In this document: positions 1 through 38,270 of the stretch, one piece after another
How positions within the stretch are numbered: the stretch's first letter is position 1
How the letters are laid out: the number at the start of each line of letters is the position of its first letter
Virus record (IMG/VR): IMGVR_UViG_2609459790_000001
Span: 1-38,270 of that record
DNA from: a virus
Taxonomy: Duplodnaviria; Heunggongvirae; Uroviricota; Caudoviricetes
Length of the DNA: 38,270 nucleotides
Reading direction: 5' to 3' (one strand)
Notes under the pieces: model-generated
Database searches by the model: none
Told to the model about the DNA's origin: nothing
The model's input: the letters and a program-made list of their open reading frames with translations, nothing else
Program-made: the position numbers and the translations under genes

Positions 1-87
1 CTTTTTTATACTAAGTTGGCATTATAAAAAAGCATTGCTTATCAATTTGTTGCAACGAACAGGTCACTATCAGTCAAAATAAAATCA
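1..87. other. attL: Lambda-type attachment site: core (CTTTTTTATACTAA) followed by the P-prime arm; left prophage junction (attL)
   Basis: Window opens with the lambda att core and continues with sequence I recognise as the lambda P-prime arm (GTTGGCATTATAAAAAAGCATTGCTTATCAATTTGTTGCAACGAACAGGTCACTATCAGTCAAAATAA), directly next to the int stop codon. Confidence 0.8.
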
Positions 88-1158
88 TTATTTGATTTCA
101 ATTTTGTCCCACTCCCTGCCTCTGTCATCACGATACTGTGATGCCATGGTGTCCGACTTATGCCCGAGAAGATGTTGAGCAAATTTATCGCTTATCTGCT
201 TCTCATAGAGTCTTGCAGACAAACTGCGCAACTCGTGAAAGGTTGGCGGATCCCCTTCGAAGGAGAGACCTGATGCTTTTCGTGCGCGCATAAAATACCT
301 TGATACTGTGCCGGATGAAAGCGGTTCACGACGAGTAGATGCAATTATGGTTTCTCCGCCAAGAATCTTTTTGCATTTATCAAGTGTTTCCTTCATTGAT
401 ATCCCGAGAGCATCAACATGCAATGTTGTTGGGATGGCAATTTTTACGCCTGTTTTGCTTTGCTCGACATAAAGATATCCATCTACGATATCAGACCACT
501 TCATTTCGCATAAATCACCAACTCGCTGCCCGGTAACAACAGCCAGTTCCATTGCAAGTCTAAGCCAACATGGTGATGATTCTGCTGCTTGATAAATTTT
601 CAGGTATTCGTCAGCCGTAAGTCTTGATCTCCTTACCTCTGATTTTGCAGCGCGAGTGGCTGCGACCGGGTTTGTTGTTATATGGCCTTCAGCTATAGCC
701 TCTCGGAATGCATCGCTCAGTGTTGATCTGATTAACTTGGCTGATGCCGCCTTGCCCTCGTCTATGTATCCATTGAGCATTGCCGCAATTTCTTTTGTGG
801 TGATGTCTTCAAGTGGAGCATCAGGCAGACCCCTCCTTATTGCTTTAATTTTGCTCATGTAATTTATGAGTGTCTTCTGCTTGATTCCTCTGCTGGCCAG
901 GATTTTTTCGTAGCGATCAAGCCATGAATGTAACGTAACGGAATTATCACTGTTGATTCTCGCTGTCAGAGGCTTGTGTTTGTGTCCTGAAAATAACTCA
1001 ATGTTGGCCTGTATAGCTTCAGTGATTGCGATTCGCCTGTCTCGGCCTAATCCAAACTCTTTACCCGTCCTTGGGTCCCTGTAGCAGTAATATCCATTGT
1101 TTCTTATATAAAGGTTAGGGGGTAAATCCCGGCGCTCATGACTTCGCCTTCTTCCCAT
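88..1158 (-). CDS. int: Tyrosine integrase, lambda Int type
   Basis: 356 aa translation matches lambda Int essentially over full length (MGRRRSHERRDLPPNLYIRNNGYYCYRDPRTGKEFGLG ... catalytic region with HELRSLSARLYEKQ and GHKSDTMASQY). Confidence 0.97.
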   Translation of the reverse strand: MGRRRSHERRDLPPNLYIRNNGYYCYRDPRTGKEFGLGRDRRIAITEAIQANIELFSGHKHKPLTARINSDNSVTLHSWLDRYEKILASRGIKQKTLINYMSKIKAIRRGLPDAPLEDITTKEIAAMLNGYIDEGKAASAKLIRSTLSDAFREAIAEGHITTNPVAATRAAKSEVRRSRLTADEYLKIYQAAESSPCWLRLAMELAVVTGQRVGDLCEMKWSDIVDGYLYVEQSKTGVKIAIPTTLHVDALGISMKETLDKCKKILGGETIIASTRREPLSSGTVSRYFMRARKASGLSFEGDPPTFHELRSLSARLYEKQISDKFAQHLLGHKSDTMASQYRDDRGREWDKIEIK

Positions 1159-1354
1159 TTCTGATCCTCTTCAAAAGGCTACCTGTTACTGGTCGATTTA
1201 AGTCAACCTTTACCGCTGATTCGTGGAACAGATACTCTCTTCCATCCTTAACCGGAGGAGGGAATATCCTGCACTCGCGTACCCATCGACGAACTGTTTC
1301 AAGGCTTCTTGGGCGTCGCTGGCGTGCGTTCCACTCCTGAAGTGTCAAGTACAT
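1136..1354 (-). CDS. xis: Excisionase, lambda Xis type
   Basis: 72 aa translation MYLTLQEWNARQRRPRSLETVRRWVRECRIFPPPVKDGREYLFHESAVKVDLNRP matches lambda Xis; overlaps int start as in lambda. Confidence 0.95.
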   Translation of the reverse strand: MYLTLQEWNARQRRPRSLETVRRWVRECRIFPPPVKDGREYLFHESAVKVDLNRPVTGSLLKRIRNGKKAKS

Positions 1355-1381
1355 CGCAAAGTCTCCGCAATTACACGCAAG

Positions 1382-1401
1382 AAAAAACCGCCATCAGGCG
1401 G
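1382..1401 (-). terminator. Candidate intrinsic terminator on minus strand upstream of xis
   Basis: Minus-strand hairpin (stem CCGCC/GGCGG, loop UGAU) followed by a run of six U; plus-strand sequence AAAAAACCGCCATCAGGCGG. Confidence 0.35.
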
Positions 1402-1649
1402 CTTGGTGTTCTTTCAGTTCTTCAATTCGAATATTGGTTACGTCTGCATGTGCTATCTGCGCCCATATCATCCAGTGGTCGTAGCAGTCGTTGATGTTCT
1501 CCGCTTCGATAACTCTGTTGAATGGCTCTCCATTCCATTCTCCTGTGACTCGGAAGTGCATTTATCATCTCCAAAAAACAAACCCCGCCGTAGCGAGTTC
1601 AGATAAAATAAATCCCCGCGAGTGCGAGGATTGTTATGTAATATTGGGT

Positions 1650-1931
1650 TTAATCATCTATATGTTTTGTACAGAGAGGGCAAGTATCGTTTCCACCGTA
1701 CTCGTGATAATAATTTTGCACGGTATCAGTCATTTCTCGCACATTGCAGAATGGGGATTTGTCTTCATTAGACTTATAAACCTTCATGGAATATTTGTAT
1801 GCCGACTCTATATCTATACCTTCATCTACATAAACACCTTCGTGATGTCTGCATGGAGACAAGACACCGGATCTGCACAACATTGATAACGCCCAATCTT
1901 TTTGCTCAGACTCTAACTCATTGATACTCAT
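1650..1931 (-). CDS. ea8.5: Ea8.5-like protein
   Basis: 93 aa, Cys/His-rich, same size and position (after xis) as lambda Ea8.5; translation resembles what I recall of lambda Ea8.5. Confidence 0.8.
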   Translation of the reverse strand: MSINELESEQKDWALSMLCRSGVLSPCRHHEGVYVDEGIDIESAYKYSMKVYKSNEDKSPFCNVREMTDTVQNYYHEYGGNDTCPLCTKHIDD

Positions 1932-2122
1932 TTATAAACTCCTTGCAATGTATGTCGTTTCAGCTAAACGGTATCAGCAATGTTTATGTAAAGAAACAGT
2001 AAGATAATACTCAACCCGATGTTTGAGTACGGTCATCATCTGACACTACAGACTCTGGCATCTCTGTGAAGACGACGCGAAATTCAGCATTTTCACAAGC
2101 GTTATCTTTTACAAAACCGATC

Positions 2123-2812
2123 TCACTCTCCTTTGATGCGAATGCCAGCGTCAGACATCATATGCAGATACTCACCTGCATCCTGAACCCATTGACCTCC
2201 AACCCCGTAATAGCGATGCGTAATGATGTCGATAGTTACTAACGGGTCTTGTTCGATTAACTGCCGCAGAAACTCTTCCAGGTCACCAGTGCAGTGCTTG
2301 ATAACAGGAGTCTTCCCAGGATGGCGAACAACAAGAAACTGGTTTCCGTCTTCACGGACTTCGTTGCTTTCCAGTTTAGCAATACGCTTACTCCCATCCG
2401 AGATAACACCTTCGTAATACTCACGCTGCTCGTTGAGTTTTGATTTTGCTGTTTCAAGCTCAACACGCAGTTTCCCTACTGTTAGCGCAATATCCTCGTT
2501 CTCCTGGTCGCGGCGTTTGATGTATTGCTGGTTTCTTTCCAGCTCATCCAGCAGCGCCAAGACGGTAGCTGGATTGGCTGCGGCGATGAATTCAGCATTG
2601 GCCTGCTGTTCCATTTGGAAATCTTCATCGAAACCGCTTTCAGGATGCGCTCCTTCAATTCTGCAAATGGGAAGATATCCAACAACTTCACGATGAATTA
2701 GCGCATCATCACCATCAAATCGGCTCTCTCCATATTCGAGCGACCACTCACCACACGTTGCTTTCTCTGCCTTTTCACGCAGTGCCTGATAGTCAATTGT
2801 CATTCTCGCCAT
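2123..2812 (-). CDS. ea22: Ea22-like protein, C-terminal two thirds lambda-like with a different N-terminus
   Basis: 229 aa; central and C-terminal region (NQQYIKRRDQENEDIALTVGKLRVELETAKSKLNEQREYYEGVISDG ... ) matches remembered lambda Ea22. Confidence 0.75.
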   Translation of the reverse strand: MARMTIDYQALREKAEKATCGEWSLEYGESRFDGDDALIHREVVGYLPICRIEGAHPESGFDEDFQMEQQANAEFIAAANPATVLALLDELERNQQYIKRRDQENEDIALTVGKLRVELETAKSKLNEQREYYEGVISDGSKRIAKLESNEVREDGNQFLVVRHPGKTPVIKHCTGDLEEFLRQLIEQDPLVTIDIITHRYYGVGGQWVQDAGEYLHMMSDAGIRIKGE

Positions 2813-3465
2813 CCTTCACAGTTGTAATCACTACAGCCTTCAAAATCATATGGGTTGTACTGCCAGGTGATTTTTCCGCAATGCGGACAATTCCAACGCA
2901 CCTTCCCGCTTCGCGACTTCTTTCTTCTGTTCTGCTTTTTCAACCAGTCAGGCATGACCAAACCTGCGCCCTGAACCATTGTTCTGCGGTTAAAGTTATT
3001 GATATTGAACGTCAGGCGCTTTGCTGAATCAGCAATGGAAAATGGCAACCAAACTATTCCTGGTTCGTTTTTGTTGGCGACGCTAAAGATGGTCGCTTTA
3101 CTGAAGTCATCTGTTGGCAATCCACCGTGTTGAAGCCAGTAAACATCGTTGCCGTTCCAGCTACCTTTTTTGTAGGCCACATACGCAGTGCAATCTGGCT
3201 CAATCAGGTTTTCTGTAGGGATGTACTGGCAATCAACGTGCCACACAGCCATTGCATCCACGCTATCAGCGCAAACAGGCTGATCGATATCTCGACCACA
3301 ATTCCAGGCTTTTTGGGCTTCTTCCAGCGTGTAAACATGAGCGCGATCGATATTAGAACTGTAACCATTGCCGTTATGGCAATGGAATGAAGCGTTATTA
3401 CCCACAGTTTCACGCAAGCACATCATGTAAAAGCGGTTATTCACTGGCTGCCTCCTTTGCGCCAC
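2800..3465 (-). CDS. Hypothetical Cys/His-rich protein with C-terminal zinc-ribbon-like motif (CPHCGK ... CSDYNCEGW)
   Basis: 221 aa ORF, non-ATG (GTG) start in the track, overlaps ea22 start by 13 nt suggesting translational coupling; no family recognised. Confidence 0.55.
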
Positions 3466-3604
3466 ATCGCATTCAGATATTTGTTTTGATTCACTGAAGG
3501 AAAAGAATTTCTTTTAAGCAATTCCTCTCTCGATGGCATTGGCTTTACGCGCTGGCGAATAATCATTTCTGCCGGAAGAATGCCGGGATTGTATGCAAGT
3601 CCTC

Positions 3605-3886
3605 TCATGATTTACTCTCCACGAACTGGTCAATAGCCATGCTAAGTGACACACCTAAAGTCTCGATATGCTGCTGAATATCCTGTAGCGTATGCGCCTG
3701 AGATAACAGGATTTCACGGTTGCATAACTCTTTAACCAGATGCTCAAACTTGCTGTAATAACCGATACGACTTAGTGTTTCTTTGCCTGCATTCTCGCCT
3801 TCTTTGATAATTCCTCTTTCGCTAAGAATCAGATCGTGTTTTGTTCCAGTAATAACGTATTTGCCGAGGTCGATGTTTAGCTTCAT
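3605..3886 (-). CDS. Hypothetical protein
   Basis: 93 aa ORF in same orientation and tightly packed in the leftward early operon; no family recognised. Confidence 0.55.
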
Positions 3887-3902
3887 TGTTAATTACTCCA
3901 TG

Positions 3903-4217
3903 TTAATTTATTCGTATGCCTGCTCTTTCTTCATCGAGTTTTTTTAGCTTGTATCGCATAGCTCTTACTGAATAAATTGAGCGGCAGGTTGCAATTGCTA
4001 TTTCTTCTGCGGAGAACTTACCGAAAAGTGATACTTCGGCTCTTGTCCATCGTCTTCCACGAAGTCGGCTAACAATGTCAGCGCCAATCCTTGTTGCTTT
4101 TGCCATTACTGCTTTTTCAGTCCTTTCCAGTTTTTCAGCGATAACTTCAACTGGCATTGTCGCCGCTACTTCGCGCAAGAAATCGACTTCCCATTTCTCC
4201 CATGGAGTCTTTTTCAT
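3903..4217 (-). CDS. Hypothetical protein with two W-x-x-E-V helix-rich repeats (possible DNA-binding)
   Basis: 104 aa ORF; internal duplication of a W..EV..L...IA motif visible in the translation; function not established. Confidence 0.55.
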   Translation of the reverse strand: MKKTPWEKWEVDFLREVAATMPVEVIAEKLERTEKAVMAKATRIGADIVSRLRGRRWTRAEVSLFGKFSAEEIAIATCRSIYSVRAMRYKLKKLDEERAGIRIN

Positions 4218-4228
4218 AGTCGATACCG

Positions 4229-4717
4229 TTATTTGATAAGAAGTGAAGGTTTCCCAACTTTGAGTTGAGCGCCGGGGATATTTATTCCTGCTTTTAGTTG
4301 GTGCTTGATTGCCAACTTGTCGGCTTTAATTGTCGTTTCGAACTCAACGTATTCAGGAGGAAGGGCGCTTGAGTCGATGATTTCTACAATTTCTGACGGT
4401 TTGCGGATTGTTACCTGGTGAATACCTGCTCGAATATTTTTCTTGCCAACCATTTCAAGCGATGACGCTATATATGATTTGATGCTGTCAATCTTATTTT
4501 GAATTACTGCGGCTCGCTCATTCAGTGACTTTGCCTCTTCCTTGAGGCGTTCAGCATAACCAGATTCATTTTTAATGACGGAAAGAAGTTGCTCTATTTT
4601 ATCGGTAAATTCTCCTTCCATGCCTTCTATTGTGTCAGCAATCATCTCTGGTTCTAAATCTGAATCCATCAATTTTGCGTATTCATTGGCAATTTCATAC
4701 AGTTTGCTCACTGGCAA
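4229..4717 (-). CDS. Gp157-like protein (siphovirus Gp157 family), recombinase-associated
   Basis: 162 aa, coiled-coil rich, immediately downstream of the RecT-family gene with overlapping start/stop; pattern matches remembered Sipho_Gp157 family members that accompany RecT/Erf in phages. Confidence 0.55.
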   Translation of the reverse strand: MPVSKLYEIANEYAKLMDSDLEPEMIADTIEGMEGEFTDKIEQLLSVIKNESGYAERLKEEAKSLNERAAVIQNKIDSIKSYIASSLEMVGKKNIRAGIHQVTIRKPSEIVEIIDSSALPPEYVEFETTIKADKLAIKHQLKAGINIPGAQLKVGKPSLLIK

Positions 4718-5606
4718 CCTCCAGTTTCGCTTTGCATTCTATGTAAATGGCTTGTACGTTCTGCTGCAATTCCATTCCAGATGTCAGGCGATATGCTTCT
4801 GCAAAATATCGCTTCAAATCATCCATGTTTTCTGCCTGAGCCATTTCATCGCAAAGAAGTTGTACTTTATCCATTATTTCCTGCTGGCGTTTCCGTTCAT
4901 CTTCGCGGATATCTTCCTCTGATTTGTGCGGCATAACTGGTTCAGTCCACACACCTTCTTCTTCGTTTAGTACGTGAATAGCACTATCAAGACGTGATGC
5001 CTTAGGCCAATACTTGCTTGCACGCTTTACGACCGTCTTTCGCGCCATCTCATTCCAGTGATTTACCCATGGTCCTTTATCGCTGAATGCTGCCTTGCTT
5101 GTTTTCCTTACAGCCTCAATTTCAGCCAGACTCATCTCTTCCGTTAGATAATCACCTGCCGGCGTCTTAACTGTGCAGTAAACGCCAACGATATCACCAC
5201 GATCACCGAAGGCGTTGTATTTATGGGTTGGTGCTTTATCAAGCCCGTTTGACTCATAGGTATCGTTAGCATGAACAAGTTTTGCCTGACCCCATGAGAT
5301 AACACCAGACTCCATTGCAATATGGAGCAATCCCATATAGCTGATATCAAGGCAAACCATGCCGTCGCGAGGAACCAGATAAGCCAGTTTGCTGGCAGGG
5401 TTTAAGGTGATGCCGATCGCCGCAACATTGATGATGGCGTTCTGTGCGCTGGTTGGATTTGCCAGTGCCGTTTTAGCCAGGTAATCATTTTTCTGGAAAT
5501 ACTGAATTGCAAACTGGCTTTCCTTAGCCCATGTCACCGTCTGTTCAGTCAATGCTCCGCAGAATAACTGCTCTTGCTGTTTAACGAATTCAACGATATT
5601 GCTCAT
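4695..5606 (-). CDS. recT: RecT-family single-strand annealing recombinase
   Basis: 303 aa; the segment GPWVNHWNEMARKTVVKRASKYWP aligns to the conserved GPWVTHWEEMAKKTAIRR motif of E. coli RecT. Confidence 0.85.
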   Translation of the reverse strand: MSNIVEFVKQQEQLFCGALTEQTVTWAKESQFAIQYFQKNDYLAKTALANPTSAQNAIINVAAIGITLNPASKLAYLVPRDGMVCLDISYMGLLHIAMESGVISWGQAKLVHANDTYESNGLDKAPTHKYNAFGDRGDIVGVYCTVKTPAGDYLTEEMSLAEIEAVRKTSKAAFSDKGPWVNHWNEMARKTVVKRASKYWPKASRLDSAIHVLNEEEGVWTEPVMPHKSEEDIREDERKRQQEIMDKVQLLCDEMAQAENMDDLKRYFAEAYRLTSGMELQQNVQAIYIECKAKLEVASEQTV

Positions 5607-5914
5607 GCAGCTTCTCCAAAAATGTGTCTGCGTTTGAATATTGCGAAGGCATATTCAGCCTTAACTCTTTCGGTTATTGCATCCCAGAACCATTCAGCGG
5701 CTTTTTCCTGATAGTTACAGTCATCATCTTCCAGCCAGTCGATAGCGTCCTTAGTGTGTTCATCTGGTTTATATGAGCGAAGCATTTCGCTTATTGGGTC
5801 GCAACGTTTGCAGAGACGATCAACTTCACTGTTGATTCGTTCGTAATCTTCATCGGTAAAACTTGCGATGATTTGCGATATTTCACGCTTATCATTCAGA
5901 GTCAGAATCATCAT
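5603..5914 (-). CDS. Hypothetical acidic protein in the position of lambda gam or P22 abc (function unknown)
   Basis: 103 aa ORF translationally coupled (ATGA overlap) to the recombinase gene; no recognisable similarity to Gam. Confidence 0.55.
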   Translation of the reverse strand: MMILTLNDKREISQIIASFTDEDYERINSEVDRLCKRCDPISEMLRSYKPDEHTKDAIDWLEDDDCNYQEKAAEWFWDAITERVKAEYAFAIFKRRHIFGEAA

Positions 5915-5995
5915 CTTTCTCCTGTTCTTTGTGCTGATTGAGCATTTTGTTCATCTGACGAATGAATTCTTCGTCTGACCAGTTATCTGTAAAAC

Positions 5996-6148
5996 TCATT
6001 TCCTGCGATACCACGGAAGGTTGATAGCTGATTTCATCGCTTTATTTGCTTCAAGCCACATTTTTGAATCACCAATAAATCGGGCTATTACTGCTTTGTT
6101 TTGTGCTGCACGAAGCACCTGGTGATTGATGGCTATTTCATTGCGCAT
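5996..6148 (-). CDS. kil: Kil-like small protein (host killing / FtsZ inhibitor family)
   Basis: 50 aa ORF missing from the track (below its length cutoff): MRNEIAINHQVLRAAQNKAVIARFIGDSKMWLEANKAMKSAINLPWYRRK; FIGDSKMW resembles FIGDEKMF of lambda Kil as I recall it. Confidence 0.55.
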   Translation of the reverse strand: MRNEIAINHQVLRAAQNKAVIARFIGDSKMWLEANKAMKSAINLPWYRRK

Positions 6149-6267
6149 AACGCCTCCAGTTGTTTCTTTGCTGCTCTGATTAATTGTTTAACTCGGCGTG
6201 ATAATTCAGATTCGTGCGGGTAGAAAGCGGACATGACGCCGCTACCCGCGAACTGAAAGTGCATCAT
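6133..6267 (-). CDS. cIII: CIII-like small protein (FtsH inhibitor family)
   Basis: 44 aa ORF missing from the track: MMHFQFAGSGVMSAFYPHESELSRRVKQLIRAAKKQLEALCAMK; resembles lambda CIII core (AIAGWPV...PSESLLERITRKLRDGWKRL); strong AAGGAG ribosome-binding site 7 nt upstream. Confidence 0.55.
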   Translation of the reverse strand: MMHFQFAGSGVMSAFYPHESELSRRVKQLIRAAKKQLEALCAMK

Positions 6268-6336
6268 GGGTAACTCCTTATATTTGATTGCATAACGAAA
6301 ACGCCTCGAGTGAAGCGTTATTGGTATGCATATAAA

Positions 6337-6365
6337 AAGGCCCTCACACTGGAGGGCAAAGAAGA
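6337..6365 (-). terminator. Candidate intrinsic terminator in the leftward operon upstream of cIII (tL-like)
   Basis: Minus-strand hairpin GCCCUC-CAGUGU-GAGGGC followed by CUUUUUAUAU. Confidence 0.45.
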
Positions 6366-6452
6366 TTTCAAATAATCAGAACAAGTCGGCTCCTGTTTAG
6401 TTACGAGCGACATTGCTCCGTGTATTCACTCGTTGGAATGAATACACAGTGC

Positions 6453-6665
6453 TTATTTGCGAGCTTTGAGCATGGCATCAGCAATAAAGTAGGCATCATC
6501 TGCTAATTCTTTGTACTGTGGTGAATTCTGTCCACCGCCAAAGGAATGTCCGTCCCATCTGCGCACTATTGCTGCCATAGCCTTAGCAGCGAAGTAATCA
6601 CGTAATGTCGCATCACTTGCCATTTCTGGGCGTTTGATATCTGCTTCATAAAACTCGCACATCAC
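6453..6665 (-). CDS. Hypothetical protein
   Basis: 70 aa ORF in operon orientation, start overlaps the stop of the upstream ORF. Confidence 0.5.
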   Translation of the reverse strand: MMCEFYEADIKRPEMASDATLRDYFAAKAMAAIVRRWDGHSFGGGQNSPQYKELADDAYFIADAMLKARK

Positions 6666-6796
6666 TCACCTCCAAGAGCATTTGCAGCCTCTTTTGCTTT
6701 GTGAATCCATGGCAGAGCCATGTAGTACACAGCCTTTTCATCAGCGCCGGTGATATCATGCTCTGCCACCCATTTCGTAAATTCAACTGCGTTCAT
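6662..6796 (-). CDS. Hypothetical small protein (start uncertain; longest ORF would extend to 6862)
   Basis: ATG at 6796 preceded by GAGGTG ribosome-binding site; the longer track ORF begins at 6862 without an obvious ribosome-binding site. Confidence 0.4.
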   Translation of the reverse strand: MNAVEFTKWVAEHDITGADEKAVYYMALPWIHKAKEAANALGGE

Positions 6797-6851
6797 ATTC
6801 ACCTCTATGCTTGCTGCCAAAACAATGAACCATCCGGAAATTCCAGATAGT

Positions 6852-7076
6852 TCATAATTCACTCTTCAATACTTCCAACTTACTAATCGCCGATAGATAT
6901 CCGCGCTGATAGGGCATCATCATTCCTTCGAGCTTGCCACTTCTTAACTCCTCCCTGAGCAATTGTATTGCTTGATCAATAACCTCTGCCTTAGCGTCCT
7001 TTATGGCTTGCTTGCGGGGCTTTGCTTTCTGCTTTGGCAGATTTCTCAAGCATGATGGAATGTATGTCTGATTCAT
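6852..7076 (-). CDS. Hypothetical lysine-rich protein (not N-like)
   Basis: 74 aa from the ATG at 7076 (track ORF starts one codon earlier at a GTG); no arginine-rich motif typical of N proteins. Confidence 0.5.
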   Translation of the reverse strand: MNQTYIPSCLRNLPKQKAKPRKQAIKDAKAEVIDQAIQLLREELRSGKLEGMMMPYQRGYLSAISKLEVLKSEL

Positions 7077-7209
7077 CACTTACCTCGCTGTCAGTTGTTT
7101 GGATTTCCGGTAGCCTGCTGCGTAAAGAGCTACGTTTGGCAGGCACACAGCACCACCTTCAACTTCCTTCTAACGCGTTCCTGCAAGCGAAATGGCTCTT
7201 GAAACACGT

Positions 7210-7743
7210 TTACTGGCTCCGTCCATGATTTTCATGAAAGCCATATAGTGCATTGGCTTCTTTCCTTGCTTGTTTGGCATCATCTAAAAGTTTGAATGAG
7301 CCTAGGTATTTTCGTTTTCCATCCACAGTTATCGATGCAACATAAAACCCATGCTCTTTTCTTGCTTCAACACCTGTAACTCCAGTTGATGAAGATGATT
7401 TTAAAGGCATGTTTTTCATATTCTCTTTGAAAGAAACGCTTCTTAAATTGGAGATTCTGTTGTCATCCTTAACGCCGTTTATGTGATCAATCACATCAGG
7501 CCAGTAGCCATGCACGTAAAGCCATGCAAGTCTGTGAGACTTAAATTTTTTACCTCCAATATTTATTCTCAGATAACCCTTGTTGTCAGGTGAGCCAGCC
7601 TTTTTACCTGGATACTTCTTGTTCCACGTCAAGGCAGCTCTGTTATCCGCAAACAAATGCTTTGCTCTCGGCTTCCAATAAAAGTCACCACTCACAGGAT
7701 TGTAATGAAGAATCTCCCTTACAGACGCTTGAGTAAGATCCAC
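7210..7743 (-). CDS. HNH endonuclease with AP2-type DNA-binding domain (homing-endonuclease-like), first gene of the PL operon
   Basis: 177 aa; motif YWPDVIDHINGVKDDNRISNLR (HNH_3 type) and a C-terminal AP2-like segment; GTG start with AGGAGG ribosome-binding site. Confidence 0.85.
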   Translation of the reverse strand: MDLTQASVREILHYNPVSGDFYWKPRAKHLFADNRAALTWNKKYPGKKAGSPDNKGYLRINIGGKKFKSHRLAWLYVHGYWPDVIDHINGVKDDNRISNLRSVSFKENMKNMPLKSSSSTGVTGVEARKEHGFYVASITVDGKRKYLGSFKLLDDAKQARKEANALYGFHENHGRSQ

Positions 7744-7759
7744 TTAAACCTCCTAACAA

Positions 7760-7880
7760 AAACACTTCAATAACCCTCCGGTTATGGAAATGTTCTTTTG
7801 TAGTGAGCAGCATTGCCGTTCATCCTGAACCCGCCGCGCTCCCGACGCATGGTTTAATGTCGCGCCGTTCGACATGGCTT
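7760..7880 (-). ncRNA. Candidate put-like cis-acting antitermination RNA element (putL-like), hypothesis only
   Basis: GC-rich structured leader between the PL operators and the first gene; shares CGAACGGC, GUCGGG and UCAGGAUGAAC-like blocks with the element downstream of cro; perfect 6-bp hairpin AUGUCG/CGACAU. Confidence 0.3.
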
Positions 7881-7884
7881 AACT

Positions 7885-7950
7885 ATATCCAAAGCTATTA
7901 TTTCTGTAAATAGCTATAGTTATAAAATAACTACTTTGGTTATTTAGTTG
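7885..7950. promoter_or_regulatory. Left operator/promoter region (OL/PL) with palindromic repressor sites
   Basis: Palindromes AAAGCTATTATTTCTGTAAATAGCTAT and AAATAACTACTTTGGTTATTT between cI and the leftward operon; the AGCTAT half-site recurs at OR. Confidence 0.55.
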
Positions 7951-8006
7951 TTGATATCTAATGTAATTTATTTTTCTTGAGTGTGATGTTTGGTGTGTTT
8001 TGGGCA

Positions 8007-8033
8007 ATAAAAAACCCGCAAAAAGCGGGTTTG
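8007..8033 (-). terminator. Intrinsic terminator downstream of cI (hairpin usable in both directions)
   Basis: AAAAAACCCGCAAAAAGCGGGTTTGTT: stem CCCGC/GCGGG flanked by an A-run and a T-run. Confidence 0.7.
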
Positions 8034-8049
8034 TTGTGGTGTGATGAGG

Positions 8050-8781
8050 TTAGTAATCAACTACAGACCACCAGAAAATTCTTCCGATGATCTCAATGTC
8101 ACTTAGATTCTTTTCTTCTTGTGGGTATTCCAGTGAGTTAAAGCTTCTAATGCTTACCTTGTCAGGCCCTGTTCGAAAGAGAATCTTAATGCGTTTCCAA
8201 CCGTTCTCGTTAATGGCGTAAATCTTTCCGTCAACTATTTTCTTATCGTTGGTGTTAACAGCAACTGTTGTTCCATCAGGAATGTTTGGCTCCATGCTGT
8301 TGCCACGAGCCGGAAAACAAACAACCCCGCTTCCATCACTGTTCGCGCCAACTCTGCGAAGGGTTGATTTGGAAAAGCGCAACATAAAGCCGTTGTGATC
8401 TTCATCAATCACCCGACCATCCCCGCATGCAAACTCAATATCTTTAAGGTAAGGAATTTCAACTTCATCACCTCTTAAAGGCGTTCCTCCATCCCATGGG
8501 TCCAAACACCCCCACGTGCTTTCATGAGGAATAGAAGATTTTGGATCATAAGGTTCAACTCCCTCATCACGCATTGGCCCAGTTCCATCGGAAAGCCATT
8601 CCGTACGAACTCCAAGCACTTTTGATATTTCAAAAAGTTTGCGCGTATTGCGTGTTTTTCCAGACGTAAGTTTCCAGACGCTTGGCTGAGACATGCCAAC
8701 AGCATTGCCAAGAGAAGCCTGAGTAAACCCAGCCTGATCCATCGCGTATGTAAGCCTTTGAGAAAAAGTATCTAGTTTCAT
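8050..8781 (-). CDS. cI: CI-type prophage repressor (HTH domain plus LexA-like S24 autopeptidase domain)
   Basis: 243 aa; N-terminal HTH (QASLGNAVGMSQPSVWKL), C-terminal S24 motifs GNSMEP and downstream Lys; divergent from cro. Confidence 0.9.
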   Translation of the reverse strand: MKLDTFSQRLTYAMDQAGFTQASLGNAVGMSQPSVWKLTSGKTRNTRKLFEISKVLGVRTEWLSDGTGPMRDEGVEPYDPKSSIPHESTWGCLDPWDGGTPLRGDEVEIPYLKDIEFACGDGRVIDEDHNGFMLRFSKSTLRRVGANSDGSGVVCFPARGNSMEPNIPDGTTVAVNTNDKKIVDGKIYAINENGWKRIKILFRTGPDKVSIRSFNSLEYPQEEKNLSDIEIIGRIFWWSVVDY

Positions 8782-8784
8782 TCG

Positions 8785-8860
8785 GACAACCTATAGCTAC
8801 AGCTATTATTAGTCAAATATCTAAAGCTATTTACTTTCTGAATAGCTTTGGCTATTATTC
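8785..8860. promoter_or_regulatory. Right operator/promoter region (OR, PRM/PR)
   Basis: Palindromes ATAGCTACAGCTAT and AAAGCTATT-N9-AATAGCTTT in the cI-cro intergenic region. Confidence 0.6.
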
Positions 8861-8889
8861 TTGTTGTGAATTCAGTAGGAGTTATTTTT

Positions 8890-9120
8890 ATGGTCAACAA
8901 GGCTATTAAAGCGGCTATTGACTCAGTAGGAAGTCAGCAAAAGTTAGCTGATGCCTGCGGTGTTAAGCAGCCGTCTGTATGGGCTTGGTTGCATGGGAAG
9001 AAAAGGGTATCCGCTAAAAATGCCAAGCGCATTGAAATGGCTACCAATGGAAGCATCCCTGCATACCTGATTCGCCCTGATTTATCCGATTTGTTCCCCA
9101 ATCCGAACAAAGCAGCTTAA
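8890..9120 (+). CDS. cro: Cro-like repressor (small HTH protein)
   Basis: 76 aa from the ATG at 8890 preceded by AGGAG; the track ORF begins further upstream at 8848 without a ribosome-binding site; HTH segment QQKLADACGVKQPSVWAW. Confidence 0.8.
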   Translation: MVNKAIKAAIDSVGSQQKLADACGVKQPSVWAWLHGKKRVSAKNAKRIEMATNGSIPAYLIRPDLSDLFPNPNKAA

Positions 9121-9129
9121 TAAAGCAAA

Positions 9130-9200
9130 TTTTTATACCGAACGGCCCGGTATACGGTCGGGTGCCCGGCGTGGTCAAGGATGACTGTCAATGGTGCACG
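9130..9200 (+). ncRNA. Candidate put-like cis-acting antitermination RNA element (putR-like), hypothesis only
   Basis: GC-rich structured segment CCGAACGGCCCGGTATACGGTCGGGTGCCCGGCGTGGTCAAGGATGAC between cro and cII, related to the PL-side element. Confidence 0.3.
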
Positions 9201-9239
9201 ATAAAAACCCAAATTATTTACCTATGGAGATAGTAAGAA

Positions 9240-9536
9240 ATGACACAAACAAGTTACAGCAAGCCAACACAGCGAGAAATTGATCGCGCTGAAACTGATT
9301 TACTCATCAACCTGTCAACGCTTACCCAGCGCGGTCTGGCAAAGATGATTGGCTGTCATGAATCGAAGATAAGCAGAACGGACTGGAGATTTATTGCTTC
9401 GGTCTTGTGTGCTTTCGGAATGGCATCAGACATCAGTCCGATTAGCAGGGCTTTTAAGTATGCGCTTGATGAAATCACAAAGAAAAAATCCCCGGCCGCC
9501 ACCGAGGATTTTAAGCAAATTGATATGCAATTCTGA
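9240..9536 (+). CDS. cII: CII-like transcriptional activator
   Basis: 98 aa; SKISRTDW and C-terminal [18 protein letters not shown] parallel lambda CII SQISRWKRDW and KKRPAATERSEQIQMEF. Confidence 0.85.
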
Positions 9537-9568
9537 GGGAATTACTGGATCAATCCACAGGAGTCATT

Positions 9569-9715
9569 ATGACAAAACAACTCAGTCCTTACCAGGACAA
9601 AATTCACAAACACATACTACGTGATCGCTTCCTGTCCAGCTTCAAGCAGCCTGGTCGATTCCGGGCTGAGTTGGAAAAAGTGAAGCTGATGCAGAAGGAG
9701 AAAGGTCATGAGTAA
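9569..9715 (+). CDS. Hypothetical small protein between cII and O
   Basis: 48 aa ORF not in the track ([21 protein letters not shown]...); AGGAG ribosome-binding site; stop overlaps the O start (ATGA). Confidence 0.45.
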
Positions 9716-10607
9716 CATATCTAATCTAGCCGAAGCCAGAGAGGCCAGAAGGCTACAACAACCGCATCAAAGCAGCGGTAAGGGGTATGCCTTGCTGCAC
9801 CGTAAAATTATGGATGTGCCGTTTTACAAGGACGCAGAAGCAGCGCATCTGTGGGTTCACTTAATCCTCAAAGCAAAGCATACGCCTGAGTATGTAATGA
9901 CTGACGCAGGAGAAATTCTGGTAGGCAGAGGGAAGCTACTTGGCGGTAGAAACTCTCTGGCGTTTGAAACAGGACTCAAACCAGATCGCGTTCAGTACCT
10001 GCTTAGAAAGTTCAAAAAACTCGGCATGATTGACTGGGTTTCACACGGTAAATTCTCAGTTTTCTCGGTAGAGAAATATGACGATTATCAGTCAAATTTT
10101 GTACCAGCAGATTACCAGCAAATTACCACCTCAAAGCCAGCAATACCAATGCCTGCAAGCAATACTGTACCAGCAGATTACCAGCAAATTACCACAGATA
10201 AAGAATATAATAATATTATCTCTAATACTGACGTATTAGAGAGTACCGCAGCAGACAAAAAGTCTGACAAGAAAAAACCTTCCGTTAGCTGTCAGGATGT
10301 TGTCGATGCTTACCACGAAATCCTTCCTGAAGCGCCAAGAATCCGCGCACTGAATGACAAGCGTAAAAACCAGATCCGAACGTTCTGGCGCAAAGCCGGA
10401 GTGATAACCCGCCAGCTTGACGGGCATGGGTTCACGATGCAGGACTGGAGAAATTATTTGAGCTACGTAGGCGAAAATTGCCGATGGATGTTCGAAGAGC
10501 GCCCAAACCATCAGCGCGGAACCGTCTGGCACAAAAAGGGATTTGATTTCCTGCTTAACGACAATACCTACCTGAAAGTTCGTGAGGGTGAACACGATGA
10601 CCGATAA
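9708..10607 (+). CDS. O: Replication initiator O (P22 gene 18-like), contains ori
   Basis: 299 aa; position after cII, internal iteron repeats encoded as duplicated [10 protein letters not shown], followed by an overlapping DnaB-type helicase gene. Confidence 0.85.
10101..10240. repeat. ori: Replication origin: direct iterons plus AT-rich segment inside O
   Basis: GTACCAGCAGATTACCAGCAAATTACCAC repeated at about 10101 and 10166, followed by AAAGAATATAATAATATTATCTCTAATACTGAC. Confidence 0.7.
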
Positions 10608-12033
10608 TTTTTATGCGCCGCCCCATAGCATCGAGGCAGAGCAGGCGGTGATTGGTGGATTGCTTCTGGATGATGACAGCAGTGAGCGCGTCCAGAAAGC
10701 TCTGGCGATGCTGAAGCCTGATTCATTTTACAGCCGACCACACAAAATCCTTTTCGAAGAAATAACCAGAATGCACCGGGAGCAAAAGCCAGTAGATGGC
10801 CTGACGCTTTTCGATGAACTGGAGCGTAAATCGTTAACTGCGTCTGTTGGCGGTTTTGCTTATATCGCTGAGATCGCAAAGAACACGCCAAGCGCAGCAA
10901 ACATCGTTGCCTATGCAATGCAGGTTCGTGAAACCGCAATGGAACGCTACGCCATCAACCGCATGACTGAAGCGACGGAATTGCTCTATTCCCGCAACGG
11001 AATGACTGCAACGCAGAAGTACGAAGCTATTCAGGCGATTTTCACGCAACTGACAGACCATGCAAAAACCGGATCGCGTCGCGGCCTTCGCTCATTTGGT
11101 GAGGTCATGGAAGACTGGGTTAGCGACCTTGAGAAGCGATTTGACCCGTCAGGCGAACAACGAGGAATGAGCACAGGGATCCCATCGCTGGACAGGATGC
11201 TGTCACCGAAAGGTCTGGTGAAAGGCTCTCTGTTTGTCATTGGCGCTCGCCCTAAGATGGGGAAAACGACGCTATACAGCCAGATGGCAATCAACTGCGC
11301 AGTGCATGAGAAAAAGCCCGCTCTGATGTTCAGCCTTGAAATGCCCGGTGACCAGATACTGGAAAAACTGGTAGGACAGAAGTCAGGTGTTAACCCGAAT
11401 ATTTTTTACCTTCCGGCGACAAATGACGCTGATGACGGCTATCAGGGTGATTACGATGGTGACTTCAACAGGGCGATCGAAACAGCTAATCGCTTGAGTG
11501 AAATCGACATGCTTTACATCGACGACACGCCGGGATTATCTCTGGCTCAAATCGTCAGCGAAAGCCGTCGAATCAAGCGAGAAAAAGGATGTGTTGGCAT
11601 GATTCTGGTCGATTACCTGACACTAATGACCGCTGAGAAGGCCGATCGCAACGACCTTGCTTACGGCATGATCACCAAAGGACTGAAGAACCTTGCCAAA
11701 GAGCTTGATTGCGTTGTTGTGCTTCTGACGCAGCTTAACCGCGCACTGGAAAGCAGAACCAATAAACGCCCATTACCAAGTGACTCACGAGATACAGGGC
11801 AGATTGAACAGGATTGCGATTATTGGGTCGGGATCCATCGTGAAGGCGCTTTTGATGACAGTGTTCCACCTGGTGAAACTGAACTAATCCTTCGTCTCAA
11901 TCGTCATGGCAATACCGGCACGGTGTATTGCATTCAGGCAAATGGCGCTATTTATGACACAGACCAACAGTCTGCTGAAATGCGCCGACGTGAACGCGAG
12001 GAACCGCAGTCCAAGAAGAAAGGAGGATTCTGA
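10597..12033 (+). CDS. Replicative DNA helicase, DnaB family (P22 gene 12-like)
   Basis: Walker A GARPKMGKTT, Walker B MILVDYLTLM, N-terminal DnaB-like domain HSIEAEQAVIGGLL; ATG at 10597 overlaps the O stop. Confidence 0.92.
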   Translation: MTDNFYAPPHSIEAEQAVIGGLLLDDDSSERVQKALAMLKPDSFYSRPHKILFEEITRMHREQKPVDGLTLFDELERKSLTASVGGFAYIAEIAKNTPSAANIVAYAMQVRETAMERYAINRMTEATELLYSRNGMTATQKYEAIQAIFTQLTDHAKTGSRRGLRSFGEVMEDWVSDLEKRFDPSGEQRGMSTGIPSLDRMLSPKGLVKGSLFVIGARPKMGKTTLYSQMAINCAVHEKKPALMFSLEMPGDQILEKLVGQKSGVNPNIFYLPATNDADDGYQGDYDGDFNRAIETANRLSEIDMLYIDDTPGLSLAQIVSESRRIKREKGCVGMILVDYLTLMTAEKADRNDLAYGMITKGLKNLAKELDCVVVLLTQLNRALESRTNKRPLPSDSRDTGQIEQDCDYWVGIHREGAFDDSVPPGETELILRLNRHGNTGTVYCIQANGAIYDTDQQSAEMRRREREEPQSKKKGGF

Positions 12034-12061
12034 TGACCATCTACATCACTGAGCTAATAAC

Positions 12062-12091
12062 AGGCCTGCTGGTAATCGCAGGCCTTTTTAT
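12062..12091 (+). terminator. Intrinsic terminator before the nin region (tR2-like)
   Basis: AGGCCTGC-TGGTAATC-GCAGGCCT followed by TTTTTATTT. Confidence 0.7.
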
Positions 12092-12109
12092 TTGGGGGAG
12101 AGGGAAGTC

Positions 12110-12550
12110 ATGAAAAAACTAACCTTTGAAATTCGATCTCCAGCACATCAGCAAAACGCTATTCACGCAGTACAGCAAATTCTTCCAGACCCAACCAAAC
12201 CAATCGTAGTGATCATTCAGGAGCGCAACCGCAGCTTAGACCAGAATCGGAAGCTTTGGGCTTGCCTTGGTGACGTCTCTCGTCAGGTTGAATGGCATGG
12301 TCGCTGGCTGGATGCAGAAAGCTGGAAGTGTGTGTTTACCGCAGCATTAAAGCAGCAGGACGTTGTTCCTAACCTTGCCGGGAATGGCTTTGTGGTAATA
12401 GGCCAGTCAACCAGCAGGATGCGTGTAAGCGAATTTGCGGAGCTATTAGAGCTTATACAGGCATTCGGTACAGAGCGTGGCGTTAAGTGGTCAGACGAAG
12501 CGCGACTGGCTCTGGAGTGGAAAGCAAGATGGGGAGACAGGGCGGCATGA
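12110..12550 (+). CDS. ninB: NinB (Orf-family recombination mediator)
   Basis: Translation from [31 protein letters not shown] matches lambda NinB nearly throughout. Confidence 0.92.
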
Positions 12551-12729
12551 GACGACAGCGACGAAGTATCACCGACATCATCTGCGAAAACTGCAAATAC
12601 CTTCCAACGAAGCGCTCCAGAAATAAACGCAAGCCAATCCCAAAAGAATCTGACGTAAAAACCTTCAACTACACGGCTCACCTGTGGGATATCCGGTGGC
12701 TTAGAGAACGTGCGAGGAAAACAAGGTGA
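12547..12729 (+). CDS. ninD: NinD-like small zinc-binding protein
   Basis: [32 protein letters not shown]... matches remembered lambda NinD; start overlaps the ninB stop. Confidence 0.85.
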
Positions 12730-12896
12730 TTGACCAAAATCGAAGTTACGAACAAGGAAGTGTCGAGCGAGCTTTAACGTGCGCTAACTGCGGTCAGAAG
12801 CTGCATGTGCTGGAAGTTCACGTGTGTGAGCACTGCTGCGCAGAACTGATGAGCGATCCGAATAGCTCAATGTACGAGGAAGAAGATGATGGCTAA
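12726..12896 (+). CDS. ninE: NinE-like small protein
   Basis: 56 aa ORF from a GTG start ([55 protein letters not shown]) matches remembered lambda nin small protein. Confidence 0.75.
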
Positions 12897-13455
12897 ACCA
12901 GCGCGAAGACGATGTAACCGTAAAAGAGAAGATTTAACTGTTAAAAGGATATTTGAGTTACTAAGTTTCGATAAATCTACCGGGGTATTTAGATGGAAAG
13001 TTCCCACTCAGGGAAGGATAGCATTAAATAGTGTTGCTGGAACTTTTGATTCCAACGGTTATTCAATGATCATGATAGATGGGCGTAGATATAAAACTCA
13101 CGTCTTAGTTTTTTACATAACTCATAATCGTTGGCCTGCTGGTCAAATTGACCACGTTAATGGAATTAGGACCGACAATAGGCCAGAAAATTTAAGAGAA
13201 TGCCTGCCAATAGAAAATTCAAGAAATATAAGGATCCGAAAGAATAGCAAATCAGGTTGCAGAGGAGTTACTTGGCACAAACGACAGAAAAAATGGAATG
13301 TTAGGCTAGGTTTCCATGGCAAGAGTAAACACTTCGGATGCTTTGATGATCTGGAGTTAGCGGTACTAGTTGCTGAAGAAGCCCGAGATAAGTATTACGG
13401 TGATTTTTCCGGCAACGAAAGGAGCACTTATGCGAATCTATCGAAGGAAATGTAA
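12886..13455 (+). CDS. HNH endonuclease with AP2-type domain, inserted between ninE and ninG
   Basis: 189 aa; HNH motif [22 protein letters not shown]; paralogous to the ORFs at 7210..7743 and 23913..24434; its first codons (MAKPARRRC) resemble the lambda NinG N-terminus. Confidence 0.85.
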
Positions 13456-14032
13456 ATGTTGCAATGAATGGTTTATACCAAAATATCAAAATCAATATTG
13501 GTGTAATGAGATTTGTGGAACCAAGATAGCACTCGAACGACGAAGTAAAGAACGCGAAAAAGCGGAAAAAGCAGCAGAGAAGAAACGACGACGAGAGGAG
13601 CAGAAACAGAAAGATAAACTTAAGATTCGAAAACTCGCCTTAAAGCCCCGCAGTTACTGGATTAAACAAGCCCAACAAGCCGTAAACGCCTTCATCAGAG
13701 AAAGAGACCGCGACTTACCATGTATTTCATGCGGAACGATCACGTCTGCTCAGTGGGATGCCGGACATTACCGGACAACTGCTGCGGCACCTCAACTCCG
13801 ATTTGATGAACGCAATATTCACAAGCAATGCGTGGTGTGCAACCAGCACAAAAGCGGAAATCTCGTTCCGTATCGCGTCGAACTGATTAATCGCATCGGG
13901 CAGGAAGCAGTAGACGAAATCGAATCAAACCATAACCGCCATCGCTGGACTGTCGAAGAGTGCAAGGCGATCAAGGCAGAGTACCAACAGAAACTCAAAG
14001 ACCTGCGAAATAGCAGAAGTGAGGCCGCATGA
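13430..14032 (+). CDS. ninG: NinG (Rap recombination-associated structure-specific endonuclease family)
   Basis: From [15 protein letters not shown] with AAAGGAG ribosome-binding site; downstream sequence [73 protein letters not shown] matches lambda NinG. Confidence 0.88.
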
Positions 14033-14235
14033 CGTTCTCAGTAAAAACCATTCCAGACATGCTCGTTGAAGCATACGGAAACCAGACAGAAGTAGCACGC
14101 AGACTGAAATGTAGTCGCGGTACGGTCAGAAAATACGTTGATGATAAAGACGGGAAAATGCACGCCATCGTCAACGACGTTCTCATGGTTCATCGCGGAT
14201 GGAGTGAAAGAGATGCGCTATTACGAAAAAATTGA
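14029..14235 (+). CDS. ninH: NinH
   Basis: 68 aa [39 protein letters not shown]... matches lambda NinH. Confidence 0.85.
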
Positions 14236-14884
14236 TGGCAGCAAATACCGAAATATTTGGGTAGTTGGCGATCTGCACGGATGCTACACGAACCTGATGA
14301 AAAAACTGGAGACGATAGGATTCGACACCAAAAAAGACCTGCTTATCTCGGTTGGCGATTTGGTCGATCGCGGTACAGAGAACGTCGAATGCCTGGAATT
14401 AATCACATTCCCCTGGTTCAGAGCTGTACGTGGAAACCATGAGCAAATGATGATTGATGGCTTATCAGAGCGCGGAAACGTCAATCACTGGATGCTTAAT
14501 GGCGGTGGCTGGTTCTTTAATCTCGATTACGACAAAGAAATTCTGGCCAAAGCTCTTGCCCATAAAGCAGATGAACTTCCGTTAATCATCGAACTGGTGA
14601 GTAAAGGTAAAAAATATGTCATCTGCCACGCCGATTATCCTTGTGACGAATACGAGTTTGGAAAGCCAGTTGATCATCAGCAGGTAATCTGGAACCGCGA
14701 ACGAATCAGCAACTCACAAGACGGGATCGTGAAAGAAATCAAAGGAGCGGACACGTTCATCTTTGGTCATACGCCAGCAGTGAAACCACTCAAGTTTGCC
14801 AACCAGATGTATATCGATACCGGCGCAGTGTTCTGCGGAAACCTCACATTGATTCAGGTACAGGGAGAAGGCGCGTGGGCATAA
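14213..14884 (+). CDS. ninI: Ser/Thr protein phosphatase (lambda NinI / lambda PPase)
   Basis: From [29 protein letters not shown] with metallophosphatase motifs GDLHG, GDLVDRG, GNHE; matches lambda phosphatase. Confidence 0.92.
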
Positions 14885-15393
14885 GAGAACTAAACCTCAC
14901 CAAAGAACAGCATGAGTGGCTGAATGGCTGGCTTGAACTGTGGGGCGCATGGGTTTATTCAGGTCGTCTGGAAAAGCGCATGAGCAGCGTAATAGCGAAG
15001 TTCATGGAGAGCGTAGAGCCGGGAAGAGTTATGACAAGGCCAATGTGTAATGATGATGATGGAATGTTGATTTCTCAGGTCGTCGATTCCGTCATGTACA
15101 TTGACAAGAAAGCCTTTGGCATCCTCCTCAGCTACTACGCTCATGGTTCATCTAAGCGAGCAATTGCATCCTACTATCACGCGACTGCAAAGCCACGCAA
15201 GATGTGTGGACGTGGTGGCGAGGGATGGAGAAAACCTTCACTGGCAACCTGTAGAAACGAAATTGACGACATCCTGAAAGCGTCGTTATTTGTTTTGTAC
15301 CAGCCAATGCAAAATGCTTTCAAAATGCGTAAACGTGTTGAGAAAGTTAAGCATGTTGCTGTTAAAAGCCTTGACATGCAATTATCCATTTAG
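14875..15393 (+). CDS. Q: Late-gene antiterminator Q, non-lambda (phage 21/82-like) type
   Basis: 172 aa; position directly before PR' and the lysis cassette; WGAW ... [11 protein letters not shown] pattern of the alternative Q family; GTG start overlapping the ninI stop. Confidence 0.8.
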
Positions 15394-15400
15394 CCATAAT
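15371..15400 (+). promoter_or_regulatory. Late promoter PR' (with qut region)
   Basis: TTGACA at 15371..15376 and CATAAT at 15395..15400 (18-nt spacer), at the 3' end of Q. Confidence 0.5.
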
Positions 15401-15410
15401 TAGAAGGTAA

Positions 15411-15451
15411 GCTGCCGTTAGTGACTCTTAAGTTGCAACGGTGGCTTTTTT
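15411..15451 (+). terminator. tR'-like intrinsic terminator downstream of PR'
   Basis: Imperfect hairpin GCTGCCGTT ... AACGGTGGC followed by TTTTTTT. Confidence 0.5.
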
Positions 15452-15881
15452 TGTTTGCACAACAGGTAAGAGCATTGAACCCGCAGACCTCGCGGAATTG
15501 GTGAAAGGTGCCGCGCAGTGCTCTTATCGTTGTGGTGAAGCTCAATGGCGAGCTAGCAGATAGGCGACAGTGAAAATACTAGTCATGTAGCTGACCGCCG
15601 CGCGTACTGCAATCGGCAGCGCACCGATGGAAGCCTGTTCGATTCCGGCCGCCACAACCCAAACTGAGCCGTAGCCACTGGCTATCCTGAATTCATCAGT
15701 GATAGTTACGCTGCGGCCTTCTACACATGACCTTCGTGAAAGCGGTGGCAGGAGGTTGCGCTAACAACCTCCTGCCGTTTTGCCCGTGCATATCGGTCAC
15801 GAACAAATCTGATTACTAAACACAGTAGCCTGGATTTGTTCTATCAGTAATCGACCTTATTCCTAATTAAATAGAGCAAAT

Positions 15882-15895
15882 CCCCTTATTGGGGG
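15882..15895 (+). promoter_or_regulatory. sdi-like stem-loop upstream of S controlling dual-start choice
   Basis: CCCC-TTATT-GGGG hairpin 7 nt before the MKM dual start, as in lambda S. Confidence 0.5.
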
Positions 15896-15901
15896 TAAGA
15901 C

Positions 15902-16225
15902 ATGAAGATGCCAGAAAAACATGACCTGTTAGCTGCCATTCTCGCGGCAAAGGAACAAGGCATCGGGGCAATCCTTGCGTTTGCAATGGCGTACCTTCGC
16001 GGCAGATATAATGGCGGTGCGTTTACAAAAACAGTAATCGACGCAACGATGTGCGCCATTATCGCCTGGTTCATTCGTGACCTTCTCGACCTCGCCGGAC
16101 TAAGTAGCAATCTCGCTTATATAACGAGCGTGTTCATCGGCTACATCGGTACTGACTCGATTGGTTCGCTTATCAAACGCTTCGCTGCTAAAAAAGCCGG
16201 AGTAGAAGATGGTGGAAATCAATAA
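15902..16225 (+). CDS. S: Holin/antiholin S (dual start S107/S105)
   Basis: 107 aa translation matches lambda S almost residue for residue ([44 protein letters not shown]...). Confidence 0.95.
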
Positions 16226-16685
16226 TCAACGTAAGGCGTTCCTCGATATGCTGGCGTGGTCGGAGGGAACTGATAACGGACGTCAGAAAACCAGAAATCA
16301 TGGTTATGACGTCATTGTAGGCGGAGAGCTATTCACTGATTACTCCGATCACCCTCGCAAACTTGTCACGCTAAACCCAAAACTCAAATCAACAGCAGCA
16401 GGACGTTACCAGCTTCTTTCCCGTTGGTGGGATGCCTATCGTAAGCAGCTTGGCCTGAAAGACTTCTCTCCGAAAAGCCAGGACGCTGTGGCACTGCAAC
16501 AGATTAAAGAGCGTGGCGCTTTGCCGATGATTGATCGCGGTGATATCCGTCAGGCAATCGACCGTTGCAGCAATATCTGGGCTTCACTGCCGGGGGCTGG
16601 TTATGGCCAGTTCGAGCATAAGGCTGACAGCCTGATTGCAAAATTCAAAGAGGCTGGCGGAACGGTCAGAGAGATTGATGTATGA
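16209..16685 (+). CDS. R: Endolysin R (lytic transglycosylase)
   Basis: 158 aa translation matches lambda R ([51 protein letters not shown]...). Confidence 0.95.
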
Positions 16686-17149
16686 GCAGAGTCACCGCGA
16701 TTATCTCCGCTCTGGTTATTTGCATCATCGTCTGCCTGTCATGGGCTGTTAATCATTACCGTGATAACGCCATTACCTACAAAGAGCAGCGCGATAAAAA
16801 AGTCAGTGAGCTGAAGCTGGCGAACGCCACCATTACTGACATGCAACAGCGCCAGCGTGATGCTGATGCACTCGATGCTAAATACACGAAGGAGTTAGCT
16901 GATGCGAAAGCTGAAAATGATGCTCTTCGGCGCAAGCTTGATAATGGTGGCAGGGTGCTCGTCAAAGGAAAATGCCCTATGCCATCCTCAGCCGAAACCT
17001 CCAGCGCCTCCGGCATGGGCAATGATGCCACCGTCGAACTCTCTCCAGTTGCTGGACGAAACGTTCTCGGTATCCGGGACGGAATCATCAGCGACCAAAC
17101 AGCACTGAGAACGCTTCAGGAATACATCAGGACGCAATGCCTTCGGTGA
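16682..17149 (+). CDS. Rz: i-spanin Rz, N-terminal half lambda-like with divergent C-terminal half
   Basis: N-terminal [34 protein letters not shown] matches lambda Rz; C-terminal region differs from remembered lambda Rz. Confidence 0.88.
16902..17108 (+). CDS. Rz1: o-spanin Rz1 (lipoprotein) embedded in the +1 frame of Rz
   Basis: [21 protein letters not shown]... with lipobox and proline-rich PPAPPAW segment, fully inside Rz as in lambda. Confidence 0.8.
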
Positions 17150-17324
17150 TAGCGATAATTTTACTCATCATCCTTCACATCTGGCTCTGTAGACAGGGTG
17201 ATGATCACTTCTGGAGTGAATCCAGATTAAACATCTCATTGCTGATGCTTGATATTGAGCATCTGGCGCGCAGTAAGGGGCTGCGTTGAGATAAGAGCCA
17301 GTCATTACAAACACCAGGATTTAG

Positions 17325-17348
17325 CCTCGCATTCGCGGGGTTTTTTAT
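17325..17348 (+). terminator. Intrinsic terminator after the lysis cassette
   Basis: CCTCGC-ATTC-GCGGGG followed by TTTTTTATT. Confidence 0.6.
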
Positions 17349-17370
17349 TCCCAACTCCATAGGTAATTTT

Positions 17371-17850
17371 ATGACCCAGCATATTGGCGTAAAACTGATT
17401 AACGCCTTTCCGATGACGAGACAGGCATATAACGATTTTCGTGGCTGGCAGCTTCCTGCCGGAGAAAACGGCGAGGACGAAGGCTATCTGGTTGAATATC
17501 TGGATGGCGGAAAACCTAACACCGATCGCTTTGATGGCTACGTTAGCTGGAGTCCAAAAGAAGTATTCGAAAAGGCTTATCGTCCGGTATCAGGACTAAG
17601 TTTCGGCCTTGCCATGGAAGCGTTAAAACAGGGCAAAAGTTTGCAGCGGGCAGGATGGAATGGGAAAGACCAGTTTGTTTATCTCGTGAAAGGGGAAAAA
17701 TTAGCGTCTGCGTTGGGTTATGGCTTTGGCGAATATGTTGGCGAGCCAACTTTCAATGACACGCTTGTATTGAAAAACTCACAGAACCGCCTTGCTACAT
17801 GGGTTCCATCCATTGGCGACCTGATGGCTGAAGACTGGCAAATCATTTAA
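17371..17850 (+). CDS. DUF2829-domain protein (Tad2-like; candidate anti-Thoeris signalling-molecule sponge)
   Basis: 159 aa; C-terminal half LSFGLAMEALKQGKSLQRAGWNGKDQFVYLV ... WVPSIGDLMAEDWQI fits the DUF2829 signature (F-x-x-A-x-x-A-L-K-x-G-K ... R-x-G-W-N-G-K ... L-x-x-E-D-W) as I recall it. Confidence 0.6.
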   Translation: MTQHIGVKLINAFPMTRQAYNDFRGWQLPAGENGEDEGYLVEYLDGGKPNTDRFDGYVSWSPKEVFEKAYRPVSGLSFGLAMEALKQGKSLQRAGWNGKDQFVYLVKGEKLASALGYGFGEYVGEPTFNDTLVLKNSQNRLATWVPSIGDLMAEDWQII

Positions 17851-18144
17851 CCATGTAGGCATTACAAAGCCTATCTACGGGTGGGCTTGATAATGAAACC
17901 GGAATTTATTCTGGGTAACCAGTTACGGCAGTACAGCGAAACAACCCAAGCCAGTAAGTGGGGAAATAACACTGGCAGCCACTGAAAGATGAACCTCCAG
18001 CCTTATGGCAAAAAAGATTCTTTGTGGTGGCGGACTGATGGAAAGACATCGGATAGAATCAAGCAGTGGCTAGGGTAGCTCCCGAAAAGCGGAATCGTCA
18101 CCGCCAGCCACTGAATCTATGACGAACAACTAGACGAGGTTGAT

Positions 18145-18387
18145 ATGAGTGAAATTGATAAAATAATAAATGGTACATGTAACTTTCAATCAATGCCGCC
18201 AGGTAGTTATGTAAAACAATGTAGTGAAATAGTTAATGGTCAGCTTGTAATGTCAAATGCAGGACGCGGAGTTTCTGCGGATGAAAAAAAATCAATAAAT
18301 GAAGCCCTGTTAAGCATCAATGTTTTTGACTTGTTTCGCCCATCTTGGGTTATCTTGCAAAATAGTAACCAATTCCCACATTATTGA
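18145..18387 (+). CDS. Hypothetical protein in an AT-rich moron-like island
   Basis: 80 aa ORF, visibly AT-rich codon usage compared with neighbours, followed by a hairpin and T-run. Confidence 0.55.
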   Translation: MSEIDKIINGTCNFQSMPPGSYVKQCSEIVNGQLVMSNAGRGVSADEKKSINEALLSINVFDLFRPSWVILQNSNQFPHY

Positions 18388-18533
18388 TAATTAATTATTA
18401 AATTGGTCGCTAAGTCGGCCTTTTTTATTGCCATCACAAAAGCCATTACCTACAGAGTGGCTTTGATAATGGCTTATACCCTACACGGGATAACTTAACT
18501 GATATCCCTTTTAACGGATAAACGGAGCCAACA

Positions 18534-18776
18534 ATGGCAGAGATTATTCCCATGACTGAAGAACAGAAATTCCAGTTAGAGATATATAAACTGGTCATGA
18601 ACCAGAACGCAGCCGCAGAGGAAGCATTTCAATTCATTGGCACTGACGAGCTGAAGCTTGAGCTATTCAAAATTCACTTCCAGTCAGGCGGCGCTAATTC
18701 GGATATCACGACCCGCACTATCGAAGCGGTGCGTAAATCGAAGGAAGCGTTAGACCTGTTCACTACCGGAGCATAA
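18534..18776 (+). CDS. Hypothetical protein upstream of the small terminase gene
   Basis: 80 aa ORF with GGAG ribosome-binding site, conserved-looking position immediately before the terminase genes. Confidence 0.6.
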   Translation: MAEIIPMTEEQKFQLEIYKLVMNQNAAAEEAFQFIGTDELKLELFKIHFQSGGANSDITTRTIEAVRKSKEALDLFTTGA

Positions 18777-18855
18777 ACATGGCAACTCAAGGTTTCGACA
18801 ACCCATCCAAATTCCGCGATGAATGGGATAAGCAAGCAGAAGGGAAATAATCAAT

Positions 18856-19344
18856 ATGGCAGCACCAAAGGGCAACCGATTTTGGGAGGCCCGCAGTAGT
18901 CATGGGCGAAACCCTAAATTCGAATCGCCTGAGGCGCTGTGGGCTGCTTGTTGTGAATACTTCGAGTGGGCTGATGATAACCCGCTATGGGAGGGTAAGG
19001 TATTTTCATATCAGGGAGAAATAATTAAGGCTAATGTCCCTAAGATGCGAGCCATGACTATTTCAGGATTGTGTACCTTCCTTGATATCACCAGGCAAAC
19101 ATGGGGAACCTTCCGGTCAATGGAAGGTTTTTCTGACGTCACATCACGAGCGGAAGACATCATCTACGACCAGAAATTCTCTGGCGCAGCCGCTGACCTT
19201 CTCAACGCTAACATCATCGCCCGTGATTTGGGCCTCAAAGAGCAGTCGCAAGTTGAAGACGTGACACCTGATAAGGGAGATCGCGATAAGCGGCGCTCTC
19301 GTATCAAGGAGCTATTCAACCGTGGAACTGGACGCGATTCTTGA
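18856..19344 (+). CDS. 3: Terminase small subunit (P22 gp3-like)
   Basis: 162 aa, same length as P22 gp3, N-terminal [29 protein letters not shown] matches what I recall of P22 gp3; directly upstream of the large subunit. Confidence 0.88.
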
Positions 19345-20821
19345 TAACCTGAGCGACGAAGAGCAAATCGAGTTGCTCGAGCTACTCGAAGAAGAAGAGA
19401 ACTACCGGAACACACACCTGCTATATGAATTTACGCCATACAGCAAACAGCGTGAGTTCATCGATGCCGGGCATGACTATCCAGAGCGCTGTTTTATGGC
19501 TGGTAACCAGCTTGGTAAGTCATTTACTGGGGCTGCTGAAGTCGCGTTTCACCTTACAGGGCGTTATCCGGGCACAAAAGGCTATCCTGCTGATGGTAAA
19601 TATGGCGGTGAGTGGAAAGGTAAGCGTTTCTATGAGCCTGTTGTCTTCTGGATTGGCGGCGAGACAAACGAGACGGTAACCAAAACGACTCAACGCATCC
19701 TGTGCGGTCGTATCGAAGAGAATGACGAGCCAGGCTACGGTTCCATACCGAAAGAAGACATCATTAGCTGGAAGAAGTCTCCTTTCTTTCCGAACCTTGT
19801 TGATCATCTTCTGGTTAAGCATCACACGGCTGATGGCGTTGAAGATGGCATTTCAATCTGCTACTTCAAACCATACTCGCAAGGCCGTGCTCGCTGGCAG
19901 GGTGACACAATCCACGGCGTGTGGTTTGACGAAGAGCCACCATACAGCATTTATGGCGAAGGTCTTACCCGTACCAACAAATACGGGCAATTCTCAATTC
20001 TGACGTTTACCCCGCTGATGGGGATGTCTGACGTTGTTACCAAGTTCCTGAAGAATCCCAGCAAGTCGCAGAAAGTGGTCAACATGACCATCTATGACGC
20101 AGAGCACTACACCGACGAGCAGAAAGAGCAAATCATCGCATCCTATCCCGAGCATGAGAGAGAGGCGCGTGCTCGCGGTATTCCTACGATGGGTAGCGGG
20201 CGAATCTTCCAGATACCGGAAGAGACGATTAAGTGTCAGCCGTTCGAGTGTCCTGATCACTTCTACGTAATTGGCGGGATGGATTTCGGATGGGATCACC
20301 CGCAGGCGCAGGTTCAGCTTTGGTGGGATAAGGACGCAGACACAATCTACGTTTCACGCGTGTGGAAGGCGAAAGAAAAAACAGCCGTTCAGGCATGGGG
20401 AGCTGTTAAATCATGGGCGCATAAAGTGCCAACAGCATGGCCTCATGACGGAAACCAGCACGAGAAGGGCGGCGGTGAGCAGCTCAAAGGGCAGTATGCA
20501 GATGCTGGTTTTATGATGTTGCAGGAGCATGCGACATGGCCTGATGGCGGTAATGCTGTTGAGCCTGGCATCACTGAATTGCGAGACATGATGCTCGATG
20601 GTCGCTTCAAAGTATTCAACACCTGTGAGCCATTCTTTGAGGAGTTCCGCCTCTATCACCGTGATGAAAACGGGAAAATCGTCAAGCTTAACGACGACGT
20701 GCTATCCGCCGTTCGCTATGCATACATGATGCGGCGCTTCGCAAAAATGATGCGCGACATCAAAAAACCAAAAGAGAAAAAGATACCAGCCCCAATCAGG
20801 CCCATCGCACGGAGAACTTAA
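19322..20821 (+). CDS. 2: Terminase large subunit (P22 gp2-like)
   Basis: 499 aa; ATPase and nuclease domains; length and order as P22 gp2. Confidence 0.95.
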
Positions 20822-22987
20822 ATGGCCGACGAAAACAGACTCAATTCCATTCTGTGTAAGTTTGACGCGGACTGGATGGCGAGCGATGAAGCCAGAACCG
20901 AGGCGACAAATGACCTGTATTTTAGCCGAGTGTCGCAATGGGATGACTGGCTATCAAACTACACCACCCTGCAATATCGCGGACAATTCGATGTTGTCCG
21001 CCCGGTGGTCAGGAAGCTGGTCGCAGAGATGCGCCGGAACCCTATCGACGTTCTCTTCCGACCAAAAGACGGTGCTAATCCTGATGCAGCCGATGTATTG
21101 ATGGGTATGTATCGTACTGATATGCGCCATAACACGGCAAAGATTGCCGTTAACGTTGGCGTTCGTGAGCAGATAGAGTCCGGCGTTGGTGCATGGCGTC
21201 TGGTCACACAGTACGAAGACAACGACCCAACAAGCAACAATCAGGTAATCAGGCGCCTACCAATCCATGAAGCCTGCTCACACGTCATATGGGACGCCAA
21301 TAGCAAGCAGATGGATAAGAGCGACGCTAAGCACTGCACGGTGATTAACGCCTTGTCGCGCAATGGCTGGAAAGAGTTCGCAGAGGATTACGGTATTGAT
21401 CCGGACACCTTGCCATCTTTCCAGAATCCGAACGATACATGGCTGTTTCCGTGGGTATCGAATGATGTCGTCTACGTCGCTGAGTATTACGAGGTCGAAG
21501 AGAAGAAAGAAAAAGTCTTCATCTACCGCGACCCGCTGACAGGTGAGCCGGTCAGCTATTACCAGCAGGATATCAAAGACGTCATCGACGACCTGGCTAA
21601 TCGTGGATTCATTAAGGTAGCAGAGCGCAAGGTGAAGCGTCGGCGTGTGTATAAGTCGATCATCACCTGCACGCAGATACTGAAAGACCGCGAGAAGATA
21701 GCCGGAGAGCATATTCCAATCGTTCCAGTGTATGGCGAATGGTCATTCGCTGGTGACAAGGAGTGCTACGAAGGAGTGGTAAGGCTGACGAAAGACGGTC
21801 AACGCCTTCGTAACATGATCATGTCGTTCAACGCCGATATTGTTGCTCGTTCACCGAAGAAGAAACCGACATTCTTCCCTGAGCAAATCGAAGGCTACGA
21901 ATACATGTACGGTGGAAATGATGACTATCCGTACTATCTGCAGAACAGGACCGATGAAAACGGTAGCGACCTGCCGATTGGTCCAATCTCCTACATGGAA
22001 AACCCTGAAGTGCCGCAAGCCAACGCTTACATGCTTGAGGCTGCCACCAACGCAGTGAAAGAAGTGGCTAGTCTTGGCGTGGATGCGCAGGCGGCAAATG
22101 GTCAGGTCGCTTTTGATACCGTCAATCAACTGAACATGCGGGCAGACCTTGAGACGTACGTGTTTCAGGATAACCTGGCTACCGCAATGCGACGTGATGG
22201 CGAGATTTATGCCTCAATGGTCAACGATATTTATGACGTTCCTCGTCATGTAACGCTGACACTTGAAGATGGAAGCGAGAAAGACGTTCAACTCTATGCG
22301 CAAGTTGTCGATTACCAGTCCGGCAACGTGGTCACACTCAACGACATTCGTGGTCGCTATGAGTGCTATACGGACGTTGGGCCATCCTTCCAGAGCATGA
22401 AGGAACAGAACCGCGCAGAGATTCAGGAGTTACTCACCAAGGTTCCGCAAGGTACTCCAGAGTTCCAGATGCTGATGCTGCAATACTTCACGCTGCTTGA
22501 CGGTAAAGGCGTCGAGATGATGCGAGAGTACGCGAACAAGCAACTGGTGATGATGGGGCTGAAGAAACCAGAAACACCTGAAGAAATGGAGATGGTACAG
22601 CAGGCTCAACAGCAGCCGCAGCAGCCATCAGCAGAGCAAATTCAGGCGCAGGGTATCCTTCTGCAAGGTCAGGCTGAATTGCTCAAGGCAGAGAACCAAC
22701 AGGCGCAGATTCAGGTTGAAGCCGCCAAGGTTGAAGCCCAAAACCAACTCAACGCCGCGAAGATTGCAGAAATCTTCAACAATATGGACCTCGACAAGCA
22801 GGCAGAACTGCGTGAGTACCTCAAGCTCGTAGGTCAATTCCAGCAACAGCGCAGCAAAGATGCTCGCGCTAACGCTGAGCTGCTTCTTAAAGATGCAGAC
22901 CAGACTCATTCACAACGCATGGATTTCGCGAATCTTATGCGTCAAGTTCAAATCCCCTCCGGCGGAGTAGCCGAGACACCTCAATAA
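20822..22987 (+). CDS. 1: Portal protein (P22 gp1-like)
   Basis: 721 aa, Gln-rich C-terminal barrel segment ([39 protein letters not shown]), order after terminase as in P22. Confidence 0.93.
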
Positions 22988-23000
22988 GAGAGAGTTAATC

Positions 23001-23912
23001 ATGGACCAAACCACCGACATTCAGGCTTCTGAAGAATTAACCCTGCCCGGCAATCATGCAGCGGCATCTGCTGATGGCTTAGTTGTCGATAATGCCAACG
23101 ACAACGCAGGTCAGGAAGAAGGCTTCGAGATTGTCCTGAAAGACGATGAGAAACCAAAACAAGACCCGGCAACTAATGCTGAATTTGCCCGTCGCCGCAT
23201 CGAACGCAAACGCCAGCGTGAGCTTGAGCAGCAGATGGAAGCGGTTAAGCGTGGAGAGTTGCCGGAGCACCTGCGGGTGAACCCTGAGTTACCAAAACAA
23301 CCAGACCCTAACGATTATCTTTCCGAAGATGCACTGGCTAAGTACGACTATGACCAGAGCCGCGCACTGGCTGCCTTCCAGCAGGCAAACAGTGAATGGC
23401 AGATCAAGGCTATGGACGCACGAAGCCAGGCTGTCGCCGAGCAGGGTCGCAAAACTCAGGAGTTCACCCAGCAATCAGCGCAATACGTCGAGGCAGCCCG
23501 TAAGCACTACGACGCAGCGGAAAAGCTCAATATCCCTGACTATCAGGAGAAAGAGGATGCATTCATGCAACTGGTGCCGCCAGCAGTCGGTGCCGACATC
23601 ATGCGCCTCTTCCCGGAGAAATCCGCCGCTCTCATGTATCACCTTGGTGCTAATCCTGAGAAAACACGCCAGTTGCTGGCGATGGACGGGCAATCCGCGT
23701 TGATTGAACTCACTCGACTGTCAGAACGTTTAACTCTCAAGCCTCGAGCCAAGCCTGTTTCAGAAGCCCCGTTACCTGATGAACCCATTCAGGGACACGC
23801 TGTTGCTGCAAATATCTCTGCGATTGAAAAGCAGATGGAAGCGGCAGCAAACAAAGGGGATGTAGAGACATACCGCAAGCTCAAGGCGCAACTGAATAAA
23901 GGAATTCGATAA
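23001..23912 (+). CDS. 8: Scaffolding protein (P22 gp8-like)
   Basis: 303 aa, same length as P22 gp8, highly charged helical protein between portal and coat. Confidence 0.9.
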
Positions 23913-24434
23913 TTATTTCGATATCGTGATGTTGTTTTCCTCGTCAAACTTTCTGATTACTTCTTTCGCCTCTTCGAATGAAGAACATACTTTTTGCACT
24001 CTTGCATTAAGCAGTCGCTTATGAGCGATCCATCTTTTCCGCGTGTTGCAAAAGTAAACTCCAGATATTCCGCTGGAGTTATTTTTAGATAGTTTGATTC
24101 TATTCCTTTGGTTTGCTGATTTTTTCACAAGACGAAGATTTTCAATTCTGTTGTCGTGGCGAATCCCATTTATATGGTCAATTTCCATGCCTTCTGGAAT
24201 ATCTCCGTTAAACATTACCCATACGATGCGGTGTGCTAGCCACTTAATGCCGTTAATTCTTATGCGGATATATCCATTGCTTTCTAAAAGACCAGCAACT
24301 TTCCCAGCGTGTTTTGCATTCCAAACGTTGTGATAGTTGCGATTCTTTTTGTTGTTGAAAAATTCAGAGCTTCTGGCTTTCCAAACCAAAGAGCCATCGC
24401 GGTATTCGAAGTATTCATTCAGTTCCATGCTCAT
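23913..24434 (-). CDS. HNH endonuclease with AP2-type domain, antisense insertion between scaffold and coat genes
   Basis: 173 aa; motif EIDHINGIRHDNRIENLR; paralogous to the ORFs at 7210..7743 and 12886..13455; AT-rich; stop codon abuts the scaffold stop. Confidence 0.85.
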   Translation of the reverse strand: MSMELNEYFEYRDGSLVWKARSSEFFNNKKNRNYHNVWNAKHAGKVAGLLESNGYIRIRINGIKWLAHRIVWVMFNGDIPEGMEIDHINGIRHDNRIENLRLVKKSANQRNRIKLSKNNSSGISGVYFCNTRKRWIAHKRLLNARVQKVCSSFEEAKEVIRKFDEENNITISK

Positions 24435-24501
24435 AACCCTAATGCGCTATATGTTGATATAACAATAGTATAGCACATAAAGAAAGTAAGGTATTCAATA
24501 T

Positions 24502-25797
24502 ATGACTCTCAAAGAAGGGCAGTTAGTTACTTACGCTATCGATGAAATCATCGAAACCGTCCAGAACCTGACGCCAATGGCGTCAAAAGTGACAAAATAC
24601 ACCCCTCCGGCAGAATCCATGCAGCGTTCAAGCAACACCGTGTGGATGCCTGTTGAGCAGGAAGCGCCAACCCAGACTGGCTGGGATTTAACTGGCAACG
24701 CAACCGGGATTCTGGAACTCTCCGTGAAATGCAACATGGGCGATCCGGATAACGATTTCTTCGAGCTTCGTGCAGATGACCTGCGTGATGAGCGTTCTTA
24801 CCGTCGCCGCATCCAGGCATCCGCCAAAAAACTGGCGAATAACATTGAGTCAGCGATTGCCAAACAGGCAACTGAAATGGGCTCGCTTGTTGTTCACGAT
24901 ACCCGCGCAATTGGTCCATCTACTGGCCTGTCTGGCTGGGATTTTGTGTCTGATGCAGAGCGCCTGATGTTCTCCCGTGAGCTAAACCGCGATATGGGCA
25001 TCAGTTACTTCCTGAACCCTGACGATTACCGTAAAGCAGGCCGCAACCTGGTAGATGGTGACATCTTCGGGCGCGTTCCTGAAGAAGCGTATCGCAACGG
25101 TACTATTCAGCGTCAGATTGCTGGCTTTGATGAAATTCTTCGCTCACCGAAACTTCCGGCAGTTACCAAGTCAACCGCTACTGGTGTAACTGTGTCTGGT
25201 GCGCAGAAGTTTAAGCCGCAGGCATACACCCTTGATACCGATGGTAACAAAGAGAACGTCGACAACCGTGTTGCAACGGTGACCGTATCCTCCACCACCG
25301 GATTTAAGCGCGGCGACAAAATCAGCTTCACTGGTGTGAAATTCCTGTCTCAGATGGCGAAGAACGTGCTGACTGATGATGCAACTTTCTCAATCACCCG
25401 TGTGATCGATAGTACTCACATCGAAATCACGCCGAAACCGATTGCACTGGATGACGCGTCACTGACAAAAGAAGAGAAGGCTTACGCTAACGTAAACACT
25501 TCTCTTGCTGATACCACTCCGGTAAACGTTCTGAACGTGGCAACAACCACCGCTAACGTGTTCTGGGCTGATGACTCAATCCGTCTGCTGTCTCAGCCGA
25601 TCCCGGTAACCCATGAACTGTTTGCTGGCATGAAAACGTCTTCCTTCAGCATTCCTGGTATTGGTGTTAACGGCATCTTCGCAACGCAGGGTGATATCAA
25701 CACTCTGTCTGGTAAGTGCCGTATTGCTGTGTGGTATTCAGCATGTGCTGTACGACCAGAGGCAATTGGTGTTGGTCTGCCTAACCAGACTGCGTGA
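24502..25797 (+). CDS. 5: Major coat protein (P22 gp5-like)
   Basis: 431 aa (P22 coat is 430 aa), strong ribosome-binding site, followed by a strong terminator. Confidence 0.93.
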
Positions 25798-25803
25798 TAA
25801 CCA

Positions 25804-25828
25804 GAGGGAGCTTCGGCTCCCTTTTTTA
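25804..25828 (+). terminator. Intrinsic terminator after the coat gene
   Basis: GGGAGC-TTCG-GCTCCC followed by TTTTTT. Confidence 0.75.
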
Positions 25829-25841
25829 TCTGGAGACAAGC

Positions 25842-26090
25842 ATGACACACATGATCTTTCGTCATGGCGACATGAAGAAGTGGAAAGGAGTTGGCTACGA
25901 CTTTGAAATCGTGAAAGCCGAAGAGCTTCAGGAATATCTGGATGCTGGTTGGTTTTCACATCCTGATGACCTTTTGAAGGATGTTGCAGAGCCGGAGCCA
26001 GATCCGGAGCAAGAGCCAGAAGAAAAACAGCGTAAAAAGCCTGGTCGAAAACCTAAGGCGGCAGCAGATGAACCTGACAACGAAGGGTGA
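25842..26090 (+). CDS. Hypothetical acidic, proline-rich small protein between coat and gene 4
   Basis: 82 aa from the ATG at 25842 with GGAG ribosome-binding site; C-terminus [23 protein letters not shown]. Confidence 0.55.
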
Positions 26091-26568
26091 TTTAGTTCTT
26101 GCGGCATTACGTAAGCTCGGTGTGGCATCAAATGCCACGTTAACCGATGTCGAACCGCAGTCTATGGAAGACGGCGTCAACGACCTTGAAATGATGATGG
26201 CGGAATGGCTTGGCGGTGATGTGTCACCTGGTATCAACGTTGGCTACATTTTCGCTGATGCAGATGTCGCTCCAGATCCGGGCGATGAGCACGGTTTATC
26301 AAATAACGCTATCAATACTGTCATTTTCAACCTTGCCTGCCGCATTGCACCGGATTATGCGCTGGAAGCGCCTGCAAAACTTATAACCACTGCCAGATAC
26401 GGGAAAGAGCGACTCGTCAAACTGTCTGCAATGGACAGAGCAAAAGCCGCTAAATGTAAGTCCGGTTATCCAAACCGTATGCCTGTTGGTAGCGGTAACC
26501 AGTTGGCGAAGTGGAACGGTTGGAATTACTTCCACCGAAAGGAACCTTGCGATAACGGGAGCGAATAA
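26068..26568 (+). CDS. 4: Head completion / tail accessory protein (P22 gp4-like)
   Basis: 166 aa from [19 protein letters not shown], same length as P22 gp4 and same position. Confidence 0.85.
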
Positions 26569-27986
26569 TGCCGATTCAGCAACTTCCGCTCATGAAAGGT
26601 GTCGGCAAAGACTTCCGAAATGCCGACTATATCGACTATCTACCAGTGAATATGTTGGCTACACCCAAAGAAATCCTTAACAGCAGCGGATATCTTCGCT
26701 CATTCCCGGGCATTGCCAAACGTTCTGATGTGAACGGTATATCTCGAGGCGTCGAGTACAACATGGCGCAGAGTGCTGTTTATCGCGTGTGTGGCGGCAA
26801 GCTCTACAAAGGCGAAAGCGAAGTCGGTGACGTCGCCGGAAGTGGTCGCGTATCAATGGCACATGGTCGGACATCACAAGCGGTAGGCGTTAATGGTCAA
26901 CTGGTCGAGTATCGCTATGATGGTACGGTTAAAACCGTCTCAAACTGGCCTGCAGATAGCGGATTCACTCAGTATGAGTTAGGTTCGGTTCGTGACATTA
27001 CGCGCTTGCGTGGGCGTTATGCGTGGTCAAAAGACGGCACTGATTCATGGTTTATCACTGACCTTGAAGACGAATCGCATCCTGACCGTTACAGCGCACA
27101 ATATCGTGCCGAGTCGCAGCCGGACGGCATCATCGGTATCGGCACATGGCGAGACTTCATCGTCTGCTTTGGTTCATCGACGATTGAATATTTCTCCCTG
27201 ACTGGCGCAACCACCGTTGGTGCTGCTTTGTATGTCGCACAGCCATCACTGATGGTGCAAAAAGGCATCGCCGGAACTTACTGCAAAACGCCGTTTGCTG
27301 ATTCCTATGCGTTTATCAGCAATCCGGCAACGGGTGCGCCGTCTGTATACATTATCGGCTCCGGTCAGGTATCACCAATCGCCAGCGCGAGCATTGAGAA
27401 AATACTACGCTCCTACACTGCTGATGAACTGGCTGATGGCGTGATGGAATCGTTGCGATTTGATGCGCATGAGTTGCTGATTATCCACCTTCCGCGCCAT
27501 GTTCTAGTATACGACGCATCTTCAAGTGCCAATGGTCCGCAATGGTGTGTGCTGAAAACAGGCCTGTATGACGATGTGTACCGCGCTATCGACTTCATTT
27601 ACGAAGGCAATCAGATAACGTGCGGCGATAAGCTGGAATCGGTGACCGGGAAATTGCAATTCGACATCAGCAGCCAGTACGACAAGCAACAGGAACACCT
27701 GCTGTTTACTCCGTTGTTCAAAGCGGATAACGCCAGAGTTTTCGACCTTGAGGTTGAATCGTCAACTGGCGTTGCGCAGTACGCCGACCGCCTGTTCCTC
27801 TCTGCAACCACTGACGGCATAAATTACGGTCGTGAGCAGATGATTGAGCAGAATGAACCGTTCGTTTATGACAAACGTGTTTTGTGGAAGCGAGTCGGGC
27901 GCATCAGGAAAAATGTCGGCTTCAAATTGCGCGTTATCACGAAGTCACCTGTCACTCTGTCAGGCTGCCAGATAAGGATTGAGTAA
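26568..27986 (+). CDS. 10: Tail accessory protein (P22 gp10-like)
   Basis: 472 aa, identical length and position to P22 gp10. Confidence 0.88.
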
Positions 27987-28687
27987 TGGCTGATTCGAAT
28001 CTCAACACCCCTGTTATTGTGCAGGCGACGCGGCTCGATACATCAATCCTTCCACGCAATATATTCAGCCAGTCTTACCTGCTTTACGTTATCGCACAGG
28101 GTACTGATGTTGGTAACGTGGCGAACAAGGCCAACGAGGCCGGACAGGGCGCTTATGACGCACAAGTCAGGAACGATGAGCAGGATGTGATTCTGGTCGA
28201 TCACGAAGAAAGAATTCGTCAGCTCCGCATCGACGTAGACGACCATGAAATCCGTATTACTGCAAATACCAATGCAATCGCGTCGCTGGATGTCAGACTA
28301 ACCACGGCTGAAGGTGAAATAGTCACCTTGCAGGCTGATGTCAGTGCTCTCGATGGTAGAGTGACGGAGGCTGAAGGAAATATTTCTGCATTGCAGGACG
28401 ATTACGTATCGAAAACAGCCACAGCAACACAATCGCTGGCATCCCCCCTCAACGTAACAACATCCTATTCAGTCGGCGGCACCAAGGTTATCGGTGCTCG
28501 CCAGACTGGATGGACCGCGGCAACAGGTACGGCGAATAAAGGCGTATTCAATGCTGACCTGACATTCACCGTTAGCGATACTTACACGCAATCTGAAATC
28601 CAGGCTATAGCCAATGCTCTAATTGCTGAGCGTCGGCGCACTAAGGCTTTGGAAGACGCCTTGCGTGCACATGGGTTGATTGACTGA
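27986..28687 (+). CDS. 26: Tail needle protein (P22 gp26-like)
   Basis: 233 aa, heptad-repeat trimeric coiled-coil pattern, same length as P22 gp26. Confidence 0.9.
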
Positions 28688-29142
28688 TGATTACATTCAA
28701 ACCAACGCGAAACATCGACCTGATCGAAGCAGTCGGAAATCACCCTGACATTATCGCCGGGAGCAACAACGGTGATGGATACGACTATAAACATGATTGC
28801 CGTTACTTTGAGGTGAACGTGCACGGGCAGTTCGGCGGCATTGTTTACTATCAGGAGATTCAGCCGCTGACATTCGATTGCCACGCCATGTACCTGCCAG
28901 AGGTTCGTGGATTCAGCAAGGAAATCGGGCTGGCGTTCTGGCGATACATTCTGACTAACACCACCGTTCAGTGCGTCACATCGTTCGCCGCACGCAAATT
29001 CCGCCACGGGCAGATTTACTGCGCAATGATTGGCCTTAAGCGTGTAGGAACCATCAAGAAATACTTCAAAGGCGTGGATGACGTGACTTTTTACAGCGCC
29101 ACACGCGAAGAACTAATCGACTTCCTGAATCACGGGAGATAG
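28687..29142 (+). CDS. 14: P22 gp14-like protein
   Basis: 151 aa ORF in the conserved position between gene 26 and gene 7. Confidence 0.75.
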   Translation: MITFKPTRNIDLIEAVGNHPDIIAGSNNGDGYDYKHDCRYFEVNVHGQFGGIVYYQEIQPLTFDCHAMYLPEVRGFSKEIGLAFWRYILTNTTVQCVTSFAARKFRHGQIYCAMIGLKRVGTIKKYFKGVDDVTFYSATREELIDFLNHGR

Positions 29143-29144
29143 CC

Positions 29145-29837
29145 ATGTTATATGCATTTAAGCTGGGCAGAAAACTGCGCGGCGAGGAACCTTGGTGCCC
29201 TGAAAAAGGCGGGAAAGGTGGTAGCTCTGATAAAAGCGCAAAGTATGCAGCAGAAGCTCAGAAGTATGCCGCAGACCTGCAAAATCAGCAGTTCAACACC
29301 ATCATGAACAACCTGAAGCCGTTTACTCCTCTGGCTGAGAAGTATGTCGGCAGCCTCGAGAACTTATCGTCTCTGGAGGGGCAAGGTCAGGCACTTAACC
29401 AGTATTACAACTCTCAGCAGTACAAAGACCTTGCAGGTCAGGCTCGCTATCAGAGTCTGGCGGCAGCGGAAGCAACAGGTGGATTGGGTTCCACTGCAAC
29501 CAGTAATCAGTTAGCAACAATCGCACCAACGCTTGGTCAGCAATGGCTATCTGGACAAATGAACAATTACAACAACCTGGCAAATATCGGTCTTGGCGCT
29601 CTTCAGGGGCAGGCAAACGCCGGGCAAACATATGCCAACAACATGAGTCAGATTTCACAGCAAAGCGCGGCGCTGGCTGCGGCAAACGCCAACCGACCGT
29701 CAGCATTGCAGCAGGGGGTTAGTGGTGCTGCATCCGGTGCGCTTTTGGGTGGTGGCATAGCCAGTGCTCTCGAGCTATCAACTCCGTGGGGTGCTGGTAT
29801 CGGTGCTGGTCTTGGTCTGCTTGGCTCGTTGTTTTAA
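29145..29837 (+). CDS. 7: Ejection protein (P22 gp7-like)
   Basis: 230 aa, Gly/Ala/Gln-rich low-complexity protein in the gene 7 position. Confidence 0.82.
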   Translation: MLYAFKLGRKLRGEEPWCPEKGGKGGSSDKSAKYAAEAQKYAADLQNQQFNTIMNNLKPFTPLAEKYVGSLENLSSLEGQGQALNQYYNSQQYKDLAGQARYQSLAAAEATGGLGSTATSNQLATIAPTLGQQWLSGQMNNYNNLANIGLGALQGQANAGQTYANNMSQISQQSAALAAANANRPSALQQGVSGAASGALLGGGIASALELSTPWGAGIGAGLGLLGSLF

Positions 29838-29847
29838 GGGGTAATCA

Positions 29848-31212
29848 ATGGCTACGTGGCAACAGGGTATTAATTCTGGTGGTTTTCTGGCTGGCATCGG
29901 TACGCAAAATGAGAATGCGCCAAAGGCAAGCGACATTAACGCAACGCTTGGTCTGATCCGCGAAAACAATGAACTGGCTCGCTCAGGTGCAAATAACGTT
30001 GGTCTGACCGCGTTACGTGGTCTGGCTGGAGTTGCTGATATTTATAAGCAGGAACAGCAACAGAAAGCGATTAATGCGTTCAATAAGGTTCATGCTGATG
30101 CATGGGCTTCTGGTGATCCATCGGGACTATTTAAGTTTGCCAAGGAAAATCCAGCGTTTGTTGCGCAGGCACAACAGGCGTTTTCCGGTCTTAATGAGCA
30201 GCAACGCAACGATATGGGCGATTTAGCCATGAGGGCTAACGTCGCTCTTTCTCAGGGACCGGAAGCCTACAGTAAATTCATTACTGACAACAAGGACAGG
30301 TTAAATCGTGTGGGTGCGAATGCTGACTGGATGATTCAGACAGGTATCCAGAATCCAGAGCAGCTATCACACATGCTGACTACTATGTCTCTCGGTGCGC
30401 TTGGACCAGAAAAGGCGTTTGCTGTTCAGGACAAGATGGCTGGTCGTGAAATTGACCGAGGCAGACTGGCAGAGACAATCCGCAGCAATCAGGCTGGCGA
30501 GGCGCTAACAGCGCGTGGTCAGAATATCACGATGCGCGGTCAGGATTTATCGATGCAGAGAGCATCAATGAAAGGGTCGGTTGGGAATAATGAGCGTACA
30601 GTTCAGTTAGCAGATGGCAGAACTGTAACGGTAGGCGGGAAGCTTCACGGCGCTGGGGCTAATGCGTTCTACGAAGGTATCGACAACGAGGGGAATATGG
30701 TTCGCGTCCCTGCTGGCTCTATTGCCGCTCCGGCTACATCGGCAGCAAGCGCGCAGAATTACGCAATGAAGAAAGATCTTGATGCAATTTCTGGTGCATC
30801 AATTGACGATCTTGGCTTCATGACTGGCATTACAGGCTCTTCAGGTTCTCCTGCTCTTGGTGCAGATATTCGTAGCCGTGCATCTGGTGGTGATCAGAGG
30901 AAACTATACAACGCTGCACAGCGAATCCAAGGAAAGATGCAGAATCAGGGCATTGCAGCAGCCAGAGACATGGGGGCATCCGGTATCAACACCGTTGCAG
31001 AAGCAAAGATGTATTTTCAAGGTATGCCACAGGTTGATTTCTCAAGCCCTGAAGCACTGCAACAATCAATGCGCGACATTCAGCAATATACCGACAATTA
31101 CAACCAACAATATAACGTTAATGTTGGTAAATCTCAGCGGCAGCAATCTCAACCTACACAGGTATCACAGCCAGCAGCCAGCAGTAACTTTTCTTCACTA
31201 TGGGGTGATTAA
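29848..31212 (+). CDS. 20: Ejection protein (P22 gp20-like)
   Basis: 454 aa in the gene 20 position. Confidence 0.82.
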
Positions 31213-33077
31213 TGGCTAAAGCATGGAAAGATGTTATCGCCTCTCCACAGTATCAGGCGTTAACTGAAGAACAGAAAGCACAGGCTCAAGCGCAATATTT
31301 TGATGAGGTTGTTGCCCCTAAGGCTGGTGACAAATGGGCTGAAGCAAGAGATCAGTTTTATGCAGCATACCCTCCGCCTCAGCAGCAGAAAGAAGAACCA
31401 TCATTGATGCAACAAGCTGGTGATTGGCTCACAGGTGGTCAAAGTGCAGGGCAAATTGCAGAGCAGGCTGGTCGTGGTCTGGTAAACATACCATTCGACG
31501 TATTACAGGGCGGCGCAAGCCTGATTAATGCAATCAGCCAGGGGCTTGGTGGCCCCAAGGTTTTGGATGATGTTTATCGTCCAGTCGATCGACCGACAGA
31601 CCCTTACGCGCAAGCTGGTGAAACAATTGGCGGGTATTTAGTTCCAGGAGTTGGAACGGCAGGAAGCATGGCTATTGGATCACTGGCAGAGGCCGCAAAT
31701 CAGAAAGGCGATTTCGCACAAAATGCAACTAAAAATGCCGGAGTTAACCTTGCCGCTCAGGGGGTTCTTTCCGCAGCAGCAAAGGGAATAGGGCGTGGAA
31801 TTACTGCTGTTCGTGGCGAAATATCACCAGCAGATCAGCAATTGCTCAAGCGTGCCGCTGCGGCAGATGTACCAGTTATGACATCGGATGTAGTTCCTCC
31901 AAAAACAAAACTTGGCAATCAACTGCAGGGTTACTCAGAAGGAGTCATAGCTGGGACTGGACCAATGAGAGCCGCACAGCAGGATGCTAGAACCAAGCTT
32001 GTTAATCGCTTCACCGAAAAATACGGCGACTACGATCCATCTGTAGTCGTTGATAGTCTAAAGTCAGGCGTTGCAAGGGAAAAATCGTTAGCCAAGTCAA
32101 AACTAAACAACCTGTCAGGAAGAATGGTTGGAAAGCCAGTTGATACAAGTGGCGCCATAAGAGCTATCGACGGAGCAGTAAACGAACTTGGGAAACTTAA
32201 AGGTGTTTCTGACACCCAGACCATTTCTGCGCTTAATGATTATAAGAATGCCATTCAGGAGATAACAAATGGAGATGATGCCTTTGAGTTACTTGATAAG
32301 CTGAGAACTCAGTTCCGCATTGACGTAAAAGGCGATCGTACAGTTCTGCCATCAATGTCGCAAACAATGGTCGACAGGGTCTACAACTCGCTAACCAATA
32401 GCCTTAGTAAATCTATAGCGAAAGGACTTAGCCCAAAAGATGCTTCAGCATGGAGAGCGGGAAAAGCTGATTATGCAAAAATGGCAACACATGCAACTCA
32501 AACGCGCCTTAAAAACGTTCTAAACAAAGGAGATTTAACTCCCGAGGCTGTAAATACCATTGTGTATGGACAATATGGGTCAGATATAGCTCGATTGTAC
32601 GGGAAACTCGATCAAAAAGGTAAAGACATGCTAAGGGCGGCATATATCAGCAAAATAGCTGACAAGGTAGGTGACAGCCCTCAGAAAATGATGACCGAGC
32701 TTGGCAAGCTGCAAAAACAAGCAAATGGTCAGGTGTTTAAAACTGTATTTGGTGGGAAGAACGGAAAAGAGATAGAGGGGATGTTATCTATTCTCGATGC
32801 TACCAAAAGAGCATCTGAGGCTAATGTTGTGACGAAGACTGGCATGACACTCGCGCCTTTGGTAAGGGTTATTGGTAACCTAAAAACCGGAGGCGCGCTA
32901 TTGGCTGGGGAAACAGGGATTGGCCTTATGTCGAGGGTTTATGAAAGCCCTATGGCCAGGAATGCGCTCTTACGTCTGGCAAACACCAAAGCAGGAACAC
33001 CAGCCTATGAAAGAGCGCTAAATAACGCTGCGAATGCCATCAGACCGCTGTTTGCCACTGAGGCAACACAGCAGTGA
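31212..33077 (+). CDS. 16: Ejection protein (P22 gp16-like)
   Basis: 621 aa in the gene 16 position, last gene of the rightward morphogenesis block. Confidence 0.82.
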   Translation: MAKAWKDVIASPQYQALTEEQKAQAQAQYFDEVVAPKAGDKWAEARDQFYAAYPPPQQQKEEPSLMQQAGDWLTGGQSAGQIAEQAGRGLVNIPFDVLQGGASLINAISQGLGGPKVLDDVYRPVDRPTDPYAQAGETIGGYLVPGVGTAGSMAIGSLAEAANQKGDFAQNATKNAGVNLAAQGVLSAAAKGIGRGITAVRGEISPADQQLLKRAAAADVPVMTSDVVPPKTKLGNQLQGYSEGVIAGTGPMRAAQQDARTKLVNRFTEKYGDYDPSVVVDSLKSGVAREKSLAKSKLNNLSGRMVGKPVDTSGAIRAIDGAVNELGKLKGVSDTQTISALNDYKNAIQEITNGDDAFELLDKLRTQFRIDVKGDRTVLPSMSQTMVDRVYNSLTNSLSKSIAKGLSPKDASAWRAGKADYAKMATHATQTRLKNVLNKGDLTPEAVNTIVYGQYGSDIARLYGKLDQKGKDMLRAAYISKIADKVGDSPQKMMTELGKLQKQANGQVFKTVFGGKNGKEIEGMLSILDATKRASEANVVTKTGMTLAPLVRVIGNLKTGGALLAGETGIGLMSRVYESPMARNALLRLANTKAGTPAYERALNNAANAIRPLFATEATQQ

Positions 33078-33094
33078 CTAAATGCCATGGATGG

Positions 33095-33307
33095 TTATTT
33101 CCCTAGCACATGAAACAATGTTTGCTTTAATTCCACCCATACAATTATGACCACTATAGACAGACAAAAGAAACTGAATGCATTGGCATCACGATCGAAA
33201 CCTTCTCCGGCACTAAATCCGTAAAAGGTCATAAAAAATATAAAAATTGCGCACTTTGCAACGTTTACAAATTTTTTCTTCACACCAACCTCCTTAGTTT
33301 TGAGCAT
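33095..33307 (-). CDS. Hypothetical small membrane protein (weak call)
   Basis: 70 aa ORF with two hydrophobic segments; no clear ribosome-binding site. Confidence 0.3.
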   Translation of the reverse strand: MLKTKEVGVKKKFVNVAKCAIFIFFMTFYGFSAGEGFDRDANAFSFFCLSIVVIIVWVELKQTLFHVLGK

Positions 33308-33336
33308 GACGAAATTAACCAGCCATCAGGCTGGTA

Positions 33337-33519
33337 TTAGTCACATTCTATTTCTTTTGTCGAGGTCCATACATAAGGGTCTGAGCAAACAACCTCACCA
33401 TTTATCATGACGTCATAGCCCATTAGATATGAGTTACCACCAACAATCTGAGCGGCTATGACGCTAATGCTGGCGGCGCAGGCTGCACCAAAAACGAAAC
33501 CAATTAATATATTTTTCAT
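33337..33519 (-). CDS. Hypothetical small exported/membrane protein
   Basis: 60 aa ORF with N-terminal hydrophobic signal-like segment [23 protein letters not shown] and two Cys. Confidence 0.45.
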
Positions 33520-33541
33520 TTTAATTCCAAATAGTTATAGG

Positions 33542-33736
33542 ATGAAAGTTATGACCATAGAAGAACGTCTGAACAACATTGAGTTAAACCAAACCCTGCT
33601 TGACCAGCGCCTTTCAGATCTTGAGCTTAAAGATCTTGATGCGCAAATATCAGAAGCAGAAGCCAAGCTCTCCAGCTTAAACCACCGTAAGAAGCAAATC
33701 CGCAATAGAATTACTCAGGGACGCGGAAGTTGTTGA
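33542..33736 (+). CDS. Hypothetical small coiled-coil protein
   Basis: 64 aa from the ATG at 33542 (MKVMTIEERLNNIELNQTLLDQRLSDLELKDLDAQISEAEAKL...). Confidence 0.45.
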   Translation: MKVMTIEERLNNIELNQTLLDQRLSDLELKDLDAQISEAEAKLSSLNHRKKQIRNRITQGRGSC

Positions 33737-33745
33737 AATCATAGT

Positions 33746-34063
33746 CTATTTTTTCTCAGAGCTCATATTGTAATAGGTGGTATAAATAGAGATTGATTTC
33801 TGACATGCTTCAAGAAATTGCTGCGGAGTCATCCCAAGCCTTGCTTGCTCTGTAGTAAGGAATCTCTGTAAGAATTCATTCCCACCCGGCATGTTTGTAG
33901 ATTCTTGGAATATTGCCATTTGTTTGATTGCACCACACATACCAGCCATTTTCGAAGCTATCATGAGGCCTTGTATTTCATCAAAACTGCTATCGTCTGA
34001 TTTTGTTTCTGCGTTAGCTATGCTCGAGAGACACAGGAGCAATAGGATAGCGATACGTTTCAT
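33746..34063 (-). CDS. Hypothetical secreted protein co-transcribed downstream of mnt
   Basis: 105 aa with classical signal peptide MKRIAILLLLCLSSIANA; start overlaps the mnt stop (ATGA). Confidence 0.65.
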   Translation of the reverse strand: MKRIAILLLLCLSSIANAETKSDDSSFDEIQGLMIASKMAGMCGAIKQMAIFQESTNMPGGNEFLQRFLTTEQARLGMTPQQFLEACQKSISIYTTYYNMSSEKK

Positions 34064-34311
34064 TTTTCACCATTGCCATGCATACATTTTAACTTCTCAA
34101 CATCATGCTCAAGCTCTATCAGTCGCGATGCTATAGTTGCAAGATCTAGTGCTTGAATGTGTTTGTTTTTTTCGGTCCATGCTTCAAGTGCTGCGACCAT
34201 CTCAGCATTTAATGAACGAGAATTAGCCTCAGCCAGTTCAATAAGACGTTCCTTTATCTCTACAGGAAGCCTCAGATTCACTTGAGGGTTTTTGTACTTA
34301 CGATCAGACAT
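34060..34311 (-). CDS. mnt: Mnt-like ribbon-helix-helix repressor (immI region)
   Basis: 83 aa, same length as P22 Mnt, N-terminal RHH motif VNLRLPVEIKERLIELAEANSRSLNAEMVAALE; divergent from arc-ant. Confidence 0.8.
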   Translation of the reverse strand: MSDRKYKNPQVNLRLPVEIKERLIELAEANSRSLNAEMVAALEAWTEKNKHIQALDLATIASRLIELEHDVEKLKCMHGNGEK

Positions 34312-34340
34312 CGGCGCATCCTGAATAATTTTTTACCACA

Positions 34341-34404
34341 GGATATGTAGGTATCTATTGACTATCAATGCGTACCTAAATACTATGTATGCGTACCACA
34401 TACA
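34341..34404. promoter_or_regulatory. immI control region: Pant promoter with Arc/Mnt-type operators
   Basis: TTGACT (34358..34363), 17-nt spacer, TACTAT (34381..34386); palindromes AGGTA...TACCT around the -35 and TGTATG...CATACA over the -10/+1. Confidence 0.6.
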
Positions 34405-34415
34405 AAGGAGCAAAA

Positions 34416-34562
34416 ATGAAAGTTAAGACATTAAGGATGCCAGAATGGCTGGAAAAGGCTTTGGAGCAGTCCGCGAAAAAGGATGATCGGTCGTTCAGTA
34501 ATGAGGTATTGAGGAGACTAAAGGAGTCAGTAGCTAAGGATGGAATTGTTTGTCCAGAATGA
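34416..34562 (+). CDS. arc: Arc-like ribbon-helix-helix repressor
   Basis: 48 aa ORF not in the track (MKVKTLRMPEWLEKALEQSAKKDDRSFSNEVLRRLKESVAKDGIVCPE) with AAGGAG ribosome-binding site, between mnt and ant. Confidence 0.7.
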   Translation: MKVKTLRMPEWLEKALEQSAKKDDRSFSNEVLRRLKESVAKDGIVCPE

Positions 34563-34628
34563 GTAAAGCCCAAGCTATTGCGAGTAGCTCGGGCTTAAAT
34601 CGCCAGTAAATTTTGAGGAAAAACTGAC

Positions 34629-35558
34629 ATGAAAAGTATAGCAACAGCAGTATCTACTATCAACGTGCCATTCCACGGCGAAGAGCTTTATGTCGTCAAT
34701 CACAACGGTGAGCCGTACACCCCAATGAAACCTATCGTTGAAGGTATGGGTATGGATTGGGCTTCACAGTTTACGAAAATAAAGCAACGGTTTAAAACCT
34801 CCATTGTGAAAATCACAATGCAGCTTCCTGGTGATGAACAGTGCCGTGAGATTATTTGTTTGGCACTTCGCAAACTTGCTGGCTGGCTGCAAACCATCAG
34901 CCCTAACAAAGTCCGCCCTGAAATCCGCGACAAGGTAATCCAGTATCAGGAAGAGTGTGACGATGTGCTCTACGAGTACTGGACTAAAGGCCATGTAGTT
35001 AACCCACGCAAAGCTAAAAAGGCGTTGCTGGGTAAAATCACCACTGAACAGCAGGAAGCCATTAAACAACTCGTCATGAGTCGCGGTCAGTCTCTGCCAA
35101 AAGAAAAACAGGCGAAGGCGATGATCACCATGTGGTCGTCACTGAAATCCCATTTTGGATGTTCGTACAAAGAAATCAGTGAGGAGCAGTTTACCGAAGC
35201 ACTGTCACTTGCAGCTCGAGTTCCACTTGAAGGTGAGTTCATTGGCAAACAAGAGAAGAAGACCAACGATCTTTCTGCAAAAGAAGCAAACAGTCTTGTA
35301 TGGTTATGGGATTATGCCAACCGCTCACAGGCATTATTCCGCGAACTGTATCCGGCGCTAAAACAAATTCAATCGAACTATTCCGGCAGATGCTACGACT
35401 ACGGTCATGAGTTCTCGTATGTTGTCGGAATGGCGAGAGACGTTTTAATCAATCACACACGAGATGTTGATATTAATGAGCCAGACGGACCAACGAATCT
35501 TTCCGCATGGATGAGACTTAAGAATAAAGAATTACCTCCTTCAGTACATAACTACTGA
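34629..35558 (+). CDS. ant: Antirepressor Ant
   Basis: 309 aa ORF in the position of P22 ant (300 aa) immediately downstream of arc; called from gene order and size, not from recalled sequence identity. Confidence 0.88.
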
Positions 35559-35574
35559 CAGATAACCAACGCAA

Positions 35575-35600
35575 CGACCCAGCTTCGGCTGGGTTTTTTT
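35575..35600 (+). terminator. Intrinsic terminator after ant
   Basis: CCCAGC-TTCG-GCTGGG followed by TTTTTTT. Confidence 0.75.
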
Positions 35601-35658
35601 ATGCCCAAAATTCACCGTAGCAACGCTGCGGCGATTCCTTGCATCTGGAGCAAATTAA

Positions 35659-37725
35659 ATGACAGACATTACAGCCAATGTGATTGTATCGATGCCTTCG
35701 CAACTCTTCACTATGGCGCGTTCTTTTAAAGCCGTAGCCAATGGCAAAATTTATATCGGTAAAATTGACACTGACCCGGTAAATCCTGAAAACCAGATTC
35801 AGGTTTATGTAGAGAGTGAAGATGGTTCTCACGTTCCTGTTTCGCAACCAATCATCATTAACGCTGCTGGTTACCCTGTATATAACGGACAGATTGCCAA
35901 ATTCGTTACCGTGCAAGGCCATTCTCTGGCTGTTTATGATGCGTATGGTGCTCAGCAGTTCTATTTTCCTAATGTGCTTAAGTATGACCCTGACCAGCTA
36001 AGACAGAAGTTAGATGGTGTTGGTGGGGTTAATTTAGTAAATGGGGCATTACATGGTGCCATGGATTCAGATCCAAATGTTGGTTTTAAAATCACCACAT
36101 CCTCAGGTGAGATTTACGAATATGCTCCGGGAATTACAGGTCTTGCCGATGGGTTTTCGGTATCAGCATCACAGTTATATTTAACAAGGAATGGCCTATC
36201 TTATAAATACTCTTCACCTCATAACACACTGGTTTGGCCATCTCAGTATATCGATACGAGTGCTGATGCGAAATATTCAATTGAATCTATTATGGCGCAC
36301 GGATTGAATGTGGACCTTAACGGAACTACAGTAAAAGCCAGCACCATTAATATTACGAAAGATTTGATTAATGGTGAAATTGTTGCTATCGGAGATGAAG
36401 GATCATTTATAACAGTAAACTCATGCATGCTTAACAATATTAAAGTTAACTGCAATATGATGGCAATTAGAAGGCCTGTTCATATCAAAACAGGGGCTGT
36501 TAATCCAGTAGTTAAGAATGTTGATGTTTTTGATAGTAATGGTTCTCAACTAACTTATGGTATTTTCATAGATGCAAATTCTGTATTGAATTTTGTCGTT
36601 GATAACATATCAATACATAATATTACCACCATTGGAAATGGTATTCAGATTGATGTAATTGGGCCATGTCGAGGGGTTATTGTAGGAACGGCACTTGATC
36701 CAGTACCATCAAATGATGATGAGGTATCAAGTGGAGTTATAAGTAACGTAAGGGTTTACAAGCTAAACCCTTGGGAAGATGCTGATGGTGTTGTTATTCA
36801 GATTTACAACTCATCATCAAATATGCTCAGCGGGAAGAAAATAAAGGTTGATGGCGTTTATACTTACAATGCACTTAAGCGAGCAGTTAAAGTTCAGGCC
36901 AATGATGTTACAGTAACAAATGTATTTGCGGTTTGTGATGACGCCTCAGCAACTAACCCTATGTATAGTTGTGTTAGTGTTTATGGTAGTTCCTGTGTTG
37001 TTCGTGGTGTTAGTGGGCGAGGAAGGATTGGCAATGGTGTTGATTCATCTGATGGGTTCAATACTATCAGTGATGTTTATCTTAAGACGACAGCAACCTA
37101 TGAGCTAAGCGCAGGTCTACAGATAACTTCCGGGCAGGTAAACGCGAATAACATTCACTCTGAAGGATCAAGATACATAGTCGCAATTCGGGCAGTTAAT
37201 AACACAACACCGTATGTAAATATTAATGGCATATATGGGCAAGGTTATGACGGGGCGATTTTGTTAGAAATCAGATACGGATTTAATATTGGTAATGTTT
37301 ACTTAAGTGATATTTCAGTATCAAGTTCAAATCCCACAAGGTCTTCATTCTTCTTTGATATATTATCAGGTGGAATGATATCTCTTATCAGCGTGTCAGA
37401 CGTCAAGAGAATCAGTCAGGCATATAACGGACCAGATATAAACATTTCTGGTGGGGTTAAAAAAGCTATTGTTAAAAATTCAGTTTTTGAGAGTGGTTCG
37501 TCAAGCATTGGTGTATCAATGGCAACTGGTACTTTAGTTGCATCAAATATATCAGCACAAAGTAAATCTTATGCTGTCAGCGCTACACAAACCACAAATT
37601 CACTTATAAATAACATTGATGGAATCGTTAGGGTTGATAGCACAACCAACAGTAATGTCGGCCTTTACAGAGGGATTACCCCTGTTGGGACTAACACAGG
37701 ACTGAAAACTGTTTTCTATATATAA
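35659..37725 (+). CDS. 9: Tailspike protein: HK620/P22-type N-terminal head-binding domain fused to a divergent beta-helix receptor-binding domain
   Basis: N-terminal ~115 aa ([52 protein letters not shown]...NVLKYDPDQ) matches remembered HK620/P22 tailspike; the remainder is AT-rich and differs from both. Confidence 0.92.
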
Positions 37726-37921
37726 TTATATATAACCTTTTGATGTTTTATATGATGTTATCTTGGCAGGGACGCCAGCAATAGTGCAATTTCCATCTTT
37801 AAAATCTTTGTTAACGACTGCATTCGCGCCTATTGCACAATTGTCACCTATAACTATCTTCCCGTAAATTTTTGCTCCAGGACCAATGTAGCAATTATCA
37901 CCAATTACAGGGGATTCAAGT
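37726..37921 (-). pseudogene. 3' fragment of a hexapeptide-repeat acetyltransferase gene, truncated at a junction with IS3
   Basis: Minus-strand frame reads ...[64 protein letters not shown]-stop (left-handed beta-helix acetyltransferase C-terminus); the reading frame ends at the IS3 junction with no start. Confidence 0.6.
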
Positions 37922-38234
37922 CCTGCTCCAACAGATTTTCTGACACAGGCAGGCCGTGTGCGCGGTAGCTGACCGGGCTGAACTTCCGGGAGGCCTTTGC
38001 CCTCAGTCCCTGACGGCGCAGGCTTGCCGCCACGGTTTTTACGTTAAAGGGGTAACCCTGAGCACGCAGTTCATCCGTCAGGCGTGGGGCACCGTAACGC
38101 TGTTTTGACCGGGTAAAAGCCGCGAGGACAACGCTGTCGCAGTGTTGGCGGAACTGCTGACGCGTGCTTATCCTTGTCCGCCGCTGACACCACGTATACC
38201 AGCCGCTGCGGGCCACCCGGAGCACGCGGCACAT
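37922..38234 (-). pseudogene. insF: IS3 transposase orfB (InsF) N-terminal fragment
   Basis: First ~104 codons of IS3 orfB in frame, then divergence and a stop at the junction (track ORF 37905..38234 reads through the junction for 5 unrelated codons). Confidence 0.85.
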
Positions 38235-38270
38235 TGCTTTGATGCTGAACTCAGCCTGATGTTTTTCAAT
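37922..38270 (-). mobile_element. Partial IS3 (internal segment, reverse orientation), truncated at 37922 and running off the window end
   Basis: Reverse complement matches remembered IS3 sequence from within the orfA/orfB overlap through the N-terminal part of orfB (InsF: [67 protein letters not shown]...); homology stops abruptly after codons LLEQD. Confidence 0.85.

Follow-up and report, generated by a model that had tools for sequence, protein, structure and literature searches.

A P22-type immI module with candidate control sites unlike those of P22 in a 38-kb P22-like prophage

Genomic Context of the Module

The question raised by this locus is whether neighbouring genes resembling mnt, arc and ant form a functional immI module of the P22 type, or represent its decaying remnant, or a pair of repressors serving another purpose. 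The window (the whole stretch of 38,270 nucleotides that was analysed) constitutes a whole P22-like prophage of 38 kb, in which the integrase, cI, cro, cII, the DnaB-type helicase, the gp16 homologue, the module and the tailspike follow one another in the same order as in annotated P22, and the module sits between the homologues of gene 16 (ejection protein) and gene 9 (tailspike), as in P22. An earlier note on this DNA had reported mnt, arc, ant, a promoter TTGACT-17-TACTAT and a hairpin at 34566-34596, and each of these was recovered where it had been placed by means of the ORF list, Pfam and the promoter scan, as shown in Table 1. The same note had stressed that the prophage carries two layers of repression; the cI-type repressor and immI are indeed both present, but nothing special attaches to the pairing, which is canonical because P22 has the same one with c2. 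The genes of the module are intact and under purifying selection, three predicted promoters lie at P22 positions, and both the fold of the sar RNA and the core of the mnt-arc spacer are conserved. The module is considered to be a functional P22-type immI in a P22-like prophage, with a probability of about 0.85. It is ordinary in kind, being the textbook P22 immI circuit with all its parts in the expected places, so that its discovery value is low and its practical value modest, and the allele is one that is little studied in detail.

Table 1. Coordinates in the window, strand and supporting evidence of the module, its control sites and the related prophage genes.
Feature	Position	Strand	Evidence or remark
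cI/C2-type prophage repressor gene	8050..8781	-	HTH_3 and Peptidase_S24; PHROG 4, transcriptional repressor
Gene 16 homologue	31212-33077		Upstream of the module; 621-aa ORF; E. coli counterpart annotated 'DNA transfer protein'
Signal-peptide protein gene, 105 aa	33746..34063	-	phrog_19844, no assigned function; its ATG and the stop codon of mnt share the sequence ATGA
mnt-type maintenance repressor gene, 83 aa	34060..34311	-	Pfam Arc/ribbon-helix-helix, E 3e-10
Candidate Pmnt promoter	34340..34368	-	TTGATA-17-TATCCT; consensus scan, 9/12
Candidate operator region A	34344..34382	.	39-bp inverted repeat, imperfect, with the abutting -35 hexamers at its centre (repeat search)
Pant promoter, driving arc and ant	34358..34386	+	TTGACT-17-TACTAT; consensus scan
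Candidate operator B	34387..34403	.	17-bp near-palindrome GTATGCG-TAC-CaCATAC (repeat search)
arc-type repressor gene, 48 aa	34416..34562	+	First gene of the ant operon; Pfam Arc, 25.1 bits (cut-off 20.4)
Predicted sar-type antisense RNA, ~68 nt	34561..34628	-	Complementary to the ant ribosome-binding site; Rfam, fold, covariation
sar terminator stem-loop	34566-34596	-	Arms AAGCCCAAGCT / AGCTCGGGCTT at 34566-34576 and 34586-34596
sar 5' stem-loop	34601-34628	-	Per-sequence folds; anti-Shine-Dalgarno loop
ant antirepressor gene, 309 aa, intact	34629..35558	+	P22_AR_N 7e-45 and P22_AR_C 3e-29, both full length
Candidate Psar promoter	34635..34663	-	TTGATA-17-TATACT with TG extension; inside ant codons 3-12; 10/12
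Intrinsic terminator after ant	35576..35602	+	Stem of 8 bp, then a T run (terminator scan)
Tailspike gene	35659-37725		Downstream of the module; Pfam Head_binding 4e-65, P22 head-binding domain

Conservation of the Encoded Proteins

Different levels of identity to known proteins were observed for the three products of the module. Ant shares 61% identity with P22 Ant and 91% with CUS-3 Ant, and its likeness to the P22 protein is mosaic, reaching 49% in the N-terminal domain, 22% in the middle segment and 91% in the C-terminal third; the divergent N-terminal domain covers residues 1-125 and the conserved C-terminal domain residues 197-309. A pseudogene form of ant, judged against relatives, had been named in the earlier note as an outcome that would overturn its reading; the gene is, however, full length with complete domains, and several IMG/VR relatives at 97–99% identity align to all 309 residues. 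The terminator that follows ant occupies the same position as the annotated ant terminator of P22, and the cI/C2-type repressor encoded at 8050-8781 is the presumed target of Ant. Arc displays 31% identity to P22 Arc over 39 amino acids, and comparison of its gene with that of the relative L038 revealed 14 synonymous and no non-synonymous differences, which indicates that arc is a real gene under strong purifying selection.

Mnt shares 29% identity with P22 Mnt and 94% with ECRS218_0005 of CUS-3, and its best match among solved structures is 1mnt (E 4.5e-5). Its layout comprises an N-terminal ribbon-helix-helix and a C-terminal helix, with helices at residues 17-48 and 57-78 in an AlphaFold monomer model, which was built from the single sequence, yields secondary structure only and, as a monomer, is uninformative for a dimeric or tetrameric ribbon-helix-helix protein. 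The recognition strand of Mnt (PQVNLRLP) resembles that of P22 Arc (PQFNLRWP) and is unlike that of P22 Mnt (PHFNFRMP); it is invariant among relatives, whereas the strand of Arc is variable. The 105-aa gene that follows mnt is probably the second gene of an mnt operon, with which it would be co-transcribed; in P22, orf59a lies between mnt and its annotated terminator.

Predicted Promoters and Candidate Operators in the mnt-arc Spacer

Only three promoter-like sites were detected by the scan of positions 33600-35750, and these correspond to the positions of Pant, Pmnt and Psar in P22, although their number is not above that of shuffled sequences (3 found, 4.1 expected). The Pant promoter reported in the earlier note is conserved across genera, with TTGACT invariant and TAnTAT kept in all relatives, and its position relative to arc is the same in the window and in P22. 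In relatives of six genera the candidate Pmnt promoter, with a leftward start predicted near 34333, retains its -35 hexamer as well as the TAnnnT positions within the -10 hexamer.

Two candidate operators were delimited in the spacer. Region A is near-invariant across genera, and operator B directly follows the -10 hexamer of Pant and spans the start point predicted near 34393, a position comparable to that occupied by Omnt in P22. The left half of operator B is invariant and its right arm is largely kept across relatives, in three of which a G at 34398 renders the palindrome perfect. Three GTAyC units recur at a spacing of 21 bp, two of them in region A (34351 and 34372) and one in the operator B palindrome (34393), and an exact 9-mer, ATGCGTACC, is found only twice in the 38-kb window, both copies being in the spacer, 21 bp apart. 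The best short palindrome of the 104-nt spacer is not above dinucleotide shuffles (320 of 2000 score as high); as the palindrome and promoter statistics are at chance level, these elements draw their weight only from position and conservation.

That conservation is pronounced. In comparison with L038 the spacer core is 98.7% identical, against 74% for the 5' part of mnt and 90.5% for arc, and the block at 34352-34397 is nearly invariant from E. coli to the loci of Arsenophonus, Phlomobacter, Xenorhabdus, Photorhabdus, Chimaeribacter and Pantoea, despite Mnt identities of just 42–59% in those six-genus loci, and of 50–59% over the range from E. coli to Photorhabdus and Arsenophonus. On the other hand, the P22 operators Omnt (AGGTCCACGGTGGACCT) and Oarc (ATGATAGAAGCACTCTACTAT) have no match anywhere in the window with up to three mismatches allowed, and regulation by Mnt and Arc is thus argued from homology and from the conservation of the spacer. 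The palindromes that the earlier note had read in the spacer as operators are present and conserved, but they are not the P22 operators and do not exceed chance as palindromes; we treat them as candidate operators on the strength of conservation and not of palindrome statistics.

Several further assignments were attempted and discarded. Co-variation of operators with recognition strands did not connect sites to proteins, the variable DNA positions, in the right arm of the 17-bp palindrome, being untied to Arc type. TAGA boxes of the kind found in the operator of P22 Arc were considered as a target of the Arc-like strand of Mnt, and one TAGA/TAGG pair only, with different spacing, was found. 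A LexA box at Pant has been reported for some other Ant systems; here the only CTG-N15-CAG, at 34321-34341, has the wrong spacing and is not conserved.

The Predicted sar Antisense RNA

The hairpin that the earlier note had pointed out between arc and ant, where P22 has sar, proved to be the terminator stem of a predicted sar-type RNA, accompanied by a promoter and a 5' stem-loop. The promoter, Psar, is the best promoter match in the region, and its -10 hexamer TATACT stands as far from the ATG of ant as does that of the annotated P22 Psar. The comparison of the arc-ant spacer with sar that had been suggested returned a full-length alignment with Rfam RF00262 (minus strand, 34562-34628, model positions 1-68, 29.3 bits, E 7.6e-4 in a 551-nt search) and the same two-hairpin fold as P22 sar. 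This score lies below the gathering score of 43 bits, so that the element is not listed at that threshold, whereas 97.8, 84.6 and 70.1 bits were obtained with the same tool for the sar of P22, of CUS-3 and of the relative L007, respectively. The low score is explained by differing stem sequences in which pairing is kept by compensatory changes, and the Rfam model accordingly misses divergent but structurally conserved sar RNAs. A covariance model built here scores the window's sar at 92 bits, and the plus strand weakly, at 27 bits.

The fold on the minus strand has an energy of -25.9 kcal/mol (z -5.5, 0 of 200 shuffles as stable), as against -20.6 kcal/mol (z -3.3) on the plus strand, and the same pair of hairpins is formed by each of the 29 distinct relatives examined, with a minus-strand advantage of 4–11 kcal/mol in every case. 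Among relatives, 99.5% of the cells of the terminator helix are paired, with compensatory changes in 6 of 12 pairs; its pairing and covariation scores were reached by none of 500 shuffles, and slid controls gave 28–55%. An alignment with MAFFT mis-registered the 5' stem between sequence types, and per-sequence folds and the covariance model were used instead. In the covariance-model alignment of 35 distinct sequences, which is fitted to the structure and so biased towards it, the paired share of cells is 98.5% for the sar strand and 83.7% for its complement, with covariation in 12 of the 18 sar pairs. The U tract of the sar terminator is weak (UUUACUCAUU) and was not flagged by the terminator scan, and that of P22 sar is similarly weak. 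The predicted two-hairpin RNA abuts the ant start codon and shares with RF00262 its orientation antisense to the ant leader, a length of about 68 nt and a 5' stem with an anti-Shine-Dalgarno loop, after which comes a GC-rich terminator stem of 12–14 bp.

Comparison with Known immI Systems

The likeness to P22 immI extends to gene order and orientation, the site between gene 16 and gene 9, the ribbon-helix-helix nature of both repressors, the domain architecture of Ant, the predicted divergent promoters in the mnt-arc spacer, the cI/C2-type primary repressor elsewhere in the genome, and the two-hairpin shape of sar on the antisense strand. Differences were also observed. The two spacer promoters of P22 overlap almost fully (14793-14821 and 14798-14826), whereas those of the window meet only at their abutting -35 hexamers (34358-34386 and 34340-34368); Arc of the window lacks the 6-residue N-terminal arm of P22 Arc; and the genes downstream of mnt differ from those of P22, sieA being absent from the window. 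Given that the operators of P22 are absent and its Mnt recognition strand is replaced by a different one, the module is not P22's own specificity allele. The missing P22 operators, the 29% identity of Mnt and the back-to-back promoters together indicate that it is, as judged from sequence, a distinct specificity allele within a known system, common to CUS-3 and many E. coli prophages.

The closest counterparts include the 'ant moron' of the E. coli K1 phage CUS-3 (CP000711; ECRS218_0004-0006), the mnt-arc spacer of which is nearly identical to that of the window, and the immI of Salmonella phage epsilon34 (genes 16-18), which is likened at the level of description. CUS-3 differs in carrying a second, P22-like mnt, an additional 67-aa Cys-rich ORF between arc and ant, and a P22-like sar (84.6 bits in Rfam), unlike the variant of the window. 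A comparison published in 2008 found CUS-3 to be apparently without arc (PMC2629481); the unannotated 46-aa ORF detected here, with an N-terminus (MKVKTLRMPE) identical to that of the window Arc and a C-terminal half that differs from it, suggests that the CUS-3-type 'ant moron' does carry an arc, short and divergent.

Discussion

Three other explanations have to be weighed against a functional immI. The module could be a decaying remnant, in which genes look complete while the spacer operators are lost or ant is nonfunctional, as in HK620, Scho1 and phage L; within P22-like late operons no part is more fluid than the stretch that separates gene 16 from gene 9, degraded arc and ant are documented there (PMC2629481, PMC8022706), and one relative of the window, L045, has lost mnt and arc and displays the pseudogene form of ant, with a frameshift. 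In the window, by contrast, the three ORFs keep their full length and complete domains, selection on arc is strongly purifying, the promoter-operator core surpasses the flanking genes in conservation and is kept across genera, and the structure of sar is preserved, which makes decay very improbable. Alternatively, the ribbon-helix-helix pair could serve elsewhere, in partition, in a toxin-antitoxin system, or only in modulating late read-through into the tailspike gene. The label 'partition protein ATPase' borne by phrog_795 and phrog_2685 (PHROG, RefSeq label) favours the first of these, and an effect of the P22 ant region on tailspike gene read-through has been proposed (PMC2629481). However, P22 mnt itself bears the same label in NC_002371, and the 83-aa ribbon-helix-helix protein has no ATPase domain in Pfam, so that the label is a propagated misnomer and the partition identity was rejected; moreover, no toxin or ParA-type gene is adjacent in the ORF list, and gene order, predicted divergent promoters and sar agree with immI in every point. 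A different purpose of the pair is thus scarcely credible, while a functional immI leaves room for an additional effect on tailspike read-through.

The remaining alternative concerns the hairpin alone, whose main action could be in the sense transcript, where it would attenuate or terminate between arc and ant instead of ending an antisense RNA. It begins 4 nt past the arc stop codon, it folds on plus-strand RNA as well, and that strand is weakly scored by the covariance model. Nevertheless, no T run follows the hairpin on the plus strand (AAATCGCC). Where its pairing is imperfect, the plus strand shows A.C mismatches and the minus strand G.U pairs, in the window as well as in P22 and relatives (90 G.U cells). 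The minus strand also carries, upstream of the hairpin, a strong promoter and a covarying 5' stem whose loop is anti-Shine-Dalgarno, and the same element is annotated as the sar terminator in P22. A mainly sense-strand role is therefore unlikely, although a secondary sense-strand effect may exist besides the sar role.

For the preferred reading of a functional immI, the roles of the P22 parts were taken from PMC11016777 and PMC2629481, and from these we infer which sites the repressors would occupy, where transcripts would end and how Ant would act on the repressor of this prophage. By analogy with P22, Mnt produced from the leftward promoter would keep the rightward Pant off in the lysogen, and no antirepressor would be made. 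Upon infection or loss of Mnt, Pant would become active and Arc and Ant would be made, after which Arc would lower Pant activity. The sar RNA of 68 nt, transcribed from a promoter inside the start of ant, would pair with the ant ribosome-binding site and limit translation of Ant, and Ant would bind the cI-type repressor non-covalently and inactivate it. Against this reading stands Gally, a related E. coli P22-like prophage, in which deletion of mnt left the survival of the bacteria inside macrophages unchanged (PMC9928086); the relation to Gally is drawn at the level of the prophage.

A wider interpretation, to which we give slightly less than even odds, is that the window exemplifies a second, uncharacterised immI architecture ('CUS-3 type'), which would combine all of the following: a conserved control cassette of mnt, back-to-back Pmnt and Pant, arc and sar; an operator layout unlike that of P22, with three GTAyC units phased at 21 bp and a 17–19 bp palindrome over the Pant start; an Mnt that naturally possesses the DNA-reading residues of P22 Arc (Gln, Asn, Arg); a spread from E. 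coli to prophages of Photorhabdus, Xenorhabdus and Arsenophonus; and interchangeable antirepressor cargo, either of the P22_AR type or of unrelated proteins. With the full overlap of the promoters gone, Mnt would be unable to switch on its own promoter by removing competition from Pant, as it does in P22, and the circuit logic would, if this interpretation is true, differ from that of P22. The phylogenetic footprint at 34352-34397 is the place in which to seek the operators of this allele, and studies of Arc and Mnt specificity gain a natural Mnt that has recognition residues like those of Arc and goes together with another set of operators.

Gene Content and Setting of the Module

The mnt-arc-ant module belongs to a well-known kind of system, of which it is a divergent, uncharacterised allele common to CUS-3 and many enterobacterial prophages. 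A complete P22-like prophage makes up the 38 kb window; it carries integrase and repressor genes (see the table), cro, cII and DnaB-type helicase genes, and long ORFs in series on one strand, presumably the morphogenetic genes, the last being a 621-aa ORF at the gene 16 position. The module sits between this ORF and the tailspike gene, exactly where sieA, orf59a, mnt, arc, sar and ant are annotated in P22 (NC_002371), a region for which Villafane et al. (PMC2629481) introduced the name "ant moron". The mnt, arc and ant genes, the promoter and the hairpin reported in the earlier note are all confirmed at the positions given there, and its interpretation is supported; the cI-type repressor and immI are also both present, but their pairing, presented there as two layers of control, is not unusual and follows the standard plan of P22, whose immC holds c2 and whose immI holds mnt-arc-ant (PMC11016777; PMC8022706).

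Three small ORFs with no assigned function (33337-33519 and 33095-33307, minus strand; 33551-33736, plus strand) occupy the interval that holds sieA and orf59a in P22. Elsewhere, an HNH endonuclease gene (7210-7743, minus) lies about 300 nt from the repressor gene, the product of 17371-17850 (plus) has a Tad2-like (Thoeris anti-defence 2) domain (Pfam 6e-22), an int-alpA RNA match lies about 200 nt downstream of this gene (18063-18125, plus; Rfam 41.8 bits, threshold 35.8), and an IS-type HTH_21 ORF (37905-38234, minus) lies beyond the tailspike gene, at the prophage's right end.

Features of the prophage and of its immI module
Feature	Position	Strand	Remarks
Integrase, lambda-type	88-1158	-	
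cI/C2-type repressor	8050-8781	-	HTH_3 and Peptidase_S24 domains
621-aa ORF, gene 16 position	31212-33077		"DNA transfer protein" by annotation in E. coli genomes
mnt	34060-34311	-	83 aa; Pfam Arc, E 3e-10
Candidate Pmnt	34340-34368		
Imperfect 39-bp inverted repeat	34344-34382		Candidate operator; centred on the two abutting -35 hexamers
Three GTAyC units	34351, 34372, 34393		Spacing exactly 21 bp
Candidate Pant	34358-34386	+	TTGACT-17-TACTAT
17-bp near-palindrome	34387-34403		Candidate operator; GTATGCG-TAC-CaCATAC; immediately 3' of Pant -10
arc	34416-34562	+	48 aa; Pfam Arc, 25.1 bits (cut-off 20.4)
Hairpin arms	34566-34576, 34586-34596		
ant	34629-35558	+	309 aa; P22_AR_N and P22_AR_C, both full
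Candidate Psar	34663-34635	-	TTGATA-17-TATACT with TG extension; best promoter match of the region; inside first ant codons
Tailspike	35659-37725		P22 head-binding domain, Pfam 4e-65

Integrity and Divergence of Mnt, Arc and Ant

Mnt and Arc are only 29% and 31% identical to those of P22, and the predicted DNA-reading strand of Mnt (PQVNLRLP) resembles that of P22 Arc (PQFNLRWP), unlike that of P22 Mnt (PHFNFRMP); the specificity of Arc and Mnt is reportedly set by these strand residues, in work associated with Knight and Sauer and with Raumann et al. The best match of Mnt among solved structures is the N-domain of P22 Mnt, 1mnt (E 4.5e-5), and its AlphaFold model (monomer) displays a separate C-terminal helix at 57-78, presumably where P22 Mnt carries its tetramerisation helix. 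The arc gene differs from its counterpart in L038, a related locus, by 14 synonymous and no non-synonymous changes, and judged by this pattern the short ORF is a protein under selection. Ant is 91% identical to that of CUS-3 and 61% to that of P22, the latter in a mosaic of 49% in the N-terminal domain, 22% in the middle and 91% in the C-terminal third. The possibility that ant is a pseudogene, raised in the earlier note, is dismissed by its full length, all 309 residues being matched at 97-99% identity by several IMG/VR relatives.

The label "partition protein ATPase", given to Mnt in PHROGs (phrog_795, phrog_2685) and in the RefSeq P22 record NC_002371, appears to be a propagated misannotation, the protein being a ribbon-helix-helix repressor of 83 aa. 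A 105-aa signal-peptide protein of unknown function (33746-34063, minus; phrog_19844), whose ATG overlaps the mnt stop codon (ATGA), is probably made together with Mnt in the lysogen. A decayed module was observed in L045 (IMGVR_UViG_2778261448_000010, 950-1668), where a 143-aa lipoprotein gene replaces mnt and arc, the sar terminator lacks one arm and a frameshift interrupts ant after 55 codons.

The mnt-arc Spacer: Candidate Promoters and Operators

The three promoter-like sites of the region occupy the P22 positions of Pant, Pmnt and Psar. Their number between 33600 and 35750 shows no excess (3, against 4.1 in shuffles), nor does a scored palindrome search of the spacer (320 of 2000 shuffles as high), and since neither rises above shuffles, these matches need outside support. 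Conservation provides the strongest such evidence: the spacer core is 98.7% identical to that of L038, compared with 74% for the 5' part of mnt and 90.5% for arc, while in loci of six other genera the block 34352-34397 is almost invariant despite Mnt identities of 42-59%, and the TAnnnT positions of the predicted Pmnt -10 are kept. Given this conservation, the promoters and operators are likely to be functional. The exact 9-mer ATGCGTACC occurs twice in the 38 kb, both copies inside the spacer, and in three relatives a G at 34398 makes the 17-mer palindrome perfect. The candidates for the operators announced in the earlier note are conserved repeats and a palindrome; the P22 operator sequences themselves have no match in the whole window with up to three mismatches.

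By position, the palindrome might tentatively be assigned as the Mnt-like site, because it lies over the Pant start point and could block Pant alone, and the 39-bp element as the Arc-like site, because it spans both -35 hexamers and could block both promoters. The P22 promoters Pant and Pmnt (14793-14821 and 14798-14826) overlap nearly fully, whereas those of the window share only the -35 hexamer junction. In P22, the removal of competition from Pant allows Mnt to activate Pmnt; if the Pmnt call is correct, this mechanism would not be transferable unchanged to the present allele, because of that limited overlap.

The Arc-Ant Hairpin and a Predicted sar-Type Antisense RNA

The hairpin forms the terminator stem of a predicted sar-type antisense RNA. 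The Rfam sar model (RF00262) aligned over its full length to the minus strand at 34562-34628, which bears out the P22 sar position proposed in the earlier note. The score, 29.3 bits, falls short of the gathering score (43). In a positive control, this search recovered P22 sar at its annotated coordinates (97.8 bits), and it also recovered CUS-3 sar (84.6 bits). The -10 of the candidate Psar and that of P22 Psar are equally far from the ant ATG. The minus-strand RNA folds into two hairpins, as in P22 sar, namely a 5' stem beginning at +1 with an anti-Shine-Dalgarno sequence in its loop, followed by a 12-bp terminator stem, with an energy of -25.9 kcal/mol (z -5.5; 0/200 shuffles equally stable), against -20.6 on the sense strand. 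Among 29 distinct versions of this arc-ant spacer from 80 IMG/VR Ant loci, all 29 exhibit this architecture, the antisense strand being 4-11 kcal/mol more stable in each. The terminator helix is 99.5% paired with compensatory changes in 6 of its 12 pairs, in an alignment fitted to no structure; none of 500 shuffles attained the observed pairing or covariation score, and sliding the partner by 1-3 columns left only 28-55% pairing.

A covariance model of our own, built on five sequences, detects the element beside every ant, and also in Arsenophonus, Phlomobacter, Xenorhabdus and Photorhabdus loci, on the correct strand and directly downstream of arc. Across 35 distinct sequences, whose alignment was fitted to this model and is biased towards the structure, 98.5% of cells are paired on the sar strand and 83.7% on the sense strand, because 90 cells are G.U pairs that become A.C mismatches on the opposite strand; 12 of 18 pairs covary. 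A hairpin acting mainly on the sense strand is unlikely, since no T run follows it there, although a side effect on that strand may accompany its role as sar terminator. Two sar-like elements were observed in L085 (Xenorhabdus littoralis; 1180-1240 and 738-814), one following arc and preceding an 83-aa ORF, the other abutting the start of a P22_AR-type ant.

CUS-3 and Other Relatives

The nearest described relative is the E. coli K1 phage CUS-3 (CP000711), with Mnt 94% and Ant 91% identical and a near-identical spacer. CUS-3 apparently lacked arc in a 2008 comparison (PMC2629481), but an unannotated 46-aa arc-like ORF at 2845-2985, past the spacer, shares its N-terminus with the window's Arc, and a 67-aa Cys-rich ORF (2982-3185) lies ahead of ant. 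Of the two mnt genes that CUS-3 also carries, one resembles that of P22 and the other is of the type found in the window. The stretch 33000-35700 is present, over 80% or more of its length and at about 95-98% identity, in 14 complete E. coli genomes, where the NCBI pipeline has named the genes "Arc family DNA-binding protein" and "phage antirepressor".

In L083, L087, L090 and L091 (Arsenophonus, Photorhabdus, Chimaeribacter and Pantoea), the mnt-spacer-arc cassette precedes proteins with N-termini unlike P22 Ant, which suggests that the cargo behind it is exchangeable; the module may represent a distinct operator/promoter architecture with interchangeable antirepressor cargo. Among these four loci, sar-like matches occur only in L083 and L087. 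In L092 (about 1400-1500, reverse strand), an Armatimonadia MAG contig whose taxonomic label may be unreliable, a distant Mnt-like gene (42% identical) lies beside a P22_AR-type ant, and the spacer holds three GGACCACGGTGGTCC-like boxes resembling the P22 Mnt operator AGGTCCACGGTGGACCT.

Follow-up and report, generated by a model that had tools for sequence, protein, structure and literature searches.

The tailspike encoded near one end of a P22-like prophage joins a conserved head-binding domain to a separate receptor module, a predicted β-helix that most likely targets the E. coli O76 O-antigen. The module belongs to a low-GC cassette shared with a convergent acetyltransferase gene, which probably encodes a receptor-masking enzyme and is truncated in this prophage. 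We assign this reading, a P22-like spike with an O76-cleaving β-helix and a receptor-masking acetyltransferase cassette, a probability of about 0.7. The window, the whole stretch of DNA analyzed here (38,270 bp), comprises the entire draft contig JNRG01000034.1 (assembly GCA_000704565.1).

The prophage in the window is P22-like (Lederbergvirus-type). Its structural genes are about 95% identical at the DNA level to those of coliphages APC_JM3.2 and IME10, and the gene order runs coat, gp4, gp10, tail proteins, gp7, gp20, gp16, arc/mnt, ant, spike. The tailspike gene (35659..37725, plus strand; 688 codons plus stop) appears in the ORF list and as a gene call at the same position in JNRG01000034.1. 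It lies at the end of the P22-type late operon and 3' of immI (arc/mnt/ant), a position that fits a gp9-type tailspike. Directly 5' of it is the antirepressor gene ant (34629..35558, plus strand), recognized by PF10547 and PF10548 (P22_AR_N and P22_AR_C), within an immI region of the kind seen in P22-like phages. A consensus scan of the gap between ant and the spike gene found a terminator-like GC-rich hairpin with a T-run (35576..35595, plus strand), in the place of the tANT terminator annotated upstream of gene 9 in HK620. The P22 spike is expressed through late-operon antitermination, and by analogy expression of the spike in the window may depend on it as well.

Two further features of the backbone were observed. 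Between gp16 and mnt lies an AT-rich block (33095-34063, minus strand, GC ~0.40) with three short ORFs (70, 60 and 105 aa) on that strand, the last with a signal-peptide-like N-terminus ('MKRIAILLLLCLSSIANA'); in P22 and HK620 the corresponding place is taken by superinfection-exclusion or moron genes of the sieA/hkcB type. The integrase is lambda-type (88..1158, minus strand) and sits at the prophage end opposite the spike. A search of the window for tRNA genes found none.

The first-pass annotation had assigned the first ~115 residues of the spike to the HK620/P22 head-binding domain and described the following ~570 residues as unlike either spike, and both parts of that description hold. 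PF09008 (Head_binding) gives a full-length match to aa 1-113 (E 4e-65), HK620 gp9 is 87% identical over aa 1-128 with nothing significant further on, and similarity to PDB chains (Sf6 gp14, P22 gp9 and related spikes) is confined to aa 1-117. In an alignment with CUS-3, HK620, HZ41 and Sf6, similarity breaks off behind '...KYDPDQLRQ', at about aa 117. Together these define a head-binding (tail-attachment) domain of the P22/HK620/Sf6 type spanning aa 1-117 (35659..36009, plus strand). At the DNA level the breakpoint is sharp and falls at codon ~122; Megablast against 50,697 phage records matched only nt 1-356 of the gene. PF09008 was the only domain found by Pfam in the window spike, with neither PF18668 nor the XD domains of Ackermannviridae TSP anchors. 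Past aa 117-128 there is no homology to the receptor modules of P22, HK620, Sf6 or CUS-3, and the ~570-residue remainder has no match in Pfam, NCBIfam, PHROGs, a phmmer search of the PDB or a PDB profile search. The spike thus consists of an anchor and a separate receptor module, the latter spanning aa 122-688 from a conserved motif onward (36022..37722, plus strand).

The AT-rich codon usage reported earlier for the C-terminal part is evident in its base composition. The C-terminal 1,713 nt of the spike gene have a GC content of 0.378 and a GC3 of 0.275, compared with 0.430 and 0.402 for the head-binding part, a GC3 of 0.38-0.59 for the other structural genes and a GC of 0.466 for the whole contig. 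This is the lowest-GC 1.7-kb stretch of the contig (z = -3.0 against non-overlapping stretches). The module family includes a Proteus vulgaris member (P0015), and two prophages that carry relatives (L016 and L017) have very AT-rich backbones (GC 0.32-0.35), which suggests that low-GC Enterobacterales are the natural home of the family. If so, this would account for the AT-rich codon usage in E. coli.

The module family is small, since exhaustive HMMER searching of 1.84 billion cluster representatives yielded only 25 relatives (E <= 1e-3). The >=90% protein cluster of the spike counts 117 member sequences. An AlphaFold2 model of aa 110-688, computed as a monomer from a 28-sequence alignment (A3), is confident (pLDDT 91.3, pTM 0.88) and almost entirely β. 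The model establishes the predicted fold class as a right-handed parallel β-helix of the depolymerase-spike type, so that the C-terminal β-helix required of gp9-type spikes is present in the model of the window spike. The structural neighbors are the Klebsiella K1 capsule lyase (9k4a, 7w1c; score 28), the AlgE4 mannuronan epimerase (27), the coliphage K5A lyase (2x3h; 26.7), PL6 lyases (about 25) and the HK620 and CBA120 TSP2 spikes (23.4). Sequence identity to the best solved structures is 9-14%. Foldseek searches of the PDB and of the viral BFVD returned generic β-helix matches alone, with TM-scores of at most 0.52, which rules out a close structural relative of known specificity in either collection. 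The best phage record for the module, gp168 of the Agtrevirus Gloob, shares 50% amino acid identity over aa 112-686. The structure prediction and search proposed at first pass thus gave a confident β-helix and no close characterized relative, and the absence of a similar characterized spike agrees with the different specificity proposed there.

Nine polar residues are invariant in 28/28 members of the family, some of which are merely 17-30% identical overall. They comprise an acidic cluster, E373-D374-A-D376 in 'PWEDADG' (36775..36786, plus strand), a candidate catalytic or metal-binding site; K407, R408, K411 and Q413 in 'LKRAVKVQ' (36877..36897, plus strand) on the next rung, as assigned from DSSP strands of the model; and S440 and Y442 (36976..36984, plus strand) on the rung that follows. 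Going by the model's DSSP register alone, the nine residues occupy equivalent positions on three successive rungs. Because they stack on consecutive rungs, we infer that they form an active site and not a surface for binding, which would make the module an enzyme. A binding-only adhesin without enzymatic activity would explain why the libraries searched (Pfam, NCBIfam, PHROGs) gave no signature of a catalytic family, but the invariance of nine polar or charged residues (E-D-x-D, K/R/K) on consecutive rungs, in members down to 17% identity, speaks against it. To our knowledge the β-helix spikes of P22-like phages have also proved to be enzymes wherever tested, and we regard the adhesin as very improbable.

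The module occurs in three of 5,426 complete E. coli genomes (K99B, KD602 and JNE132847), and the acetyltransferase gene occurs in the same three and nowhere else among them. Only five genomes of the 5,426 have O76 wzy, and these include the three module carriers (hypergeometric P 3.8e-10). FORC_042 and MB98 are O76 strains that lack the cassette. The comparison of O-antigen types suggested at first pass therefore gave a uniform answer: K99B, KD602 and JNE132847 all have O76 wzy. In JNE132847 the O-locus is annotated with O76 wzx/wzy, and the strain was serologically typed as STEC O76:H7 in a case of HUS (PMC10790564). Module and O76 thus co-occur in the three complete genomes, and the O76 O-antigen is the most likely target of the module. 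Single-spike Lederbergvirus prophages have been found to predict the O-serogroup of their host, O76 being outside the coverage of that work (Pas et al., 2023; PMC10408124). In the literature searched we found no paper in which O76 and a tailspike appear together.

An alternative target would be a capsule (K antigen) or some other surface polysaccharide whose co-occurrence with O76 is fortuitous. The top structural neighbors are indeed capsule depolymerases (the Klebsiella K1 and K5 lyases), and related modules are present in Enterobacter and AT-rich hosts, among which spikes specific for capsules are common. Nevertheless, all three carriers have O76 wzy despite their different prophage backbones, and the spikes of P22-like prophages are characteristically O-antigen specific (PMC10408124), so we consider a capsule target unlikely.

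The O76 target also bears on the chemistry of the spike. According to the account in PMC10304059, which cites Perepelov 2013, the O76 O-antigen is a linear tetrasaccharide with two GalNAc residues, a GalNAc3Ac that is ~70% O-acetylated, and a GlcA. Taking this polysaccharide as the probable substrate, the module could act as a hydrolase or as a Ca-dependent β-eliminating lyase at GlcA. We lean slightly toward the lyase, which is plausible because O76 contains a uronic acid, the top structural neighbors are of the lyase type, and an invariant acidic cluster is followed by Lys/Arg on the next rung.

The association with O76 could instead reflect hitch-hiking by descent within related O76 lineages, the real specificity of the module lying elsewhere. 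The carriers number just three, and in K99B, JNE132847 and KD602 alike intS and a tRNA-Arg gene lie directly beyond the cassette, with the integrase adjoining the spike block (L001 9717-11806, L006 11717-13806, L007 11717-13806), an arrangement that could stem from one ancestral insertion. Set against this, the receptor module has stayed nearly constant while its surroundings differ. Among the three O76 carriers and the window (L001, L006 and L007 against window 35659-37725), the head-binding domain shows 20-31 differences in 351 nt and the module 3-30 in 1,716 nt. K99B and KD602 differ at 26 of 351 nt in the head-binding domain but at only 3 of 1,716 nt in the module, and their upstream prophage backbones are largely non-homologous; overall, head-binding alleles differ by about 6-7% and modules by 0.2-0.6%. 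The backbone that bears the window copy has an unrelated integrase, and the carriers are varied: one is a human STEC from Japan, and the other two are Korean isolates, one of them from a dog. Because alleles, backbones, integrase and hosts differ while the module remains nearly identical, the module would have been repeatedly retained or re-acquired on different phages, and we judge hitch-hiking more improbable still than a capsule target. The far greater divergence of the anchor domain than of the receptor module among the O76 carriers suggests that the module has spread recently from one P22-like anchor to another.

Some observations on these loci stand apart from that comparison. The window integrase shares only 23% identity over 114 aa with the IntS that adjoins the cassette in the complete genomes and is thus a different protein, and the attachment-site layout of the window backbone differs from that of the intS/tRNA-Arg backbone. 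The K99B prophage copy (L001 1-5400) is decayed: its gp16 is cut by IS100 (istA/istB), and the sequence next to the truncated gp16 holds remnants of a BREX ATP-binding protein, of a DEAD/DEAH helicase and of a frameshifted IS3.

At least three anchor types carry homologues of the module. Those on PF09008 are 98% identical to the window module; those on the T7 tail-fiber N-terminus (PF03906) or similar, among them an Enterobacter hormaechei protein, are 87-88% identical; and those on the Ackermannviridae anchor PF18668 (P0005-7, P0011 and P0014) are 42-63% identical. With the head-binding domain shared with HK620/CUS-3/Sf6-type spikes and the sharp breakpoint, this distribution bears out the domain exchange proposed in the first-pass annotation. 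The proposal needs one amendment: the exchanged unit is the module plus the convergent acetyltransferase gene, not the module alone.

In each of the three complete E. coli genomes the spike gene is followed by a convergent acetyltransferase gene (WP_000625801.1), the two stop codons abutting. The same arrangement is found in an Enterobacter prophage (E. hormaechei GCA_019840865.1) whose spike has a T7-type anchor. DNA homology between the Enterobacter and E. coli loci consists of one 2,259-nt block (87.8% identity) that runs from spike codon ~122 to the start codon of the acetyltransferase gene, with a GC of 0.37 inside phage DNA of GC 0.51-0.57. These limits define a low-GC cassette of 2.26 kb, composed of the receptor module and the convergent gene for a 183-aa hexapeptide acetyltransferase. 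Module and acetyltransferase have diverged together, with identities of 88% and 94.5% between E. coli and Enterobacter and of 64% and 75% between E. coli and L016.

The acetyltransferase of E. coli and Enterobacter is a soluble hexapeptide LbH protein (PF00132); its NCBIfam matches are EpsC/CysE/WcaB-like, all below cut-off, and it falls in phrog_2154, annotated 'unknown function'. It does not belong to the Acyl_transf_3 (Oac/OafA) family, and only the relatives in the temperate contexts L013 and L017 use Acyl_transf_3+SGNH enzymes, non-homologous to it and encoded in the same convergent position. L016 and L017 are near-identical prophages (99.5% identical downstream of the cassette). Their differences lie in the end of the spike gene and the acetyltransferase type (L016 8085-9147, L017 2221-4612): L016 has the 183-aa hexapeptide type, and L017 the Acyl_transf_3+SGNH type, apparently split into ORFs of 438 and 55 aa.

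An acetyltransferase gene from one or other of these two unrelated families adjoins the spike gene in 5/5 temperate contexts and in 0/3 lytic contexts, being absent from Gloob, L018 and the N4/SU10-like L019. This pattern is as expected if spikes of this family are blocked once the receptor is O-acetylated, with lysogens thereby protected from superinfection, and the enzyme is probably a receptor-masking or seroconversion enzyme. The O76 cluster of JNE132847 encodes its own acyltransferase, a 189-aa LbH protein that is WbbJ/LacA-like and unrelated to the prophage enzyme (L015 10905-11474), so that O76 lysogens carry two distinct cytoplasmic sugar acetyltransferases. The similarity between the two is limited to hexapeptide repeats, which rules out the prophage gene as a copy of the O76-cluster gene.

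The cassette in the window is incomplete. Immediately beyond the spike gene, about the last 68 of the 183 acetyltransferase codons remain (37726..37933, minus strand), identified by hexapeptide repeats, the ending '...KTSKGYI*', a PF00132 (Hexapep) gene call and collinearity with K99B. The remainder of the contig (37934..38270, minus strand, GC 0.597) is an internal fragment of an IS3-family transposase, from the N-terminal part of orfB (109-aa ORF; PF13276, HTH_21), which we take to be IS3 InsF; the contig ends within it. Collinearity with the intact K99B acetyltransferase gene stops at about 37930-37936, and Logan's independent assembly from these reads breaks off about 20 nt beyond the acetyltransferase/IS3 junction, consistent with a true repeat boundary. 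The junction lies inside orfB and not at the end of the IS, a position that fits a deletion associated with the IS better than a simple insertion. With the acetyltransferase gene truncated at IS3, the predicted masking function is lost in the lysogen represented by the window.

These observations can be assembled into a working model. Residues 1-117 of the spike would attach to the tail hub, and the β-helix of aa 122-688, a predicted O76 O-antigen depolymerase, would bind and most likely cleave the O76 O-antigen at a site formed by E373/D374/D376, K407/R408/K411/Q413 and S440/Y442, bringing the virion to the outer membrane and thereby setting host range. The module would have been acquired as the 2.26-kb low-GC cassette with its convergent cytoplasmic hexapeptide O-acetyltransferase, which in a lysogen would probably O-acetylate the same O-antigen and render the spike ineffective (receptor masking or seroconversion). 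In the window the IS3-associated truncation has destroyed this second component.

A bolder version, which we offer tentatively and hold to be somewhat doubtful, treats module and acetyltransferase as a self-contained 'key plus lock-changer' cassette that moves as a block between unrelated temperate phages and genera (the P22-like E. coli prophage, Enterobacter with its T7-type anchor, and AT-rich Proteus-like prophages), its acetyltransferase slot filled independently by two unrelated families. The spike would then be an O-antigen lyase acting at GlcA and the first O76-specific receptor-binding protein. Lyase chemistry at GlcA is known mainly from spikes that target capsules.

Which hosts an O-antigen-dependent phage can infect is set by its tailspike receptor module, and such modules also serve as serogroup-specific reagents and phage-engineering parts. 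The minor serogroup STEC O76:H7 has been a cause of HUS, and in the published case it proved difficult to isolate (PMC10790564); an O76-specific spike, if validated, could be used in capture, typing and targeted lysis. The locus is also a clean natural example of host-range exchange, in which a module with a sharp anchor/module breakpoint travels with a probable masking gene, and in sister prophages the partner gene is replaced by an analogous, unrelated enzyme.

The protein is of a very well-known kind, with a new and uncharacterized receptor-module subtype. HK620 gp9, Sf6 gp14, P22 gp9 and the CUS-3 endosialidase carry the same N-terminal head-binding domain. The spikes of P22-like phages share with that of the window the gene position at the end of the late operon after arc/mnt/ant, the plan of an anchor, a short linker and a β-helix receptor module, and the breakpoint, for they too diverge from one another after 'YDPDQ'. 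The window module nevertheless has no sequence homology to the P22 endorhamnosidase, the HK620 endo-N-acetylglucosaminidase, the Sf6 endorhamnosidase or the CUS-3 endosialidase. Relative to the β-helix lyases and epimerases (K1 lyase, 7w1c and 9k4a; K5A lyase, 2x3h; AlgE4; PL6 alginate lyases), the low identity given above is accompanied by Foldseek TM-scores of at most 0.37 and no sequence-profile match.

The closest phage counterpart, the 1,010-aa gp168 of Gloob (a Shigella boydii phage of the Ackermannviridae), is homologous to the window module over its C-terminal ~570 aa and keeps all the invariant residues, but has a long Ackermannviridae N-terminal region in place of the head-binding domain. 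Gloob is a lytic myophage of 159 kb that carries several spikes, and no acetyltransferase gene adjoins gp168; this protein is uncharacterized, and with 50% identity to the window module it may differ in specificity. Our literature search found nothing relevant on Gloob or on assembly GCA_000704565, and a paper on Ackermannviridae TSP subtypes (PMC8432352) names neither Gloob nor O76.

A receptor modifier directly downstream of the spike near the prophage end, as in the window cassette, is familiar from Sf6 (oac), P22 (gtrABC) and HK620, whose 'O-antigen modification protein' is encoded on the opposite strand just past gene 9, like the convergent gene of the window. Sf6 Oac is a membrane enzyme of the Acyl_transf_3 family; the cassette modifier differs in being a soluble 183-aa hexapeptide (LbH, CysE/WcaB-like) enzyme. 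What is new here is the predicted O76 target, the candidate active site and a defined 2.26-kb exchange unit with a probable seroconversion gene: unlike the seroconversion genes of Sf6, P22 and HK620, the modifier of the window cassette forms one recombination block with the receptor module, bounded sharply at both ends.

Follow-up and report, generated by a model that had tools for sequence, protein, structure and literature searches.

A P22-like prophage at the lambda attachment site

The window analysed here, 38,270 nt in length, is the whole of draft contig JNRG01000034.1 (assembly GCA_000704565.1), and its host is a human E. coli isolate listed in a published table as E. coli 2-474-04_S1_C1 (PMC9638481). 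The contig encodes the P22-like virion families coat, gp4, gp10, gp7, gp20 and gp16, together with an antirepressor and a tailspike with a P22-type head-binding domain (Pfam Head_binding, 4e-65). This virion module identifies the element as a P22-like (Lederbergvirus-type) prophage. Apart from its right-hand end the prophage is full length, with 37.9 kb between the att core and the acetyltransferase stub described below and a complete P22-like gene set.

The left end of the prophage (positions 1–1158, minus strand) was read directly from the sequence. The lambda att core CTTTTTTATACTAA occupies positions 1–14 and is followed by the P′ arm and by a lambda-type integrase gene at 88–1158 on the minus strand. 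The exact Int protein adjoins ybhC in many E. coli genomes (its lookup returned 9,544 blocks), while an exact lookup of the ORF at 2123–2812 returned no record. Using an exact lookup of the RecT-like ORF at 4695–5606, we reached a contig of the Logan assembly of run SRR1186664 that extends the left end beyond the window. This contig reads gaagcctg, then CTTTTTTATACTAA, and on the bacterial side runs into ybhC, the arrangement of a canonical lambda attL, B arm included. This places the prophage at lambda attB (between ybhC and ybhB-bioA), with the B arm, core, P′ arm and int of an intact attL.

At the other end of the contig lies the gene for a P22-type tailspike of 688 aa (35659–37725, plus strand). 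Residues 1–115 form the head-binding adaptor, whose sequence matches the N-terminus of the Sf6 and P22 tailspikes in the PDB, and residues 123–688 form the receptor-binding domain. For the latter, a PDB search gave no sequence match to known receptor-binding domains. The tailspike stop codon TAA (37723–37725) abuts, with zero spacer, a stop codon of the minus strand (TTA at 37726–37728). As the first-pass annotation had noticed, a minus-strand acetyltransferase sequence begins directly at this point, and it is followed to the end of the contig by a piece of an insertion sequence.

The acetyltransferase stub and the IS3 fragment

The stretch at 37726–37930 (minus strand) is the 3′ remnant of a gene for a hexapeptide-repeat O-acetyltransferase, as identified by alignment to the intact gene and by Pfam Hexapep. 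It corresponds to the last 205 of the 552 nt of a gene encoding a protein of 183 aa (WP_000625801.1), and comprises codons 117–183, i.e., 67 codons, plus the stop. Alignment to the three intact E. coli copies gave 1–2 mismatches over the 205 nt (204 of 205 positions are identical to L001 and L002). The remnant scores 48.2 bits against Hexapep and the intact protein 47.2 bits, both well above the cut-off of 27, so that membership in the superfamily is clear. The family assignment made from the window alone and the view that the gene is a truncated remnant of the 183-aa enzyme found intact in relatives thus both hold, and the earlier count of about 65 codons becomes 67. The N-terminal 116 residues are absent from the stub, for which we found neither a promoter nor a canonical start codon; accordingly, the ORF list contains no frame of at least 30 aa starting with ATG, GTG or TTG on its strand. 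Because the promoter, the canonical start codon and residues 1–116 are all missing, the stub is unable to yield an enzyme.

The remainder of the contig, positions 37921–38270, is an internal piece of IS3 (IS3 family), which runs from nt 726 to nt 377 of 1258 and whose transposase direction in the window is the minus strand. The numbering was derived from the ends of a complete copy read in L004 (972–2229, giving 1258 bp), to which the segment is identical over 350 of 350 nt. In megablast searches the same segment is 99.7% identical to thousands of copies annotated as IS3. Only codons 6–122 or thereabouts of OrfB are present, which cover the HTH_21 region; no integrase-core/DDE domain was found in the segment by Pfam, HTH_21 being the only match. 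At the acetyltransferase side the terminal inverted repeat is absent, since IS3 nt 727–1258, which carry the catalytic domain and IRR (TGATCCTACCCACG...), are missing; in the complete copy, IRR lies 532 nt further on. IRL, orfA and the target-site duplication lie outside the contig, which ends at IS3 nt 377. With its catalytic domain and one of its ends missing, the IS3 remnant cannot transpose. These results bear out the first-pass description of an internally truncated IS3 without an inverted repeat at the junction, the breakpoint being at nt 726, in orfB.

Reading across the two parts, the minus strand contains a chimeric ORF of 109 aa that starts at an internal ATG (37905–38234). From the ORF list and its translation, it consists of the truncated OrfB followed by four codons (LNPL) in antisense acetyltransferase sequence and then a stop. 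Its only Pfam match is HTH_21, and an exact lookup of the 109-aa protein returned no record. For annotation purposes, positions 37726–38270 are best described as two pseudogene fragments rather than, as gene callers have it, a 59-aa 'Hexapep' protein and a 106-aa 'HTH_21' protein.

A ten-base-pair microhomology at the junction

The boundary between the two parent sequences was defined by ungapped alignments to both. The last base that belongs to the acetyltransferase gene only is 37920 and the first that belongs to IS3 only is 37931; the ten positions in between (37921–37930), TCCTGCTCCA, are common to both parents. The fusion had first been placed at about 37921/37922. This location is right, but it marks the left edge of a 10-bp overlap and not a single point. 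The word TCCTGCTCCA is found at L001 6922–6931, within the acetyltransferase gene, which spans L001 6727–7278, and at IS3 nt 717–726, and it is the longest same-orientation word which the acetyltransferase gene and IS3 have in common. When all 692,607 possible joins between the two sequences were considered, an overlap of 10 bp was obtained in 11 (1.6e-5), all of them inside this one word, and 10 bp was the maximum.

Since the junction lies 532 nt inside IS3 and has no inverted repeat, it arose by deletion or recombination and not by simple insertion, in agreement with what the first-pass annotation had concluded from the lack of that repeat. The overlap suggests that microhomology-mediated illegitimate recombination, and not transposition, made the junction. 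Candidate mechanisms for such events are slipped-strand or template-switch replication errors and microhomology end joining. A transposase-catalysed origin, either as a simple insertion of IS3 into the acetyltransferase gene or as an IS3-mediated adjacent deletion, would be in keeping with the common disruption of prophage morons by IS elements and with the abundance of IS3 in E. coli (matches in 3,667 of 5,426 complete genomes). However, the products of transposase end at the inverted repeat, while this junction is at IS3 nt 726 with IRR absent, and the shared 10-bp word is the signature of homology-guided joining; we regard a junction made by transposase as extremely improbable. An earlier transposase step, namely the original insertion of IS3 nearby, nevertheless stays part of the recombination model that we favour.

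A different concern is a false join: the isolate might have intact versions of both the acetyltransferase gene and IS3, linked at a short word only during assembly or library preparation. The junction indeed lies within a repeat of many copies, only 350 nt from the contig end, and the parents overlap by few bases. Moreover, none of the 5,426 complete E. coli genomes contains the exact junction, and a 42-nt junction word had no match in IMG/VR or in the GTDB species representatives. On the other hand, contig SRR1186664_33 of the Logan assembly (k=31) matches the window without a difference over 12,292 nt, crosses the junction and ends at 37950, which is exactly 30 nt past the last non-IS3 base, where 31-mers become pure IS3 and a graph has to split toward the other copies of the element. 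This contig shows no branch at 37930 toward an intact acetyltransferase gene, as would be expected if reads from such a gene existed, and an overlap of 10 bp cannot mislead a graph of 31-mers. The same unbranched junction in an independent k=31 assembly thus argues that it is not an artefact of the assembler, and a chimera of either kind is very unlikely. The junction is known from one contig record and one sequencing run, which possibly derive from the same or from a sibling isolate.

Taken together, the region is very probably a scar left by the decay of the prophage, in which a microhomology deletion joined a conversion gene to a dead piece of IS3. The sequence of events would be as follows. 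An ancestral P22-like phage with a lambda-type int/att module would have integrated at lambda attB beside ybhC, and the prophage would once have had a complete gene for the 183-aa acetyltransferase, convergent with the tailspike gene and abutting it, as a lysogenic-conversion moron. A copy of IS3 would have been present to the right of this gene, with its IRR end facing it, probably within the gene or just upstream of it. RecA-independent illegitimate recombination may then have joined the two at TCCTGCTCCA, the only word of this length that they share, most likely through replication slippage or template switching, or else through microhomology end joining. The deletion would have removed acetyltransferase codons 1–116 with the promoter, anything between the gene and IS3, and IS3 nt 727–1258. 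What we describe is ordinary prophage decay. The junction offers a clean natural case of a microhomology-guided deletion between an IS element and an adjoining gene, and deletions of this kind are one route by which prophages lose accessory genes.

How far the deletion may extend, and whether attR survives

The window contains no second att core, even when 2 mismatches are allowed. The lambda core occurs once, at base 1, and the earlier statement that the window has no attR is therefore correct. Given that the contig stops inside IS3, the missing attR does not show that attR was lost from the genome. The closest complete relative, A357, is a P22-like prophage at the same site, with about 0.5 kb from the tailspike to attR and ybhB. 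We found no lineage in which the acetyltransferase gene lies beside a lambda-type attR, and all intact copies seen lie with intS/argW; for this reason, the right end before the deletion is a reconstruction based on A357 and not an observation.

The same junction could have resulted from a deletion of small extent, with a loss of about 0.6–1.5 kb, after which the prophage would be complete and competent for excision, and the P arm and attR would lie just past the contig end. Several observations are consistent with this. Deletions of the slippage type favour short distances, the prophage is otherwise full length at 37.9 kb, and A357 has little DNA between tailspike and attR. Moreover, the first base of the GenBank contig is exactly the one from which attL and an attP of the A357 type would no longer differ, and a minor attP branch in the reads would cause a contig break at the att core. 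In contrast, the Logan assembly has no attP branch at the att core and passes straight into ybhC, which implies that attP reads are rare or absent, and nothing is visible beyond IS3 nt 377. Overall, we give this particular outcome, in which a short loss leaves a complete and excisable prophage, slightly less than an even chance. The short range of slippage and the otherwise complete 37.9-kb prophage lead us to favour a small deletion as such, and the chances that attR is retained beyond the contig end are roughly even. The small-extent reading and the decay scar described above differ on extent only.

Distribution and family of the intact acetyltransferase

The intact 552-nt gene was found in 3 of the 5,426 complete E. 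coli genomes, namely those of K99B, KD602 and JNE132847. These strains and three prophages from IMG/VR share the order tailspike (plus strand), acetyltransferase (minus strand), intS (minus strand) and argW (tRNA-Arg), and the full prophage of KD602 has torI at its far end. This order, together with torI, matches an Sf6/KplE1-type module, with attP beyond int. The intact copies thus lie where a serotype-conversion gene of a temperate phage is expected, with the tailspike on one side and the int/att module on the other. Among public assemblies the exact 183-aa protein occurs on about 520 contigs. A blastn query made of the acetyltransferase gene and the 3′ end of the tailspike gene had zero matches among GenBank phages, and tblastn with the acetyltransferase gave only distant ones there, at no more than 39% identity.

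The best NCBIfam matches of the protein are EpsC (2.7e-22), CysE (2.8e-17) and WcaB (6.8e-10), all under the curated cut-offs. With 79 bits against a cut-off of 150 for EpsC, and 39 against 195 for WcaB, these are the nearest families and not families to which the protein belongs. The name given by PGAP, CysE serine O-acetyltransferase, was rejected, as the protein scores 63 against 211 for TIGR01172 and 45 against 397 for PRK11132 and is without SATase_N. Likewise, it is not a relative of Sf6 Oac or of acyltransferase-3 proteins: it is without Acyl_transf_3, and its Pfam matches are to Hexapep-type families only. Two homologues from outside phages, 72% (P0004) and 59% (P0073) identical, lie among genes for glycosyltransferases, Wzx, Wzy, Wzz and Ugd, and near the 72%-identical one a separate, genuine CysE of 273 aa with SATase_N is encoded.

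A candidate cassette of receptor-binding domain and acetyltransferase

Residues 123–688 of the tailspike are 88% identical to the C-terminal 565 aa of a 780-aa protein whose N-terminus is a T7 tail-fibre domain and which is carried by an unrelated temperate phage. There, an acetyltransferase 86% identical to ours abuts the gene for the 780-aa protein, the two being convergent, stop to stop, with 0 nt between them. The pairing of the 86%-identical acetyltransferase with the 88%-identical domain in an unrelated phage indicates that receptor-binding domain and acetyltransferase move as a cassette. The G+C content of the receptor-binding domain and the stub is low, about 35–39%, a value typical of surface-polysaccharide genes and thus a pointer to a polysaccharide substrate. 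The homologues within polysaccharide clusters, the cassette with a receptor-binding domain and the low G+C all lead to the same kind of substrate, and suggest, reasonably in our opinion, that the intact enzyme would O-acetylate the polysaccharide recognised by the tailspike and so mask the receptor in lysogens. The first-pass proposal that the fragment could be the remnant of a serotype-converting gene gains from this context, that is, from the slot it shares with oac of Sf6 (see below), the cassette and the polysaccharide-cluster homologues.

Going one step further, the receptor-binding domain and the acetyltransferase might constitute an undescribed mobile cassette for 'recognise and then mask', swapped between P22 head-binding and T7 tail-fibre adaptors, that would O-acetylate the O-antigen or capsule to which the phage binds. 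We hold this idea tentatively, as a possibility somewhat short of likely. If true, ordinary (non-K1) E. coli would have a cytoplasmic route of seroconversion that differs from the membrane systems Oac and Gtr. Such a cassette would be half destroyed in the present prophage, and the lysogen could have lost its mask against superinfection while the phage keeps its tailspike. Coupling between acetyltransferase and tailspike might also help to predict which pairs determine the host range of phages in commensal E. coli. This uncharacterised combination of a receptor-binding domain with a hexapeptide acetyltransferase is the sole mildly novel aspect of the locus, and the window contains its wreck.

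Comparison with known conversion genes

Gene 15 (oac) of Sf6 is the classical serotype-converting moron. It has the same slot and orientation as the intact acetyltransferase, in the order tailspike (plus strand), acetylase (minus strand), int (minus strand) and attP, and the Sf6 integrase gene has the same size as that of the loci with an intact acetyltransferase, 1158 nt. The enzymes themselves are different. Sf6 Oac has 333 aa, carries the annotation of a lipopolysaccharide O-antigen acetylase and is one of the integral-membrane acyltransferase-3 proteins, whereas the enzyme considered here is a soluble left-handed beta-helix protein of 183 aa; the two are analogous and not homologous. The short enzymes of the EpsC/WcaB type resemble it as its best NCBIfam matches and through its homologues in polysaccharide clusters, but our gene is phage-borne and paired with a tailspike. 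Seroconverting podophages similar to Sf6, such as Kapi1 (E. coli MP1, at argW), have a candidate conversion gene between tailspike and integrase, and phages of this type use the O-antigen as their receptor and modify it as well (bioRxiv 10.1101/2021.04.09.439263). The candidate gene of Kapi1 is, however, unrelated or uncharacterised, and the prophage in the window has lambda-type int/att and not intS/argW.

Functionally, the nearest analogue is NeuO of CUS-3, likewise a member of the hexapeptide superfamily. The gene neuO is likewise a moron of a P22-like prophage encoding a soluble hexapeptide-repeat O-acetyltransferase; its product, the polysialic acid O-acetyltransferase of E. coli K1, shields K1 strains from K1 phages, for which that polysaccharide is the receptor. 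NeuO has phase-variable heptanucleotide repeats. In sequence NeuO is not close: in the PDB search, chain 2wlc of the polysialic acid O-acetyltransferase family matches only the last 50 residues or so (E=3e-6), far behind CysE-like chains. Moreover, the tailspike of the window has no match for its receptor-binding domain and is not identified as an endosialidase. The comparison draws on the literature (PMC9659370) and on these PDB scores.

CUS-3-like prophages occupy argW and, more rarely, the lambda site between pgl and bioA. They are prone to decay; in strain CE10, for instance, one copy of neuO is reduced to nt 537–777, its 3′ end (PMC9659370). The neuO locus and the window display a like pattern of decay, although the acetyltransferase and the tailspike differ. 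Other 5′-truncated alleles of the acetyltransferase gene itself are present in public assemblies, with products of 144 aa (120 contigs), 115 aa (11 contigs) and 76 aa (1 contig), examples of these alleles being GAB0728069.1, ELX9774897.1 and EHJ6821270.1, and their existence indicates that loss of the 5′ end is recurrent for this gene.

The tailspike and acetyltransferase genes

The tailspike gene (window 35659..37725, plus strand) and the acetyltransferase remnant (37726..37930, minus strand) meet stop to stop. A perfect 18-bp A+T palindrome at window 37717-37734, TATATATAA|TTATATATA, is centred on the two convergent stop codons. In the three relatives with an intact acetyltransferase (K99B, KD602 and JNE132847), the left arm of the palindrome reads instead TATCAATAA, because the C-terminal residue of their tailspike is Q and not I. 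No G+C-rich terminator is found between the two genes here, whereas the Sf6 tailspike/oac pair has one.

A Logan contig of run SRR24146898 (L019, 3106-6000) carries the receptor-binding domain of the window's tailspike (88% identity) together with the acetyltransferase (86%), again abutting stop to stop. Here the fibre has an N-terminal domain of the T7 tail-fibre type, and the pair adjoins genes for a P4-type integrase, a holin and a lysozyme. Since the host element is a temperate phage different from the window prophage, the recurrence of the same abutting pair indicates that the receptor-binding domain and the acetyltransferase constitute a mobile two-gene cassette.

5′-truncated alleles of the 183-aa acetyltransferase WP_000625801.1 (P0122, P0125 and P0130 in its protein cluster) are common in draft genomes, with lengths of 144 aa (120 contigs), 115 aa (11 contigs) and 76 aa (1 contig). 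One of these truncated alleles may represent an IS3-insertion intermediate of the deletion seen in the window.

The left contig edge

The GenBank contig starts exactly with CTTTTTTATACTAA (window 1-15), lacking the 5′ G of the att core. In the closest complete relative, the prophage of strain A357, attR reads ...TTCAA|CTTTTTTATACTAA (locus L008, ~10797), while attL of the window's own strain, taken from the Logan k=31 contig SRR1186664_17 (L029), reads ...GCCTG|CTTTTTTATACTAA. As the flanks differ, base 1 is exactly the point at which identity between attL and an attP-type sequence would set in. A minor attP branch, originating from excised phage, could explain a contig break at this base; against this, the Logan contig crosses the att core into ybhC and terminates in a REP element. 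The GenBank and Logan sequences differ at 2 of 15,606 positions in the left part and at none over 12,292 nt in the right part; SRR1186664 may therefore have been sequenced from this very isolate, the assemblies differing slightly, or from a sibling isolate.

HNH_3 genes and the KD602 argW region

The window contains two free-standing HNH_3 endonuclease genes on the minus strand, both probably homing endonucleases. One (7210-7743) adjoins the repressor gene; the other (23913-24434; Pfam HNH_3, 3.9e-22) separates the scaffold gene from the coat gene and runs antisense to them, an insertion annotated also in KD602 and A357.

In KD602 (L007, 6600-17500), a second island is located past torI, after the argW prophage. 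Besides a further tyrosine recombinase, it carries AAA/RloB genes, HxsABCD, and a serine recombinase accompanied by two ParB-like genes; the prophage and this island have the appearance of elements stacked in tandem at argW.
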